A stretch of 59,633 nt of DNA from Candidatus Helarchaeota archaeon (GCA_029838215.1 JALGVI010000004.1:1-59633); one strand, 5' to 3'; shown: positions 1 through 59,633, numbered from the stretch's first letter. Numbers and translations are program-made. The notes: generated by a model from the letters alone, not told the origin.

Positions 1-246
1 TTGGATTGCAGGAGCTGGCCTTTAGTCTGGGATTATCATGAAAACTCTAAGAAATTAGTGATATTTTTAGGTGAATGTGCGTTAGAAAAAATATTACTTG
101 ATGATCGAGCCGTGCTAGAAAGCATGAAAAAGATGGTCATTCAGGAAGTCGGCTGGTTCACGGCTGGAGAGCGAAAAGTATTCACGTCTTTCGAAAAAAA
201 TGAATCGGTTAAAAAGATTGATGAACTTGAAATGTCATATGAATGA
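1..246 (+). CDS. 5'-truncated CDS, possibly the C-terminal part of a YkgJ-family cysteine-cluster protein
   Basis: Open from base 1 to TGA at 244-246. Begins LDCRSWP, resembling the RPxxCRx[YW]P motif of YkgJ/UPF0153 proteins. Confidence 0.4.
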   Translation: MDCRSWPLVWDYHENSKKLVIFLGECALEKILLDDRAVLESMKKMVIQEVGWFTAGERKVFTSFEKNESVKKIDELEMSYE

Positions 247-252
247 GATCTC

Positions 253-952
253 TCAGAAAAAACGTTGTAAATCATTTTTAGTAATTCGGCCATCATGAAG
301 AGCGGTGGCAATTAAAACTCCGGAAACGCCGTAATTCTCAACTTGTAGAATGTCATCAATCGTGCGAACTCCTCCTCCTGTTATCACGGCTACTTCATGT
401 TTTTGGATCAGATCTTTCACGTCTTCAAGATATCGTGTGGCAATCCCTTCACTTGAACCCACCCGTGCAAGGTCAAGGATGATGAACTCTGAGATTTAAC
501 TGAGGACTTTTTGATAGTATCTTCCCTTCGAATAAATCAATGCTTAGAATGGTCTGTTCAGGCGTGAGAAGAGTCATGTAATCATCGATTTGAGACAACG
601 ATTGAAGTGTTTCCAAAGCAATGATTATCTTGTGAACTTTGGATTTTTTTACGAGTTCAACTTGTTCTTTGTTTTTAATTCCAACGTCAACCATAACTTG
701 CAAATCCGTTTCTTTGATGATTTTTGAAAGATAATCGAGGTTGAAGTTTCTTCCCATTATTGCATCCAAATCTGCGACATATAGTTCTTTAGTTCCCAGT
801 TTTTGAAAAACTGCCGCAACCTCAACGGGATCTGTTGATGTTGTCAGCACGCCACGAATTGGTTCGTATTTATCTCGCTCGCCTTTTTTGCCGTGAACCA
901 CCAACTTCTTATTCTTGATGGCCATGACGTCAATCACGGGAATTATGCGCAA
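253..952 (-). pseudogene. HisA/HisF-related TIM-barrel protein, split by a frameshift near 495-499
   Basis: Frame A (952-497) reads MRIIPVIDV...LYVADLDAI...SIDL. Frame B (495-253) reads ISEFIILDLARVGSSEG...GGGVR...GVLIATALHDG. These are the two halves of one family member in different frames. Confidence 0.75.
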
Positions 953-1115
953 AATTCTTCGGAGCTCCTCGAGCTAATCAAAATTTAATGAAAAATTCGT
1001 GATATCATTGTTTTTTTGATAATGAAAACACATAATATGTAAGTAGTTAGTTTTTTCTAATAGTTTATTCAAATCTTTTTTGAAATTATAAAAATATATT
1101 ATCTATTTTAGGCAC

Positions 1116-2108
1116 GTGGAGAATCTGCTCTTGAGCAACGATGAGGAGAAACTCAAGGAATTGATGAGTTTAAAATCGGTAGGAAAAGCCATCGCTGAAA
1201 AAATGATTGAATGTGGTTATACTAACCTGCAAGTCTTGCCGATTACAACATCTGAAGAGTTGTCATTGAAAATTGGTATTAGCAAGTCGAAGGCGAAAAA
1301 AATCATTGAAGAAGCGAACGAGAAGCTCGGCTACGTTTTTAAAACCGTAGATGATATTTACAAGGAAAGGAAGAACATTCGGCGGCTAACGACGGGATCT
1401 CACAAATTGGATGAGCTTTTAGGAGGAGGTGTAGAGACAGGAATTCTCACCGAGGTCTATGGTGCATCTCGCTCGGGAAAGACTCAACTGGCTCATCAAT
1501 TATGCGTTTCCGTTCAACTTCCCGTTGCCGAGGGTGGTTTTTATGAAGATAGTAATGTTCCTGAAGCAATTTTCATAGATTGTGAAGGAACCTTCCGACC
1601 TGAACGAATAGCGGAAATGTCGATGTCATTCGGACTAAATGCAAATGAAGTCATGACGCACATTCAAGTGGCACGAGCTCACACTTCAGAGCATCAGATC
1701 CTTCTATCAGAACAGATTCCACAAATAATCATGGAAAAGAACATCCAACTTGTGGTCATTGATTCTGTCACGACTTTTTTTCGTTCGGAATTTACAAAAA
1801 GTGAAATCGTTGCAAGACAGGATCGCTTAAACAAGCACCTGAATTTCTTGAAGAACATGGCAAGTACTTATAACATCATAGTTTTCCTGACGAATCAGGT
1901 TATGGCAAATCCGGACGCAATAGTTGGCGATTCCACCGTGCCCGTGGGAGGTCATGTACTCTCTCATAAGGTTCAGACGAGGTTGTACTTACGGGAAGTC
2001 CGGGAGCGGCAACGTGTTGCTCGTCTCATGGATTCAAGCTATTTACCTCCGGGTCAGATTGCCTTTTTTATAACCCCTGCGGGCATTCGTGATGCCGAGG
2101 ATATTTAA
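1116..2108 (+). CDS. radA: RadA/Rad51-family recombinase (RadA paralog)
   Basis: N-terminal HhH domain, Walker A GASRSGKT, IDCEGTFRPERI, Walker B LVVIDS and TNQV...GGHVLSH. GTG start. Confidence 0.9.
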   Translation: MENLLLSNDEEKLKELMSLKSVGKAIAEKMIECGYTNLQVLPITTSEELSLKIGISKSKAKKIIEEANEKLGYVFKTVDDIYKERKNIRRLTTGSHKLDELLGGGVETGILTEVYGASRSGKTQLAHQLCVSVQLPVAEGGFYEDSNVPEAIFIDCEGTFRPERIAEMSMSFGLNANEVMTHIQVARAHTSEHQILLSEQIPQIIMEKNIQLVVIDSVTTFFRSEFTKSEIVARQDRLNKHLNFLKNMASTYNIIVFLTNQVMANPDAIVGDSTVPVGGHVLSHKVQTRLYLREVRERQRVARLMDSSYLPPGQIAFFITPAGIRDAEDI

Positions 2109-2351
2109 TCACGGATCTTTATTTATTACGGCTTCGAAAAACTATCGCAAATCTTCTCTTATTTGTTCCTGACTTGTTTTAATACCACAAGTAAAAAGCC
2201 GTTCTTTTTGTCGCTTTATCCATTACTCAAAAATTCTTCAGTATTTGATGAATTCTTTCACAGTGGAAATATGGTAATCTGAACCATTTATCAACTCGTT
2301 TTATATTAATATATCTTGATTATCAAGTTTATCGTTTCCGCCAGAAATCAT
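2109..2351 (-). pseudogene. Possible decayed small gene (one reading frame with four internal stops)
   Basis: ATG at 2351 directly preceded by GAGGG. The frame reads MISGGNDKLDNQDILI*NELINGSDYHISTVKEFIKY*RIFE*WIKRQKERLF...LR*FFEAVINKDP* and ends flush against the radA stop. The stop density is also compatible with chance. Confidence 0.25.
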
Positions 2352-2365
2352 CCCTCAGTCATTCC

Positions 2366-2382
2366 GGGAGCATATTGCTCCC
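2366..2382. promoter_or_regulatory. Inverted repeat GGGAGCA-TAT-TGCTCCC upstream of the 2425 CDS (operator or hairpin)
   Basis: Perfect 7-bp arms with a 3-nt loop in AT-rich intergenic DNA, followed by C and T runs. Confidence 0.35.
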
Positions 2383-2424
2383 CCCCTTTTCAGTGTTTTT
2401 TCTTGAAATGAGTAATGGCAGGTC

Positions 2425-3018
2425 ATGAAATTGAGTTTATTCGGTATCTTTTTTTATTGGATTGATCTTGCAATAGCAATTTCGATGATAATTATCGTGA
2501 GTGTCTTGTATAAGATGGACCGCATTGACAAGCTCATTTTCATTCTTTTCTGGATTGGGGCTTGTATTGGATCCGTGTGGGAAATTCCTCTTTTCTTGAT
2601 AAGTGAAATTAGCATCTGTCCTATCATAATGTTTTTGGTAACTCCGCCTTTTCATTATTCTGTCATCATCGTTATTCATAGTATATGGGATGGAGGATTA
2701 TTCTTGATTGGAGTTGGATTGATTTATTTGTTCTGCAAGCCTCCGCATTTCGATAAGTTCAATGTTCGAGAACTTTTGATTCTTGTAATCTGGGCACAAT
2801 TACAAGCAATTGGAATAGAATTATTGGGTACTTTTGGTGGCGCTTGGGAGTATATTCCTTATTGGTGGAACCCCGTAATGTTTTCCTTATTTGGACACAA
2901 TTTCACGATAATGATCCAATTAATTTGGTTGGTGGCACCGTTTGTATTTTATTATATTGCTCTTAAACTGAAACAAAAATTATCGGGCAATTCTAAAAAC
3001 GAAGCAAATAAAACATGA
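2425..3018 (+). CDS. Hypothetical integral membrane protein (about 5-6 TM helices)
   Basis: 197-aa hydrophobic ORF with polar membrane motifs GSVWE, HSIWDGG and IELLG...AWEY. Confidence 0.8.
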   Translation: MKLSLFGIFFYWIDLAIAISMIIIVSVLYKMDRIDKLIFILFWIGACIGSVWEIPLFLISEISICPIIMFLVTPPFHYSVIIVIHSIWDGGLFLIGVGLIYLFCKPPHFDKFNVRELLILVIWAQLQAIGIELLGTFGGAWEYIPYWWNPVMFSLFGHNFTIMIQLIWLVAPFVFYYIALKLKQKLSGNSKNEANKT

Positions 3019-3193
3019 TCTTCTATCTCATCAATTCAGGATGTTTTTAGATTCTGAAATTTTAGAATCATGGATTATTGTCGATTTTTAGACTGATTCT
3101 TTAATTTGTCACTTGATTTAGAATAAGGAAAATATTTAATTACGAATTCTTGCATTTCACCTTGTTAAAAAATCGGTTCTGCATCTCGAATGG

Positions 3194-3955
3194 ATGTTAT
3201 TTGGTGACATTATTTTGGTTTCTAAATGGACTTTGTTATCGATAGGTGTTATTACCTCTTTGGTATTCATCAATATTGGGGCATCGGTGGCATATCCTGT
3301 AATCTATGGATACATGAATCTTCCGAATGGTTGGTTATATCGAGTGCGTTCAATTTCATTTAACGGAACTGACTTTAATGATTATCACGGCTTAAATCCA
3401 GCAAGTCTCTCTACTGCGGCAGGATATCCCGAATCGAATGCTGTACAGGGAATAGATCCCGGTTCTGCTGGTCCGTGGATTCAATGGACTGATTGGCAAG
3501 ATGATGATGTTTTTCTCGGGCGAGGTGAAGACCCTCTTGATGGTTATATTGAAATGACTTACTTTAATGCGTTTCAGGTAATCACTCCGGCAAACATGGC
3601 AGGTGATTATACGATATGTGTTGGAGCGGATGATGGTTGTGAAGTCTGGATGGATGGTCAAAAAATTATTGAATATGAATCGCAGGAGCGCACGGTGCGC
3701 ATTGATGACCATGTTGCAACTGTCACGCTTTCTGAAGGTGTTCACTATTTCGTGTTTATTGTATATCAATGGTATTCCGGAACGGGTTTTTGCTTCCGCA
3801 TTAAAGATGAAAATGGTACCATGATGCCTTGGGTATATACGGGTACCGCTTCAACATATCTGGACTTTTTAGGTCCTTTGGTGCTTTGTATATCTCTTCT
3901 GATTGGTCTTGCATACGTGGCAATCTACATGTTATATTCAAATAGACTTTTTTAA
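3194..3955 (+). CDS. Membrane-anchored PA14-domain (glycan-binding) protein
   Basis: YTICVGADDGCEVWMDGQKII...V.LSEGVHYF matches the PA14 DDG cis-peptide motif. Hydrophobic segments at both termini. Confidence 0.75.
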   Translation: MLFGDIILVSKWTLLSIGVITSLVFINIGASVAYPVIYGYMNLPNGWLYRVRSISFNGTDFNDYHGLNPASLSTAAGYPESNAVQGIDPGSAGPWIQWTDWQDDDVFLGRGEDPLDGYIEMTYFNAFQVITPANMAGDYTICVGADDGCEVWMDGQKIIEYESQERTVRIDDHVATVTLSEGVHYFVFIVYQWYSGTGFCFRIKDENGTMMPWVYTGTASTYLDFLGPLVLCISLLIGLAYVAIYMLYSNRLF

Positions 3956-4082
3956 TCCATTTTTTACACAAATTTTATTTTTGAACAATATTTTCACGGA
4001 AAAATCTTTTTATGTAATCCGATATGATTTAGATGAACTTATTTTTTTTCGGCAATATATTGAAATCTTGGAAGAAGTTGAC

Positions 4083-4859
4083 ATGATTCGCGAAAAAGAC
4101 CTCGAAATGAAGATGGACTCAATTCGGGGAAAATTAACTGACCCCCTTGTATTAATCGGTTTCCCAGGAATTGCCATGGTCGGAAAATTGGCCGTGCTTA
4201 ACATTGCAAAGACGCTAGAAGCAATTCCCTGCCAAGCGATATATTTTTCGGATTTTCCACCGCAGGCTTTAATTTCTCAGGATGGATATATTCGCATTCC
4301 GCAAGCTACTCTCCACGTTGCACGAAACGTGGCAAACCGAGATATTATCATCATTTCAGCAGATTATCAACCCATTACTCAAGCTGGGATTTATCAATTC
4401 AGTGACTATATCTGCAAGACTTGCAAAGAACTCAAGGTAAAGGCAATTATTGCAACAGGTGCCTTCGTGTCACAAAGACAAGTAACGGGAGATCGGAAAA
4501 TATATGTTTCAGGAACATCACGCGAGATCATCGATTTCTTCATGACATCAAGTTCCGTAAATACGGTCTTGTTCAATGTTGGTTATATTACAGGAGCGAA
4601 CGGAGTAATTCCTGCTTGGGGGAGTATTCATTATGATATTGAAGGTGCATGTTTGCTTGCAGATGCTCTTCCCATGTTGCAATTTGATCCAAAAGCCAGT
4701 AAAGCCATAGTCCAAGTCATTTCAGAAAAATATGATCTCCCAATGGATGTCGAAGATCTGAACAAGGAAATCGAAAATATTGAGATCGTGAGCACGCAAC
4801 TCTCTGAAGTAATGAAAGAGGAAGAGAAACGACCTAAATACCAACCGTATTTTGGATGA
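4083..4859 (+). CDS. PAC2-family proteasome assembly chaperone
   Basis: LIGFPGIAMVGKLA, IIATGAF and GYITGANG are typical PAC2 motifs. The ATG at 4083 is preferred over the ORF-track start at 3903, which overlaps the previous gene and crosses T-rich intergenic DNA. Confidence 0.85.
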   Translation: MIREKDLEMKMDSIRGKLTDPLVLIGFPGIAMVGKLAVLNIAKTLEAIPCQAIYFSDFPPQALISQDGYIRIPQATLHVARNVANRDIIIISADYQPITQAGIYQFSDYICKTCKELKVKAIIATGAFVSQRQVTGDRKIYVSGTSREIIDFFMTSSSVNTVLFNVGYITGANGVIPAWGSIHYDIEGACLLADALPMLQFDPKASKAIVQVISEKYDLPMDVEDLNKEIENIEIVSTQLSEVMKEEEKRPKYQPYFG

Positions 4860-4870
4860 TCACTAGTAGG

Positions 4871-5698
4871 TTACTTCAAATTTAATGATTTAAAATATTC
4901 GCGCGTAATCTTGATGTCTCCGGTTAATTGAACGGAGATGGGAGAAATCACTATCTTTTTATTCACAAATGCATCGTGAACGTCCGTATCTTTTTTCAAA
5001 TCGAATTTCATGCCCCGTGCCATCTTGCTGAAGATAAAATCTCGTTGTTCTTTTGAATCATCTTTATTTATCTCGCGAAACAAATTTCCGTAATGAATTT
5101 TTGCAATTGGAGTGATGGTTACTTCGGATGATTCATCTGCATTGAAAGGAATATTTATGTTTATCACATCAACGCCTTTTGGAAGGCTTTTTTGAGTCAG
5201 AACAAAATCTGCAATTTTCTTGGTAAAATTAGCACTAAATTTGAATGTATCGGGAGTCAAGCGAGTTCTTCCCCGTAGAAAATTTGTATTAGCCAATAAA
5301 GATACCGCAATGCTCGGAATGCCTAAAAATGAACCTTCAATTGCGGCACCAACTGTTGCGGAGCTAAGAACAAAAGAGTTTCCCACGTTTGCGCCATAAT
5401 TTATTCCCGAAATGATGAGATCAGGTTTTCGGTCACAAAGATGAAAATTACCTAAAATGATACAATCCGCAGGAGTTCCCGTAAATGAATAAATAATATC
5501 TCCATCAGGGCATTTAACTTCTTCGAGACTGACGCATTTTTCACAGGAGATTGCTTTTCCTCCCCAACTTCTCTGAGAGCTAGGTATCACCATGCACACA
5601 TTATAGTCTGATTGGTTAAAAACCCGCTTGAGTGCGATTACGGAGGGAGACTCGATTCCATCATCATTAGTAATTAATATTCTGGGCCGTTCCATCAT
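4871..5698 (-). CDS. surE: 5'/3'-nucleotidase SurE
   Basis: ILITNDDGIESP, GTPADC, SGINYGANVG and SATVGAAIEG. Start is coupled to the upstream stop (TAATG at 5700-5696). Confidence 0.95.
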   Translation of the reverse strand: MMERPRILITNDDGIESPSVIALKRVFNQSDYNVCMVIPSSQRSWGGKAISCEKCVSLEEVKCPDGDIIYSFTGTPADCIILGNFHLCDRKPDLIISGINYGANVGNSFVLSSATVGAAIEGSFLGIPSIAVSLLANTNFLRGRTRLTPDTFKFSANFTKKIADFVLTQKSLPKGVDVININIPFNADESSEVTITPIAKIHYGNLFREINKDDSKEQRDFIFSKMARGMKFDLKKDTDVHDAFVNKKIVISPISVQLTGDIKITREYFKSLNLK

Positions 5699-6621
5699 TA
5701 CAATCCTCTAAGAAATTCTGGACGTAATGAAATTTTCTTATTTTGTGCATCACTTATGATTTTCAAGAGTGTTTCCTTGTCTTTCGGTAATGTTCCTTTT
5801 AATGGTAGGTAATTTGATGCGTGATTTGTACGAAAGATCGTTTCATTTTTAACGTCTATGTTTTCAATCATGATGCGGAGTTCGTCAAGGATTTCTTCGG
5901 AATTTAATAGCTTGAAGCTTCCTTCTTTTATCCATTTTTCAATTGGAACTCCTGGGACGATCATTAGCGTGAGAGCGCCTAAATACTTTGGATTAATTCG
6001 TGAGATGACCTTTCCGGTATCTCGAGCGTGTTCCTGAGAAAGTTTTTTTCCTCCAAGCCCAAGGATTACCGTGACTGACATGTCGAATCCTGCATTTTGA
6101 GCTTTGACGCACGCTTCAATGGTTTCTTCTGCTGTCGCTCCTTTGTTTTGTAGTTCGAGAACTTTTTCGTTTCCGCTTTCAAGACCAATGTAAAGCAGGT
6201 TCAAGCCACTGTTTCGAATTTTTTTCAAATCTTCATCTGATTTACGAAGGATGTCCTGTGCACATGCATAAGCCGAAACGAGTTCAAGGTTGGGGTGTTG
6301 CAGGTAAGCGTGTTTTGTTATGGTTACTAGATCGTTTGGTTTCATTACAAAAGCATTACTATCCAGAAAAAAGATTCGCTTTACGCGTGTACCATGAATA
6401 ACACGTGCCGTGGTAATATCTGCCACTATGTCATCGACCGGTCGAACTCGAAATCGTTTTTTGGGAATTAGCTTATGAATTAGGTAACTGGCACAGAAAT
6501 AACAATGCCCTGCGGCAGCAGAAGAACATCCTATGGTTGCCGTTATCAAAAGGCTTCGAGCTTCACTTGGGGGTCGATATATTGGTTCTACGTAGAATAG
6601 ACTCATTTTCTTATCTTCCAT
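5698..6621 (-). CDS. Radical SAM protein (RPPSE family) with an extended Cx7Cx2C motif
   Basis: IYRPPSEARSLLITATIGCSSAAAGHCYFC, LYIGLESG and FRTNHASNYL. Confidence 0.85.
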   Translation of the reverse strand: MEDKKMSLFYVEPIYRPPSEARSLLITATIGCSSAAAGHCYFCASYLIHKLIPKKRFRVRPVDDIVADITTARVIHGTRVKRIFFLDSNAFVMKPNDLVTITKHAYLQHPNLELVSAYACAQDILRKSDEDLKKIRNSGLNLLYIGLESGNEKVLELQNKGATAEETIEACVKAQNAGFDMSVTVILGLGGKKLSQEHARDTGKVISRINPKYLGALTLMIVPGVPIEKWIKEGSFKLLNSEEILDELRIMIENIDVKNETIFRTNHASNYLPLKGTLPKDKETLLKIISDAQNKKISLRPEFLRGL

Positions 6622-6633
6622 GAAAAAATTCCA

Positions 6634-7011
6634 TTATTTTTTTTGGATTTTTTCTCGTATTATCTCCATTTCAGCATCCCGATCATATTTGTCGGTACAA
6701 GTTTTGACGTGAGAGTCATAACATTCCGGACAAAACGTGAACTTGCAAGTCTTGCATTTGAATGTCTCGCTTCTGGACATGCAATATCTGCGTCCGCAAT
6801 TCCTGCATTTATACGTCAGGACATCGAGTTCACAATCTTTACATATGATTCCGGAACATCTCCAAGCCACTATTGAACCGACTTTTTGGGAGCAATATTC
6901 TTCAGCAAACTCGAGCAAATCACATGTGAGTAAATGGTCTTCACACACGGGCAAAGAACACTGGATGCATTTTTTTTCGGTTTCTTTTCCACAAGATTTA
7001 CAAGAAAGCAT
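6634..7011 (-). CDS. Small Cys-rich multi-zinc-finger protein
   Basis: 125 aa with 18 Cys in repeated CxxC pairs. ATG start, 12 nt upstream of the radical SAM gene. Confidence 0.75.
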   Translation of the reverse strand: MLSCKSCGKETEKKCIQCSLPVCEDHLLTCDLLEFAEEYCSQKVGSIVAWRCSGIICKDCELDVLTYKCRNCGRRYCMSRSETFKCKTCKFTFCPECYDSHVKTCTDKYDRDAEMEIIREKIQKK

Positions 7012-7124
7012 GAGAATCAGTTTTTATGTTGTTAGTATCTATGTTATTATAGTTTCGGAAAAGATTTTAATAAATTTCTCCTTTGAAAAAACAAATTTCT
7101 TTAACATGTGGGATTTGGAGTCAA

Positions 7125-8603
7125 ATGACTGATTATGACTGCATCATTATTGGATCTGGTATTGGTGGAAGTGCAAGTGCCGCAATGATGGCTCACGCTG
7201 GATATAAAACGTTATTGCTTGAAAAAAATTCCTTTATAGGTGGAGTTACAAGCTCCTACCAGAAAGAAGGTTTCATTATTGATGTTGCGATTCATTTTTT
7301 CCCTGCTGGGTTTCGTGGGCGTTTTGGAAAAATTTTACGTCGAATAGACATGCGAAAAACAACTAGCCTGAGATTTGCCTCCCATTTAGAGAATAATATT
7401 GCTTTTAAGGTAAAGGGACAAAAGGGCATCACTCGTGCAGGTTCGATTCTCAATGCTGCAATGCCGAAAGGACCATCTCAGGGTGGTGCACCATCTGCCG
7501 CAATTCCTTCGGATTTTAAATCAATGGGACTGACCAAAGATGATCAAAAAGAACTCATGAAAATCATGGTCAGGCTTCTTCGGATGTCGAAGAAACAAAT
7601 TCAACCGTTGTATGACGAAAAATGCACAGTGACGGAATATATCAACCGATTTACGAAGAATCCTGCTGTTCACGGAATAATTGCATTTATTACGGGTGGA
7701 ATGTTCACGATAAGTCCGCGAATTGCTTCTGCCGCGGAATTCATCAAGTGTTTTCAGGAAATGTCTCTTACCTTTGATTTGTCTTATCCATACGGTGCTT
7801 CGATAGCCATTCCTCGTGCATTCATTGAAGGAATGGAGCATTATGGTGGAAAATTGAAGACCAATGCTAGAGTTTCAAAGATATTGGTTGAAGATGGCAA
7901 GGTCAAAGGCGTGGTCGTGAATGATGAAGAAATCACGTCAAATTTGATTCTTAGCAATGCCAGCATTAAAAATACGTTATATCTGGCTGGAGAAAATAAT
8001 TTTGACAAGGATTATCGCACCCGCGTGAAAAATCTCGTGCCTTCCTATTCATCCATTACGTTTAAGGTTGCATTAAAAAAACCCATTGTTGAGAATATTG
8101 CGATGCTCAATCTTTTTCACGGTGAACTCTCGACATTGGAATCTGCAACTACTGGGCGAAAAGCGAAAAGCACCGGTTTTATGACCGTCATTCCATCAAA
8201 TTGCGATCCAAGTCTTGCCCCAAAAGGTCGGCAACTGATGATATTTGGGACGATGAGTCCCGGTGAAGGCGTGAAAGATTGGGATAGTTGGACCAAGGCC
8301 TATTACAACAATCTCTTGGAGTATCTTCCTGAAATTGAAGATTCAAACTTATTCGTTGATTCTACAAATCCGAATGATTTGGTGAAGGTCAGCGGTAAGG
8401 CTTTGGGACCCGTAGAATCGACTGCCTGTACCCCCGATCAAGTTGGACCATATCGAATATCTTCGGAAATGCCGATTGAAGGGTTATTTGTTGTTGGCGA
8501 TTCTGCAGGAACCAATACGAGCGGGATCGGAACTCAACTTGCAGCCGATTCCGCACTTAAATGCGTTGCCATGATTTTAAAACGGAGAAAAAAACCCAAC
8601 TAA
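7125..8603 (+). CDS. Phytoene dehydrogenase-like FAD-dependent oxidoreductase (COG1233-type)
   Basis: DCIIIGSGIGG...LLLEKNSFIGG Rossmann motif, YPYGASIAI and C-terminal IEGLFVVGDS. ATG at 7125 follows a GGAG SD. Confidence 0.85.
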   Translation: MTDYDCIIIGSGIGGSASAAMMAHAGYKTLLLEKNSFIGGVTSSYQKEGFIIDVAIHFFPAGFRGRFGKILRRIDMRKTTSLRFASHLENNIAFKVKGQKGITRAGSILNAAMPKGPSQGGAPSAAIPSDFKSMGLTKDDQKELMKIMVRLLRMSKKQIQPLYDEKCTVTEYINRFTKNPAVHGIIAFITGGMFTISPRIASAAEFIKCFQEMSLTFDLSYPYGASIAIPRAFIEGMEHYGGKLKTNARVSKILVEDGKVKGVVVNDEEITSNLILSNASIKNTLYLAGENNFDKDYRTRVKNLVPSYSSITFKVALKKPIVENIAMLNLFHGELSTLESATTGRKAKSTGFMTVIPSNCDPSLAPKGRQLMIFGTMSPGEGVKDWDSWTKAYYNNLLEYLPEIEDSNLFVDSTNPNDLVKVSGKALGPVESTACTPDQVGPYRISSEMPIEGLFVVGDSAGTNTSGIGTQLAADSALKCVAMILKRRKKPN

Positions 8604-9520
8604 ATTTTTTCTTGTTCAAAAAGAATCTTACGTCTTGCTTCTAATAGCTTTGGTTCTTTTCCCATAAATTCCGAAGCCGTCATCACTTGCTTTTCATTTT
8701 TGGTTTTCTTTTTAAAAAGATCGGCAAATTTCAACTTGTAGTTCAAGTCTCGAAGCAAGTGGTGGTCATATATCAGGAAAGGAATTTGGGAACTGATTTG
8801 GTCCATTAATGATTTAACTAATTTCAGGTCTTTTGCGGAAATTTTATTCTCTAAATAGGAGGGCGGTCCTCCAATATATGCAAGTCGTGCACCCGATGCC
8901 TGAATGTAATCGGCGGTATCTTGAACCATCGGTCCTTGAACATCTGAAGTGTGAAGAAATATTTCATCTCCAACAGAAATTTTCGTCATGATGACGTAGC
9001 CCCGTGTGGAGTTTTGCTCACCATGGAAAAAAGGCGGGGAAAACGTGATTTTACACTCACCGTATGTAAATTCGGTACCATCTGCAACTATCTGATGCTT
9101 GCATTTATTTTTTACAAAATTGCATAAGATGTTTGCACGTTTTTTACCATTTTTATTGATGAATCTGGTGAAATCCTTCACGAAAAGGATTTTATCTCGA
9201 TATAATTCATTGCATATCGTCTTATTCGTGTAAATCGTGAAATTTTCGGTAAATGGTGGTTTGAAATGGTCGTGATGATAATGAGAAATGACGAGAGCAT
9301 CTGATTTTTTTGCGTATTCGAGAATTTCGTGCGTCAAGTCTATCAATGCTTGTTTTTCTAATGGATGCGGTGGTAAACCATATCGTTTTGGAGCAATTGC
9401 TGCTCCAGGATCTATTAAAATACGAAAAGAAGGTGTTTCGACGAATGTTGCCATTGAGCGAACACCGAAGCTTTCTGCAGCAATGGGTATTATCCTAAGT
9501 TTTTTAAAAAGTGGAAGCAC
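8600..9520 (-). CDS. Archaeal metallo-beta-lactamase-fold hydrolase (UPF0282-like)
   Basis: IIPIAAESFGVRSMATFVET, ISHYHHDH, HTSDVQGP and DHHLLRD. Confidence 0.85.
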   Translation of the reverse strand: MLPLFKKLRIIPIAAESFGVRSMATFVETPSFRILIDPGAAIAPKRYGLPPHPLEKQALIDLTHEILEYAKKSDALVISHYHHDHFKPPFTENFTIYTNKTICNELYRDKILFVKDFTRFINKNGKKRANILCNFVKNKCKHQIVADGTEFTYGECKITFSPPFFHGEQNSTRGYVIMTKISVGDEIFLHTSDVQGPMVQDTADYIQASGARLAYIGGPPSYLENKISAKDLKLVKSLMDQISSQIPFLIYDHHLLRDLNYKLKFADLFKKKTKNEKQVMTASEFMGKEPKLLEARRKILFEQEKI

Positions 9521-9548
9521 GAGAATCGACTCAAATTAAAAAAACTTG

Positions 9549-10193
9549 TTATAACAATTTCTTCACTAGTTCCAGTGTTCTCTCCGTGACAGCTTTCTCG
9601 ACACCAACGTAGAAATGGTCCGTATCAAATAAAATTAATTCTTTAGGTGGTTGTAATTTATCATAAAAAGAAAGAAGTAGATCTTTCGATATTAGTTGAT
9701 CGAAATTTCCTAAAGTGAGAATCTTGGGTTTTTTGGATGATTTTAGGAAATCAAATGAAAACATGCCAATTGGAGGAGAGATTCCGACCAGGACTTTGAT
9801 CCTTGGCTCATCGTGAATGGCTTCCAATCCGGTTTTAGAACCCCAGCTATATCCCACAAAGAAGATTTTATTTTTGTTCAAATTCTCGATGGTTTCGAAA
9901 TAGTTTAAAGCCGAAATGGTGTCTTCGATTGCTTGTTTTTCGAGTGGTAGGTCTCCTTCGCTGCGTCCGACGCCTCTACAATTAAATTTGAAAGCGATCA
10001 TGTTATTTTGAACGAGTTCTTCACAAAAGGCATCAACGACATTGTTGTTCATCGAGCCGCCAAAATATGGGTGTGGATGTAAAACGATTGCTCCGGGTAA
10101 TTCATTAACATCTTTTGAAGGGTAAGAAATCACGCCTTCCAATTTCAAATTATCCGGTAAAGATTTAAAAAAGACCCGTTCGGTGGACATCAT
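9549..10193 (-). CDS. Alpha/beta-fold hydrolase
   Basis: HPHPYFGGSMNNNVV, nucleophile elbow GYSWG, and GNFDQL and TDHFY completing the triad. Confidence 0.9.
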   Translation of the reverse strand: MMSTERVFFKSLPDNLKLEGVISYPSKDVNELPGAIVLHPHPYFGGSMNNNVVDAFCEELVQNNMIAFKFNCRGVGRSEGDLPLEKQAIEDTISALNYFETIENLNKNKIFFVGYSWGSKTGLEAIHDEPRIKVLVGISPPIGMFSFDFLKSSKKPKILTLGNFDQLISKDLLLSFYDKLQPPKELILFDTDHFYVGVEKAVTERTLELVKKLL

Positions 10194-10972
10194 TTTTTCT
10201 CCTTTGGGACGTGCTCTGCCTTGGTTTCTTCCTTTCGTTTTGGTCTTTGGCTTTTATATAGGTCTTCCTTCATCTTTTGAGCATCTTTTTCAGATACTGC
10301 ACGGAGATATCCATAACTTTTCAAGTTATACACGGCTTCTAAGATTTTGGGTAAGGGAGGAATGGGAGATAATTCGGTTTGGCATCGTGCAATGATGCGT
10401 TGTAGGAGGAATGGTCCCGATTTGGAACGAATTCTCCGAGCAATTTCTAAGATTTTATATTCGAATTTGTTTAGTTTGACTTGTTCTTTGGGTTCGATGA
10501 CGACATGTTGGGAAATAAGTGATTTTTGGAAGCACAATTCAATCAGATCATTCGCAAAATCGAATTTCGTGAATCTCAATATCTTTTTGAGATCCTGACC
10601 CCATTTTGGAATGAATTCACGTTCAATTTTCAGTTCGAGTTCACCCTGAAAACATAGCAATTGTTTTAACATTTCGACGCTGGGGGTTTCCCGAGAAACC
10701 ATTGCAACGCGAACGTATTCGCCATCATTCAAGATGAGAGAGCCTCCATCTCGAAGATGTATCTCTTGATTTTGTAATTCTATCCCTTCGTGCATGGTAA
10801 CGCTTTCGAGGATTGCATTTACCAAGTAATCTGAAAGTTTTACTCCATGGGTAGAATAAGAATATATCAATTCGAGGGATTTCGGGTCGTACACGAGTAA
10901 ATGTATGAGATTGGCTGCTGACTTAAAACGATCAGAGATTTTTTCCAGAAAATATTTATCTTTTTTGGGCAT
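10190..10972 (-). CDS. Longin-like domain protein with a C-terminal helical/winged-helix region
   Basis: The pattern LIHLLVYDPKSLELIYSY...LVNAILES...ILNDGEYVRVAMVSRETPS..LKQLLCFQGELE fits a longin beta-hairpin/helix/3-strand/helix topology. The C-terminus ILEAVYNLKSYGYL resembles a wHTH. Confidence 0.55.
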   Translation of the reverse strand: MPKKDKYFLEKISDRFKSAANLIHLLVYDPKSLELIYSYSTHGVKLSDYLVNAILESVTMHEGIELQNQEIHLRDGGSLILNDGEYVRVAMVSRETPSVEMLKQLLCFQGELELKIEREFIPKWGQDLKKILRFTKFDFANDLIELCFQKSLISQHVVIEPKEQVKLNKFEYKILEIARRIRSKSGPFLLQRIIARCQTELSPIPPLPKILEAVYNLKSYGYLRAVSEKDAQKMKEDLYKSQRPKRKEETKAEHVPKEKK

Positions 10973-11125
10973 TGGAAGTCCTCTTGTCCCCTATTTTTAT
11001 AATAATGAATGGGAATTTCTTCTTGAATAATAAGAATGAAATGCTTTGCACTTGTTAATTTAAATCATTAAAATATATTAGTGATTTTGTCATAGGAAAA
11101 GTAAGAGGCAAAATAGGAGATTATC

Positions 11126-13660
11126 ATGAAAGCCATAATCCTTGCGGGTGGCAAGGGGACCCGTCTAAGACCGATTACATCAAACATTCCAAAACCTTGT
11201 GTTCCGATAATAAACACGCCAATTCTCGTTCACACGATTAAATTGCTTAGAAATCATGGTTTTGAAGAGATTATCATAACGGTCGGATATTTAGCAAGAG
11301 AGATCGAAGATATTTTAGGTGATGGTTCTGAATATGGTGTTAAAATATCGTATTTTCTTGAAGAGCGACCTCTAGGGACCGCAGGGGCATTAAAAGAGTT
11401 GGGCAATACTTTAACGGAACCGTTTGTGGTGATCTCCAGCGATGTTTTGACCGATGTCAATTTAAGCGAGATGCTTAAATTCCATAAAGAAAAAAATGCG
11501 ATTGCCACGCTTGCCTTGACGACCGCAGAAATTCCCGTGGCATATGGAATCGTGGTGACTGATGCTGAGGGAAGGATTCTGAAATTTCTAGAAAAACCAT
11601 CGTGGAGCCAAGTTTTTTCCGACAAGATCAACGCCGGCATTTACATTTTAGATCCTGAAGCCATTGATTACATACCCAAGCATTCCAAATTTGATTTTTC
11701 GAAGCAGTTATTTCCCAAAATATTATCTGATGGTAAAAATATTTTTGGATTTCACATGAAAAACAATTATTGGCTTGATATCGGTAATCCCGAAAAATAC
11801 ATTCAGGCAAATCATGACATTTTGATAAAAAGAATAAAAGATATTGAAATCCCTGGAAATGAAATAAAAGAAGGCGTTTGGGTTGGGGATAATACTGAAA
11901 TCAGTCCAACCGCTCAGCTATGGCCTCCACTTGTAATTGGAAGCAATTGCAAGATAGGAGATGACACGATAATAGATCGATTAACAGTAATTGGTAATAA
12001 TGTTAACATCGGGACCAGTTGTCATATAAAAAGTTCGATTATTTTAAATAATGTCACGATTTGGGATGGAGTTTTATTTGAAAATAATGCTGTAATTTGT
12101 CAACGTGTTCAAGTTGGAAATGGTGCTCGAATTTTAGCCAATACCGTAATTGGAGATGATACTCAGATTGGAAGTAATGCTGTCATCAATCATGACATTC
12201 TCATTTGGCCCAATAAGGTGATTGAAGATGGTTCAATCGTGAATGTTAATGTCAAGCACGGCACGTACGTAAAAAGGGCTTTATTTGGTCCGCACGGCAT
12301 TACGGGTACTTCCAATGTTGAAATAACACCGGAGATTGCTTCAAAGATTGCGGCTTCCATCGGAACCTATCTTTATTCGGAATATCGAGAAAATGCTCGC
12401 GTGATCGTGGGGCGCGACCCAAAACTCATCTCGCGCATGCTGAAACGTGCTATTATCTCTGGTTTAATGTCAACGGGTGTTGAGGTTTATAATGCAGAGA
12501 TTCTTCCGCTTCCACTCATTTCATATGCGGTTCGGCAAAGTAGGTCCAGTGCGGGAATTTCAATTAAAGTCCCCTATGCTGAAGAAGAGCGGATCAATAT
12601 AAAGGTATTCGATGAAATGGGAATTCATCTTCCTGAAGCCGATATCAAGAAAATAGAAGAGATCTTCTTTAAAGAGAACATAACTCGTGTTTCTACTAAT
12701 GATATCAAGGACATTGTTTCATATCCTCTTGTAAACGAATATTACTATAATGGAATCATCAAGTTTATCGATGCAGAGAAAATAAGAAAAGTTCGACCCC
12801 GCATTGTTCTTGATTGCGGAGATGGTTCTGGCTCCTTAATTGCACCTTATATTCTTCAGAAAATCGGATGTGAAGTTATCACGTTAAATGCTCAATTGGG
12901 CGAAGCCACCCCGATCAAGCCGTTTTCTCCAAAAATGGAATCTCTTTCGATTTTAAGGCGAACCGTAAAAGCAGTAGATGCAGTTCTTGGAATATATTTA
13001 AACGAAGATGCTGGACGTGTTCTGTTTGTAGATGAAGAAGGCGAGATTCTTGAAGGTGATACGGCGGTTGCGGTGCTTGCAAAGGCTCGCTTAAAGGAAA
13101 AACGCAGGGGAAGAATTGTCGTGCCCATCCACACGAGTCATCTAATTGAGCGTTTCATAGAAGAAAACAATGGCGAGCTCATACGCGTGAAGTTTGGTGG
13201 ACGACCTATCATTGAAGAAGTCTTCAAGCAAAAAGCAATTTTTGGCGGTGAAGATTCCGGAGGCTTCATTTTTCCCGATTTTCATTATTCTCGTGACGGA
13301 ATTCTTGCTGCGGCTTACATGATTGAGCTATTAATCAAGGAGAACAGGAAGTTAAGCACGCTAGCAAAAGAGATTCCGAAGTTCTACATGGTCGAAAAAG
13401 AGGTTCCTTGTCCCATTCAGGCACGCGGAAAGCTCATGCTATACCTCATTGAAGAAGCATATAACTTTGGCAACGTGAATACATTGGATGGAATCAAGAT
13501 CTTCTTTGATTATGGCTGGGTTTTGATTCGTCCCAGTTCTTCAAGAAATGTATTCCTGATTTTTGCTGAAGGACGGAATGAAGAAGAAGCAATAGAAATT
13601 GCACGCCATTGGGAAGATGAAATAAAGGAATTCATCCATCAGATAGAAACCGGTATTTAA
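11126..13660 (+). CDS. Sugar-phosphate nucleotidyltransferase (mannose-1-P guanylyltransferase-like) fused to hexapeptide repeats and a degenerate phosphomannomutase domain
   Basis: LAGGKGTRLRPIT...PKP, FLEKP and WLDIG, then a left-handed beta-helix, then a PMM scaffold (LFGPHGITG, GRDP, DCGDGSG, GGEDSGG, DGI). GGAG SD. Confidence 0.92.
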   Translation: MKAIILAGGKGTRLRPITSNIPKPCVPIINTPILVHTIKLLRNHGFEEIIITVGYLAREIEDILGDGSEYGVKISYFLEERPLGTAGALKELGNTLTEPFVVISSDVLTDVNLSEMLKFHKEKNAIATLALTTAEIPVAYGIVVTDAEGRILKFLEKPSWSQVFSDKINAGIYILDPEAIDYIPKHSKFDFSKQLFPKILSDGKNIFGFHMKNNYWLDIGNPEKYIQANHDILIKRIKDIEIPGNEIKEGVWVGDNTEISPTAQLWPPLVIGSNCKIGDDTIIDRLTVIGNNVNIGTSCHIKSSIILNNVTIWDGVLFENNAVICQRVQVGNGARILANTVIGDDTQIGSNAVINHDILIWPNKVIEDGSIVNVNVKHGTYVKRALFGPHGITGTSNVEITPEIASKIAASIGTYLYSEYRENARVIVGRDPKLISRMLKRAIISGLMSTGVEVYNAEILPLPLISYAVRQSRSSAGISIKVPYAEEERINIKVFDEMGIHLPEADIKKIEEIFFKENITRVSTNDIKDIVSYPLVNEYYYNGIIKFIDAEKIRKVRPRIVLDCGDGSGSLIAPYILQKIGCEVITLNAQLGEATPIKPFSPKMESLSILRRTVKAVDAVLGIYLNEDAGRVLFVDEEGEILEGDTAVAVLAKARLKEKRRGRIVVPIHTSHLIERFIEENNGELIRVKFGGRPIIEEVFKQKAIFGGEDSGGFIFPDFHYSRDGILAAAYMIELLIKENRKLSTLAKEIPKFYMVEKEVPCPIQARGKLMLYLIEEAYNFGNVNTLDGIKIFFDYGWVLIRPSSSRNVFLIFAEGRNEEEAIEIARHWEDEIKEFIHQIETGI

Positions 13661-13684
13661 GAAATGAATTTTTAAAAATATATT

Positions 13685-13885
13685 TTATTTTTTGATATTT
13701 TCGGCTAAACTTTGCAGGAATTCAACTATCATTACCTTTGCAGTTACCGAATCGTTATTATCTATCAAATCATGAACCTTTTTTAGAAAACTTGCAATTT
13801 CTCTCGTCTTAAAAACAATGAACGATTTTTCACGAATTTTTTCAATGGTTGTCGTTTGAGGCTCGACTTCAATATACGTTGGCAT
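13685..13885 (-). CDS. Small hypothetical protein (66 aa)
   Basis: ATG at 13885 preceded by the SD AGGAG. Reads MPTYIEVEPQ...LAENIKK. Confidence 0.6.
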   Translation of the reverse strand: MPTYIEVEPQTTTIEKIREKSFIVFKTREIASFLKKVHDLIDNNDSVTAKVMIVEFLQSLAENIKK

Positions 13886-14056
13886 TATAATCTCCTTTCT
13901 GGTTACATTATTTGTTTGAATAACTCCTGTAACCAATAATCAACTCCTCATATTTGTATGTTTCTAAATCAGTTATGACAAAATTTGAGAGGCTTATGAT
14001 AAGATTTGTATTGTTTCAATTCGAAATATATTCGTTAATAAATTCTGGTGCGATTC

Positions 14057-14620
14057 ATGGATAAACCTGTCACCTCAAAGTTGAAACATTTGATGATCGA
14101 AAGAAATCAATTCATTGGGATTTTCAATGGTTTGGAATCAGGCGAATTTCAGGTCGAGCCGTTCATAGAAGAAAATATACGGAATAATCTCACGCGTATC
14201 TTGGATGACATTCAGGCAAATATTAAAAGAATTGCTGGTGGACATGCCTGCATTATTAGCAAAGCTGTTATTTCGCCTGATGAAAACGCATTGGCTTGTC
14301 CCACTTGTGGTGCCCCAATGCGAGAGAACCAAGTTTTATACTTTCAAGTTGCAAATGAATGTCCTGCTTGTAAAACACTGCTCTATTTGGAAATAATAGG
14401 CGATTACAAAACACTGATGCCAAATTTTCAATTGACTTTTCAACAATTGCTGAATTGGAATTTAGAATTGCGATTTAATGTAAAGAGATCAAGATCAGCT
14501 GATGTTTCTGCAAGTCGTGGTTCATCAGGATGGAGAATTACGTGTCCAAAATGTGGAAAAATCGCAAATAGGAAATGGAAATTCTGCAAGTGGTGTGGAA
14601 GTTCCCTTAGAAAATCCTAA
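14057..14620 (+). CDS. Zinc-ribbon protein (internal ribbon plus C-terminal double zinc ribbon)
   Basis: CPTC...CPAC and CPKC...CKWC pairs. ATG at 14057 (alternative GTG at 14048). Confidence 0.75.
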   Translation: MDKPVTSKLKHLMIERNQFIGIFNGLESGEFQVEPFIEENIRNNLTRILDDIQANIKRIAGGHACIISKAVISPDENALACPTCGAPMRENQVLYFQVANECPACKTLLYLEIIGDYKTLMPNFQLTFQQLLNWNLELRFNVKRSRSADVSASRGSSGWRITCPKCGKIANRKWKFCKWCGSSLRKS

Positions 14621-14699
14621 CGCACCTTTCTCCACAAGACCACGCGATTATTCCCGTGCCGTATTATTCTCGAATAAGAGGGAAAAAATGTGGTTTAGT

Positions 14700-15464
14700 C
14701 TAATTTTTTATTTCAAGCAGGCTCATCAAGAGCGGTTTCATCTCAGGATTTAGGTGGTAAATCTTTTGTTTTCCTTCCTTAACCGAAATGATCAGATCGT
14801 GTTGTTCGATCTTTTTTATGTGCCACGTAATGGCCTGAGATGATATTCCGAGAAGGGATGCAAGTTCTGCGTGGGAGATCTCCTGCTCTTGGATCACGTG
14901 CGTGAGAATTTTATTTGTCGTTGGTCTCTTCAGCAGGGATATGAGTGCGGCGTGTGCCGTATCAAATCCGTTGCCATTCGTGAAAAATCGTCTATATCGA
15001 CCGTCTTTATATGATGAGATGATGCCTGCTCTCTCTAATACATAAATGTGATATTGAACTACACCCATGCGTTTATTCATTCGCCTACAGATTTCTCGCA
15101 AGTGGATTCCTTCTTCTTCGGCTATGAGCGTGTAAATTCGATTTCGAGTATTTTGTTGCAGCTCAATTTTGGATTCGACTGGTTGAAAAAATTCTGAATA
15201 CACGTTTAATCCGATTCCGATAGCCAGAGCACCCATGCCTTCGAGAAAGAAGATGGAAGATTGTTTCACGGGACCTACCACGGTGTTTGTTGTAGTTGCA
15301 TCACTGCAAATCAAGGAAGGGTTTTGGTAGGTTACTTGCAAGGACGTTTGAGATCCACTCACGTGAGGAAGGCGCAAGAAAAATGAACCGACGACCAACA
15401 ATGGGATGACCAATGCACTCGTTATGAAAATACCAAGTATGACTAGATATACTATCTTTTTCAT
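14700..15464 (-). CDS. Membrane-anchored transcriptional regulator with two winged-helix domains (COG3398-like)
   Basis: Two N-terminal hydrophobic segments, then TRNRIYTLI...GIHLREI...VQYHIYVLE and a second wHTH (SHAELAS...ITWHIKKI). Confidence 0.8.
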   Translation of the reverse strand: MKKIVYLVILGIFITSALVIPLLVVGSFFLRLPHVSGSQTSLQVTYQNPSLICSDATTTNTVVGPVKQSSIFFLEGMGALAIGIGLNVYSEFFQPVESKIELQQNTRNRIYTLIAEEEGIHLREICRRMNKRMGVVQYHIYVLERAGIISSYKDGRYRRFFTNGNGFDTAHAALISLLKRPTTNKILTHVIQEQEISHAELASLLGISSQAITWHIKKIEQHDLIISVKEGKQKIYHLNPEMKPLLMSLLEIKN

Positions 15465-15493
15465 CCCTAAAACTCACCATCTTATTAATTTTT

Positions 15494-15507
15494 AACACGG
15501 TCGTGTT
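15494..15507. promoter_or_regulatory. Palindromic operator candidate AACACG-GT-CGTGTT
   Basis: Perfect 6-bp inverted repeat 30 nt upstream of the wHTH regulator start. An extra half-site CGTGTT lies at 15754-15759. Confidence 0.45.
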
Positions 15508-15781
15508 TTAACGAAAGTCTTGAAATTTCTTTTCCTATTAAAGTGAAATTTTATCGGAATTCTTGCTTATTGTCTTTGCATTTCTTATTCTATTTGAAAA
15601 AGTACTTTGATTTTAAACTTATTTTTGCAATTTCTTAGTTTTTGAAAAGAAAATCCTCATAATATATGTCTTTTCATCTTGTTGTAAATGAATGCACCAA
15701 AAATGGTTGTTCTTTTTTTTTACTCATGTTCAATAAAATCCGTGTATGGCTCACGTGTTAAAAACCACGATGGGAATCTTG

Positions 15782-16411
15782 TTAATCATAAAGTTCGTTT
15801 ATGGCTTGTTCCCAAGATTCATCGATATATTCATACATCGTGAATATCGCGTCAATAATGTCTGCTCTTATGAGACCTGTCACGTTGATTATCGAGCGGT
15901 TATTCTTGATCACGTCCAATAATTCATGATTCAATTCTTGTTGCCTACGAAGTGCTGCGAGGGAATCTTCTTTCTTTGGAACGGCTAAATGGCTAATTTC
16001 TTTATAGTTTTCCCCCGATTCGGCTTGTACCATTGGGAGATTATTTTCTATCCGAACCTTGAATAGACGTCGAAAAATCGGAATTGCTAATTTTTCATAA
16101 GCCTCGTGTCGTTTCCTAAAATTTGCATTTGTGGAGTCAAATCTCAAGTATTTTTTGAAGTTTTTTTCAATTATTTCTTCGAGACGGTCGGGATTTTTCA
16201 CGGTTTCGATTGCACAATCCGAGATTAAATCAATTTGCTTTATCATCTTAACGCTGATTTCAGGACCAATAATTAACTTGAAGATGACATCCATCGGGAA
16301 TGCTCCGCCTTTCTTACGAAAAATTTCTTCAAGGTCTTTATTTCCTTTCTCGACTTGTTGTTGAAAATAATCATGAATGATCTGTTTGTTTTTTAAATAG
16401 CGTTCTTCCAC
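15782..16411 (-). CDS. Hypothetical all-helical protein
   Basis: 209-aa ORF with normal composition and a GTG start. No recognised motif. Confidence 0.75.
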   Translation of the reverse strand: MEERYLKNKQIIHDYFQQQVEKGNKDLEEIFRKKGGAFPMDVIFKLIIGPEISVKMIKQIDLISDCAIETVKNPDRLEEIIEKNFKKYLRFDSTNANFRKRHEAYEKLAIPIFRRLFKVRIENNLPMVQAESGENYKEISHLAVPKKEDSLAALRRQQELNHELLDVIKNNRSIINVTGLIRADIIDAIFTMYEYIDESWEQAINELYD

Positions 16412-16432
16412 TGCGTTTCCATCCTGAACGAT

Positions 16433-16594
16433 TCATGCGATTCGGATGCGTTCTTTCGCACATTTACTACAAATAATGATGGTTTCTTCTCCCTTTTTGA
16501 GGCGATTTGATATTTTTACTCTCCCTATTTGTTTCATCTTATATTTTTGCCCACAAAGCTTGCAAGTAAAAAATTTCTTACGCTTGTTTGTCAC
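16433..16594 (-). CDS. Small basic zinc-finger protein (53 aa, missed by the ORF track)
   Basis: Manual translation gives MTNKRKKFFTCKLCGQKYKMKQIGRVKISNRLKKGEETIIICSKCAKERIRIA*. Two CxxC pairs, and GGAG upstream of the GTG. Confidence 0.7.
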   Translation of the reverse strand: MTNKRKKFFTCKLCGQKYKMKQIGRVKISNRLKKGEETIIICSKCAKERIRIA

Positions 16595-16690
16595 GCCTAA
16601 CGCTCCAAATCCTAATCATGAGAGATTTATATTAATCTGTCTTTATTTAAAATAGATTTTAAACTTTATTCAAAAAAAGAACGTGATGAG

Positions 16691-17035
16691 ATGATAGTGA
16701 ATCTAAAGCAGAGGTGCAAGGAAACAAACGAAAGAGAATTTTATTATGGAGCAAAACTAAACAAGGACGTAAAAGATGCATATCTTGGCTTTGGATATCT
16801 GGAACCTAATGAAAAAAATAGAAAAATCAGTCCTGGCAAAGGACACGAAGAAATCCTAATGGTCTTGAACGGGTCTCTCCGAGCACAGTTTGAAAGCGAT
16901 GAAATCACCATAACCGATGGAGATGCATTTCACATACCTGACAGATCTCATGTAATTCTTGAAAACCTCACGTCAAAGCGGGTTACATTCGTTATCGCAG
17001 GAGGACATACTAAAAAATTATTTCACAGGCATTGA
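16691..17035 (+). CDS. Cupin-domain protein
   Basis: GHEEILMVLNGSL...ITDGDAFHIP cupin motifs 1 and 2. Confidence 0.75.
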   Translation: MIVNLKQRCKETNEREFYYGAKLNKDVKDAYLGFGYLEPNEKNRKISPGKGHEEILMVLNGSLRAQFESDEITITDGDAFHIPDRSHVILENLTSKRVTFVIAGGHTKKLFHRH

Positions 17036-17046
17036 AATGAAAAAAA

Positions 17047-17382
17047 TTAGATTTTGGATTCTGGTCGTCGTTCAGGTATCTTCCGAAATGATTTTCCTTC
17101 TTTGAAAAAGTCCTTCTTGAAAAAAAGCGCGCAATAACAGTGCCCGAATTCTTCGATATCGGGAGCGGCATATTCGCATGGACAGATTATGTCTTTATCT
17201 TTTTCGAATTCACCTTTTGCCAACCGACAGGGACATGATGGATAGCCGTATCTTTGCTTGTTTTCCCAGAGATATCCGATGAGTTCTGTCAACCATGCAT
17301 CATCTTCATTGAGGATCCATCCATTATTTTTTGCATTTTGTTCGATCAATTTCTTAAAATCATCAATACTTACCAAGCTCAT
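17047..17382 (-). CDS. ftrB: Ferredoxin-thioredoxin reductase catalytic subunit (FTR-like)
   Basis: YGYPSCPCRL...ICPCEY...GHCYCALF gives the six FTR cysteines. Confidence 0.92.
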   Translation of the reverse strand: MSLVSIDDFKKLIEQNAKNNGWILNEDDAWLTELIGYLWENKQRYGYPSCPCRLAKGEFEKDKDIICPCEYAAPDIEEFGHCYCALFFKKDFFKEGKSFRKIPERRPESKI

Positions 17383-17395
17383 TCACCTCTACTCA

Positions 17396-17704
17396 TTAAT
17401 GCTTTAACATGTCAATGATTTCGTCCTGCCTCATCCCTTTGACTAAATTTCCATCACAGAATACCATTGGGAAGGCTAAATTCCTTTGATATCTTCTCAA
17501 GAATTCTTTTAATTCTATTCTTTCATCATAAGGCAAGTTATCTATGTCCGTATAACCATAAGCAATTCCATTATCATTCAATTTTTGTTTTATTCGCCTG
17601 CACCAAATACAAGTTGAGATTGTTACCAATTGCACTTCATGCTTTCCGATATTTCCTTCTATTGAAACATAATTGCTCGTTTTTAATTCTTCGATTTTCC
17701 CCAT
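17396..17704 (-). CDS. Glutaredoxin/NrdH-like redoxin
   Basis: STCIWCRRIK active site, cis-Pro motif AFPMVF and DG. Lies 13 nt upstream of the FTR gene. Confidence 0.88.
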   Translation of the reverse strand: MGKIEELKTSNYVSIEGNIGKHEVQLVTISTCIWCRRIKQKLNDNGIAYGYTDIDNLPYDERIELKEFLRRYQRNLAFPMVFCDGNLVKGMRQDEIIDMLKH

Positions 17705-17785
17705 TTTATCACGTCGCGTTTTAAAAATAAAGATGAAGTATTTATTTTTCCTATTTTAGCATGATGTACTCAATTTAAAAAGTTT

Positions 17786-18547
17786 TTAGGCGAAAATCAG
17801 CACGATCGTATAAACCATTTGGAGATTTCCCACGAGAATACCGATGTTTTTGATATTCTTTCTCGGTCTGTTCTTTCGACGAAACATGTAAATCGTCCCA
17901 ATTGGTGCCAAGAAAAATGGAATGAAAAAATAATTCATCGTCAAGATCGTGGCGACAAAGAATGATGCAATGGAAATCCCGCAACAAGCTAAAACCACGA
18001 TTCGAATGGTCTCAAGTGAGTATTTGGAAATTGCTTCTTTGTCAATTAATTCATGAACGACTTGACCTGAAATGGCGAAAAAGAAAAGCCCTATCAAGAG
18101 AGAAATTTCTGGAATGAATATCGGATCGAAAGGATTTGGGATTTTTATGACCAAATAGGGAATGATGACGTGCGAAAACACGAGAACAAATTTATTCACG
18201 ATGGGAAAGTGCTTTAACCAAAGGCAATAACACACGACTAGGATAATGGCGGTTAAAACCAAGATTAGGTTTATCAAATTAAATATGATGTATTTCAATA
18301 GCAAAGTTATTCCCATGAAAAAACTCGTGATGGCGATTACACCTAGCTCTTTATCCGTGTATCCCAAGTCCCTATCTTTATCGACCATATCGTTAAGCAC
18401 GTTTCCTGTAATGCCCAGAAACGCCCAGCCAAATATCATTGGCACGTAAAACGGAAAGAGCGGCAATCTATTAATATAAATGGCGAGGAAACACGGGAGC
18501 AGAACAGAGAAAAGGTACTCAACGCGGAGGAGTTTAAGAATTTCCAA
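17786..18547 (-). CDS. UbiA-family prenyltransferase-like membrane protein
   Basis: Multiple TM helices. First Asp-rich motif NVLNDMVDKDRD; second motif degenerate (VHELIDKE). Confidence 0.7.
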   Translation of the reverse strand: MEILKLLRVEYLFSVLLPCFLAIYINRLPLFPFYVPMIFGWAFLGITGNVLNDMVDKDRDLGYTDKELGVIAITSFFMGITLLLKYIIFNLINLILVLTAIILVVCYCLWLKHFPIVNKFVLVFSHVIIPYLVIKIPNPFDPIFIPEISLLIGLFFFAISGQVVHELIDKEAISKYSLETIRIVVLACCGISIASFFVATILTMNYFFIPFFLAPIGTIYMFRRKNRPRKNIKNIGILVGNLQMVYTIVLIFA

Positions 18548-18563
18548 ACCAATACCTCTGTTT

Positions 18564-19265
18564 TTATCTCGAGAATTGTTCTATATAAGAAGATATGTAA
18601 TCTTTTACCTGTCTTTTTCCTTCATACACGCCGAAATGACCTTCACATAGAATATCCGCGTTCAATTTCAACATTTTTTTAAGCGATTTTACGAATGTTT
18701 TGCGATCGGAGCCAAACAGGGGAAGCAATGGTCCGTGCGTGTCTTGACTGAACAGAATTCGAGTTCCCTTTAAATCCATGTAAGGAGCAATTCCTCCCGG
18801 AGTATGACCTGGTATGTGCAAGAAATTAACCGAAATATCTCCAATATTGACTACTTCTAATTCTCCTTTTAGGACGTGGTCTATCTTGACGGGCTCATAC
18901 GGAACTCCGTAAAAGTCCGCACCCGTTCTCGGTCCACCATTTTCGATGACATCTTTTTCAAATTCATGAGCATAGACCATCATGTCATACTTCTTCTTGA
19001 ACCATGCAGAATTTCCGACATGGTCAATATGGCAATGCGTGATGATTTGATGTTGCAGATTCTCCGGATTCAAGCCGGTTTTTTTGATATTTTCAACGAT
19101 TCGCTCAGGATTTGTTGTTCCCGTATCGATTAAGATGAGATCTTCCTGTTTATTTTCTTCTTCGAGGTAGGGATTGATGACATAACACATGCAATCTCCG
19201 GGAGAGGAAATCGTCGAGCCACCGACACAGAATACGTTTGCAATTATTTGGATCGGTTTCTTCAT
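18564..19265 (-). CDS. MBL-fold metallo-hydrolase (glyoxalase II-like)
   Basis: LIDTG, THCHIDHVG, PGHTPG, QDTHG and CEGH. Confidence 0.92.
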   Translation of the reverse strand: MKKPIQIIANVFCVGGSTISSPGDCMCYVINPYLEEENKQEDLILIDTGTTNPERIVENIKKTGLNPENLQHQIITHCHIDHVGNSAWFKKKYDMMVYAHEFEKDVIENGGPRTGADFYGVPYEPVKIDHVLKGELEVVNIGDISVNFLHIPGHTPGGIAPYMDLKGTRILFSQDTHGPLLPLFGSDRKTFVKSLKKMLKLNADILCEGHFGVYEGKRQVKDYISSYIEQFSR

Positions 19266-19374
19266 GTAGATCCCCTTGAATCGTTGGTCTGATCTTAATC
19301 AATTCTAATTACGTAAATAAATCTGTCACTCAAAGACAATTAATAAAAAATAACTCTGATTTGTCAAATGTTTT

Positions 19375-20193
19375 TTATAAATTGATGAGCGTGGTTTTCT
19401 CTTTTGTCAGCATGGCGATGACACGCGCTTTTTCATCAGGTGTCAATTCTGTTGACGCCGCCACGAAAAATCCCCTAAATGTTTTTGCGTGAATTTTTTC
19501 CATGATGCTCTTTTTCTTCAAGAATTTGTCAATTTTCTTAATATCGCTTAAGATTGAAGTGATCTCGACTATAATAGGAGGTGATTCTGAGAACCCATCT
19601 ATTTCTAATTCATTTATGTCCAAGATTTCCCTTTTTGGATTTCTCAATTTGAGTGGTTCGATTTTTACGTCTTCCATTCCTTCCGCTTTGAGGATATTGA
19701 GAACGATGTTCCTTCCAAATTGTTCAAATGGCTTGCCGAATGCAGCTAGTAACTTGTCGAGCTTCTTATCCAATCCCGTAAACCGTCTGTCCATTGCCTC
19801 GAACCGTTTATCCATTGCCTCGAACCGCTTGTTCATTTCTTCTTGCATTGCCTCGAACCGTTTATCCATTGCCTCGAAGCGTTTGTTCATTTCTTCTTGC
19901 AATGCCTCGAAACGCCTGTCCATTGCCTCGAAGCGCTTGTTCATTTCTTCTTGCAATGCCTCGAAACGCCTGTCCATTGCCTCGAAGCGCTTGTTCATTT
20001 CTTCTTGCAATGCCTCGAAACGCCTGTCCATTTGCTGGATCAATTCTTTTATGTCTTCTCCTGTTGCGATAACACCTGACAATGCGGTTATTATTGCACC
20101 CTTGATCTCGTCATTTTCACGTATCAATTTAGGTAAGATGCGTTTTAGCTTCTCGATATCGAAATTCCAATCTTCATTCTTTAGTCCGCTCAT
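19375..20193 (-). CDS. Coiled-coil repeat protein with a C-terminal PD-(D/E)xK-like domain (DUF3782-like)
   Basis: Tandem MDRRFEALQEEMNKRFEA units followed by GKPFE...ELEIDG...IIVEITS. Confidence 0.8.
   Translation of the reverse strand: MSGLKNEDWNFDIEKLKRILPKLIRENDEIKGAIITALSGVIATGEDIKELIQQMDRRFEALQEEMNKRFEAMDRRFEALQEEMNKRFEAMDRRFEALQEEMNKRFEAMDKRFEAMQEEMNKRFEAMDKRFEAMDRRFTGLDKKLDKLLAAFGKPFEQFGRNIVLNILKAEGMEDVKIEPLKLRNPKREILDINELEIDGFSESPPIIVEITSILSDIKKIDKFLKKKSIMEKIHAKTFRGFFVAASTELTPDEKARVIAMLTKEKTTLINL
19781..20031. repeat. Intragenic tandem repeat: four 54-bp units plus 21-bp subunits
   Basis: Unit ccattgcctcgaagcgcttgttcatttcttcttgcaatgcctcgaaacgcctgt is visible directly. Each unit encodes 7+11 residues. 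Confidence 0.95.
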
Positions 20194-20269
20194 TGTAAAA
20201 ACACTATTTTAATATCGTTTCATAGATATATCAATTTATGGGAATGACAGAAATTTGGATTCTATTTTC

Positions 20270-21322
20270 TTACGATTTTTGATTTATTCCATCAACTTGG
20301 CAATTATCTGAAAATTCTTCGCTTTTTTTTATCAATTTTAGGATTTTTCCGATTTGACTACCAATTCTTTTTTTGAGAATTCTTTGAATTGCTTTTAATC
20401 TTTCATCATTGAAAGTCCCATGTTTTTGAATCATCTCCATCAACAGGTTGATGGTTTTTTCGGCTTCATCTCTTTTTTTACTGAGGTCTCTTTCTAATAA
20501 TTGTTTCATTTCATCCAATCTTCGTTGATATTGATCCATTTCTTCTCCTGAAATTCCACGGTTCAACCCGAGTTCTGTTTCTTCATATCCTTGGAAAAAA
20601 TGGGCAATAATGATTTCTTCAGGTGATTGTCTTCTCTTGGTTTTTTTTGGAAGCTTGTCTCCGAATAATTCTGGTTTCTGGTCAAACCTGTATTTCAAAC
20701 GAATTCTTCCATCAATGCTCTTTACCACGGTACCTTCAAACACGGGTGAGATTATATGCAATTTCTCGTTTAATGTGCTCATATCATCAAAATATCCAAG
20801 GAGCGGAATTAGATGCAAGTTGAATTCCTTACAAAGCTGTTCCACTTCATCAAATTTTAAGAATCGTTCCTTTTCGGAGCGGTCCAAGTCCATTATGTCA
20901 AAAATGAAGTAACCAATATCTTCAAAACCAAAATTTTGCTTGTAGTAATCCACGTGAAGATTTGCAAGTGTTTTTTTTCCAAGTACTTCCATGACGAGAA
21001 CTTTTTTGCCGTGTTTTTTAAAGAATTTCAGGAAAACCGATGAAAACTCTTTCCGTAGCATTACTGTTGTCTTCGCACAAACATGGCCGCCTCTTAAAAC
21101 AGCAATGAAATCGTCCATTTTGGGGATGTAAGAGAGTCGGATGTTATAACCGTTGATCTTCAATTGGGCAACCATTTTGCCGGGAATGGACGTGAGGTGT
21201 AAGAGTTTAGGATAGGGAGGTATCATTATATCCCCTATTCTCACTCTTCCATTCGTACTTAAAATCTCCCCTTCAATGCTAGCTAACGAATACTTTCCAC
21301 TTTCATTTACGACTAAATTCAT
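20270..21322 (-). CDS. ATP-dependent RNA ligase, archaeal Rnl3 (Pab1020-like) family
   Basis: Nucleotidyltransferase motifs: I LKINGYNIR, Ia LRGGHVC, III MEVLG, IIIa YFIFDI, IV EGTVVK and V LKY. Confidence 0.8.
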   Translation of the reverse strand: MNLVVNESGKYSLASIEGEILSTNGRVRIGDIMIPPYPKLLHLTSIPGKMVAQLKINGYNIRLSYIPKMDDFIAVLRGGHVCAKTTVMLRKEFSSVFLKFFKKHGKKVLVMEVLGKKTLANLHVDYYKQNFGFEDIGYFIFDIMDLDRSEKERFLKFDEVEQLCKEFNLHLIPLLGYFDDMSTLNEKLHIISPVFEGTVVKSIDGRIRLKYRFDQKPELFGDKLPKKTKRRQSPEEIIIAHFFQGYEETELGLNRGISGEEMDQYQRRLDEMKQLLERDLSKKRDEAEKTINLLMEMIQKHGTFNDERLKAIQRILKKRIGSQIGKILKLIKKSEEFSDNCQVDGINQKS

Positions 21323-21552
21323 TTTCTTTTCTCTCGGATTTGCTATGTTCTATTTGTTACAATAAGTATTTTAATTCCCCTGCTTCATGCGGATGCATGC
21401 ATGCTACTGATTCCTATAAATATCTTGCTCATTCTAACCATGTTTATTTCAAAATAAAATTAAATCTAATAATTTTATCATTTAAAGAAATCTTTTTAAA
21501 AACGGCATCCGAAATTTATTCCGATGTCAATATTTTAGCCGAGGAATTAAAG

Positions 21553-22584
21553 ATGGCAATGCAAAAAGTGTTTGATTATTTAAAAGAAAAAGGCGTGGAA
21601 ATAGATGAAGCTCTATTGAAGTATGTTGAAAATGGTGTGGACATTTCTGAAAAGGATGAATTTAAACACGATTTCAAAATAGATAATTATCCTGAACACC
21701 ATAATGAAAGCTGGTATTTTAATTTCATAGATTTTGACGCAAATGTTCAATTAGTTACCCGTGTTTCTCTTGAGATGGGTGCTAAAAAGTCTGATGTCAT
21801 GCTGATCATTATAATAGATAGGAAGACTGAAACCTATCTAAATCGTTTGATTATTGATGGGTGGCCAGAAAGCGACATTTATGGTGATAAACGCGTGAAG
21901 TATGAGTGTCTAGAACCAATGAAGAAATGGCACGTTACAGCCAAGCATCGTAAATTTGAAGTTGATGTCATTTTTGAAGCTCGTTTTCCTCCATTCAATT
22001 ACTTGAGTCATGAAGATCCGCTCGAGGCTTTCAAGAAATATGGCGTTGAAATGTTGCAGGTTGCAGCCCAACAACATTACGAACAGGGAATGAAAGTCAC
22101 GGGAACCGTAAAAATCAAGGAAAAACGTGAGGTAAAAGAGGTTCGACAGATTAATTGTTATGGTCATCGGGATCATTCTTGGGGTACAAGAGACTGGGTG
22201 AATATTGATCGATGGAATTGGATTTCAGCCCAATTTGATGATTGCACGATCAATGCGGCACGTGTTGAAGTTTTTGGAAAAATACTCACATCAGGCTTCA
22301 TATCAACTTCGGAAGGTAATGAGCACGTTACAAATGTTGAAGTAACCACTGAGTGTGGTTATAAGGATGATGAACGCGCTCCAAAATCGTCGACATTTAA
22401 GTTAACAACGAAAAACAGGCAGGTAACTCTTACGTCGCACACGTGGAAGTCTTTATACCTTAAAAGACCTTCTGAACGTGGATTAACCGAGATTTATGAA
22501 CAAATCGTTAATTTTGAAATGGATGGAAAGAAAGGAACAGGAATCTCTGAATACATGAGCTCGACCAAAAAAGAAGGTGCTTGA
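21553..22584 (+). CDS. AttH/CrtC/tocopherol-cyclase-like beta-barrel protein
   Basis: HNESWYFNF...QHYEQ...GHRDHSWGTRDW motifs. ATG at 21553 follows the SD GAGGA; the ORF-track extension to 21340 is intergenic-like. Confidence 0.65.
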   Translation: MAMQKVFDYLKEKGVEIDEALLKYVENGVDISEKDEFKHDFKIDNYPEHHNESWYFNFIDFDANVQLVTRVSLEMGAKKSDVMLIIIIDRKTETYLNRLIIDGWPESDIYGDKRVKYECLEPMKKWHVTAKHRKFEVDVIFEARFPPFNYLSHEDPLEAFKKYGVEMLQVAAQQHYEQGMKVTGTVKIKEKREVKEVRQINCYGHRDHSWGTRDWVNIDRWNWISAQFDDCTINAARVEVFGKILTSGFISTSEGNEHVTNVEVTTECGYKDDERAPKSSTFKLTTKNRQVTLTSHTWKSLYLKRPSERGLTEIYEQIVNFEMDGKKGTGISEYMSSTKKEGA

Positions 22585-23889
22585 TTGTACGGCGACATTA
22601 GTGATGAAAAGGCAAACGATCTCATTTACTATTTGTCTGAAAACATCAGGAAGGGAATTATGGGAAGAAGCGTTATCGAAAGTCAGCTCTTCCCTGTCAC
22701 CACTTACATTTCCACAGCTTGTTATATCCTATACGATCAGGGTTTTGAATATCGTGTAATGAAGGAAGTTGCGAAAAAAATCAAGGCTGAGACCATTGCA
22801 CGTCGTTGCAAGACTCCAGCTTCGTATCTGAATCAATTGGCATTTCACACATTGGCGATGCTTTATCTACATGGACGGGCTTCTGTCATTAGTGACATAA
22901 AACACGCCAATAAAAAGAAAGCAACACCCGATCCCATTGAAACTGAAGAACAAAAATTCCAGACGAAGTTCATTCTTGATTATTGGCAGAATTTAAGTCC
23001 GAATTACCGGAATGATGGCATGCTTACGGCAGAAGATGGTGGAAATACAATTGTTTGCTTGGATCAGAACGTGATCGACAGACTCTATTCCGAAATGATT
23101 CCCGTTAAGGAAAAATCAATTATTTCTAAGATGAAACGCACGACTGCAATGCTAACGAATTATAATTTCTTGATGCAAGCAGAATGTCGAGCCGGCATAT
23201 TCGAACACGGACCGTATTATGTTGAAGGAACTGATGAAGTCATATTTTTTAAAGAATTCCAATTTCTGTATGATGGAAAGGAAATTGGTGACATGGACCT
23301 ATCTAAGTATATAGATCACATAAAGACAAAGCACGTTTCCCCTATCGGAAACGTTATTTTTGGATTTGGACTGCGGGGCATGGAAGAAGTGCAATTTAAT
23401 GATTGGGGAACTTCATTCTTTAAACCACCCGATTACATAGAACATATTTCCTCAATGGGAATGTGGACAAAAGAATACACGCATCCAAAGGATTATCGAT
23501 ATCCCGATAAGTTGGGAAACGTCGTTCCAGTAAAGTTCGATGTGATGAATGATCTACAAGCATATGCTCAGGGTGCACTGAACGAGTTCTATCTTCGGGT
23601 TGCTAATTGGGATTACATGAAAAAGTTGATGCTGGGCGTTAATCTTTATGCAAATTTTATTGCATTTTATGCCGTTTACGCAGGAATGGAGAATGAATTT
23701 GCATGGAATTGGGTTGATGACGTTCTCGAGAATAAACAGCGGAATGATCTCGTAGACATCGAAAAAGTCAAAGGTTACATCAAGAGATTGCAGCAAAATC
23801 CCGCGGGAGCACATCCCTTTCTGGGTAGATTCTTTCGTTCAAAGAAACAACGTAAAAAAGATCCCACGCTCTATTTCCTATCGGAGTAA
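22585..23889 (+). CDS. Hypothetical protein (434 aa), second gene of a four-gene operon
   Basis: The TTG start directly abuts the upstream TGA. Conserved-looking blocks YRNDG and ECRAGIFEHGPY. No family recognised with confidence. Confidence 0.8.
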   Translation: MYGDISDEKANDLIYYLSENIRKGIMGRSVIESQLFPVTTYISTACYILYDQGFEYRVMKEVAKKIKAETIARRCKTPASYLNQLAFHTLAMLYLHGRASVISDIKHANKKKATPDPIETEEQKFQTKFILDYWQNLSPNYRNDGMLTAEDGGNTIVCLDQNVIDRLYSEMIPVKEKSIISKMKRTTAMLTNYNFLMQAECRAGIFEHGPYYVEGTDEVIFFKEFQFLYDGKEIGDMDLSKYIDHIKTKHVSPIGNVIFGFGLRGMEEVQFNDWGTSFFKPPDYIEHISSMGMWTKEYTHPKDYRYPDKLGNVVPVKFDVMNDLQAYAQGALNEFYLRVANWDYMKKLMLGVNLYANFIAFYAVYAGMENEFAWNWVDDVLENKQRNDLVDIEKVKGYIKRLQQNPAGAHPFLGRFFRSKKQRKKDPTLYFLSE

Positions 23890-23920
23890 AAACTCCAATT
23901 TTTTATTTTGGTAATTGAAA

Positions 23921-25312
23921 ATGACGAAATATGATTTAATTATTGTTGGTGGTGGACCTGCCGGTGCAATGGCTGGTTACTACGCTGCACGAGAAGGACT
24001 GAAATCACTCATTTTAGAACGTAGTCAAAAACCGGGACAAACAACCGTTTCTGGATGCGGACTTTCTCCCAAGTTATGGCGTGATTTTGACTTCATGGAC
24101 GAGATATTCGAGCTTCCACACAGGATTGCAGACATGGCAACGGTTCATTTTGTAGATAAAAATAATAAGGAACGAAGTAGCATTAGTTTCACGCCTTCAG
24201 ATCAAGCATCCTATGATGCTGCTAAAAAGTTTCTCACGGTAAACGTGTATCGAGGATTGCTCGATCCGTGGTTGATGAACTACGCTACTTCAGAAGGAGC
24301 CATCCTAAAAGCCTCAACTTGCGTAATGGATTTACTTAAAGATGATAAGGGCAAGGTTTCTGGTGTCATTACTGATTCTGGCGAAACGTTCGAAGCTCCA
24401 TTGGTATTGGGATGCGAAGGTGTGATTTCCGTCGTGGCACAAAAATCAGGACTTCGAAAACGGTGGCTTCCATCCGAGGCATGTTGGATGGTAAATTATG
24501 ATTTCGCTTCAACAAAAGAAATTATAGATGAGATGATAGGCGGAAATGCTCTTCATTACTGGTATGCTGGATCCTTTCCAACGGCTTATACCTTTTATAA
24601 TGTTGATGGTTTTCATTTTGGATTAGGGTCATTTTTCGATCACGTAAAAAATCAGTCTTGGAATCCCCAAAGCTTGTTAAAAGAATTTTATAAAGTTGAA
24701 GGCGTCCGGCGACAAATTAAAATTTGTCAAGGAAAGGCCCGTGAATATCAAGCACATATTTTGCCAATGATTAGCGATCCTGGAAAGACTTATGCTGATA
24801 ACATCTTGCTGTTAGGCGATGCTGCAGGATTTTTATGTCCATTTGAAGCCGAAGGCGTTTATTATGCGATGCTTTCGGGTAAACATGCGATTGAAACTGC
24901 TGTTGAGGCGCAACAAGCGGGCGATTATTCCGAGACGACTTTAAAAGTATATGAGAACAAGTGGAGAAATTCTCCAATCGGTGAAGAATTCATTCTCGGA
25001 CCTGCTTTTTCAAGTATTGTCCGCGGGCTTTTCTTCAATCCCGTCACTACAGGGGAATTCGTGGATGCCGTGAATGACCTCCTATATGGTCTGGCAAACG
25101 TGGCGGAAAGCCATTATTACAATCTTAACAACTTGGAAAACGTTATGGAAAGGCATTTCCCGTTTCTGAGCAGGGTTTTGAGCGAATATGCTGAGCCATT
25201 CATGGATGGTTTCACTCAAAAGCCGCCAATTCCCATCACGCAGATTATAAAGACATATCTTGATCAACAAATTAAAAAACGTGCCAGACAGGAGAAGAAG
25301 AGAAATGAATGA
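23921..25312 (+). CDS. FAD-dependent oxidoreductase, FixC/geranylgeranyl-reductase superfamily (FixC-like)
   Basis: YDLIIVGGGPAG, ILERSQKPG and LLGDAAGF...EGVYYAMLSG. Has AYTFYN.DGFHFGLG instead of the GGR YxWxFP motif. Confidence 0.85.
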   Translation: MTKYDLIIVGGGPAGAMAGYYAAREGLKSLILERSQKPGQTTVSGCGLSPKLWRDFDFMDEIFELPHRIADMATVHFVDKNNKERSSISFTPSDQASYDAAKKFLTVNVYRGLLDPWLMNYATSEGAILKASTCVMDLLKDDKGKVSGVITDSGETFEAPLVLGCEGVISVVAQKSGLRKRWLPSEACWMVNYDFASTKEIIDEMIGGNALHYWYAGSFPTAYTFYNVDGFHFGLGSFFDHVKNQSWNPQSLLKEFYKVEGVRRQIKICQGKAREYQAHILPMISDPGKTYADNILLLGDAAGFLCPFEAEGVYYAMLSGKHAIETAVEAQQAGDYSETTLKVYENKWRNSPIGEEFILGPAFSSIVRGLFFNPVTTGEFVDAVNDLLYGLANVAESHYYNLNNLENVMERHFPFLSRVLSEYAEPFMDGFTQKPPIPITQIIKTYLDQQIKKRARQEKKRNE

Positions 25313-25586
25313 ACATCTGGTAGATCCAAAGACGATAATACGGAAGACCGGACCTGAAACTGGCGATTATATTACAGTAGACGAAGAAAAATGCAATGGA
25401 TGCGGCAAATGTACAATTATCTGTCCTGTTAGTCTCTATGAGATCGTCGATGGTAAATCTCGCTTAAATTCTGAATATGAAAAATGGTGCTTGGAATGTG
25501 CTCATTGCTGGGTGATTTGTCCGAACCAAGCCATCTCATTCCATTATCCAAAAGGTGGTTCTGGAATCCTTTATGAAAAAGGATGA
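25305..25586 (+). CDS. FixX-like 2x[4Fe-4S] ferredoxin
   Basis: CNGCGKCTIICP, CLECAHCWVICP and the FixX-type tail YPKGGSGILY. Overlaps the upstream stop by 8 nt. Confidence 0.88.
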   Translation: MNEHLVDPKTIIRKTGPETGDYITVDEEKCNGCGKCTIICPVSLYEIVDGKSRLNSEYEKWCLECAHCWVICPNQAISFHYPKGGSGILYEKG

Positions 25587-25674
25587 TTTGCTCAATTAAC
25601 GCAAATCGTCTTATCTCCGTTTTTTTTTAAGCTGAAAATGAAATCTGCTCAATTCCCTGACTCAAAAGAGATTT

Positions 25675-26877
25675 CTAATGAATTTTTGATAGCATCCAGT
25701 CGAGACTATACCTGTTTTCATATCCATTCCAGAAACGTGCGAGGATGATAAATCCCAAGAAAAATCCGATTATTGGAATTAAAGCCCACGGAAAGAAGAA
25801 AGATGACCTGATGGGAATGACGAGGTTTAGACCGTCCAAAAGAACGCCTATGATCACTCCGTGCATGAAGTATATTGTTAATGGTAGTTTTCCCGGGTAT
25901 TCGATGGGTGCGAGAATTCCAACGTCGAATCCCTTGTAATCCGCCAATCGATAAAATCCGTAAAACATTAACATGAAACCACTAATGCATTCCAAGCAAT
26001 AAAATATGGGATCAACATGAAGCGGAAGCGGAAACACAAAGTTGGAAATGATAAAAATTATCCATCCTATTGTTATCAGAACGTAGCTATAATGCATTAG
26101 CCGTCTTTTCATTCCCTGTAAATTTTTTTCTCGAGTATATCTGACTATGATATCAGCAACGATGGTACCCAAAATGTTGAAAAAAATCCAGGGCATTATC
26201 GGATAATTTCCGCACCATAAAATTTGAATGATGAAATTTATCAATACAAGTCCCATATTTCCTTGCATTAAATAGGTCCAACTTGCAAAGCGCGGCACGT
26301 ATAGGTAATCCATTCCCAGCCAGAGATGTTCCAAAGGTAGAAAAAGTGGATATCCAAACAAGAGTGGGAGATAGGTCATCATTGACATCATTACGAGTAG
26401 CCCAACTGCAAGGATGACACGGTATTTCATGCGTAAAAAAAGCGTGAAATATGTCAATATCATCAATAACCCGAGAGAATGTAAAAGATCCCAGAAAAAA
26501 ATCAAATTAAAAATTCTATCTGGCGTTAGAAACCAAAAACTCCGAATAAAACTAAATGAGTATCCGAGTAATATTACTAAGGTTCCTCTTTTCAACACGT
26601 GTGAGAAAATCTTGCGTTCTGTTTTTTTTGCTTCCCTTCGTTTCATCGTGGCGATGCCGAGGCTTAATCCACTTACCGTGAAAAAAAAAGGAGCACTAAT
26701 AAATCCACTATGAGTTAAAATCCCGTAAATGACGCCGTCGAAATTAGTAATCAACAAGGCGTTGTAAGAAAAAAACATCGTGAAATGAACCCAAATCATT
26801 ATTAGGATGGCAAATCCACGCATTATGTCGATACCGTGAATCCTCTGGAATATTGCTTTAGAATCGCCTTTACTCAT
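25675..26877 (-). CDS. DUF1624/HGSNAT-like membrane acyltransferase, paralog 2
   Basis: RIHGIDIMRGFAILIMIWVHF, APFFFTVSG, WDLLHSLG, YPIMPW and PLTIYFMH. About 10 TM helices. Confidence 0.8.
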   Translation of the reverse strand: MSKGDSKAIFQRIHGIDIMRGFAILIMIWVHFTMFFSYNALLITNFDGVIYGILTHSGFISAPFFFTVSGLSLGIATMKRREAKKTERKIFSHVLKRGTLVILLGYSFSFIRSFWFLTPDRIFNLIFFWDLLHSLGLLMILTYFTLFLRMKYRVILAVGLLVMMSMMTYLPLLFGYPLFLPLEHLWLGMDYLYVPRFASWTYLMQGNMGLVLINFIIQILWCGNYPIMPWIFFNILGTIVADIIVRYTREKNLQGMKRRLMHYSYVLITIGWIIFIISNFVFPLPLHVDPIFYCLECISGFMLMFYGFYRLADYKGFDVGILAPIEYPGKLPLTIYFMHGVIIGVLLDGLNLVIPIRSSFFFPWALIPIIGFFLGFIILARFWNGYENRYSLDWMLSKIH

Positions 26878-27001
26878 GCCATCTCGCCCTATTTAAGCAG
26901 AAACCTTGGGAGATTTTGCTACTTTCAATCTCGTGTCTCAGAGATTCTTTTTTATTTTAATTACGAATGGAAATTTAAATTTAATTTAATTTTATATTTT
27001 T

Positions 27002-28219
27002 TTAATCTATTTTTGAAAGCAACCAATCAAGATTGTACTTGTATTCGTTTAGACTCCAAATATAGCCCAAAAGTGTAACACCGATAAAGATCAGGCATAC
27101 AGGGATGAGAACCATTGGGAAATAAAGTTGATACTTAATCGGAAAGATTTTATTAATACCTTCAAGTATGATTCCAATTATAACACCGTGTACTAGATAT
27201 ATGGTTAACGGTATACGCCCTACATGTTCAGCGGGAGAAAAGATCCAGCCCGGTCGCCGTTTGAAGTCATATGTCCAAAATATACCAAAAGTAAATAATG
27301 TGGTAATCGTGATGCAGAAGAAGCAATACGTTGCAGGTGTTAGTTCCCACGGTATGATCCATGGATTTGTCAATGGAATGTTTGTTAAGAAGAAGATCAA
27401 TGTTGCCAAACCAAGAAAAACTAGACAATATTGAATGATTTTTTTAGCTAGACCCAAATCATCTCCTATTTCAGCATATTTCAATAATGTTTCTGCCAAG
27501 ATGGTACCGAAAATTGTAAAAGAAATCCAAGGAATGACAGGATAATTTCCATACCAAAAAATCTGCATTAAAAAGTCGATGATGAGTAATCCAATGTTGC
27601 CTTGAATGAGAAATGTCCAGCTCCAAAGATTTTTTTCGTAATAGTAATCCACGCCTTCCCAAAGGTAAAATAAGGTATTCGTGGGTTCAGGAGCACCAAA
27701 TAAAAGAGGAATGTAACCAATCAAAAAGGTTGCCCCAATTATGGCACCAAGTATAATTAAACGTTTTCTGATAGAAAGTTTCAAGCAAAAAAATGTAAGG
27801 ATCATTAGCAAGCCTAAAGAATGCAGGAGATCCCAGAAAAATAGGAAATTGATTATTGAATCTGGACGAAATATCCAAAAAACTCGAATGAAACTAAATA
27901 AATAGCCAAACAGAATTACTAATGCTCCTCTCTTGATGACATGATTTCGTATTCTTTTTCCATTTATATTTTTCGCCCGTCGTCTCTTTGTTGCAATTGT
28001 CAGGCTCATTCCGCTCATTATATAGAAAAAAGGAGCTGAAAATGGTCCCGCGTGTGTTAGAGCACCGTGAACGATATAATCCGATATATCAAGAAATAAC
28101 GCGTGATGCGAAAAAAACATCATGAAATGAACCCAAACCATTATCATGATTGCGACACCGCGCATCACGTCGATGGCATGAATCCTTTTGGCAAGTAATT
28201 CATCCACGCCCGGGCTCAT
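27002..28219 (-). CDS. DUF1624/HGSNAT-like membrane acyltransferase, paralog 1
   Basis: RIHAIDVMRGVAIMIMVWVHF, APFFYIMSG, WDLLHSLG, YPVIPW and PLTIYLVH. Confidence 0.8.
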   Translation of the reverse strand: MSPGVDELLAKRIHAIDVMRGVAIMIMVWVHFMMFFSHHALFLDISDYIVHGALTHAGPFSAPFFYIMSGMSLTIATKRRRAKNINGKRIRNHVIKRGALVILFGYLFSFIRVFWIFRPDSIINFLFFWDLLHSLGLLMILTFFCLKLSIRKRLIILGAIIGATFLIGYIPLLFGAPEPTNTLFYLWEGVDYYYEKNLWSWTFLIQGNIGLLIIDFLMQIFWYGNYPVIPWISFTIFGTILAETLLKYAEIGDDLGLAKKIIQYCLVFLGLATLIFFLTNIPLTNPWIIPWELTPATYCFFCITITTLFTFGIFWTYDFKRRPGWIFSPAEHVGRIPLTIYLVHGVIIGIILEGINKIFPIKYQLYFPMVLIPVCLIFIGVTLLGYIWSLNEYKYNLDWLLSKID

Positions 28220-28348
28220 GTGCGTTAGCCGTCTCCTTGTATATTTGTCTTTAATGGTCCAAAACTTGTTACACGATTTGTTTCAAATTTAAAAAGGATT
28301 TGCTTTTAGTGGAGGACTTGATGAAAGAGGAAAATAAAATTCAAGAAT

Positions 28349-29662
28349 TTACGAGTTTAGGATTGCATTCATGTGATTCATGCGTTTTTGCAGAATTTTA
28401 CGGGTTCCTACATCGGGTCGGTGAAAGAGATTGCCTTTGATATAAGCTATTGATTTTTCCGCAATTTGTTCGGCTATTTCCAAATTGGGACCCATTCCCA
28501 ATACTGCGATTGCTCGACTCTTCGTTGTTTTTATTTTGCCTTGTTCCTCGTGAACTGATGCATGATAGACTTTGCCCCCGAGCTTGTCAATGGCCGCTTG
28601 ATTTATTTCGACTTCTGTCGGTTGGGCATTAATGGGATATCCGTTAGGAACGAGATATTTGGTAACGGTTGCATTCTGTTTAAATTCAATTTTGATTTGG
28701 TGCAAATTTCCTTTAATCATTGCTTCACAAATTTCAATGAAATTGGTTTCTAGAAGAGGTAAGATATTCATTGCTTCAGGATCACCGTACCGAGCGTTGA
28801 ATTCGATAATCATTGGACCTTTTTTCGTGAGCATGAATTGCCCGTAAAGCATTCCCTTGTAGGATTTGCCGGTTTCCTTTTTCAATGCCTCGACTGTTTT
28901 TAGCATCATTTGGACCGATTCGTCAACATTTTCCCGTGTAACAAATGGTAATAGATGATCAGAGCAGCTATATGAACCCATCCCGCCTGTATTGGGTCCT
29001 GTATCGTCTACGTTTAATCTCTTGTGATCTTGAACAAGGGGCGTGGGGATTACATGGCTCCCATCAACGAATGCTTGAAGTGTATATTCTTCGCCATCCA
29101 ATTTTTCTTCTAAAATCACGCTAGCATTTTTTGCTAAAATTTCTTCGGCATATGCTACGATTTCGCCCACATCATTCAAGTGTTCTCCTGTAACTTTAAC
29201 GCCTTTTCCCCCCGTAAGACCATCGGGCTTAACAGCCAGCTCTCCCAACTTTTCCGCATATTCGCGAAGACCCTCAATTGAATTGAAAATTCGGAATTGA
29301 GCATTTCCCTGAACTTGATATTTTTGTAAAAGTGTCCTACAAAATTCTTTTGATGTTTCAATTCGTGCTACGGTTTTCAAGGGACTACAACAGGCGATTC
29401 CTCTTGTTTCCAAGAAATCGACAATTCCATCAGCTAATGGATTTTCCGGGCCAATTACTCCAAAATCCAAGGATTTGTTTTTAATGAACTCATCCAACGC
29501 ATTGAAGTCATTAAGTTTTGCTAACTTAAACTCGTTTGCGAGCCGTGCGATTCCCGGATTTTTTGATGCCATGAAAGAATGAACCTTGGCACCTGACTTT
29601 TTTAAGGTTTCGCCAATTACCATTTCTCGGGCACCGTGCCCAACTAATAGGACGTTTACCAT
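28349..29662 (-). CDS. purD: Phosphoribosylamine--glycine ligase
   Basis: VLLVGHGARE, GPENPLADG, KPDGLTGGKGV, QDHKR...GPNTGGMGSY and EFNARYGDPE. Confidence 0.96.
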   Translation of the reverse strand: MVNVLLVGHGAREMVIGETLKKSGAKVHSFMASKNPGIARLANEFKLAKLNDFNALDEFIKNKSLDFGVIGPENPLADGIVDFLETRGIACCSPLKTVARIETSKEFCRTLLQKYQVQGNAQFRIFNSIEGLREYAEKLGELAVKPDGLTGGKGVKVTGEHLNDVGEIVAYAEEILAKNASVILEEKLDGEEYTLQAFVDGSHVIPTPLVQDHKRLNVDDTGPNTGGMGSYSCSDHLLPFVTRENVDESVQMMLKTVEALKKETGKSYKGMLYGQFMLTKKGPMIIEFNARYGDPEAMNILPLLETNFIEICEAMIKGNLHQIKIEFKQNATVTKYLVPNGYPINAQPTEVEINQAAIDKLGGKVYHASVHEEQGKIKTTKSRAIAVLGMGPNLEIAEQIAEKSIAYIKGNLFHRPDVGTRKILQKRMNHMNAILNS

Positions 29663-29936
29663 TCAAAATCACCTAATATCTTGAATTTAAGTGGATATTT
29701 GGCTTTTTATTTTTTGCTTTAATCTATAATATATTCAATTAAATCGTGATTTTAGGAAAAAATCGTCTCTATTTTAAAATTTTTTTAGAGAAGAAAGATT
29801 TTTAATGGTGTGTAAATAAAATTTACACAGATTCTTCATGTCTTGAATTTAAGATTTTGATTTGACAAATTATATAGAGACAAAAATACATGAAGAAAAA
29901 AAAAAATAAATTGAAGAATGAAATTTGGTGAGTTAA

Positions 29937-31277
29937 ATGGGTAAAGATTATCCCGAATATGAAGAACCAGATTATTTGTCCGAACCGATGGCATTACCTG
30001 AAGGCGTGGATTTTGATGAGTATGTGATTGCAAGCTATATTGCATATCTGGATGCCAATATCAATGTTGACATAATAGGTCCTGCCGTTGCAATCGAACA
30101 AAGTACGGGGACTTGGACTCCTGTTCCTTATGAAACTGCAGAAGTCCGTCGAAAACACGTTGCAAAGGTCATTTCTTATACTCAACTGCCCGATTATGAA
30201 TACGAACGTCCTTCTCCAAAACAAGAGCCCAAACGTGCTTATTTTCTGCAAATTGCATTTCCATGGATTAATGTTCGCAATACGCTTTCGATGCTTCTAA
30301 CCGCAATTTTTGGAAACATATCAATGGGTGGCGCTTTAAAAATGGTCGATGTTCGTTTTCCCAAGAAATTCATGGATGATTTCAAGGGACCGAAATTTGG
30401 CATTGAAGGAATTCGCAAGCTCTTAAAAGTACCAAAGCGTCCACTTTTAAACAACATGATCAAGCCCTGCACTTACACGTGGAATAAGGATTTTCAAGAA
30501 TTATTTTACAATGCTGCAGTTGGCGGATGCGATATTATCAAGGATGATGAATTGGTTGCTAATCAAGACTATAATCGGTTAGAAGAACGTGTTCCTGCGT
30601 TCATGGAAGCTGTAGATAAGGCAAAATCGGAAACAGGTGAAGAAACGCTATACACTGCAAATATAACTGACAAAATGCCAAACATACTTGAAAATGCAGA
30701 TAGAGTTCAGGAGCTAGGAGGAAATGCCCTAATGATCAATTTTCTCGTGGTCGGATACGAAGTCATGCGTCAGATTGCTGAAGATCCGAGCATTAAACTT
30801 CCCATCCTCGGACATATGGATTTTGCAGGAGCAATGTACATGAGTCCCCAGCATGGTGTTTCCAGCCATATAATATTGGGTAAGTTTGCTCGAATGGCAG
30901 GTGCGGATGTTGTCGTGCATCCAGCTCCATATGGAAAAGCACAGGTCATCAACGAAAAATATACGAGAGTGGCTAACGTAATGCGATTGCCCATGTATAA
31001 TATTAAGTCAACCTTTCCAATGCCGAGTGGTGGCATTACTACTGGTCTTGTCGAAAAATGCGTGAAGGATTTGGGAACCGACATTGTCATTGGAAGCGGC
31101 GGAGGAATTCATGCTCATCCACAAGGTCCTATTGCAGGTGCCAAGGCATTCAGGCAAGCCATAGATGCTGTCATGAGTGGAGTATCTGTCAAGAAAGCAG
31201 GACAAGAGCATGAAGAATTAGGCATCAGTCTCGGAATCTGGGGAGCGGGTAAGAAAACCGAATTCAAAATCAAATAA
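29937..31277 (+). CDS. RuBisCO-like protein (form IV RLP)
   Basis: EQSTGTW, GN, IKP, KDDE, PSGG and GGGIHAHP are present. It has HMD for HRA, KPC for KPK and loop 6 VHPAPYGK, so it is not a true carboxylase. Confidence 0.9.
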   Translation: MGKDYPEYEEPDYLSEPMALPEGVDFDEYVIASYIAYLDANINVDIIGPAVAIEQSTGTWTPVPYETAEVRRKHVAKVISYTQLPDYEYERPSPKQEPKRAYFLQIAFPWINVRNTLSMLLTAIFGNISMGGALKMVDVRFPKKFMDDFKGPKFGIEGIRKLLKVPKRPLLNNMIKPCTYTWNKDFQELFYNAAVGGCDIIKDDELVANQDYNRLEERVPAFMEAVDKAKSETGEETLYTANITDKMPNILENADRVQELGGNALMINFLVVGYEVMRQIAEDPSIKLPILGHMDFAGAMYMSPQHGVSSHIILGKFARMAGADVVVHPAPYGKAQVINEKYTRVANVMRLPMYNIKSTFPMPSGGITTGLVEKCVKDLGTDIVIGSGGGIHAHPQGPIAGAKAFRQAIDAVMSGVSVKKAGQEHEELGISLGIWGAGKKTEFKIK

Positions 31278-31293
31278 TCTTTTCTTTTTTTTT
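31278..31293 (+). terminator. T-rich archaeal terminator between the convergent RLP and cupin genes
   Basis: TCTTTTCTTTTTTTTT directly after the RLP stop codon. Confidence 0.45.
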
Positions 31294-31319
31294 AACTTGG
31301 ATAAAAAGGAATTAGAAAA

Positions 31320-31661
31320 TTACATCTTGACCTTATCATCGGGGATGTAAGGTGCTTTTATAAAGAAAATCTTGCAATTTTCAGAGCCTTCATTTATTAT
31401 GTCGTGTGGTGTTTTTGGAGGCAGGCTAAACACGTCACCCGGTTTTGTTTCCACTCTTTCATCGCCAATAATGAATGTAGGTGTTCCTTCCATGATGAAG
31501 AAAGTCTCTTCCACTTCATTGTGATAATGCTTTCCGAGTTTTTGTCCAGGTTTGTATAGGATGAGACCACCGTCTATTTTTGGACCCTTGAACAGGTATT
31601 TAGGTCCGCTATCGCCATCTCTCCACGGAATTTCCTTTTCGTTTTTAATATCAACCATCAT
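31320..31661 (-). CDS. Cupin-domain protein with metal-binding His/His/Glu/His set
   Basis: KHYHNEVEETFFIMEG...GDVFSLPPKTPHDIIN. Confidence 0.9.
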   Translation of the reverse strand: MMVDIKNEKEIPWRDGDSGPKYLFKGPKIDGGLILYKPGQKLGKHYHNEVEETFFIMEGTPTFIIGDERVETKPGDVFSLPPKTPHDIINEGSENCKIFFIKAPYIPDDKVKM

Positions 31662-31871
31662 CGTTCATCTCCTAATTCTTTCATTTTGAAAACATATCAA
31701 TTAAAATTTACTTGATTCAGCATATAAAAAGTCTTTCTCAAGTCTTGAAAACTTGCTTTTTCAGAATGATTTCATGCCGAATTAATTCAAGTAGATTTAA
31801 AAATGACGTTTCGCTTCCATCCTAATAATGATAACATGATTTTTGAATAAAAATAATGAAGGATGTTTGTA

Positions 31872-32009
31872 ATGAGTAAAGAAACAGATGATACTACTAT
31901 CAAACAGGATCGGGAATGCACGAATTACGGCTGAGGATTAATAAATGTCATCATGGACTATTTTCGCAAGCGCCGGATGACGAACCAAGAGAAAAAGGAA
32001 AATTCATGA
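31872..32009 (+). CDS. Possible small ORF with an in-frame TGA (selenocysteine or nonsense mutation)
   Basis: MSKETDDTTIKQDRECTNYG-TGA(31932)-GLINVIMDYFRKRRMTNQEKKENS*. GAAGGA lies upstream and the ORF fills an otherwise empty 458-bp gap. Confidence 0.3.
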
Positions 32010-32119
32010 TAACTTTTCAGGCTCAAATCTCTCAAAGTCTTGATTTGATGTTGAGATTTCGCCACAAATCCCCTGAAAAGTCCATTAATATCATTAGACT
32101 CATAATCATGAAATAACAT

Positions 32120-33784
32120 TCATTTAAATAAGGCACCATATCGGGCTGAGGATACAAGCCTGGCATAGATGCCGAGAAAACCTTCCGTGATTGGCGGTTT
32201 CGGTGGAGACCATTTCTTTAATCGTGCTTCAATTTCCTCTGGAGAAAGAAGGAGATCTAATTTTCGGTTAGGAATGTCAATGCTTATCATGTCTCCATCT
32301 TCGACTATTGCCAATGGTCCCCCTGCAGCGGCTTCGGGACATACGTGTCCGATGCACGGTCCCCGAGTCGCACCTGAATAACGTCCGTCCGTGATCATTG
32401 CAACGGATTCTCCAAGACCCATTCCTACCAGAATCGCTGCGGGAAGTGATAACTCACGCATTCCAGGTCCCCCTTTTGGACCTTCATAACGAATGATCAA
32501 CACGTCCCCTGCTTGAATTGACTTGCTTAAAAGTGCTTTCTGGACATCTTCTTCCTTGTTGAAAACACGTGCGGGACCCGAATGAACCAACATTTTCGGA
32601 TTTACGGCACTTTGTTTGACGAGTGCACCTTCTGGAGCAAGAGTCCCTTCAAGAATGGCAAGACCACCCTCTGTGGAAAGGGGTGCTTTCATCGCATGAA
32701 CAACATCAGGTCTGGCATTCTGCACGCTTTTAAGAAGTTCTCCCAATGTTTTCCCCATGACCGTCGGAGTATTTAAATCCAATATTGGTGCCAATTCTTT
32801 AAGTACTGCCAACACTCCACCAGCCTCGTCTAAATCCGTAATTGTATGGCTAGAAGCAGGTTTAAATTTAGCAAGTAGAGGAGTACTTCGACTTAATTCA
32901 TCGAAATCATCCATTTTTAGATCTACATTCACTTCATTAGCTAAAGCACACAGGTGAAGAACCATGTTTGAAGATCCTCCAACTGCCAATCCCAATCGTG
33001 CAGCATTATGGATGGAAGCACTCGTGAGGAACCTTCTTGCCCGAACGTTTTCTCTAACGAGCTCTATTATTTTTTCTCCTGCTTTCTGGGCTAGACGCAT
33101 TCGATTAGCATCATGGGCCAGTAGAGTCGCACTTCTCGGGAGAGAAAGCCCCAACGCTTCGACCATACAACACATGGTGCTTGCAGTTCCCATCATATTG
33201 CAAGATCCCTCTCCACAACAAATCTCCGATTCGAGTTCGTGAAATTCTTCTTCGGTGATTTCTCCTTTAGTATACCTTCCTATTGCCTCTTTCACATCGC
33301 AGGTGGTCTTAACTTCTCCATTGATTATCCTGTGAGGCATGACACCTCCCGTGAGAAAGATTGTTGGTAGATTACACCGTGCCGCAGCAATGAGCATTCC
33401 GGGAACTATTTTATCACACGAACATAACATGACAAGTCCTTTAATTGTATAATGTGCCTTAACCATTAATTCAATTGAACCCGCTATGATCTCGCGGGAC
33501 GGAAGAATATAATGCATGCCGGGACCTTGAGCAATTCCATCACATGGTGCAATCGTGTTGAATTCAACTGGAGTTCCTCCAGCTCTTAGGATTCCACGCC
33601 TTACAAATTCGGCAAGCCGATGCAAATGTGCGTGTCCAGGATTAAGGTCATTCCAAGAATTGACTATGGCGATTAAGGGCTTTTTTAAATCCTTATCCGA
33701 AAGACCCGTTGCCTTGTAAAGGGCTCGAAGATAGGCCCGTGCGGGATCTATCTCATCATTGGTTGTCATTTCAAGCTCTCCCAT
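32120..33784 (-). CDS. ilvD: Dihydroxy-acid dehydratase, IlvD/Edd family
   Basis: PCDGIAQG, CDKIVPG, CNMMGTASTM, YEGPKGGPGMREL and TDGRYSGATRG. A sugar-acid dehydratase role is not excluded. Confidence 0.88.
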   Translation of the reverse strand: MGELEMTTNDEIDPARAYLRALYKATGLSDKDLKKPLIAIVNSWNDLNPGHAHLHRLAEFVRRGILRAGGTPVEFNTIAPCDGIAQGPGMHYILPSREIIAGSIELMVKAHYTIKGLVMLCSCDKIVPGMLIAAARCNLPTIFLTGGVMPHRIINGEVKTTCDVKEAIGRYTKGEITEEEFHELESEICCGEGSCNMMGTASTMCCMVEALGLSLPRSATLLAHDANRMRLAQKAGEKIIELVRENVRARRFLTSASIHNAARLGLAVGGSSNMVLHLCALANEVNVDLKMDDFDELSRSTPLLAKFKPASSHTITDLDEAGGVLAVLKELAPILDLNTPTVMGKTLGELLKSVQNARPDVVHAMKAPLSTEGGLAILEGTLAPEGALVKQSAVNPKMLVHSGPARVFNKEEDVQKALLSKSIQAGDVLIIRYEGPKGGPGMRELSLPAAILVGMGLGESVAMITDGRYSGATRGPCIGHVCPEAAAGGPLAIVEDGDMISIDIPNRKLDLLLSPEEIEARLKKWSPPKPPITEGFLGIYARLVSSARYGALFK

Positions 33785-33815
33785 TGTCTAATGTCTTTCA
33801 TCAATTTTTATGCTT

Positions 33816-33842
33816 CACATGTTTTACATGTAAATCACATGA
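33816..33842. promoter_or_regulatory. Operator candidate upstream of ilvD: palindrome TTTACATGTAAA flanked by two more ACATG units
   Basis: Perfect 12-bp palindrome at 33823-33834. ACATG occurs at 33817, 33826 and 33837, about 30-55 nt upstream of the ilvD start. Confidence 0.5.
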
Positions 33843-34031
33843 GTAAAAATGAATCGTTTTTCTCATGATCAATAATTAGCTTCAGATAATTTCTTTGAAT
33901 AATAGACACGTTTTCCTCATTTCAATTTTTTCATTTGAATGATAATTGATGGTATTTTATTTTGATTGCAGAAATTTTGCTTGATTTTTCATTTATTTCT
34001 CAATAGTACTGATTAATTGGCCTCCTCCCTC

Positions 34032-34049
34032 GACACTTCGGTGTTTTTT
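34032..34049 (+). terminator. cUUCGg-tetraloop hairpin followed by a T-tract
   Basis: GACAC-TTCG-GTGTT then TTTT, in mid-intergenic DNA with no annotated + strand gene directly upstream. Confidence 0.4.
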
Positions 34050-34164
34050 ACCCTAGTATTTTTAATATTTAACGAAATTTTATCATGTTTTATCTGAAGA
34101 ATAATCTTCCCTTTTAAATTGAAATGATTGATTAAATTTGCGAATTAACCTATAAAAAGAGAGC

Positions 34165-34213
34165 TTTCATGACACATTTCCACTCTTTCAATGAAACCCT
34201 GCCTTTCAATGAA
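34165..34213 (+). promoter_or_regulatory. Repeated TTTCAATGAA(A) quasi-palindromes downstream of a TATA-like box
   Basis: TATAAAAA at 34151-34158. Copies at 34186 and 34204, and a variant TTTCATGA at 34165. Confidence 0.35.
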
Positions 34214-34355
34214 GATATGGAAAAACTATTCAGAATTAAAGAAGAAAACATATTTTTGAATTAAGCATAAATGATTCAGTAAATTATTCGAATATTAAAT
34301 TATTGAAATGAAATCTGTATTTCATATTTGAATTTTATAGAAAGGGCGGAATTTT

Positions 34356-35435
34356 TTGCACGAGAAACATCTAGAAAGGCTTTTAAAAAAGTCGGGCATT
34401 CCATATATTAGTGAGGCAGCAAAATTTTTGGATCACATTTATTCAAATCCTGATAAAATTCCCAAATTAATCACCAATAACACGGTTGAAAAAGTTTTAA
34501 AATTGGATCGCATAAAATCATCGAAAATTCTAAGTTCTCTTGCAAAATCCGGTTTTATAATTAAAAATATTAAAAAAAATGAATATAGTCCATTTTCGCT
34601 GGCGAAATTTGAATTGATTTGCCTGAAAAGAGTCATGGATGAAAGTAACGTTCAATTATCTTCCTTGAATTCTTTTTTTAACAAGAGTTATAGAATCTTT
34701 TTTTGTGAGAAACTGGGAATAAATACGTTTTTTAATCGGCTCTTGGCTCTATATCCGACTTTTTCTCCAAGTGAAAATCTTTACATCGAAGCATATCTTT
34801 CAGAATTTGCTTTTTCGATCCCTTATGAGAAACATACTCCTCCTTTACAGAAAATAATCGAGCAGATTGTTACGAAAAAGATTTTTAATCTGACACATGA
34901 GCGATATCTTGCCTTGAAAAAACACATAGCACGTATAAAATCTCAGGGCTCCAATAAGGGAACTGTATACTATATCATTCCCATAATGGGCTTTAAGCGA
35001 TTTTGTCTTCAAGCTCGTGACTTCTTAAGTCCTGATATATCCGATTTTTATATCAAGTTATTATCGCTGTTGAAGGATGGGCTAAAGGAACATGAAGAAG
35101 ATATCAAGAATTCCATTTTATTACCTATTATAGTCACGGATCGTGAACAATTCAACAATTTGCAGATGATTTGCAATCCTCATGTCTTTCAATTTTATTC
35201 CGATCATTATATTCAATTGAGTGCAAAGTCTGTTCTCTATTGCTATGGACAGGATCACGCCCGAAACATTGCACAAAGTTACATGCAGTTATTTGAAAGC
35301 CTTGTATCAAAAATAAGCGATGAAATTCAGCCAAAATCCAATCCTTTACTGAAAGCAAATATTGGAGAATTGCTTTTTGATTTTTCCATTCAACAGATAG
35401 ATAAAGAACTCAAGGCGACCAAGAAGATGTCATAA
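34356..35435 (+). CDS. Putative TrmB-like regulator (N-terminal wHTH plus C-terminal effector-like domain)
   Basis: VEKVLKLDRIKSSKILSSLAKSGFI wHTH pattern. The C-terminus ...YCYGQDHARNIAQSYMQLFE resembles TrmB sensor-domain ends. Divergent from ilvD. Confidence 0.5.
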   Translation: MHEKHLERLLKKSGIPYISEAAKFLDHIYSNPDKIPKLITNNTVEKVLKLDRIKSSKILSSLAKSGFIIKNIKKNEYSPFSLAKFELICLKRVMDESNVQLSSLNSFFNKSYRIFFCEKLGINTFFNRLLALYPTFSPSENLYIEAYLSEFAFSIPYEKHTPPLQKIIEQIVTKKIFNLTHERYLALKKHIARIKSQGSNKGTVYYIIPIMGFKRFCLQARDFLSPDISDFYIKLLSLLKDGLKEHEEDIKNSILLPIIVTDREQFNNLQMICNPHVFQFYSDHYIQLSAKSVLYCYGQDHARNIAQSYMQLFESLVSKISDEIQPKSNPLLKANIGELLFDFSIQQIDKELKATKKMS

Positions 35436-36314
35436 AGACCTGACAATATGACCATTCTGCAAGCTTTGTAAGTGGTAATTTCTCCAAACGACCATGCTAT
35501 GAATTAGTTTTTCTTTTAAGTCCTTGTCGACTTGTTTGGCTTGAAGATTGCTAATCCATTCCGAAATATTACCCAAAACGATTGAGTATGGGTTTTTTGA
35601 GAAGATAGAGTGTTTTAATTTGATGATGGCATCATATATTTTATGGTAGTCGTCATTTAGTATAACGCGTCCGAGATTTGTAAACCCTGCTTCAACAGTG
35701 TTGTATGTCTGAAGTTCAAACCTTCTACACACCTGATTTTTTTCATAAAAATTAAGAAGATTCGCAAAAATAAGGTCGATATTTATGTTTTTCAGTGCAG
35801 ATGTCTCGTAGAATGCGGCATCAAGAGATTTAGCGAATTCCCTGCCTTCATCCTGTTCAACTTCTCTTTCATAAGGTCGACCCGTTTTCGGGTTTATTTG
35901 ACCCGACTCGGGCAAATCAACCTTGTTGCCTGCGATGATTAATGGTTTAGTGCCGATATATTCTTGAAATTCGCAGACCCAATTCTCAAGATCGAGAAAA
36001 GTCAGCCTGTTGGTGATATCATAAACGAGAATTACTCCGTGAGCCCCTTCATAATATTGCGTGCGAAAAATTCTGAATCTTTCTTGTCCTGCAATGTCCC
36101 ACAATTGTATTGCATATAAATTTCCGTTAACACTGATTTTCCTCACGCCAAAATTGACACCAATTGTCATTTGGTAACCGCAACTGGGAAAACCTTCACA
36201 GAAACTGCTTGTAATGCCTGTCTTGCCGACAAATCCGTCTCCTATTATTATGAATTTGACGAATTTCTTAACAGGCATATTTTTGTCGAGTAATTTGTAC
36301 GGAAACTCATTCAT
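35430..36314 (-). CDS. Rab-like small GTPase with a C-terminal helical extension
   Basis: G1 GDGFVGKT, G2 TIGVNF, G3 WDIAGQE, G4 NKVD and G5 ETSAL. RabF-like motifs IGVNF, IQLW, RFRIF, YYEGA and LVYDIT. Confidence 0.93.
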   Translation of the reverse strand: MNEFPYKLLDKNMPVKKFVKFIIIGDGFVGKTGITSSFCEGFPSCGYQMTIGVNFGVRKISVNGNLYAIQLWDIAGQERFRIFRTQYYEGAHGVILVYDITNRLTFLDLENWVCEFQEYIGTKPLIIAGNKVDLPESGQINPKTGRPYEREVEQDEGREFAKSLDAAFYETSALKNINIDLIFANLLNFYEKNQVCRRFELQTYNTVEAGFTNLGRVILNDDYHKIYDAIIKLKHSIFSKNPYSIVLGNISEWISNLQAKQVDKDLKEKLIHSMVVWRNYHLQSLQNGHIVRSL

Positions 36315-36497
36315 TTTGTTTCCCCTCTTTTTTAAGAATGATATATTAGCATATTTAAAATTATTTGTCAGAAGTTAGCAATCTATGAGTCGCCATGTCA
36401 TGGAGAATCCGAGAAATCTCTTATATCCTTGAGAAATTCGCATAAAAAAAATAAAAAAAATGAGTTTAATGAAATTTTTTTTAAAAAAAATTGGGAA

Positions 36498-37763
36498 TCA
36501 AGCAAGGTTTTTATCTTTAAACTTCAAGTAATGGATGCAAGCCTTGAGTACCGATTCAAGTGCCTTGGGATCAACTTTGTCTGGCGTGTCTCGGACAGTG
36601 TGGTAGTGTTGCATATATCCCTTCATTGAAGACCCGAGATCTACGCCAAAAATACAAGTTGTTTCTATTCCTTTTTGGGCAAATGCTGCAGAATCCGAGC
36701 TACCTGCCCCAAATGGCGTTGCAATATGTCCTACTTCTATGTTTAAATCTTTGAAAACCTGTTCAAGGTCATTTATGACTTCGCTTGAAAGCTTGATGGT
36801 GGAATTGAGATCTCTTGTCGTGAGATAAAATTTTGTAGGTGTTACTATGACTTCCATGTTAATAACGATCGCGTTTTCTGCTTTCAGCTCTTTTTGGTGG
36901 GCTTTGGCATAAGCCTTCGCTCCTCGTAATCCTATTTCCTCAGCACCCCACGCAGCAATTTGGACTTTCGTGTGTTTCGGAAAAAAATCACCCGATTCTC
37001 TTGCTTCCTTTAGGAATTTTCCGACGCCCATTACAACGGAGACTGCAGATAGGTTATCGCCCGCACCAAGAGTTGGAGTCCACGTGGTAAAGAAGAAGAA
37101 TAACACGCCCAGAGGTATCCCCACGATCATCATTATGATCCAAAGCAGTGAAAATGCCTGATCCGTGATTAGAGATAGTAGGATGTTGTTTAAAAGGAGA
37201 TTGAGATGAAAGAGAATGGCATTAACGACACTGATTACGAAGAAGAGAATAAAAGTTACGATGAATGAGAACATTATGATACCATAAACGAAACCTCCCC
37301 ACCATTTAATGAAATTAAATTGGAATGGAGAATCGATGTGCCCTGAAAAAATTATCGTTTGTCTTGCTTCCTGAGTTGGATTAAAGGTTCCAATTGTATT
37401 TGTCGACTTTTTTTTCGGGAAAAAAGGGTCCAAGAATTGCTTATAGAAAACAAATTCCATGAGGGCTATGAGGATTGCGATGGACATCAGTATTCCAGAA
37501 AGTAAAGGAAATATTTTGAAGAGAAGAATTGATATGATGAACATGGGAGTCACGATCTTTAGCCAGCCCAGAAATGCTTTCGGAGCAATTTTAAATTCTT
37601 CCATTTTGACTTCATCGCAAAGATCCTCCATCATCTTTGCAGTCATTTCTGCGGCTTTTCTCTCTCCATCGCTACCGGGTGATCGCGGTCCGATCTCATT
37701 ACAAATTTTTGAAATATAATCGTGCATGTATTTTCCGTGAGTTTCATCTATTTTTATTGACAT
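36498..37763 (-). CDS. M28-family metallopeptidase with inserted TM hairpins
   Basis: SGHIDS, GAGDNLSAV, GAEEIGLRG, NMEV and HYHTVRDT, with four hydrophobic segments inserted. Confidence 0.88.
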   Translation of the reverse strand: MSIKIDETHGKYMHDYISKICNEIGPRSPGSDGERKAAEMTAKMMEDLCDEVKMEEFKIAPKAFLGWLKIVTPMFIISILLFKIFPLLSGILMSIAILIALMEFVFYKQFLDPFFPKKKSTNTIGTFNPTQEARQTIIFSGHIDSPFQFNFIKWWGGFVYGIIMFSFIVTFILFFVISVVNAILFHLNLLLNNILLSLITDQAFSLLWIIMMIVGIPLGVLFFFFTTWTPTLGAGDNLSAVSVVMGVGKFLKEARESGDFFPKHTKVQIAAWGAEEIGLRGAKAYAKAHQKELKAENAIVINMEVIVTPTKFYLTTRDLNSTIKLSSEVINDLEQVFKDLNIEVGHIATPFGAGSSDSAAFAQKGIETTCIFGVDLGSSMKGYMQHYHTVRDTPDKVDPKALESVLKACIHYLKFKDKNLA

Positions 37764-37828
37764 TTTTGCGACCTTCTTGTCTTTTCAGTAATTTTCAATT
37801 CTATTTATACTTGCTTAAATTTTGCTTT

Positions 37829-39103
37829 TTATGTTTTTAAGTCTGGTTTTGGTTTTGTATATCCAAACGGATTGTCGTTAAAAATTATGGACTGAACTAC
37901 ATGTTGATGTTCGGGAAGGATCATTCCTTGTTTGAATGTTTCTTCACGTAATTGCTTTATCATTCCGGGAATGTCCACGTTACCCGGGCAAGCCTCTTTA
38001 CATCGTCCACAAGACATACATGCTAACAATCCAATTTGAACGGCTTTTTCCAAGCCCAAGATAAGTGCAGCTTTTATGACTCCTACGGGACTTGTTGCCA
38101 CTTCGGATTTATAGATGTCTAATCCTGCACTTTGAATTAGCGGGCAGGCCAAATAACAGGCGCCGCAATTGATGCATTTCAGGAGGCTCTTGAAGCCTTC
38201 TTTGGACTTTGCTATTGCCCTATATCCTTCAAGTAGCACTATGTGAACTTCTTGCGCTCCTGACATGCCATACACGTTAACGCCTTGTATGTCTGAAGTC
38301 TGGCTTGGTCCATTTATGAAAGAAACGTATGTTCCATTCAAGTCAATTGCAGCTTCTGCCATTTGCAGGACTGTTACAGCGTCTTTCCATGTTTCCACAA
38401 CTTTGTCCGTTCCAACTATGGCAATATGAACGGGAGGAAGTCTTGTTATCAGGGATATGTTTCCTTCATTTTCCACAATCCCGATGCGTCCATCTTCTGC
38501 AATGAGCACGTTTGCACCAGAAATCCCTACTCTTGCCCCGATGATTTTTTCCCTGAGTTCTTTCTTGCCTGCTTTCACGATTTCCTGTGGCATTGGTGGG
38601 ACATGGACGCCATAATATTCCGAGAACTCTTGAGCAATTCTCGTTGCAGGAATGTGAGCAGCGGGTCCAACAGGCAAGCTCGGTGTTTCATCTAAGATTT
38701 GAATTATACGATCCCCTAAGTCTGTTTCTATTACCTCGATTCCTTTTTCCTTTAAGAATTCAACGAGTCTTAGCTCTTTTCCCGTATTTGTTTTGGATTT
38801 AACGATGTATTTTTCGTCTTTCACCAGATTGAGAATGTAATCACGTGCTTCGTCCTCGGTTTTGGCAAGAAAAACCTTGAACATTTTAGATCTCGCGTTT
38901 TTGATGAAGTTTTCTAATAATTCTTTGTTTTTTTCAATTGCTTCTTCTTTAATTTTAATGTATTCTTCCCGATATTTTTCAGGTCTTTGATTATTCAAGA
39001 TTTTTTTCTCGTAACCAATATCGAAAAACGTGACGAGACTACTTGACATCTCATCTATTCCTTTGTCAACGAGATTTTTTCCATCTTCAGCAGGATTTGT
39101 CAT
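37829..39103 (-). CDS. lutB: Lactate utilization protein B-like (LUD domain plus 2x[4Fe-4S])
   Basis: VKSKT, ETDLGDRIIQ, ISGAN, ENEGN, GPSQTSDI, CINCGACYLACP and CMSCGRCKEACP. ATG at 39103 follows the SD GAGGAGG. Confidence 0.85.
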   Translation of the reverse strand: MTNPAEDGKNLVDKGIDEMSSSLVTFFDIGYEKKILNNQRPEKYREEYIKIKEEAIEKNKELLENFIKNARSKMFKVFLAKTEDEARDYILNLVKDEKYIVKSKTNTGKELRLVEFLKEKGIEVIETDLGDRIIQILDETPSLPVGPAAHIPATRIAQEFSEYYGVHVPPMPQEIVKAGKKELREKIIGARVGISGANVLIAEDGRIGIVENEGNISLITRLPPVHIAIVGTDKVVETWKDAVTVLQMAEAAIDLNGTYVSFINGPSQTSDIQGVNVYGMSGAQEVHIVLLEGYRAIAKSKEGFKSLLKCINCGACYLACPLIQSAGLDIYKSEVATSPVGVIKAALILGLEKAVQIGLLACMSCGRCKEACPGNVDIPGMIKQLREETFKQGMILPEHQHVVQSIIFNDNPFGYTKPKPDLKT

Positions 39104-39107
39104 TTTG

Positions 39108-39878
39108 TTAAACCTCCTCTTCATCTTTCCACGTATCTAAAATTCCTAATTCGTATGCAATTAATCGCACGAGACTAATTGGCTTGGTTTTTGACTCCGT
39201 CAATGTTGCAACCGTCTTGAAGTTATAGTAACAAGTTGGACAAGTCATGACAATTCCTCCATCACCTTTTGCTTTTGCTTTCTTTTTTGCTTCTGTAAAA
39301 GTTCGTTTAACCAGCGTGTTGCGAAGGTCGACATGGGGAATCCGGATGGGTCCTCCACAACATAATGAATTCTTTCCGCTTAATGGCATTTCCTTGTATT
39401 TAATCCCTGGAATTGACTGCAAAATGTACCTTGGCTCTTCATATAATTTTGCTTCTCGCCCCAAATGACAACCGTCAAAATAAGTAAGATTTTTCGAAAC
39501 TTGAATTTCTCTTTCGAATTTAATTTTTTTTTCCTTGAGAAGACTCGCAATGAGTTCCGTGAAGTGAATGATTTCCAACTTCATGTCTTGGATTATTTTT
39601 GGATAATCTATCTTGAAGGTCACGTAACATTCCGGACAATACGTAAGTATTTTTTTTACATTATTTTGCTTGAAATAGTCCCAATTTTGTTTTACTTTTT
39701 CTATTGCCTGTTTTTTTGCACCATGACGAAAAAGTTCTCCTCCACAACAAGGCTCATTGGGTAAAACGAAGAATGGAACGTTTATTTCCTGTAAAATTTT
39801 AGCAATTAGATTATCTACATCTGTTTGAGAGTATGCCAGAGTGCAACCTCGAAAATATAAAATTTTTTCATCTTGCAT
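39108..39878 (-). CDS. lutA: CCG-domain (Fe-S)-binding protein, LutA/GlcF-like
   Basis: YFRGC...EPCCGG...YCPECY and YFDGCHLGR...LCCGG...TCPTCY. ATG at 39878 follows AGGAG. Confidence 0.8.
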   Translation of the reverse strand: MQDEKILYFRGCTLAYSQTDVDNLIAKILQEINVPFFVLPNEPCCGGELFRHGAKKQAIEKVKQNWDYFKQNNVKKILTYCPECYVTFKIDYPKIIQDMKLEIIHFTELIASLLKEKKIKFEREIQVSKNLTYFDGCHLGREAKLYEEPRYILQSIPGIKYKEMPLSGKNSLCCGGPIRIPHVDLRNTLVKRTFTEAKKKAKAKGDGGIVMTCPTCYYNFKTVATLTESKTKPISLVRLIAYELGILDTWKDEEEV

Positions 39879-40164
39879 GATATTAATCCCGCTCCTTGTC
39901 AAGCCAAATCAAATTTTTTTATCGTGATTTTTTTTATATTCAGAATATCGTGCCTGATGTGGCTATATTGACGTGCTTTCTTCTTTCCCATACATGCGAT
40001 GTAATAAATTTTATTTTGGGAGCTTAAGTTTTTTCTGAGTTCAAATTTGAATATATTTGTCTTGTAATTAAATATTTATAACAAGTCCATATTTCGTTTA
40101 TCAAGCGAGACTGATTTGAGTTAATCGTATACCCAAGATATTAAAGCCATAAAAGAATCTTCGG

Positions 40165-41364
40165 ATGATAGCTGTGGTTCAAATAAAAAGCCTCATTCTC
40201 AAAGAATTTGGACGTGTTAAATCCGACAAACGTTCTTTAATCATGCTGGTTCTCCTTCCGCTCGTTACTATAATTATTTTTGGTTTATCTACCGGTGGGG
40301 GACCTCAAATGACATTTAATGTTTCTCTCATAACAAATGATTATATCGGAGCGACTAGTCCTTCGAATTATACTTATGATAGTACTCTTATTGATGCCTT
40401 TCAGAACTCTTCATCATCTGATTTGATGTTTTCGCTTGTTGTCGTCTCCGTGTTCAATTCTACATCCACTTCTGAATATGCTCAACATTTAGCCGTTGCT
40501 AAGAATCAGATGAACCTTGGTCTCATTGATGCAATAGTAATAATACCGGAGAATTTTTCCGAGGATTTTGGAGCTGATAATGATACGATATTGGAGTGTG
40601 TTGTGGATGCTTCACAGACACAATATGCGGCAGAGAATTTCCAGACCGTGCTTCAATTACCAATAATGTATTTTCGGATGGAAACAGAGCACACGCAAGG
40701 AGCCATAATTTTTCTTCCATATCTTGAATTTGATGTTCCTTTAAGCTATAGCCAATTATTTAATTACATGGCATCAATGATTCTTCCTATTGCTTTATTG
40801 GGCACCACCATGAATCTCACGGCATTGTGTATCGTAACTGAAGGTCCCTTGCCCAGAATGTTAATAACTCCTGCTGGAAAGCGTGATGTTATTTTAAGCA
40901 AGTTAATTACCTACACCACTTTGATGATAATGCAAGCAACAATCGTGTTTATCACGGCTTCCGCCTTTAATTTGTATAGTGCGGGACCGCTTTTTGATTT
41001 ATTCATTTCTTTGATATTAGTTGGATTTGCAGGGACTTCAATCGGCTTATTGATTTCTGCAGTTACTCGAACGGAGCACCAAGCAAATCAGATTTATATT
41101 TTCGCTTTTATCTTATTTACTCTTCTCGGAGGATTATTCATTTCTGTTGATGCTCTGCCATTGCCGTTCCAGATCGTGATTTATTGTTTACCAATGGCAC
41201 ATTGCATGCCTCTAGTGAGTGACATCACGCTTCGTGGAATCAGCTATTTCACTCCCATGGCAAATATTAATTTATTATTTCATTCAGCCAGTCTTCTACT
41301 AATAAGCGGAGTTTGTTTTGTAGCTGCATTGGTGGCTTATCGAATTAAAAAGACGGAGGTATAA
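40165..41364 (+). CDS. ABC-2 type exporter permease 1 (large ectodomain after TM1)
   Basis: ILKEFGRVKSDKRSLIMLVLLP, one TM, an ectodomain rich in NxS/T sites, then 5 TMs with LGGLF...LP...LPMAH. Confidence 0.92.
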   Translation: MIAVVQIKSLILKEFGRVKSDKRSLIMLVLLPLVTIIIFGLSTGGGPQMTFNVSLITNDYIGATSPSNYTYDSTLIDAFQNSSSSDLMFSLVVVSVFNSTSTSEYAQHLAVAKNQMNLGLIDAIVIIPENFSEDFGADNDTILECVVDASQTQYAAENFQTVLQLPIMYFRMETEHTQGAIIFLPYLEFDVPLSYSQLFNYMASMILPIALLGTTMNLTALCIVTEGPLPRMLITPAGKRDVILSKLITYTTLMIMQATIVFITASAFNLYSAGPLFDLFISLILVGFAGTSIGLLISAVTRTEHQANQIYIFAFILFTLLGGLFISVDALPLPFQIVIYCLPMAHCMPLVSDITLRGISYFTPMANINLLFHSASLLLISGVCFVAALVAYRIKKTEV

Positions 41365-41365
41365 A

Positions 41366-42577
41366 ATGAAGAATTCATTCAGGCGCATTTACGGTCTCGT
41401 TAAAAAGGAATTCCGGTTACTGTGGAGTGATAAATATGCGCTTTTGATGGCAGTTTTTCTTCCTCCTGTAATCGTAATTTTTATTGGCGTTTTGCAGGGT
41501 ATATCAATACCGCCTCCCGTAATATGTGCTGTTGTCATAAATGATTCTCAACAATTTGGCGTGAATTCTTCATATATTTCATTAGAAGACAATTATACTT
41601 CTCCATTTTTGACCGCTTTGCGAAGTTTTCCAACGAGCCTTTCCATCACAGATACTGCAGGTAATGAGTTAATTTTTAACAGTTCATCAAATCCGTATGC
41701 GATGTATACTGCATATCAGCTTTTGTTATTACAACAGGTTGACGTTCTCATTGTTATTCCCCCGGAATTTTCGGAAACCATTATTTACGAAATTCTCTTT
41801 CCGAGGATTGAGATTGCCCCCGATGCTTCTGACGTGGCAAAAGTTCAACAGTTCATTAACGTTTTCAATGCCATTGGTGAGAAATTCGTGAAAGATAATG
41901 ATCTGGGACAGCAAATTCTTTATGAATTCGAAGAAGAATACGCGCCGCCCCAATCCATTCCTCCATTCTCATTTAATATTGCTCTTACATATTTAACATC
42001 GATGGCATTTCCATTCATGGTCATGGGTTTTACCATGATCCTGACAATTTTAGTGATTGTTACCGAGGCACCCATACCGCGTTTAATAATAACGCCTGCA
42101 AAAAAAGAAGAGATTCTCATCTCTAAGTATATCACTTATACTCTGGTGTCTCTTGCCCAAACCACGTTAATCTTTGTTTCCACCATGGCATGTCAAGTAT
42201 ACGTTCCCGTTCAATTGCTCCCCGATCTATTTTTGGGGTTATTCATCACGGGAATTTACGGCGTGACTCTAGGGATACTCATATCAACAATTTCCACTTC
42301 AAAAATGCAAGCAAATCAATTATTCTTTTTTATTTTCTTAACGATTCTTCTATTGAGTGGCATGATCATTCCCATTGAATCTCTATGGTTGCCATTACAG
42401 ATTGTTGCATACGGTCTTCCAATGGCTTGGGCTTCACCCATTTTCACGAATATAATATTTAAAAGTCAAGGATTTCTCTATACCTGGCCAAATTATCTGG
42501 TAATCCTGCTCATATCATTAATATTCATGGCCGTGACTTTAATTTGGTTCAGGTTTATGAAAAAAATGGAGGTCTGA
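41366..42577 (+). CDS. ABC-2 type exporter permease 2
   Basis: VKKEFRLLWSDK, an ectodomain, LLSGMIIPIESL and LPMAW. Starts 1 nt after the permease 1 stop. Confidence 0.92.
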   Translation: MKNSFRRIYGLVKKEFRLLWSDKYALLMAVFLPPVIVIFIGVLQGISIPPPVICAVVINDSQQFGVNSSYISLEDNYTSPFLTALRSFPTSLSITDTAGNELIFNSSSNPYAMYTAYQLLLLQQVDVLIVIPPEFSETIIYEILFPRIEIAPDASDVAKVQQFINVFNAIGEKFVKDNDLGQQILYEFEEEYAPPQSIPPFSFNIALTYLTSMAFPFMVMGFTMILTILVIVTEAPIPRLIITPAKKEEILISKYITYTLVSLAQTTLIFVSTMACQVYVPVQLLPDLFLGLFITGIYGVTLGILISTISTSKMQANQLFFFIFLTILLLSGMIIPIESLWLPLQIVAYGLPMAWASPIFTNIIFKSQGFLYTWPNYLVILLISLIFMAVTLIWFRFMKKMEV

Positions 42578-42578
42578 G

Positions 42579-43613
42579 ATGAGTTCGGAAGACGTAATTG
42601 AAGTCCAGAATCTCAACGTGTATTTCAAGGACAAACACGTCTTGAAGGATATTTCTTTCTCTTGCAGGAAGGGAGAAATATTGGGAATGATGGGTCTCTC
42701 TGGTGCCGGAAAGAGCACGTTGGTAAGGGTCCTAACCTGCCAACTTCGGCACGCTAAAGGTGAGGTGAAAGTAGGAGGGCATGATCCTAGAAAAAATCCT
42801 GAGAAAGTCCTACAGCTTATTGGCTACGTGCCTCAACTTGAAGAAGTCAATCTTTATTATGAATTTTCTGCCATTCAAAACGTCCTGATTTTTGCAGATT
42901 TGTATGGTATCGCAAGGGATGAAGCTCTAAAACTCACGAAAAAATATTTTCAAATTTTAGAAATTCCTGAGGATGTCTGGAATAAAAAAGTCAAGCGCCT
43001 CTCAGGTGGGGAGAAAAAACGTGTTTCAATTACAATGGGTCTAATCAATTCACCCGAAATTTTATTTCTTGATGAACCAACAACAGGCGTGGACTCTTCA
43101 AAACGCTTTGACATGATAAATTATTTGAAGAAATTGAACACAGAAACGGGCACCACGATGATCATTGTCACGCACGATTTAGAAACGGCAAATATTTGTG
43201 ATCGAACCATGATTTTAGTCGATGGTAAAATCATTGATTTTGACCATCCTGATAAGCTCATTCAAAAATTGCCTAGCAATGGAAAAATTCTGCGAATAAC
43301 CGTTCCTCATTTAAATGATCAAATCATCAAAAAAATTGATCAGGTTCCTGAGGTTTTCTTTCACATGCGGAAAGGTAAAGAGGTTCTTGAATTATACATG
43401 GATGATATTAATAAGAATTCGGCTAAATTGATAAAATTCTTGAATGATAATCATATTTCAATTCAAAAAATTACTCGAGATCGCGCAAAATTTAAGGAAT
43501 ACTTTCAGCTCCGGATAGAAAATCCAATACATGCCATAGATGGTGATTCAGCTCTAATTCAATCAGATCGCCAATTTTCTGAAATAAGAAAAAAAGGAGG
43601 TAAGATTTCATGA
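42579..43613 (+). CDS. ABC transporter ATP-binding protein (intact)
   Basis: GLSGAGKST, YVPQ, LSGGEKKR, LFLDEPTTG and THD, plus a C-terminal ACT-like extension. Confidence 0.95.
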   Translation: MSSEDVIEVQNLNVYFKDKHVLKDISFSCRKGEILGMMGLSGAGKSTLVRVLTCQLRHAKGEVKVGGHDPRKNPEKVLQLIGYVPQLEEVNLYYEFSAIQNVLIFADLYGIARDEALKLTKKYFQILEIPEDVWNKKVKRLSGGEKKRVSITMGLINSPEILFLDEPTTGVDSSKRFDMINYLKKLNTETGTTMIIVTHDLETANICDRTMILVDGKIIDFDHPDKLIQKLPSNGKILRITVPHLNDQIIKKIDQVPEVFFHMRKGKEVLELYMDDINKNSAKLIKFLNDNHISIQKITRDRAKFKEYFQLRIENPIHAIDGDSALIQSDRQFSEIRKKGGKIS

Positions 43614-46600
43614 AGCGTAAGACCAAAAAACGTTTAATTACAGCTACGATCTTTGGTCTATTACTAGGTACTCCCATCATTGCAATGGCAGGGTTTGGAT
43701 TTATTGCAAGTGTTCCCATTCCCATTTTACCTGACAAGCTCATTGAATATTTAGGTTTTTTTGATGAATTTAACATCAATTATACCTTGGGTCATCAAAA
43801 TGTTGATGGTATTTTTGTAGAACCCTCAATTGAAATTAATTATTATGCACAGGAAATATTAACTAATTTGAGCTCGCCCGTAACAGAAGAAGTAATGATG
43901 CTTTTTACCCGATTAATGTACATGATTTCTCATAAAAATGTTGATGGTGGTTTTTCTGAAGTCGGTGGTGCAGGAGATGTCATAACCACGTACCGAGTAT
44001 TGAGATTCCTTTATCTTGTCAATTCATCTTTTCTTAAAGACCCATCTTTTCAGCAATATTTTAATGATACAATCACCTTTCTAAATGACTCCGCATATTT
44101 GGGAGGTTATGCAATCAGACCGAATAGTCAAGTCGTTACGGTTGAAACGACCTACTGCGCTGCAATGTCACTGGTGATTTTGAATCAATCCGATTTGATT
44201 AATAATGTTACCCTTGGTGGATTTTTAACTTTATGCCATAATAATAGCATTACTGATGGTGGGTTTTATACTTCTATTCTTTCAAATGACACGAATGTGA
44301 AATCAACACATTACGGGATGGAACTGGCAAAAACCTTTGGTATTTTATTAATAGGGAATGATTCCAAGTTTATTGATGACTGCCAGAATCCCGACGGAGG
44401 ATTTGGAAACATGCGTAATGCCACCTCCGATGTTGAGGCGACTTATCACGGAATAATGGGTCTAAGACAGGATGGACTTCTTCCATCGAATTTAACAGGA
44501 GCCCAAGCATTTCTCAAAGCAGCACAAAATCAAGATGGCGGATTTGGAAATCATCCAAGAGACATTTCGGAATTTAGTGCGGCTTTTCACGTCATATTGG
44601 GACTAAATGCCACGGGTGATTCATTAACCGTAAGTAATGAGTCTTCTTTTTATTCGTGGTCCCTTCAGAATGAAGGTAATAATGGTTTATTCGGATACAA
44701 ATCGGTTCGTGCCAATTATTGGGCGATGTCAGCATTAATTTCTGCTGAAGCACAGGGTCGTGTTTCGCAAGGTCAGAAAAGAGAAATTGCAAGTTTTATA
44801 CAGCAATGTCAAAATACCGATGGAGGTTTTGGAACGCGTGATGGGACCATCAATTCAACTCTTTTTGACACTTTTTGTGCAATTCACGTGATTAAAATGC
44901 TTGAATCATCCGGACGTGGAATATATTTATCTTTATATGTCAACGTTTCAAGTGCCACTACCTATTTAAAATCTTTTCAAAATCACGATGGTGGCTTTAT
45001 GATGGGTGCGAACATAGATCTTTTCTGGGATTACATGACTGACGATTTTCAAAATCAATTTGAAGACACCATCAACGAAAATATTTCCTTGAGCATGTCT
45101 AGTTACTGGGCTTTCTCTTCGCTTTTAAGGTTAGGTCAATCTCCTGATGATTCACTCGGATTTACCTTATGGATGAAATCCTTGCAAAATATCGATGGTG
45201 GATTTGGAGCCACGACAGGTCTTTGGTCAGAGGTCGTTTCAACATATTATGTCACAAAAACGTTTAGTTTAATAAGTGAGAACATAAATTCAATTCCTTC
45301 TGCGATTGAATATTTGAAAAATGCCCAGAATCCTGATGGTGGCTTTAACCTAATTTCCATGCCAACTGGAATGGAATTCGGTGAAATTTCTTCAACTTAT
45401 TTATTTGTAACTTATTGTGCTGCAGAGGGTCTTTACCTGCTTGGTTCTCAACCCGGAACTACGATTTTTGACATTGATGCATTATATCAAGGCGCAAGTT
45501 GGGTGTATTCGTGTGCACCACTTTCGATGGAATTATTAATGGGCGGATTTGGCGACATTCCGTATTTTGGAGCGGATATACGTAATATTGAGATGGGCAT
45601 TACACTAATGGATGACATGACCGTGAATCAGGGTTTAATGACATGGGCAAAAGGTTGGCTTTTGTTATTATTTTCACTTCTCATTGTTGAAATTGCCTTC
45701 ATAGCCGCTTGGTATGGTTATAAAGCCGTGAAAATTGTCTTTCGTAAATTCAGACCCATAAAAGAGCTTGCATTTCATGAAATTTTAAAAGATCGGGTGG
45801 CGATAAAGTGTGAAGGTGTTACCATAAAAGCGGGCTCTAAAGTCATCATAGATAACGTTTCGTTGAAATTAAATCATGGTGAGATCTTGGGTGTTATCGG
45901 AGAAAGCGGTGCCGGGAAATCTACCTTTATTAAATCATTGATAGGCACGATGTATTATAGCGGTTCTATTTCAATTTATGAACTTGATAGCAAGAAGGAC
46001 AAGCAAAGATTGAAATCCATTTACGGATATGTTCCACAGGATTTGAGTAAAATTTATGAGAGTTTTACTGTTTTAGAGAATCTCATGCATTTTGGGAAGG
46101 AATATGGTTTAGATGAAGAGGAGATCCTGAGACGTTCTCGAAAAATTTTGATGGACTTGGGGATCTTAGAAAAAGAAAATGAATTGGTTAAGAATTTGTC
46201 AGGTGGTCAGAAACGTCGTGCATCTATCGCCGTTGGCATGATTCACCAGCCTGTAATCTGCATTCTCGACGAACCCACTTCGGGTCTTGATCCCGTCGTG
46301 CGCGATCAATTGTGGTATGCTCTTCTTAAAGTTAATGAAGAATATAAGACGACGTTGGTTGTCATAACGCATTACCCTGAAGATAGCCGATTTTGTGATA
46401 AAATTGCAATTTTTGGTCGACAACGAGGGCTTATAGATTTTGGAAGGCCACAAGAGCTCTATCAGAAATTGCCTGGAAGAGGTAGAGCACTTGATGTCGA
46501 ATTGAAAAAGGGTCAAACGGATGTCTTGCAGAAACTGCGAGGAATATCACGATTTGAACACGTCTTGGAAATCAAGAGAAATGAAATATATCGCATTTTA

Positions 46601-46738
46601 ACGGATTTAACATCTGCAGAAGTCTTGCTTGCTATCGAAAAGCAATTTGGATCTGGTTTTGTAGAGAACGTTGAACAGAAAGAAACGATCATGGCTGATT
46701 TGTTCCGAATGAAATCCTTGGAGGTTAAACTTGAATGA
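43610..46738 (+). CDS. Fusion: signal/TM, extracellular prenyltransferase-squalene-oxidase-repeat barrel, TM, intact ABC ATPase
   Basis: Seven [QK]NxDGGF repeats plus variants. TM GWLLLLFSLLIVEIAFIAAWYGY followed by RKFRPIK. Then GESGAGKST, YVPQ, LSGGQKRR, ILDEPTSG and THY. ATGA overlaps at both ends. Confidence 0.9.
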   Translation: MKRKTKKRLITATIFGLLLGTPIIAMAGFGFIASVPIPILPDKLIEYLGFFDEFNINYTLGHQNVDGIFVEPSIEINYYAQEILTNLSSPVTEEVMMLFTRLMYMISHKNVDGGFSEVGGAGDVITTYRVLRFLYLVNSSFLKDPSFQQYFNDTITFLNDSAYLGGYAIRPNSQVVTVETTYCAAMSLVILNQSDLINNVTLGGFLTLCHNNSITDGGFYTSILSNDTNVKSTHYGMELAKTFGILLIGNDSKFIDDCQNPDGGFGNMRNATSDVEATYHGIMGLRQDGLLPSNLTGAQAFLKAAQNQDGGFGNHPRDISEFSAAFHVILGLNATGDSLTVSNESSFYSWSLQNEGNNGLFGYKSVRANYWAMSALISAEAQGRVSQGQKREIASFIQQCQNTDGGFGTRDGTINSTLFDTFCAIHVIKMLESSGRGIYLSLYVNVSSATTYLKSFQNHDGGFMMGANIDLFWDYMTDDFQNQFEDTINENISLSMSSYWAFSSLLRLGQSPDDSLGFTLWMKSLQNIDGGFGATTGLWSEVVSTYYVTKTFSLISENINSIPSAIEYLKNAQNPDGGFNLISMPTGMEFGEISSTYLFVTYCAAEGLYLLGSQPGTTIFDIDALYQGASWVYSCAPLSMELLMGGFGDIPYFGADIRNIEMGITLMDDMTVNQGLMTWAKGWLLLLFSLLIVEIAFIAAWYGYKAVKIVFRKFRPIKELAFHEILKDRVAIKCEGVTIKAGSKVIIDNVSLKLNHGEILGVIGESGAGKSTFIKSLIGTMYYSGSISIYELDSKKDKQRLKSIYGYVPQDLSKIYESFTVLENLMHFGKEYGLDEEEILRRSRKILMDLGILEKENELVKNLSGGQKRRASIAVGMIHQPVICILDEPTSGLDPVVRDQLWYALLKVNEEYKTTLVVITHYPEDSRFCDKIAIFGRQRGLIDFGRPQELYQKLPGRGRALDVELKKGQTDVLQKLRGISRFEHVLEIKRNEIYRILTDLTSAEVLLAIEKQFGSGFVENVEQKETIMADLFRMKSLEVKLE

Positions 46739-48291
46739 ATGAAGCATCTACGGAACAAATTCAAATGGACATTATTGACACGATAAAGAAACTCGAGAAC
46801 TTTTGGAATATTTATAGGGGTGGTCACGGATTAGCTGGATATCTAAAGGTCTTGGATCAGCGTTATTATGTCGAATTCATTTTCTTAAAAGATTTTAAAG
46901 AACCCTTCAAATTTTTTGGACCCGTTGAATTGCAAGAATTATTTAGTAGTTATTTTAATGAGCAGAGAAAACGCGGCTCCTTATTCAGCATTCGGGATTT
47001 CATGAGCGGAGTAATGCGCATTTTTAACAATTACTGCAATGAACATGAGAACGTTTTGAAGAATGAGTATGAGTTAATCAAGTCCAACTATCGCATCGAA
47101 AAGATTAACGACAAGATATATCACATTAAAGTGATTCTTCCATATAAAAATATTTATACTTTTACAATTTTCTTTCAAAATTATCCTTCAATTCCTGAAA
47201 TACAATTTGATGAATTGCTTTCCAATGAAATTGGACCATTTGAGAATTTCGAAATATTAAGGGAATGGAACCGTCTTCAACCTCCGAGAATCGTTGAAAT
47301 TACTAATAAAATAAAACAAATACTACTCGAGAAAATACACGCTCATCCCGGTTTTGGACTGGTAAAAGCCGATAAATTAAAGATTGATTTAAAAGAACAA
47401 ACATTCGGTTCCGTTGATTTCTTTGTATTTAAAGGAGAGACTCTTGGAATATATTGTTTAAATAACAAGTTGATTTGGAATTTTTTTAAGTTTTTGACAA
47501 GTAATGACTCATTTTCTGGCAAGATACAGTTTTTTGAACGACCCGCTAATGATAGGAATCGAATCTGCAGCATCATTGAGTCTCACGTTAACACTGAAGG
47601 TATTGAGAATTACGAACTTGAGGCAAGTCTTGATAAACAGGCCCCCGAGATTGATAAAAAAGTCAAATCGCGGTTAATTCCGCGCGTCCTCAAGGCTTGT
47701 GGGCTTATAAATCAAAAAAAGATGAAATTAAAGGATTTGACAAAAGGTCAGGAACTGCGGCATGATATAGCACTTCACGCCCTCAAGGGATATGAAGTCT
47801 TGCTTTTTTCCAATCCGGAATTGGGTTTGAACACGACCGAGGTCAAGAAATTTTTTGATTGTTTGAGAAGAGTGAACCAAGAGTTTAACATCACGATTCT
47901 TCTTCACTCTCATGAAGAATCTTTACGATCTTGCGACCGCATTTTGGTGATGGATGAAAAAGGAAGGCAAGTTGGCTTTGGAACTCTTGCCGAATTATTT
48001 CGAACATTTCCATTAGGTGAATTTGATCCCATTATAGTGGTTCAAGTTAACAAGGTAAGAGCGGGACTTATTGATGATTTAACCAAAGTTCCCGGTCTCC
48101 TTCTAATGATTGAAGAACGCAAGAATGAAAAATATCATTTATTCTTCAAAGAGAACCATGATGAAAAAATTCAAATAATATATGACAAGATTGGGGATGA
48201 TATCTTTAATCTTGAGATGAGTTCCCCAACATTGTTTGATTACTTGAGATATAGCCAACAAAGAAAACATTTCGAATCGAGAAATAATTAA
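46735..48291 (+). CDS. Fusion: tandem UBC/RWD-like (no catalytic Cys) domains plus a degenerate ABC ATPase
   Basis: YTFTIFFQNYPSIPEIQF...ILREWNRLQPPRIVEI fits the E2/RWD YPxxP motif. The NBD scaffold has lost Walker A (GIYCLNNKL), signature (LTKGQ) and Walker B (LLFSNP) residues. Confidence 0.7.
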   Translation: MNEASTEQIQMDIIDTIKKLENFWNIYRGGHGLAGYLKVLDQRYYVEFIFLKDFKEPFKFFGPVELQELFSSYFNEQRKRGSLFSIRDFMSGVMRIFNNYCNEHENVLKNEYELIKSNYRIEKINDKIYHIKVILPYKNIYTFTIFFQNYPSIPEIQFDELLSNEIGPFENFEILREWNRLQPPRIVEITNKIKQILLEKIHAHPGFGLVKADKLKIDLKEQTFGSVDFFVFKGETLGIYCLNNKLIWNFFKFLTSNDSFSGKIQFFERPANDRNRICSIIESHVNTEGIENYELEASLDKQAPEIDKKVKSRLIPRVLKACGLINQKKMKLKDLTKGQELRHDIALHALKGYEVLLFSNPELGLNTTEVKKFFDCLRRVNQEFNITILLHSHEESLRSCDRILVMDEKGRQVGFGTLAELFRTFPLGEFDPIIVVQVNKVRAGLIDDLTKVPGLLLMIEERKNEKYHLFFKENHDEKIQIIYDKIGDDIFNLEMSSPTLFDYLRYSQQRKHFESRNN

Positions 48292-48310
48292 AAATCTTGT
48301 GGGATTTTCG

Positions 48311-49183
48311 ATGATTAAGAATCTGTTCATATTACGGGAAAATGGTGAATTTCTTTATTCAAAAACATTTGCAGAAGGAGCTTACGTGGATAAGCAGATA
48401 CTCTTGGGTTTTGTAATGTCTGCAATTCACTTTTCTAAAGAAACATTCCAGGGAATTATTCGTAAGATCGATTTACCAATCGGACAGCTCGTGATTTACC
48501 GAGACACTTATACAAAACTCCTTGCCACGTGTATTGCAACTGAGAGAGATGAGTTATCGTTGGTGGAAAAGGTACTTGGAGAAATTGTAGATCAGTTTGT
48601 CGAAAGATATCAAAGCAAGTTAGACTCAATTAATATTGAATCCACTCGTGATTTCGATCTTATTGCAAAAAGGTTGGCGTCAGCAAAAATCAAACAGCGC
48701 GGCATATTGGAGATTTTGATTGGGATAGGTGTTGCTTTCGGATGTTCCATTCCTCTTATAATTCTAAGTGCTGTTGTATTAAGCATTCCCTTAATATCTC
48801 TATTTGATGAGATTTCATATTATCTTTCCTTGCCTTCACTTGGTGGTGTTCATTCTGAGCAACTTTTACCGCTTATTTTTGGCTTGTATTCTCTCCAAAT
48901 CTTTTTCGTCATTTTCCTAATTCCGATTCCTTCATTTTTAGGAGGTTATTTTGCCGGTTCAAAATGGAATGGTGCAATTTCTACTTCAGCCTTCATTGTA
49001 ACAATTCCCATCACGTGTTTCATTGGTGTAATGGCTTTTAGTGGTGAAACAGTGATTGCAATAACGGCAACTTTCATGTTCATTCTCTCTCTCGCCAGTT
49101 TGCCCCTAATGGTAATTTTTGGTATTGTTTTCGGATTTCTCGGAGGAATGCTCAAGGAAAAAAATGCTTTATTTCCGACATGA
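48311..49183 (+). CDS. Longin-domain protein with about 4 C-terminal TM helices
   Basis: MIKNLFILRENGEFLYSKTF...ILLGFVMSAIHFSKETF...LVIYRD...LLATCIA...LGEIVDQFVERY is a classic longin pattern, followed by hydrophobic segments. Confidence 0.8.
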   Translation: MIKNLFILRENGEFLYSKTFAEGAYVDKQILLGFVMSAIHFSKETFQGIIRKIDLPIGQLVIYRDTYTKLLATCIATERDELSLVEKVLGEIVDQFVERYQSKLDSINIESTRDFDLIAKRLASAKIKQRGILEILIGIGVAFGCSIPLIILSAVVLSIPLISLFDEISYYLSLPSLGGVHSEQLLPLIFGLYSLQIFFVIFLIPIPSFLGGYFAGSKWNGAISTSAFIVTIPITCFIGVMAFSGETVIAITATFMFILSLASLPLMVIFGIVFGFLGGMLKEKNALFPT

Positions 49184-49468
49184 ATCGCTAAAAATTAATA
49201 ACTACAACTCATTTTTTGAATGCGAGAAAATGAGGGAATTTTCTTGGTAATATATTCGAACTTAGAAGTCTTTAAAATAGTCTTTGATAAAATGGTGAAG
49301 GTATGTTACTTTTCTAAACTTTTTTATACTTGATAAGTTAATAAGAAAGTATTCCGTTATAAGAAGATAAAAGGGCTCAAAAATAGAGAGATAATCACTG
49401 CGAAATGAAAATTCTCATTTAAGCAAAAAATGATAAAAGGAAAATAATCAATATGGATCTGACCGACA

Positions 49469-50656
49469 ATGGAATTGCAGCTTGAAGACACGATAATTCT
49501 TATCGATACCAGTAGGAGCATGTTTCGAAAAGACTTTGATCCAAACCGGATTAGTGCCGCAAAGAAGGCAATAAAAGATTTTGTAATTTCGAAGAATCAG
49601 ATAGATGATCGCGATCAATTTGCCATCGTTACATTTTCCAGTGAAGCAAAAGTACTTTTGGAGATGACTTCTTACATTGATGACGTTTTGGATGCAATTG
49701 ATGGTATAGAAATTGGGGGAACTTCAGGTCTTGGTGAAGGATTGGCGGTAGCACTTCAACTTATCGTGAAGGAGATTCAACAGTTAGGGGAAAAGGGCTA
49801 TCGAATGTTAATTATATCAGATGGAAAGGCGTGGGGTTCAACCATAGATCCATTACGGATGAGCAAGATTGCACAAGGATTGAAAGTTAAAATTGATTGC
49901 GTTGGTCTTTCAGAATTGGGTCTTTCTTATCGCGATTCTGTCTTAGAAAGGATTTCTTCGCAGACGGGTGGTGAATACCGAAAAATCTATGATTCAAGAA
50001 GTCTGTCAGATGCTCTTACGGAGCTTTCTTCAAAGAAAGAAATCTCGCCATCAGCCCGTAAGGCAGATTCTGCAGCTGTAGGCGCTCTTTTAGAAACAAT
50101 TGCCGAAGATCTTCTTCGCCCTGCAGATTTATCAGAAGACCAATCACACCTTGTCGACCTCTTAATTGGAAAAGAAAAAAGCAAGTGTATAATTTGTTTT
50201 CAAGATATTTGCCCTATTTGTCATGGTCCTTTTTATTCTTGTGGTCGTTATTGCCCGAATTGCAAGAGTCCAATGCATCTTCATTGTGCTGCTGAGTGGG
50301 CATCCGCATCAAAAGCCGTATCAGGTGATAATGTTTTTCGTTGCACGCGTTGTTATTTCCTCTTGAAGGTTCCTGCTTCATATAGTAAGATAAAGACGTT
50401 AAAGGGAACGCATCATTATTCAGCTACAGAGCTTCAGGAAGACGATACTGCGTTATTTGTTAAAGTAAATGATTTTTCGGATGAATTGGCTGCTGCAGTT
50501 GATCCCATTTGCCATTCTATTTTTGACAACGAAGAAAATGTATATCAATGTACGAATTGTGGCACGTTTTATCATGCAGAATGTTTGGATAAGTGGCTTG
50601 AGGACAGGGCGTCTGGTGGAGCATGTCGGGTCTGCGGTAAAAAAATCACGCTTTAA
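49469..50656 (+). CDS. vWA-domain protein with two C-terminal RING/PHD-like zinc fingers
   Basis: MIDAS DTSRS...GT...SDG. Finger 1 is CIIC...CPNC...HLHC..W...CTRC. Finger 2 is DPIC...CTNC...HAEC..W...CRVC. Confidence 0.85.
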   Translation: MELQLEDTIILIDTSRSMFRKDFDPNRISAAKKAIKDFVISKNQIDDRDQFAIVTFSSEAKVLLEMTSYIDDVLDAIDGIEIGGTSGLGEGLAVALQLIVKEIQQLGEKGYRMLIISDGKAWGSTIDPLRMSKIAQGLKVKIDCVGLSELGLSYRDSVLERISSQTGGEYRKIYDSRSLSDALTELSSKKEISPSARKADSAAVGALLETIAEDLLRPADLSEDQSHLVDLLIGKEKSKCIICFQDICPICHGPFYSCGRYCPNCKSPMHLHCAAEWASASKAVSGDNVFRCTRCYFLLKVPASYSKIKTLKGTHHYSATELQEDDTALFVKVNDFSDELAAAVDPICHSIFDNEENVYQCTNCGTFYHAECLDKWLEDRASGGACRVCGKKITL

Positions 50657-50673
50657 AGCGTTGAGGCGGTTTT

Positions 50674-51795
50674 TTGAAAGAACAGAATAAATTTCCGCGT
50701 TCAGTTTTTTATTTTACAATGTTTTTCAGTCTCATTTATTTAAGCATTCTTTTTATGACAATATTCTTGGTTTCTTATAACTATTTTAACCCAAATTTTC
50801 TTGAAAATATATATCCTCCATTAAATTTTCCATTACCTCTTCTCATTCGCGGTAAATTCGCAGGGTCATCATTTATTTTAATGCTTGCTTTTTTCTTCCC
50901 TGCGATTTTCTTTTTAATTCTAGGAATTTACAAATACATGAAAGACGAGACTCTTTCATTTCAGGAGATTTTAAGTCGATCTATTCAATTCAGAATAAAT
51001 CGTGAGCAGCTTGATGCAATTTTAAAGTTTATTGGCTTTGTCTCTTTTTTTGGCATTTTAATGATAATTCCCATCATTATAGGTTACTCCATCCAAGACG
51101 TGATGAATTTTATCATCGATTTCTTCTTCATCATATTTGGTTTTGCGGGAATTTTGGTTGGGGTTTTCATCATTTCAACGTTTGGCAATTTTACCGTGGT
51201 TTTTCCCTTGCCCTATAGTTTTGTCTTGATTGCTATTGGTGTAAATTTGAGCCTGCATCTTCCTCTTCCCTTATTCATAACGTTTGGATTTTTCATTGGA
51301 ATTTTTGCAGGGCTTGGTGCCGCTATTGGGGAGACAAGTGCTTGGCTTTTAGGGCGGAGTCAATCTACCTCTTTGGAAGATTCGGAATTAGGTCGTAAGG
51401 TTTTTTCTTTAAAACAACAGATTGATAAAGGATATGGAGGGATTCTCGTTTTTGTATATGCAGCGACTCCTCTTCCTGATGACGTTCTTCTTATTGCTCT
51501 TGGTGCAACTAAATATAAAATTTGGAAAGCCATTATTTGGTGTTTTCTTGGAAAAGTCATTCTATGTTTCATAAGCGTCTTTTTAGGCGCCGTGCCAATC
51601 GTCAGTCAGATGTTTGGTGGAACAGAACCGAACCCATTTTTAGAGACGCTCTGGTTAATTATTGGTCTTGGCATTGTTTTTCTTCTCATTTACTTTCCAT
51701 ATGACGAATATATTGCGTGGTGGAAGAAAAAATTAGGTCAAATTCCGAATTGCGAGGCGGATGAGACAAACATTATTGAAGAAGAAAAAAAATAG
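50674..51795 (+). CDS. DedA/VTT (SNARE-associated) membrane protein with an N-terminal TM extension
   Basis: GLGAAIGETSAWLLGR...VFVYAATPLPDDVLLIALG...FLGK is the typical VTT signature. Confidence 0.85.
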   Translation: MKEQNKFPRSVFYFTMFFSLIYLSILFMTIFLVSYNYFNPNFLENIYPPLNFPLPLLIRGKFAGSSFILMLAFFFPAIFFLILGIYKYMKDETLSFQEILSRSIQFRINREQLDAILKFIGFVSFFGILMIIPIIIGYSIQDVMNFIIDFFFIIFGFAGILVGVFIISTFGNFTVVFPLPYSFVLIAIGVNLSLHLPLPLFITFGFFIGIFAGLGAAIGETSAWLLGRSQSTSLEDSELGRKVFSLKQQIDKGYGGILVFVYAATPLPDDVLLIALGATKYKIWKAIIWCFLGKVILCFISVFLGAVPIVSQMFGGTEPNPFLETLWLIIGLGIVFLLIYFPYDEYIAWWKKKLGQIPNCEADETNIIEEEKK

Positions 51796-51811
51796 AAAAA
51801 AGAATTGAAAT

Positions 51812-52345
51812 TTATTTTCGCATGAATGATGGTAACAATTCATTCAGGTATTTTTTAAATCGTGCAACGATGGTATCATCTTCTACTTTCCACGCTATCG
51901 AATGACTCTTCAGTAATTCTGATCCTATGAGATTTGAAGTGCAAATGGCAATATTAAAAGCATCTTTGATTATGATTGTTCCATTTACATTTGGATTCAT
52001 TGCCGGTGAGAGAAATCTGCTTGTGTCTAACATGTCATATGCTTTTTTTCCGATTTCATCAGAAATCTGGTGGCGTTCTAATGTTATAACGATAACGCTT
52101 CCGTTTATCCGTTCTGCAGCATCAATAATGAGCTGGGCGAAGTCTAGATCCATGTATCTGGTCATCACCCAGAGTTCTTTTTGAACTTCACGAATCATGT
52201 TCTCGATCATTTGCTTTAAAGTAGCGGTAGAATCAAGACCTGTCATGTAGATTTTGTAGCGACTAAGAAATGAGAGAAGCCTATCTTCTAAGACTTGATT
52301 TTCTTCCCTCAATTTTTTGATTTTTTCTTGCAATTTTTCAAACAT
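51812..52345 (-). CDS. Coiled-coil plus degenerate phospholipase-D-like domain
   Basis: N-terminal heptads, then ELWVMTRYMD...IVITLE...NVNGTIIIKD...ICTSNL, in which HxK is replaced by NGT. ATG at 52345 (alternative TTG at 52372). Confidence 0.6.
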   Translation of the reverse strand: MFEKLQEKIKKLREENQVLEDRLLSFLSRYKIYMTGLDSTATLKQMIENMIREVQKELWVMTRYMDLDFAQLIIDAAERINGSVIVITLERHQISDEIGKKAYDMLDTSRFLSPAMNPNVNGTIIIKDAFNIAICTSNLIGSELLKSHSIAWKVEDDTIVARFKKYLNELLPSFMRK

Positions 52346-52383
52346 CGGATTACTCAAGCCATTCACTTCCAAAAAAAAAAAGG

Positions 52384-55300
52384 TTATTTTTTGGCCAGTT
52401 TAATGAGTCTTTCTGCAGTATCTGGTGGAATACCCAATGCTCTAAGTTTCTTAATGGCTTCTTCTGTATTCATTTCTTTCAATTGTGTTTTTAGCAATTC
52501 AACTTCCGTGGTTGTCATACGAACCGCTTTGATTTGATTTATGACCTCTTGGAATTCGTTTTGATCTACTGCTTCTTTTGCAAATAGTGGACTTTGCGTT
52601 GCCATGCTACCCCAGTCTTTCTTAAAGATTTCCTCAAACAAGCTATCTTTAGATTTCATGACTGGTGTCGGTATGTTCTTCTTCTTCTGCTTTTCGATCC
52701 ACTTGATTGTTTCATCGATTTTCTTAATGGCATAAGGAATTCTTGCTTTCTTTACTTGAGTATATGCAATTATTGCAACGATTGGGGCAATAACAGCTAC
52801 TAATCCTATGATTACCATCAGATAGAAAATTGGTTCATCGAGACCGAGAATCTTGCGATATCCTGAATAGATTGTAATTGTTATTGATTCACTAGTGTGG
52901 TTTCCTTTTGTAATGGTAATTTGCATTGTAGTTGGTCCCGGTGTATTAGGAGCAATGAAAGAATAAGTATACGTTCCAGGACTTTCTTCCGTGAAGTTCG
53001 CATCTATTGAACCCCAATGTAATGTTATGGTCGATCCCGTCAGAGGTGCTCCTAGATAATCTGTTAGTGTAATTGTTATCGTTCCTGCTTCACCAAGAAT
53101 TTTCGAAACAAGTAATGGCGTATCCCAATTTATTGGACGTTCATTGATTGTTAGAAAGAGAACTGCTTTCTTTATTTGATAATTTGGTTTGAAGAATGTT
53201 ACCCATACAGTATAGGTTCCTGGTTCTAAGTTTTCCGTATCCAAATCAAGCACGTAGTTACCATTGCCCTGAGGATCGAGATTTCCTGAGCCGATTTGTG
53301 CTGAGCCACTGATAATCGTCCATGAGAGTGTTGTTAAATCATCCAATCCCTGGTCTGTTAGATTATTCTTGAACGTGAATGAATAATTTCTTGCGATCAT
53401 CACGTAAATTGAATCCGTAAATGCAAGATCTATTGTAGAACCATTTAGTGTCGTTGGCACGCCTAGGATTTCCAAGCTGATGTATTTAATGTCTGTAGTG
53501 TGGTTTTGTTTGGAAGCATTAAGAACTAATTGATGGACTCCTTGATCTAGTTGATCCGTGGAGAAGTTCAAGATGTAAACACCATCCACCAAGAGCGTGG
53601 AAGTAACAAATATCGTATCGTTTACGCTTGTTTCATCTTGTATCACATAGGATAGCGTCCAATCTGCCAGATTTGTGCTATTCCAAACATAACTGACGTT
53701 CATGGTAAGGTTCACGCTATAATACGTGCTAACATAGCTCTCTGCCACGATTGCTGTCGTAAGAGATGAAACCGTGAGATCAAAATTGACTGATGCTGAC
53801 GGGTAACCACCTGCGGTCTTACTTACCTCAATCGTAACCGAATACGAGCCCGCGGCTAAAAGGCTTGAATTGAAAGTCAAGTTGTAAACTCCCGCTTGAG
53901 AACCAGGTATTAAGCTTAGTGTTGTTGCTGTTGAACCATTTCCCTGATATTTGATTGTTGCAGATCCTGTTGCGCCATCAATGCCATTGGGTTTATTGGT
54001 CGAGTTGTAATGAACCAGAGTCTCAAATGTTTCTCCATAGGTTACTGTCCTACTTCCTGAAACATAAGGCGGATAGAAGTTCAAATAAGTACTCAGGGTA
54101 CCACCAAGACCCGTTGCATTCAATAGTGCGAATCGATCCGAAGTTACGGAGAAGTTACGAGTCTTATATGAAGGATCCGTGTTATCACTGCCTGTTAATG
54201 TTATGTATTCAACTTGCAGGGAATCGATATTGAGCTTGATTGAATCATTATGTTGGACTTCAAGTCGAACTATAACTTCATTGCCAAATCCCAATTCTGT
54301 ATTCACGTGATTGCGATCAAATGTCTCCGTTGCATTATTGGAGGTCGTTATTGAATTTATGTCCACGACATTGTTTCCCCAGTCACCAATGGAATAATCC
54401 CATACTTTTAGATAAGCATGATCTGTAGCGGATGTATTTAGAAATCCCCAGTATGAAACATTGATCTTACAAATTGTATTATAGTCAAGTACTGATGAAG
54501 TGAAATAAATGTCTACGATCGTTGTATTGTCTATGGTTGAGTTTGATTCAATTACCCAATAGTTGCTATCTGTAGAATTAATGTTGTGTTCCGAAGTCGT
54601 TCCGCTCGTATCGTTGAATCCTTGTTCAATAATCGTTTGAGAATAATTCTCGAATCCATCGTAATATAATGCCATTTCTTCAAATGTTAATTGCGTGCCA
54701 AAGGATTCTATTTGCACGGAATAATTGAAGGTACTATCTGTTGCATTCCAAATGAGTGTTGCCACGCCTTCAGAGTCTGTAGTAACATTTGCAAGTAACT
54801 CACCTGTAGAGCTATTTGTAAAGCTAACAATGGCGTTTTCTAAATAATTCTCTTCGATAATTTCATCGGGACAGGTACGATTACTTTCATACGCTACTTG
54901 AACTTGGAATTTAACAAGATCTAATGTAACGGAATATATTGATGTTTCTGAATCTATTTGAATTGTCGTGGTTTTAGAATAAATCAGAGAACTATTTTTT
55001 GGGACTGTATATGATACAATAATTTCGTACGTGCCTTTTAAAATTCGTGAAAAACTCGAAGTCAGACCATCCGTGCCTGTTGTCTTGCTCTCATTATAGA
55101 GTTCAACCTCAAATGATGAATTTATTCTGGTTGCATTGATGATGGTTACGTTTGCGCCAGGTATTGGATTTCCGCTGAGATCAATAGCTTTTACCTTTAG
55201 GTCAAACCATTGTGATTCGGCTTGCAATGTCTTGTTCGTTTGTAAATCTGCGAACAATCCTAGTCCATTGTTTCCATCTTCAGTAGTTAAATTTTGTTTT

Positions 55301-58300
55301 CCCATTTCCCAAATTTCCAACATTATGGCGTTATTTGCTCCTCCTGAAAAGCTTATTGGGCCGCTTGAACTTAAATCACATTCGAGCAATTCAGAGAACC
55401 GTTTATATTGGCTTTGCCATTGAAAATTCAAGGTTGAGGTTCCTGTAGCTTTGGTTAGGAATAATCCAAAGGTTGCATTGTTGACATTCGGCGTATCATA
55501 AAATTCCGCAAAAACCGCGGATGAAAGTGCCGTCCCTCCACGTGTCATTGCAACTTGATTTCCATCGAGATATAACCAAAGTGGTATGGTACTTCCTTCA
55601 AGCGTGCTTCGACTGTCATTCATCGGTATTGTATAGCGTCCATTTATCACTCGATAAGTGAGATCCGTGGCTCCATCGGTGTATTGTGTTCGATTTATTT
55701 TCCAAAATGGGAATTTATTATAGAACGTGAAAATATCTTCAGTGTGCAGATTATCTATGTTTTTCCAAGTAACGGCGAATCGGCTAAAGATGGGACCATT
55801 ATCTAAAAGTTGGATATCTTGTATCACGTTTTTTCCTGTGATAGGTATCCATATTATGCTTTCTGTTGCTTGAGGTCCATGTTGAACCACCAGAACTGGC
55901 TTGGTTGAATTTATGAACGTTCCAGGCAGTCGAGCCCCATCAGTCGTTGTTAGTCCTGCAACGACCATCTCTCCCGCATCTAAATGATATGTATTTTCAT
56001 ACATGTTTTCATTTATTTGAATAGAACTCCAATAACTGCAAAGTGTTAAGTTAACAAGCGTTTCATTTAGTGGACCTGATGAATTCGTGAACGCATAGAA
56101 TCGATGTTCATCTCCATATACGCCAGCATACAATCCGAGATCCATTTCATTGATCCAACCCATGTCAAGGCTTCGGACATAATCATTTTCGCTATAAGTT
56201 GACTTGTATGTTGTATAATTCCACAAGTAGTTTCCCGTGCTATTTATTAGTGTTATATTGCTGTAGGCTCTATAAATCCTATCCCAACGACTCCCCAAGT
56301 GATAATCATACCTGTTTGGATCGACTGAATTATACCAATCCTCGCCTTCCGTGGCTGTGATATATTCTTCTAATCCATCGTTATCGATGTCAAATGAAGT
56401 TATTGCATCCACCCAACCCGTTATTTCAGGATTATACCAAAGTATGTTACCATTGGAACCATTCAAGGCCCATAATGTTGGTGCTGAAAAATTCGTGGTT
56501 GTATCTTCATATACATCGAACCCAACAACCAAGTCATCACTCGATGAATTATCTAGATTGACGACTTCTACACGTCTTGGACGATGTTTTTGAGCATAAT
56601 TTAGTGTATCGGATGCATTAGTCCCTAAAGTGGAAACATCTCGCGTCCATTCTGTCGCGCCGATAGTATGTGCCGTGGAATCATAGGCATATGATACAAT
56701 ATAGCCTGAATTTACGTTTTCATCAGAAGCCCCAACAACGACTTTAATGTCATTTCCAATATTTATGGTCGTCATGAATTGAAAGTCTTGTGAAAGGGAC
56801 ACGTAATTGTTGTATCCACCATTTGGATTTGTATCGGGATAGTCCATGCGCATGTAGCTCCAACCGCTATAATAGTTATAATAAGTGCTTGACCAAGACG
56901 TGTGGATTATTTCTGACGTGTCAAAAGTTACTATGCGACCATCACCATAAGCAGTTGCTATGATCATCGCTTCACAATAACCATCACCATCAGAATCAAT
57001 GAGTTCTAAGCCTTCCGTATATCCCCAATAATTATATTGGAAGAATAATACTTCACCAGTTTCACCGTCAAAACCTTGTATTCTTCGTTGGTTATAATCA
57101 AAGGTGATGATGTCAGGTACATGATTCGTATCATTTGTAATGTCTCCGATTCTCACGCCCATTGGACCGTAGAGATAAACGGTATTTGACCAGAGTAAAT
57201 CTCCTGTATGCCCATCCAATACTAAAAGGTGTTGGTTCTCATAGTAGGTGGGATCACTAATGGATACAATAACGTCTAGCCATTCATCTCCAGTTAGGTT
57301 AGCCGTGAGGATATCTGACTTATATCTATAGTCTTCCCAGTTCGGTCGTCCTGTTCCGTAAGATGGATGCGCCCAGATTGGATAATCCCATAATCTATTA
57401 CCGTTGGAAGAATTATAACATACAAGCTCGGTAGAGCCGACTATAACTTCCGTGCTTCCATCGTTTTGATTTAAGTCCACGCTTTTTACTATGGTTGTAT
57501 GGTCATCATTAGGATCTTCGGCGGCTTTCATATCAACAACTGTATTGTTTTCCAAAGCAGTTATTGAGACGAGTTGTGTTCCATAATTAGCCAGTTGATG
57601 GTATGTTCCCACATGTTCTTGTAAATCACCGTAAGAACCCGAAGAGTAAACATACACCTTAATTGGTTTCGTTGCAGTAACATTCGCCCATCCAAGAGCA
57701 TAGAAATCGGGTGCTATTCCCCATCGATCGTAAATGGCATTGGTTCCATCATAATCACGAGTGCCTGTTGACTTGTTATAATCAGGATCCCAATCATAAA
57801 ATTGCAGAGTATCGCCAGCATAAAGGCTGAGAAACCTGTGATTTATGATTTCATCATCATCCCAATTATACGTGAATCTATTAAAGTCCGAAAATCTCGA
57901 ACGGTATACGGTGATATCCGTTCCTGCATATCCATTCCCATATCGTTTTAATTTATTGCCGTTCGTCAAGTTGCTGAAATAAATATCCGTGTCATCTTCA
58001 AGAATTTCAACGGCAAATCTTCGCAAGATCGGGAAATGAAATGTCTTACTGTCAGGACTCATTACTTCTGTTTGATAATCATTTGCGCAATATCCTGCAA
58101 CGACAGTAACGGTATCATTTGCAACAATGCGAACGATGTCATTATCGAAAATATCTGGGTTTAAATAATCATTACCGCTGGGATCTCCATCAGGATCGTA
58201 AGAATAATACTGAGTTGTCGTATAGATGAGTGGGTTTCGACTGGTATTCCAACCCCAGCCATATGTCGTATGAGCAGGGTCGCCAAGAATTAGGGTTTTT

Positions 58301-59409
58301 GAATCATCTGAATCCGTGTCATCTGTATCAAAATCTATTATTTGAACTTGTGTTGGACGATATGCCGTGATATAGCAATCTCTTGGAATCCATAGGAGCA
58401 AATCTGTTCCAGCAGCACTGTAAATGTCATCGTCACTATATGAATCCACACCACTGTAATAATTCGTGCTGGATCCGGGTGCTCCGTAGCCGTGAAGTTT
58501 CGCCGATCCCAATCCCGTTATGAAGCAAGAGGCATCAATGTCGGAATCAATTCTGATGAGTTTATAGGCATCATCTTGAACTTCCCGTATTCTTGAGAAA
58601 TATTGATCGTATTGATCGGGATAACGCCATACTTCATACTGGTCCAACGTTCTGGATGCAATAAAATCACCAGATGTTCCATCATATAAACGGATGGTGC
58701 CCTCTTCTTTTGCAATGAAGACAAGGTGTTGATAGGACCGAACCATTACATATTGATTTTCTTGATATCTGTTCTGCGTGATATCAGGTGCCAAAGAATA
58801 ATTTGTATGAACGTTTTGATTAACACCCGATAAAGTAAAGTTGTAGACTCCTGATTCTTCATCGAAACCAATTGTATAATATTCGTTTTCAATCGTGGCT
58901 TGATCATTTGCAAAAGTCGTACTTAACGTATTTCCAAAACTTGCATAAGTTTCAATTGGAAAAGGATCTGGTGCATCGGAATAATAAATAGAAAAATTTG
59001 CATCACTATTTTGGGAAACATTCACTAAAAAGGTCACGGTTGCTGAGGAAATGAACGAAGTTCCCTGTTCATATGTAACATTCCACACTTGGCAAGGTGT
59101 TACCACTTCTGAACCCGCATCAAAGGTTTGATTAACTCGCACGCTATTATTGATACAAGTGCCAGAATCAAACGTTAAGAATATGTCCACTGGAAAAAAA
59201 GTCCGATCAGCAGTATTTGGTTCCGTAATTGTTATATTTCGTCGATATCGCCATGTATAATTCCATGATTGTTCTGCTGATGAAATATCACCATTTGTAT
59301 CTCGTGCTGGTAGGAATTTCGATCCGAGTAATCCAATAAACATGGATCCTACGAAAAAGAATAGCAAGCAAAATACGATTAATACTTTTTTTGATGTTTT
59401 TCGTGTCAT
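52384..59409 (-). CDS. Giant (2341 aa) single-pass cell-surface protein: DUF2341-like N-domain, IgGFc-binding-like repeats, FG-GAP/VCBS-like propeller, Ig-like repeats, TM, cytoplasmic tail
   Basis: Signal peptide, WRYRRNITI, repeats such as ITALENNTVV and STKPVLV, Ca-loop motifs (DSDGDG, DIDNDG), many NxS/T sequons, and TM PIFYLMVIIGLVAVIAPIVAIIAY. Confidence 0.9.
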   Translation of the reverse strand: MTRKTSKKVLIVFCLLFFFVGSMFIGLLGSKFLPARDTNGDISSAEQSWNYTWRYRRNITITEPNTADRTFFPVDIFLTFDSGTCINNSVRVNQTFDAGSEVVTPCQVWNVTYEQGTSFISSATVTFLVNVSQNSDANFSIYYSDAPDPFPIETYASFGNTLSTTFANDQATIENEYYTIGFDEESGVYNFTLSGVNQNVHTNYSLAPDITQNRYQENQYVMVRSYQHLVFIAKEEGTIRLYDGTSGDFIASRTLDQYEVWRYPDQYDQYFSRIREVQDDAYKLIRIDSDIDASCFITGLGSAKLHGYGAPGSSTNYYSGVDSYSDDDIYSAAGTDLLLWIPRDCYITAYRPTQVQIIDFDTDDTDSDDSKTLILGDPAHTTYGWGWNTSRNPLIYTTTQYYSYDPDGDPSGNDYLNPDIFDNDIVRIVANDTVTVVAGYCANDYQTEVMSPDSKTFHFPILRRFAVEILEDDTDIYFSNLTNGNKLKRYGNGYAGTDITVYRSRFSDFNRFTYNWDDDEIINHRFLSLYAGDTLQFYDWDPDYNKSTGTRDYDGTNAIYDRWGIAPDFYALGWANVTATKPIKVYVYSSGSYGDLQEHVGTYHQLANYGTQLVSITALENNTVVDMKAAEDPNDDHTTIVKSVDLNQNDGSTEVIVGSTELVCYNSSNGNRLWDYPIWAHPSYGTGRPNWEDYRYKSDILTANLTGDEWLDVIVSISDPTYYENQHLLVLDGHTGDLLWSNTVYLYGPMGVRIGDITNDTNHVPDIITFDYNQRRIQGFDGETGEVLFFQYNYWGYTEGLELIDSDGDGYCEAMIIATAYGDGRIVTFDTSEIIHTSWSSTYYNYYSGWSYMRMDYPDTNPNGGYNNYVSLSQDFQFMTTINIGNDIKVVVGASDENVNSGYIVSYAYDSTAHTIGATEWTRDVSTLGTNASDTLNYAQKHRPRRVEVVNLDNSSSDDLVVGFDVYEDTTTNFSAPTLWALNGSNGNILWYNPEITGWVDAITSFDIDNDGLEEYITATEGEDWYNSVDPNRYDYHLGSRWDRIYRAYSNITLINSTGNYLWNYTTYKSTYSENDYVRSLDMGWINEMDLGLYAGVYGDEHRFYAFTNSSGPLNETLVNLTLCSYWSSIQINENMYENTYHLDAGEMVVAGLTTTDGARLPGTFINSTKPVLVVQHGPQATESIIWIPITGKNVIQDIQLLDNGPIFSRFAVTWKNIDNLHTEDIFTFYNKFPFWKINRTQYTDGATDLTYRVINGRYTIPMNDSRSTLEGSTIPLWLYLDGNQVAMTRGGTALSSAVFAEFYDTPNVNNATFGLFLTKATGTSTLNFQWQSQYKRFSELLECDLSSSGPISFSGGANNAIMLEIWEMGKQNLTTEDGNNGLGLFADLQTNKTLQAESQWFDLKVKAIDLSGNPIPGANVTIINATRINSSFEVELYNESKTTGTDGLTSSFSRILKGTYEIIVSYTVPKNSSLIYSKTTTIQIDSETSIYSVTLDLVKFQVQVAYESNRTCPDEIIEENYLENAIVSFTNSSTGELLANVTTDSEGVATLIWNATDSTFNYSVQIESFGTQLTFEEMALYYDGFENYSQTIIEQGFNDTSGTTSEHNINSTDSNYWVIESNSTIDNTTIVDIYFTSSVLDYNTICKINVSYWGFLNTSATDHAYLKVWDYSIGDWGNNVVDINSITTSNNATETFDRNHVNTELGFGNEVIVRLEVQHNDSIKLNIDSLQVEYITLTGSDNTDPSYKTRNFSVTSDRFALLNATGLGGTLSTYLNFYPPYVSGSRTVTYGETFETLVHYNSTNKPNGIDGATGSATIKYQGNGSTATTLSLIPGSQAGVYNLTFNSSLLAAGSYSVTIEVSKTAGGYPSASVNFDLTVSSLTTAIVAESYVSTYYSVNLTMNVSYVWNSTNLADWTLSYVIQDETSVNDTIFVTSTLLVDGVYILNFSTDQLDQGVHQLVLNASKQNHTTDIKYISLEILGVPTTLNGSTIDLAFTDSIYVMIARNYSFTFKNNLTDQGLDDLTTLSWTIISGSAQIGSGNLDPQGNGNYVLDLDTENLEPGTYTVWVTFFKPNYQIKKAVLFLTINERPINWDTPLLVSKILGEAGTITITLTDYLGAPLTGSTITLHWGSIDANFTEESPGTYTYSFIAPNTPGPTTMQITITKGNHTSESITITIYSGYRKILGLDEPIFYLMVIIGLVAVIAPIVAIIAYTQVKKARIPYAIKKIDETIKWIEKQKKKNIPTPVMKSKDSLFEEIFKKDWGSMATQSPLFAKEAVDQNEFQEVINQIKAVRMTTTEVELLKTQLKEMNTEEAIKKLRALGIPPDTAERLIKLAKK

Positions 59410-59633
59410 GCCGTTTCAGCCTCCTTTGCTTTTTTCTTTTGCAGTTTTTTCAACCCTTTCAGGTCGATGTACACGTCGCGCAGGTGCTTGAGGTGTTCGA
59501 TCAGGACGGGGTTTGCCATGGTGCCGCTGTTGTAGCTCTCGCGGATTAGGTCGATCAGGTATTCGGGATAGAAGCGTTCTATCCTGATGTCTGTTTTGAG
59601 AAAATAGTATTCTTCGCCAGCCTTGTCTTTCAG
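59406..59633 (-). CDS. 5'-truncated hypothetical protein (C-terminal 75 aa), translationally coupled to the giant gene
   Basis: Manual translation LKDKAGEEYYFLKTDIRIERFYPEYLIDLIRESY...KAKEAETA*. The stop overlaps the next ATG (ATGA). Confidence 0.8.
   Translation of the reverse strand: MKDKAGEEYYFLKTDIRIERFYPEYLIDLIRESYNSGTMANPVLIEHLKHLRDVYIDLKGLKKLQKKKAKEAETA

Follow-up and report, generated by a model that had tools for sequence, protein, structure and literature searches.

Organization of the gene cassette

The window analyzed here, a stretch of 59,633 nucleotides from a Candidatus Helarchaeota archaeon, carries a cassette of six genes centered on an ABC ATPase fused to prenyltransferase-type repeats:

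40165..41364, plus strand: ABC-2 permease 1, 399 aa (PF12698, E 1e-23)
40294-40758, plus strand: ectodomain of permease 1 in the TM1-TM2 gap, aa 44-198
41366..42577, plus strand: ABC-2 permease 2, 403 aa (PF12698, E 9e-20)
41495-41974, plus strand: ectodomain of permease 2, aa 44-203
42579..43613, plus strand: free DrrA-type ABC ATPase, 344 aa, motifs intact (PF00005, E 1e-28; TIGR01188, E 9e-58)
43610..46738, plus strand: fusion gene P0001, an uninterrupted ORF of 1042 aa
46735..48291, plus strand: 518-aa partner, an N-terminal region of about 200 aa without assignment plus a degenerate ATPase domain
48299..49183, plus strand: 294-aa membrane protein, the usual end of the cassette (no Pfam family)

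Start/stop overlaps of 4 nt are found in the window: the stop of the free ATPase gene overlaps the ATG of the fusion gene (ATGA), and the stop of the latter overlaps the start codon of the 518-aa partner. These overlapping codons, in a setting of free ATPase, two ABC-2 permeases and pseudo-ATPase, identify the fusion protein as a transporter subunit; within an ABC-2 pump with two permeases, it supplies the second ATPase. The earlier note had described a single-pass receptor bearing an NBD. The fusion itself is real, but the protein is anchored by a predicted two-segment hairpin and is a transporter subunit in a six-gene ABC-2 operon.

The six-gene cassette recurs in 23 loci. The 518-aa partner, which has lost Walker A, Q-loop, signature and Walker B alike, is present in all 23 loci that extend to it, and the 294-aa membrane protein has a BLAST match in 16 of the 23. 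Protein-atlas matches of the latter come from Asgard clusters only, and the N-terminal part of the 518-aa partner gave no usable match in the protein atlas. The genes flanking the cassette vary between loci and hold no hint as to the cargo. A homologue named 'Candidatus Deferrimicrobium' (P0012) was rejected as a bacterial copy; its contig contains archaeal-looking eIF-1A and ELP3-type genes and the same cassette.

Domain layout of the fusion protein

From N to C terminus, the 1042-aa protein consists of an anchor, approximately 630 aa of prenyltransferase-type repeats, one TM helix and an intact ABC ATPase. Its features, in which the repeats are divided into two toroids, A and B, are as follows:

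43634..43732, plus strand: N-terminal hydrophobic anchor (aa 9-41), with KRKTKKR just before it (hydropathy scan)
43733..43792, plus strand: first helix of toroid B (aa 42-61), behind which toroid A is inserted (single-toroid structural alignments)
43793..44701, plus strand: toroid A (aa about 62-364), a sequon-rich exposed ring (structure matches, 13 sequons)
44702..45625, plus strand: main part of toroid B (aa 365-672), a RabGGTase-beta-like ring (structure and profile matches)
44984..45373, plus strand: toroid B loops (aa 459-588) with predicted permease-ectodomain contacts, round the QNxDGGF motifs at 457/526/573 (complex prediction)
45554..45586, plus strand: D649-x-P-x-F-G-x-D-x-R-N659, the most conserved ectodomain motif (homologue alignment)
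45626..45781, plus strand: single long helix (aa 673-724) comprising stalk, TM core and cytoplasmic extension with RKFRPIK (model helix 635-685, hydropathy)
45782..46738, plus strand: intact ABC ATPase and C-terminal domain (aa 725-1042; PF00005, invariant motifs)

The Pfam matches, PF00432 (Prenyltrans) with E 1e-34 and PF00005 (ABC_tran) with E 3e-27, place both the repeat and the ATPase assignments far beyond chance. Open reading frame, Pfam families and homologues together bear out the claimed fusion of an ABC ATPase, through a TM helix, to prenyltransferase-type repeats. All seven exact [QK]NxDGGF repeats that had been reported are found in the ectodomain (aa 109, 259, 306, 401, 457, 526 and 573), accompanied by degenerate copies at aa 63, 161, 213, 354 and 641. 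The NBD is likewise as intact as claimed: Walker A (GESGAGKST), Q-loop (Q810), LSGGQ, Walker B (D887/E888), D-loop (SGLD) and H921 are present, and these motifs are invariant in 47 homologues.

Conservation in Asgard archaea

More than 120 full-length homologues (E <1e-160) contain both PF00432 and PF00005, and their source names comprise Loki-, Hel-, Thor-, Hod-, Hermod- and Promethearchaeota. Within the phylum, 57 of 301 genomes have matches at E <1e-30; the complete ones are open frames of about 1020-1100 aa, none with an internal stop. Complete ectodomain matches among the 1.8 billion cluster representatives searched all have a length of about 1040-1100 aa, and shorter full-coverage matches look like fragments. 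A putative exporter with this architecture was found only in Asgard archaea.

The earlier note had reasoned that its claim would fall if the gene were a mis-joined assembly product or if the architecture were both widespread and characterized. The chance of an assembly chimera is negligible: contigs from two metagenome runs (shares 0.10 and 0.08) are short and none spans 45600-45800, but more than 100 clusters from independent assemblies, as well as 57 of the genomes searched, have the same unbroken architecture, which refutes a chimera for practical purposes. As to the second point, the architecture is widespread in Asgard archaea but not characterized, and literature text searches retrieved no paper describing an ATPase-TM-toroid architecture.

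Fold of the ectodomain

The AF2 model of the fold (pLDDT 88.8, pTM 0.86), together with structure comparison, reveals two nested alpha/alpha toroids made of about 12 helical hairpins. The single prenyltransferase-type alpha/alpha barrel initially proposed was therefore right as to the type of fold, but not as to the number of toroids, of which there are two, nested as in SHC. When compared, as the earlier note had suggested, with GGTase-II beta and SHC, the model matches RabGGTase beta (4ehm_B) with a VIA Z of 31.3, an rmsd of 2.4 and 281 aa aligned over model residues 8..633, and SHC (1gsz_A) with a Z of 19.3 and 480 aa aligned over 8..633 at an rmsd of 7.5. The latter match, long but with a high rmsd, indicates that the nested topology is present with a different inter-domain orientation. 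A further match among the class II terpene cyclases is 1w6k (Z 17.7).

Prenyltransferase beta subunits in general align to toroid B with Z 28-31 and rmsd 2.4-3.0 over about 280 aa, and profile matches of toroid B to RabGGTase beta reach E 9e-26. Single-toroid structures span the model from 5/8 to 633 yet have just 281-293 residues aligned, which places toroid A as an insertion after the first helix of toroid B. Toroid A is itself covered by a single toroid from the structure atlas (model 30-320, TM 0.76) and by squalene-hopene cyclase 8paj (Z 17.6, model 51-324). The TED domains of C3/C4/C5 score Z 15-16 against the ectodomain.

Membrane topology and predicted glycosylation

Hydropathy detects only two hydrophobic segments, at about aa 9-41 and 680-705, the second followed by KIVFRKFRPIK; they correspond to the N-terminal anchor and the TM with RKFRPIK described previously. 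The TM core (about 680-705) has Glu694 inside it; E694 is kept in 70% of homologues and W683 in 98%. Sequons number 2.6 per 100 aa in the ectodomain of this protein versus 0.6 in its ATPase. Over the family, in related and hence non-independent sequences, toroid A has a density of 3.3, toroid B one of 1.5 and the ATPase one of 0.9, and N-glycosylation sequons are denser in toroid A than in toroid B in 47 of 47 homologues; glycosylation is used here in the sense of predicted glycosylation. The positive-inside rule and the sequon density support the placement of the repeat domain outside and the ATPase inside, as had been claimed for barrel and NBD. Together, the N-terminal anchor and the TM helix are predicted to make up a hairpin, and both are predicted to hold toroid B at the membrane.

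Loss of catalytic motifs

Across 47 homologues, the Asp/Cys/His zinc triad is missing, no ectodomain column has a His conserved at 70% or more, and DxDD occurs in 0 of 47 ectodomains, so that the reported absence of the prenyltransferase zinc motif and of the cyclase DxDD holds for the family. The alpha-2-macroglobulin/complement thioester domain (PF07678) gives weak matches in only 7 of the 47, and a CGEQ-type thioester motif is found in none of the 47 ectodomains. The sole conserved cysteines of the ectodomain, C400 and C635, lie just ahead of GG(F) repeat motifs, and the repeats of RabGGTase beta likewise carry a Cys before GG(F).

The last repeat of toroid B keeps the GGFxDxP...D scaffold of prenyltransferase beta subunits, and D649, F653, G654 and N659 are invariant among homologues. 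The D649-to-N659 motif matches the RabGGTase beta segment GGFADRPGDMVDPFH, in which comparison the invariant Asn659 is the equivalent of the zinc-ligand His (His290) of the beta subunits; end-anchored arithmetic applied to the structural alignment leads to the same equivalence. The assignment was based on these two approaches because phmmer with aa 565-680 returned nothing significant and HMMER profile alignments to RabGGTase beta are shifted by the repeats. PF01239 (PPTA, the alpha subunit) has no match in the cassette and none above the Pfam cut-off in the source genome, which is 94% complete; sub-threshold matches are present there and in control genomes alike. The lack of a conserved His, of DxDD and of a thioester, with an invariant Asn at the zinc His position, suggests that the double toroid is non-catalytic.

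Relatives of the pump and predicted docking of toroid B

The best solved relatives of the fusion ATPase are ABCA3/4/1/7 (E 3e-49 to 5e-44). By sequence, the permeases match TcABCH-9C with E 1e-6 (permease 1, over aa 6-368) and 1.5e-5. The AF2 model of permease 2 (pLDDT 79) has TcABCH-9C as its best fold match (Foldseek E 3e-11, TMq 0.57-0.58), with ABCG5/8, ABCA7/4/1 and NosY as further matches. As in type V ABC transporters, the ATPase motifs are complete, and both permeases are of the ABC-2 type (PF12698) with an ectodomain between TM1 and TM2. According to PMC12578276, which cites Chen et al. 2025, ABCH-9C exports ceramide and lipophilic compounds. By analogy with these relatives, the substrate of the Asgard pump may be a lipid or a lipophilic compound.

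Complex prediction with the two permease ectodomains and the toroids scored 0.65, against 0.01 for the best of 3 controls; 58 of 80 solved complexes attain that mark, as do 2 of 110 mismatched pairs, a calibration that is only rough for this input of excised ectodomains with custom 22-row alignments. Runs agree in at least 61% of contacts, with a partner pLDDT of at least 84, and since no solved complex resembles this one, the score is unlikely to stem from a memorized structure. Toroid B is predicted to make contact mainly with permease 2, and permease 1 is predicted to contact the toroid through aa 168 and 184-192. The predicted interface residues of all three chains are above average in conservation (permutation p about 0.01, 0.007 and, for toroid B, 0.0003), partly owing to the structurally conserved Gly/Asp of the repeat motif. 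The prediction supports docking of toroid B on both permease ectodomains.

Discussion

The explanation that we favor, and to which we would give about an even chance, is that the fusion protein serves as a tethered extracellular domain for lipid acceptance or hand-off while contributing the second of two ATPases to a heteromeric type V (ABC-2, ABCH/ABCA-like) exporter. The pump would be composed of two unlike permeases, whose ectodomains measure about 155 aa apiece, and of two active ATPases, one free and one in the fusion, the latter joined by a continuous helix of about 50 residues to a glycosylated, acidic and non-catalytic double toroid outside. The mouth of toroid B, corresponding to the active-site side of the enzymes, would dock on both permease ectodomains, while toroid A, heavily glycosylated, would face away. 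The permeases would squeeze a lipophilic, probably isoprenoid-type lipid from the membrane into the toroid funnel, which would shield it or pass it on; the head group of the lipid may be bound by D649/D656/R658/N659, an invariant polar cluster located where the zinc site used to be. We infer cargo, direction of transport and acceptor role alike; the isoprenoid- or lipid-binding cavity anticipated from the sequence is consistent with the ABCH/ABCA-like relatives of the pump.

It is also conceivable, although somewhat unlikely, that no substrate crosses the membrane and that ATP-driven motion of the ATPase and of the permease ectodomains is transmitted to the toroids via the rigid stalk-TM helix and the docking surface. 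Work would then be done outside, for example the extraction or release of a lipid-anchored molecule or remodeling of the surface, as in MacB/LolCDE, FtsEX and NosDFY. The continuous helix, which runs in the model from toroid B to the first ATPase strand, the predicted docking on the ectodomains and the presence of NosY among the fold matches are all in line with such a device, but the permeases are nearest to true lipid exporters (ABCH-9C, ABCG, ABCA) and not to MacB/FtsX types, and the cassette encodes no target for work outside.

Transport in the opposite direction appears improbable. Here an isoprenoid-type compound from outside (quinone, polyprenol or partner-derived lipid) would be caught by the toroids and delivered to the permeases, in the manner of a substrate-binding protein fused to a transporter or of the inward flippase ABCA4. 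Type V ABC proteins do include inward flippases, ABCA4 is among the nearest ATPase relatives, prenyltransferase-type funnels bind isoprenoids in the enzymes, and the toroid mouth is turned toward the ectodomains in the model. Against this, we know of no type V importer with a binding protein. Furthermore, as far as is known, ABC-2/DrrA-type prokaryotic systems and ABCH are exporters (established knowledge; PMC12578276).

Finally, it is highly improbable that the ectodomain is an enzyme working outside the cell, whether terpene cyclase, prenyltransferase, or (alpha/alpha)6 glycosidase or lyase: these enzymes have the fold in common (GH63, GH78 and similar, Z 15-18) and the mouth of the former active site holds the invariant polar cluster, but zinc triad, DxDD and conserved His are absent in 47 homologues, the glycosidase scores are far below the Z 28-31 of the prenyltransferase beta subunits, and a supply of prenyl diphosphate or ATP is absent outside the cell.

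Comparison with known systems shows how the Asgard exporter departs from each of them. Insect ABCH-9C and the eukaryotic ABCA/ABCG have the same permease fold, in which TM1 and TM2 flank a small ectodomain, and lipids as substrates. In contrast, the Asgard pump is split into two different permeases and two different ATPases, its cassette adds a dead ATPase and a further membrane protein, and one ATPase extends through a TM helix into an external double toroid of 630 aa; the solved type V structures among the matches all lack a toroid ectodomain. Protein prenyltransferase beta subunits (RabGGTase, GGTase-III, FTase and GGTase-I; PF00432) share repeat sequence and fold with toroid B, whereas the fusion has neither the zinc triad nor, above cut-off in the genome, a PPTA partner, and its domain is predicted to be extracellular and glycosylated, with a second toroid inserted after the first helix. 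Class II terpene cyclases (SHC/OSC), which are membrane-proximal lipid-handling proteins, have two toroids in the same nested chain topology; unlike them, the fusion ectodomain has no DxDD, differs in geometry (rmsd 7.5), is anchored by two TM segments and is fused to an ATPase. The resemblance to LptC (LptB2FGC), MlaD (MlaFEDB) and NosD (NosDFY) may be one of function only. These are membrane-anchored outside domains that dock on an ABC transporter and receive or pass cargo; their folds (beta-jellyroll, MCE and beta-helix, respectively) are unrelated to toroids and, to our knowledge, none of them is covalently joined to the ATPase.

The favored reading, of a tethered lipid-acceptor domain, gives no role to the pseudo-ATPase or to the 294-aa membrane protein. 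A more complete scheme, which we consider unlikely as a whole, is an Asgard-specific lipid-export machine in which isoprenoid membrane lipids or polyprenyl-linked molecules would pass from an ABCH/ABCA-like pump to a tethered squalene-cyclase-like double toroid. Control would lie with cytoplasmic modules of eukaryote-like type, namely the pseudo-ATPase, including its N-terminal region, and the 294-aa membrane protein.

A covalent tether that links an ABC ATPase across the membrane with a large extracellular domain is absent from the papers searched and from the solved ABC structures matched, and this design is kept across several Asgard lineages, including Hodarchaeota-labelled records, in a fixed multi-gene cassette. 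The fusion would represent a new coupling of an ABC motor to an outside acceptor domain, and the docking model names specific residues, which makes the idea directly testable. Because the nearest solved relatives are the eukaryotic lipid exporters ABCH/ABCA, it could show how archaeal isoprenoid lipids or lipid-linked molecules leave the membrane. Asgard archaea are the closest prokaryotic relatives of eukaryotes; if the proposal is true, an Asgard lipid-export machine could provide protrusions, vesicles or syntrophic partners with lipid, and the large ectodomains of eukaryotic ABCA transporters would have in it a prokaryotic counterpart.

Architecture of the fusion protein

The fusion protein is the product of a single long open reading frame:

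43610-46738, + strand: fusion gene, 1042 aa

Pfam assigns three stretches of it to the prenyltransferase alpha-alpha toroid family PF00432 (E 1e-34), with weak matches to squalene-cyclase families, and aa 748-891 to the ABC ATPase domain PF00005 (E 3e-27). The repeat motif [QK]NxDGGF occurs seven times in exact form, together with several degenerate copies, and only two hydrophobic segments are present, at aa 9-41, preceded by KRKTKKR, and at aa 680-705, followed by RKFRPIK. The ATPase motifs (GESGAGKST, Q810, LSGGQ, D887/E888, SGLD and H921) are complete and invariant in 47 homologues. Taken together, open frame, Pfam matches, repeats, hydrophobic segments and ATPase motifs therefore confirm the earlier note, which had described an anchored repeat domain fused to an intact ATPase. 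Inside the transmembrane helix, Glu694 (window 45689-45691) is conserved in 70% of homologues, and Trp683, at the outer membrane edge of this helix, in 98%.

Distribution of the fusion

Among 5.8 billion proteins, a word-indexed search retrieved over 120 full-length homologues; each is about 1000-1075 aa long, matches at E <1e-160 and carries both Pfam families, so that the fusion is not the assembly chimera that the earlier note had allowed for. Named sources are Loki-, Hel-, Thor-, Hod-, Hermod- or Promethearchaeota. Furthermore, an exhaustive HMMER search with aa 1-720 against 1.84 billion cluster representatives matched the ectodomain completely only where the protein was about 1040-1100 aa long; the full-coverage matches below this length are apparently fragments, and all the remaining ones cover single repeats only. 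Within the phylum, 57 of 301 genomes have a match at E <1e-30, a count whose negatives are soft with three candidates scored per genome. Most of these matches come from the class to which the window belongs (family f4, 49 of 92), full-length copies being rare in other classes. The complete ones are in open frames of about 1020-1100 aa, and internal stops are absent from all matches. One apparently bacterial copy, P0012, labelled 'Candidatus Deferrimicrobium', was set aside: its contig (locus L028) carries archaeal-looking eIF-1A and ELP3-type genes with the same cassette, and the label is probably a binning error. We found no description of this architecture in the literature, including an Asgard transporter survey, an Asgard structural-modelling study and the asCOG preprint.

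The window's own genome (G000) holds one copy of the fusion. It also encodes two more prenyltransferase-type repeat proteins, with no ATPase fusion:

G000, contig C130, 49126-49950: unfused repeat protein, open frame of 392 aa
G000, contig C157, 20781-21587: unfused repeat protein, open frame of 1493 aa

The cassette encodes a pump

In the window permease 1 comes first, followed by permease 2, the free ATPase, the fusion, and then:

46735-48291, + strand: 518-aa protein, translationally coupled to the fusion gene
48299-49183, + strand: 294-aa membrane protein, closing the cassette

Successive genes overlap or almost touch, and the fusion gene has an ATGA overlap with each of its neighbours. 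The cassette recurs in 23 loci from other Asgard genomes with varying flanking genes; in three of them (L009, L010 and L028) the order is rearranged, with a divergent 518-aa gene and the permeases downstream. The 518-aa gene was found in every one of the 23 examined cassettes reaching that far. An ABC ATPase domain makes up the C-terminal half of its product; this domain has kept its C-terminal domain and lacks Walker A, Q-loop, signature and Walker B, and the N-terminal region of the product, about 200 aa, matches no family. Given this loss of motifs, the pump is made of two permeases and two active ATPases, the fusion protein being one of the two motors. The fusion is thus a transporter subunit and not a stand-alone receptor. 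As to the 294-aa membrane protein, BLAST matches it in 16 of the 23 loci; it has no Pfam family, and the Atlas returns unnamed Asgard clusters only.

Both permeases carry PF12698, and their only solved sequence relatives are the Tribolium ABCH-9C chains (E 1e-6 and 1.5e-5), the permease 1 match taking in the ectodomain. The permease 2 model (pLDDT 79) likewise has ABCH-9C as best fold match (E 3e-11, TMq 0.57-0.58), with ABCG5/8, ABCA7/4/1 and NosY ranking below. A passage of PMC12578276 citing Chen et al. 2025 describes ABCH-9C as an exporter of ceramide and lipophilic compounds with a squeeze-pump mechanism. The fused ATPase is nearest to ABCA3/4/1/7 (E 3e-49 to 5e-44).

In three further genomes the free ATPase orthologue is interrupted at one site, between Walker B (DEPTT) and the D-loop (GVD); the window's copy is uninterrupted:

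L015, 3431-3463: insertion in free ATPase orthologue
L018, 3395-3419: insertion in free ATPase orthologue
L023, 7206-7235: insertion in free ATPase orthologue

Being frame-shifting and hairpin-containing, these insertions of about 31-34 nt look like a mini-intron. Eukaryote-like genes flank the cassette in the window:

35430-36314, - strand: Ras/Rab-like small GTPase with C-terminal extension
49469-50656, + strand: vWA protein with RING-type fingers (PF13519, PF13639, Ssl1-like)

Two nested toroids, predicted to lie outside the membrane

An AlphaFold2 model of aa 40-725, built on a 47-sequence alignment, is confident (pLDDT 88.8, pTM 0.86). RabGGTase beta superposes on it with Z 31.3 and an rmsd of 2.4 over 281 residues, within a range running from model residue 8 to 633, and independent single-toroid models align either to 30-320 or to 5-633. 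In the predicted structure these ranges mean that toroid B is built from the first helix together with the C-terminal half, and that toroid A is an insertion that follows this helix. Of the single prenyltransferase-type barrel first proposed, the alpha/alpha prenyltransferase fold stands and the number does not, since two nested toroids are found. Class II terpene cyclases share this chain topology, and for squalene-hopene cyclase 480 residues can be aligned (Z 19.3), though with an rmsd of 7.5; the two rings are therefore differently oriented in the fusion. Glycosidase-type (alpha/alpha)6 barrels and thioester domains match far less well (Z 15-18). The last model helix, 635-685 (aa 674-724), runs unbroken from toroid B through the membrane to the cytoplasm.

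The fusion protein has 17 sequons in the ectodomain vs 2 in the ATPase, in agreement with the earlier placing of the repeats outside and the ATPase inside. Across the family, whose sequences are related, toroid A has 3.3 sequons per 100 aa, toroid B 1.5 and the ATPase 0.9, and the excess of toroid A over toroid B holds in all 47 of these related homologues. This distribution fits an ectodomain lying outside, in which toroid A is probably exposed and part of toroid B covered.

Weak matches to PF05817, the ribophorin II N-terminal domain, occur in some archaeal single-toroid prenyltransferase-repeat proteins (E 1.5e-6 in one of them, P0131; 22-31% of members in two ESM Atlas clusters). Ribophorin II is a subunit of the eukaryotic oligosaccharyltransferase, and the matches hint that its luminal domain may be related to the extracellular toroids.

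Loss of catalytic features

Among the 47 homologues, no ectodomain column conserves a His at 70% or more, and neither DxDD nor a CGEQ-type thioester motif occurs in any ectodomain. Among ectodomain motifs, conservation is highest in the last repeat, whose family consensus TGGxGDxPxFGGDLRN matches the RabGGTase beta segment TGGFADRPGDMVDPFH. By this match the invariant Asn659 occupies the position of the zinc-ligand His of prenyltransferases, and a structural alignment anchored at the ends (model 633 with chain 303) maps it identically. Furthermore, the PPTA alpha subunit has no match above cut-off in the window's own genome. Judged from these sequences, the ectodomain is a non-enzymatic relative, as had been proposed; the rival reading of an ecto-enzyme, for all the likeness of fold, fits poorly. 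D649, D656, R658 and N659 are kept as an invariant polar cluster at the former active-site mouth.

Predicted docking and proposed function

Complexes of the two excised permease ectodomains with the toroids (aa 40-690) were predicted, with controls, from alignments of 22 rows each, the same loci standing in the same order across chains. The predicted complex scored 0.65 (runs 0.64, 0.65 and 0.68), the best of three controls 0.01; of 80 solved complexes 58 attain this score mark, as do 2 of the 110 mismatched pairs, a calibration only rough for such alignments. Contact agreement between runs is at least 61%, with partner pLDDT of at least 84, and the prediction supports binding of the toroids to the permease ectodomains. 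Confident contacts involve toroid B only (aa 459-461, 487, 493, 517-530, 536-539, 560-567 and 585-588), in loops around the QNxDGGF motifs which, from the zinc-ligand position in the enzymes, we infer to be on the ring's active-site side. The permease 2 contacts are aa 59-62, 106-117, 128-133 and 147-151, and those of permease 1 are aa 168 and 184-192, the latter being the conserved PYLEFDVP stretch directly before TM2. Interface residues exceed average conservation in all three chains (p ~0.01, 0.007 and 0.0003), an excess that is in part due to structural repeat residues.

The best-supported interpretation is that of a type V exporter in which an outside domain is tethered to the second motor. 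Its rivals are a mechanotransducer and a tethered receptor, the latter differing in that transport would be inward. In the exporter, toroid B would rest on the membrane, flanked by its two anchors, its funnel mouth would abut the ectodomains of the permeases, and toroid A would form the outer face, predicted to be glycosylated. On the example of the pump's relatives, we propose that a lipophilic lipid, probably of isoprenoid type, would be extruded and then received by the toroid funnel, both the cargo and the direction of transport being what we infer for this pump.
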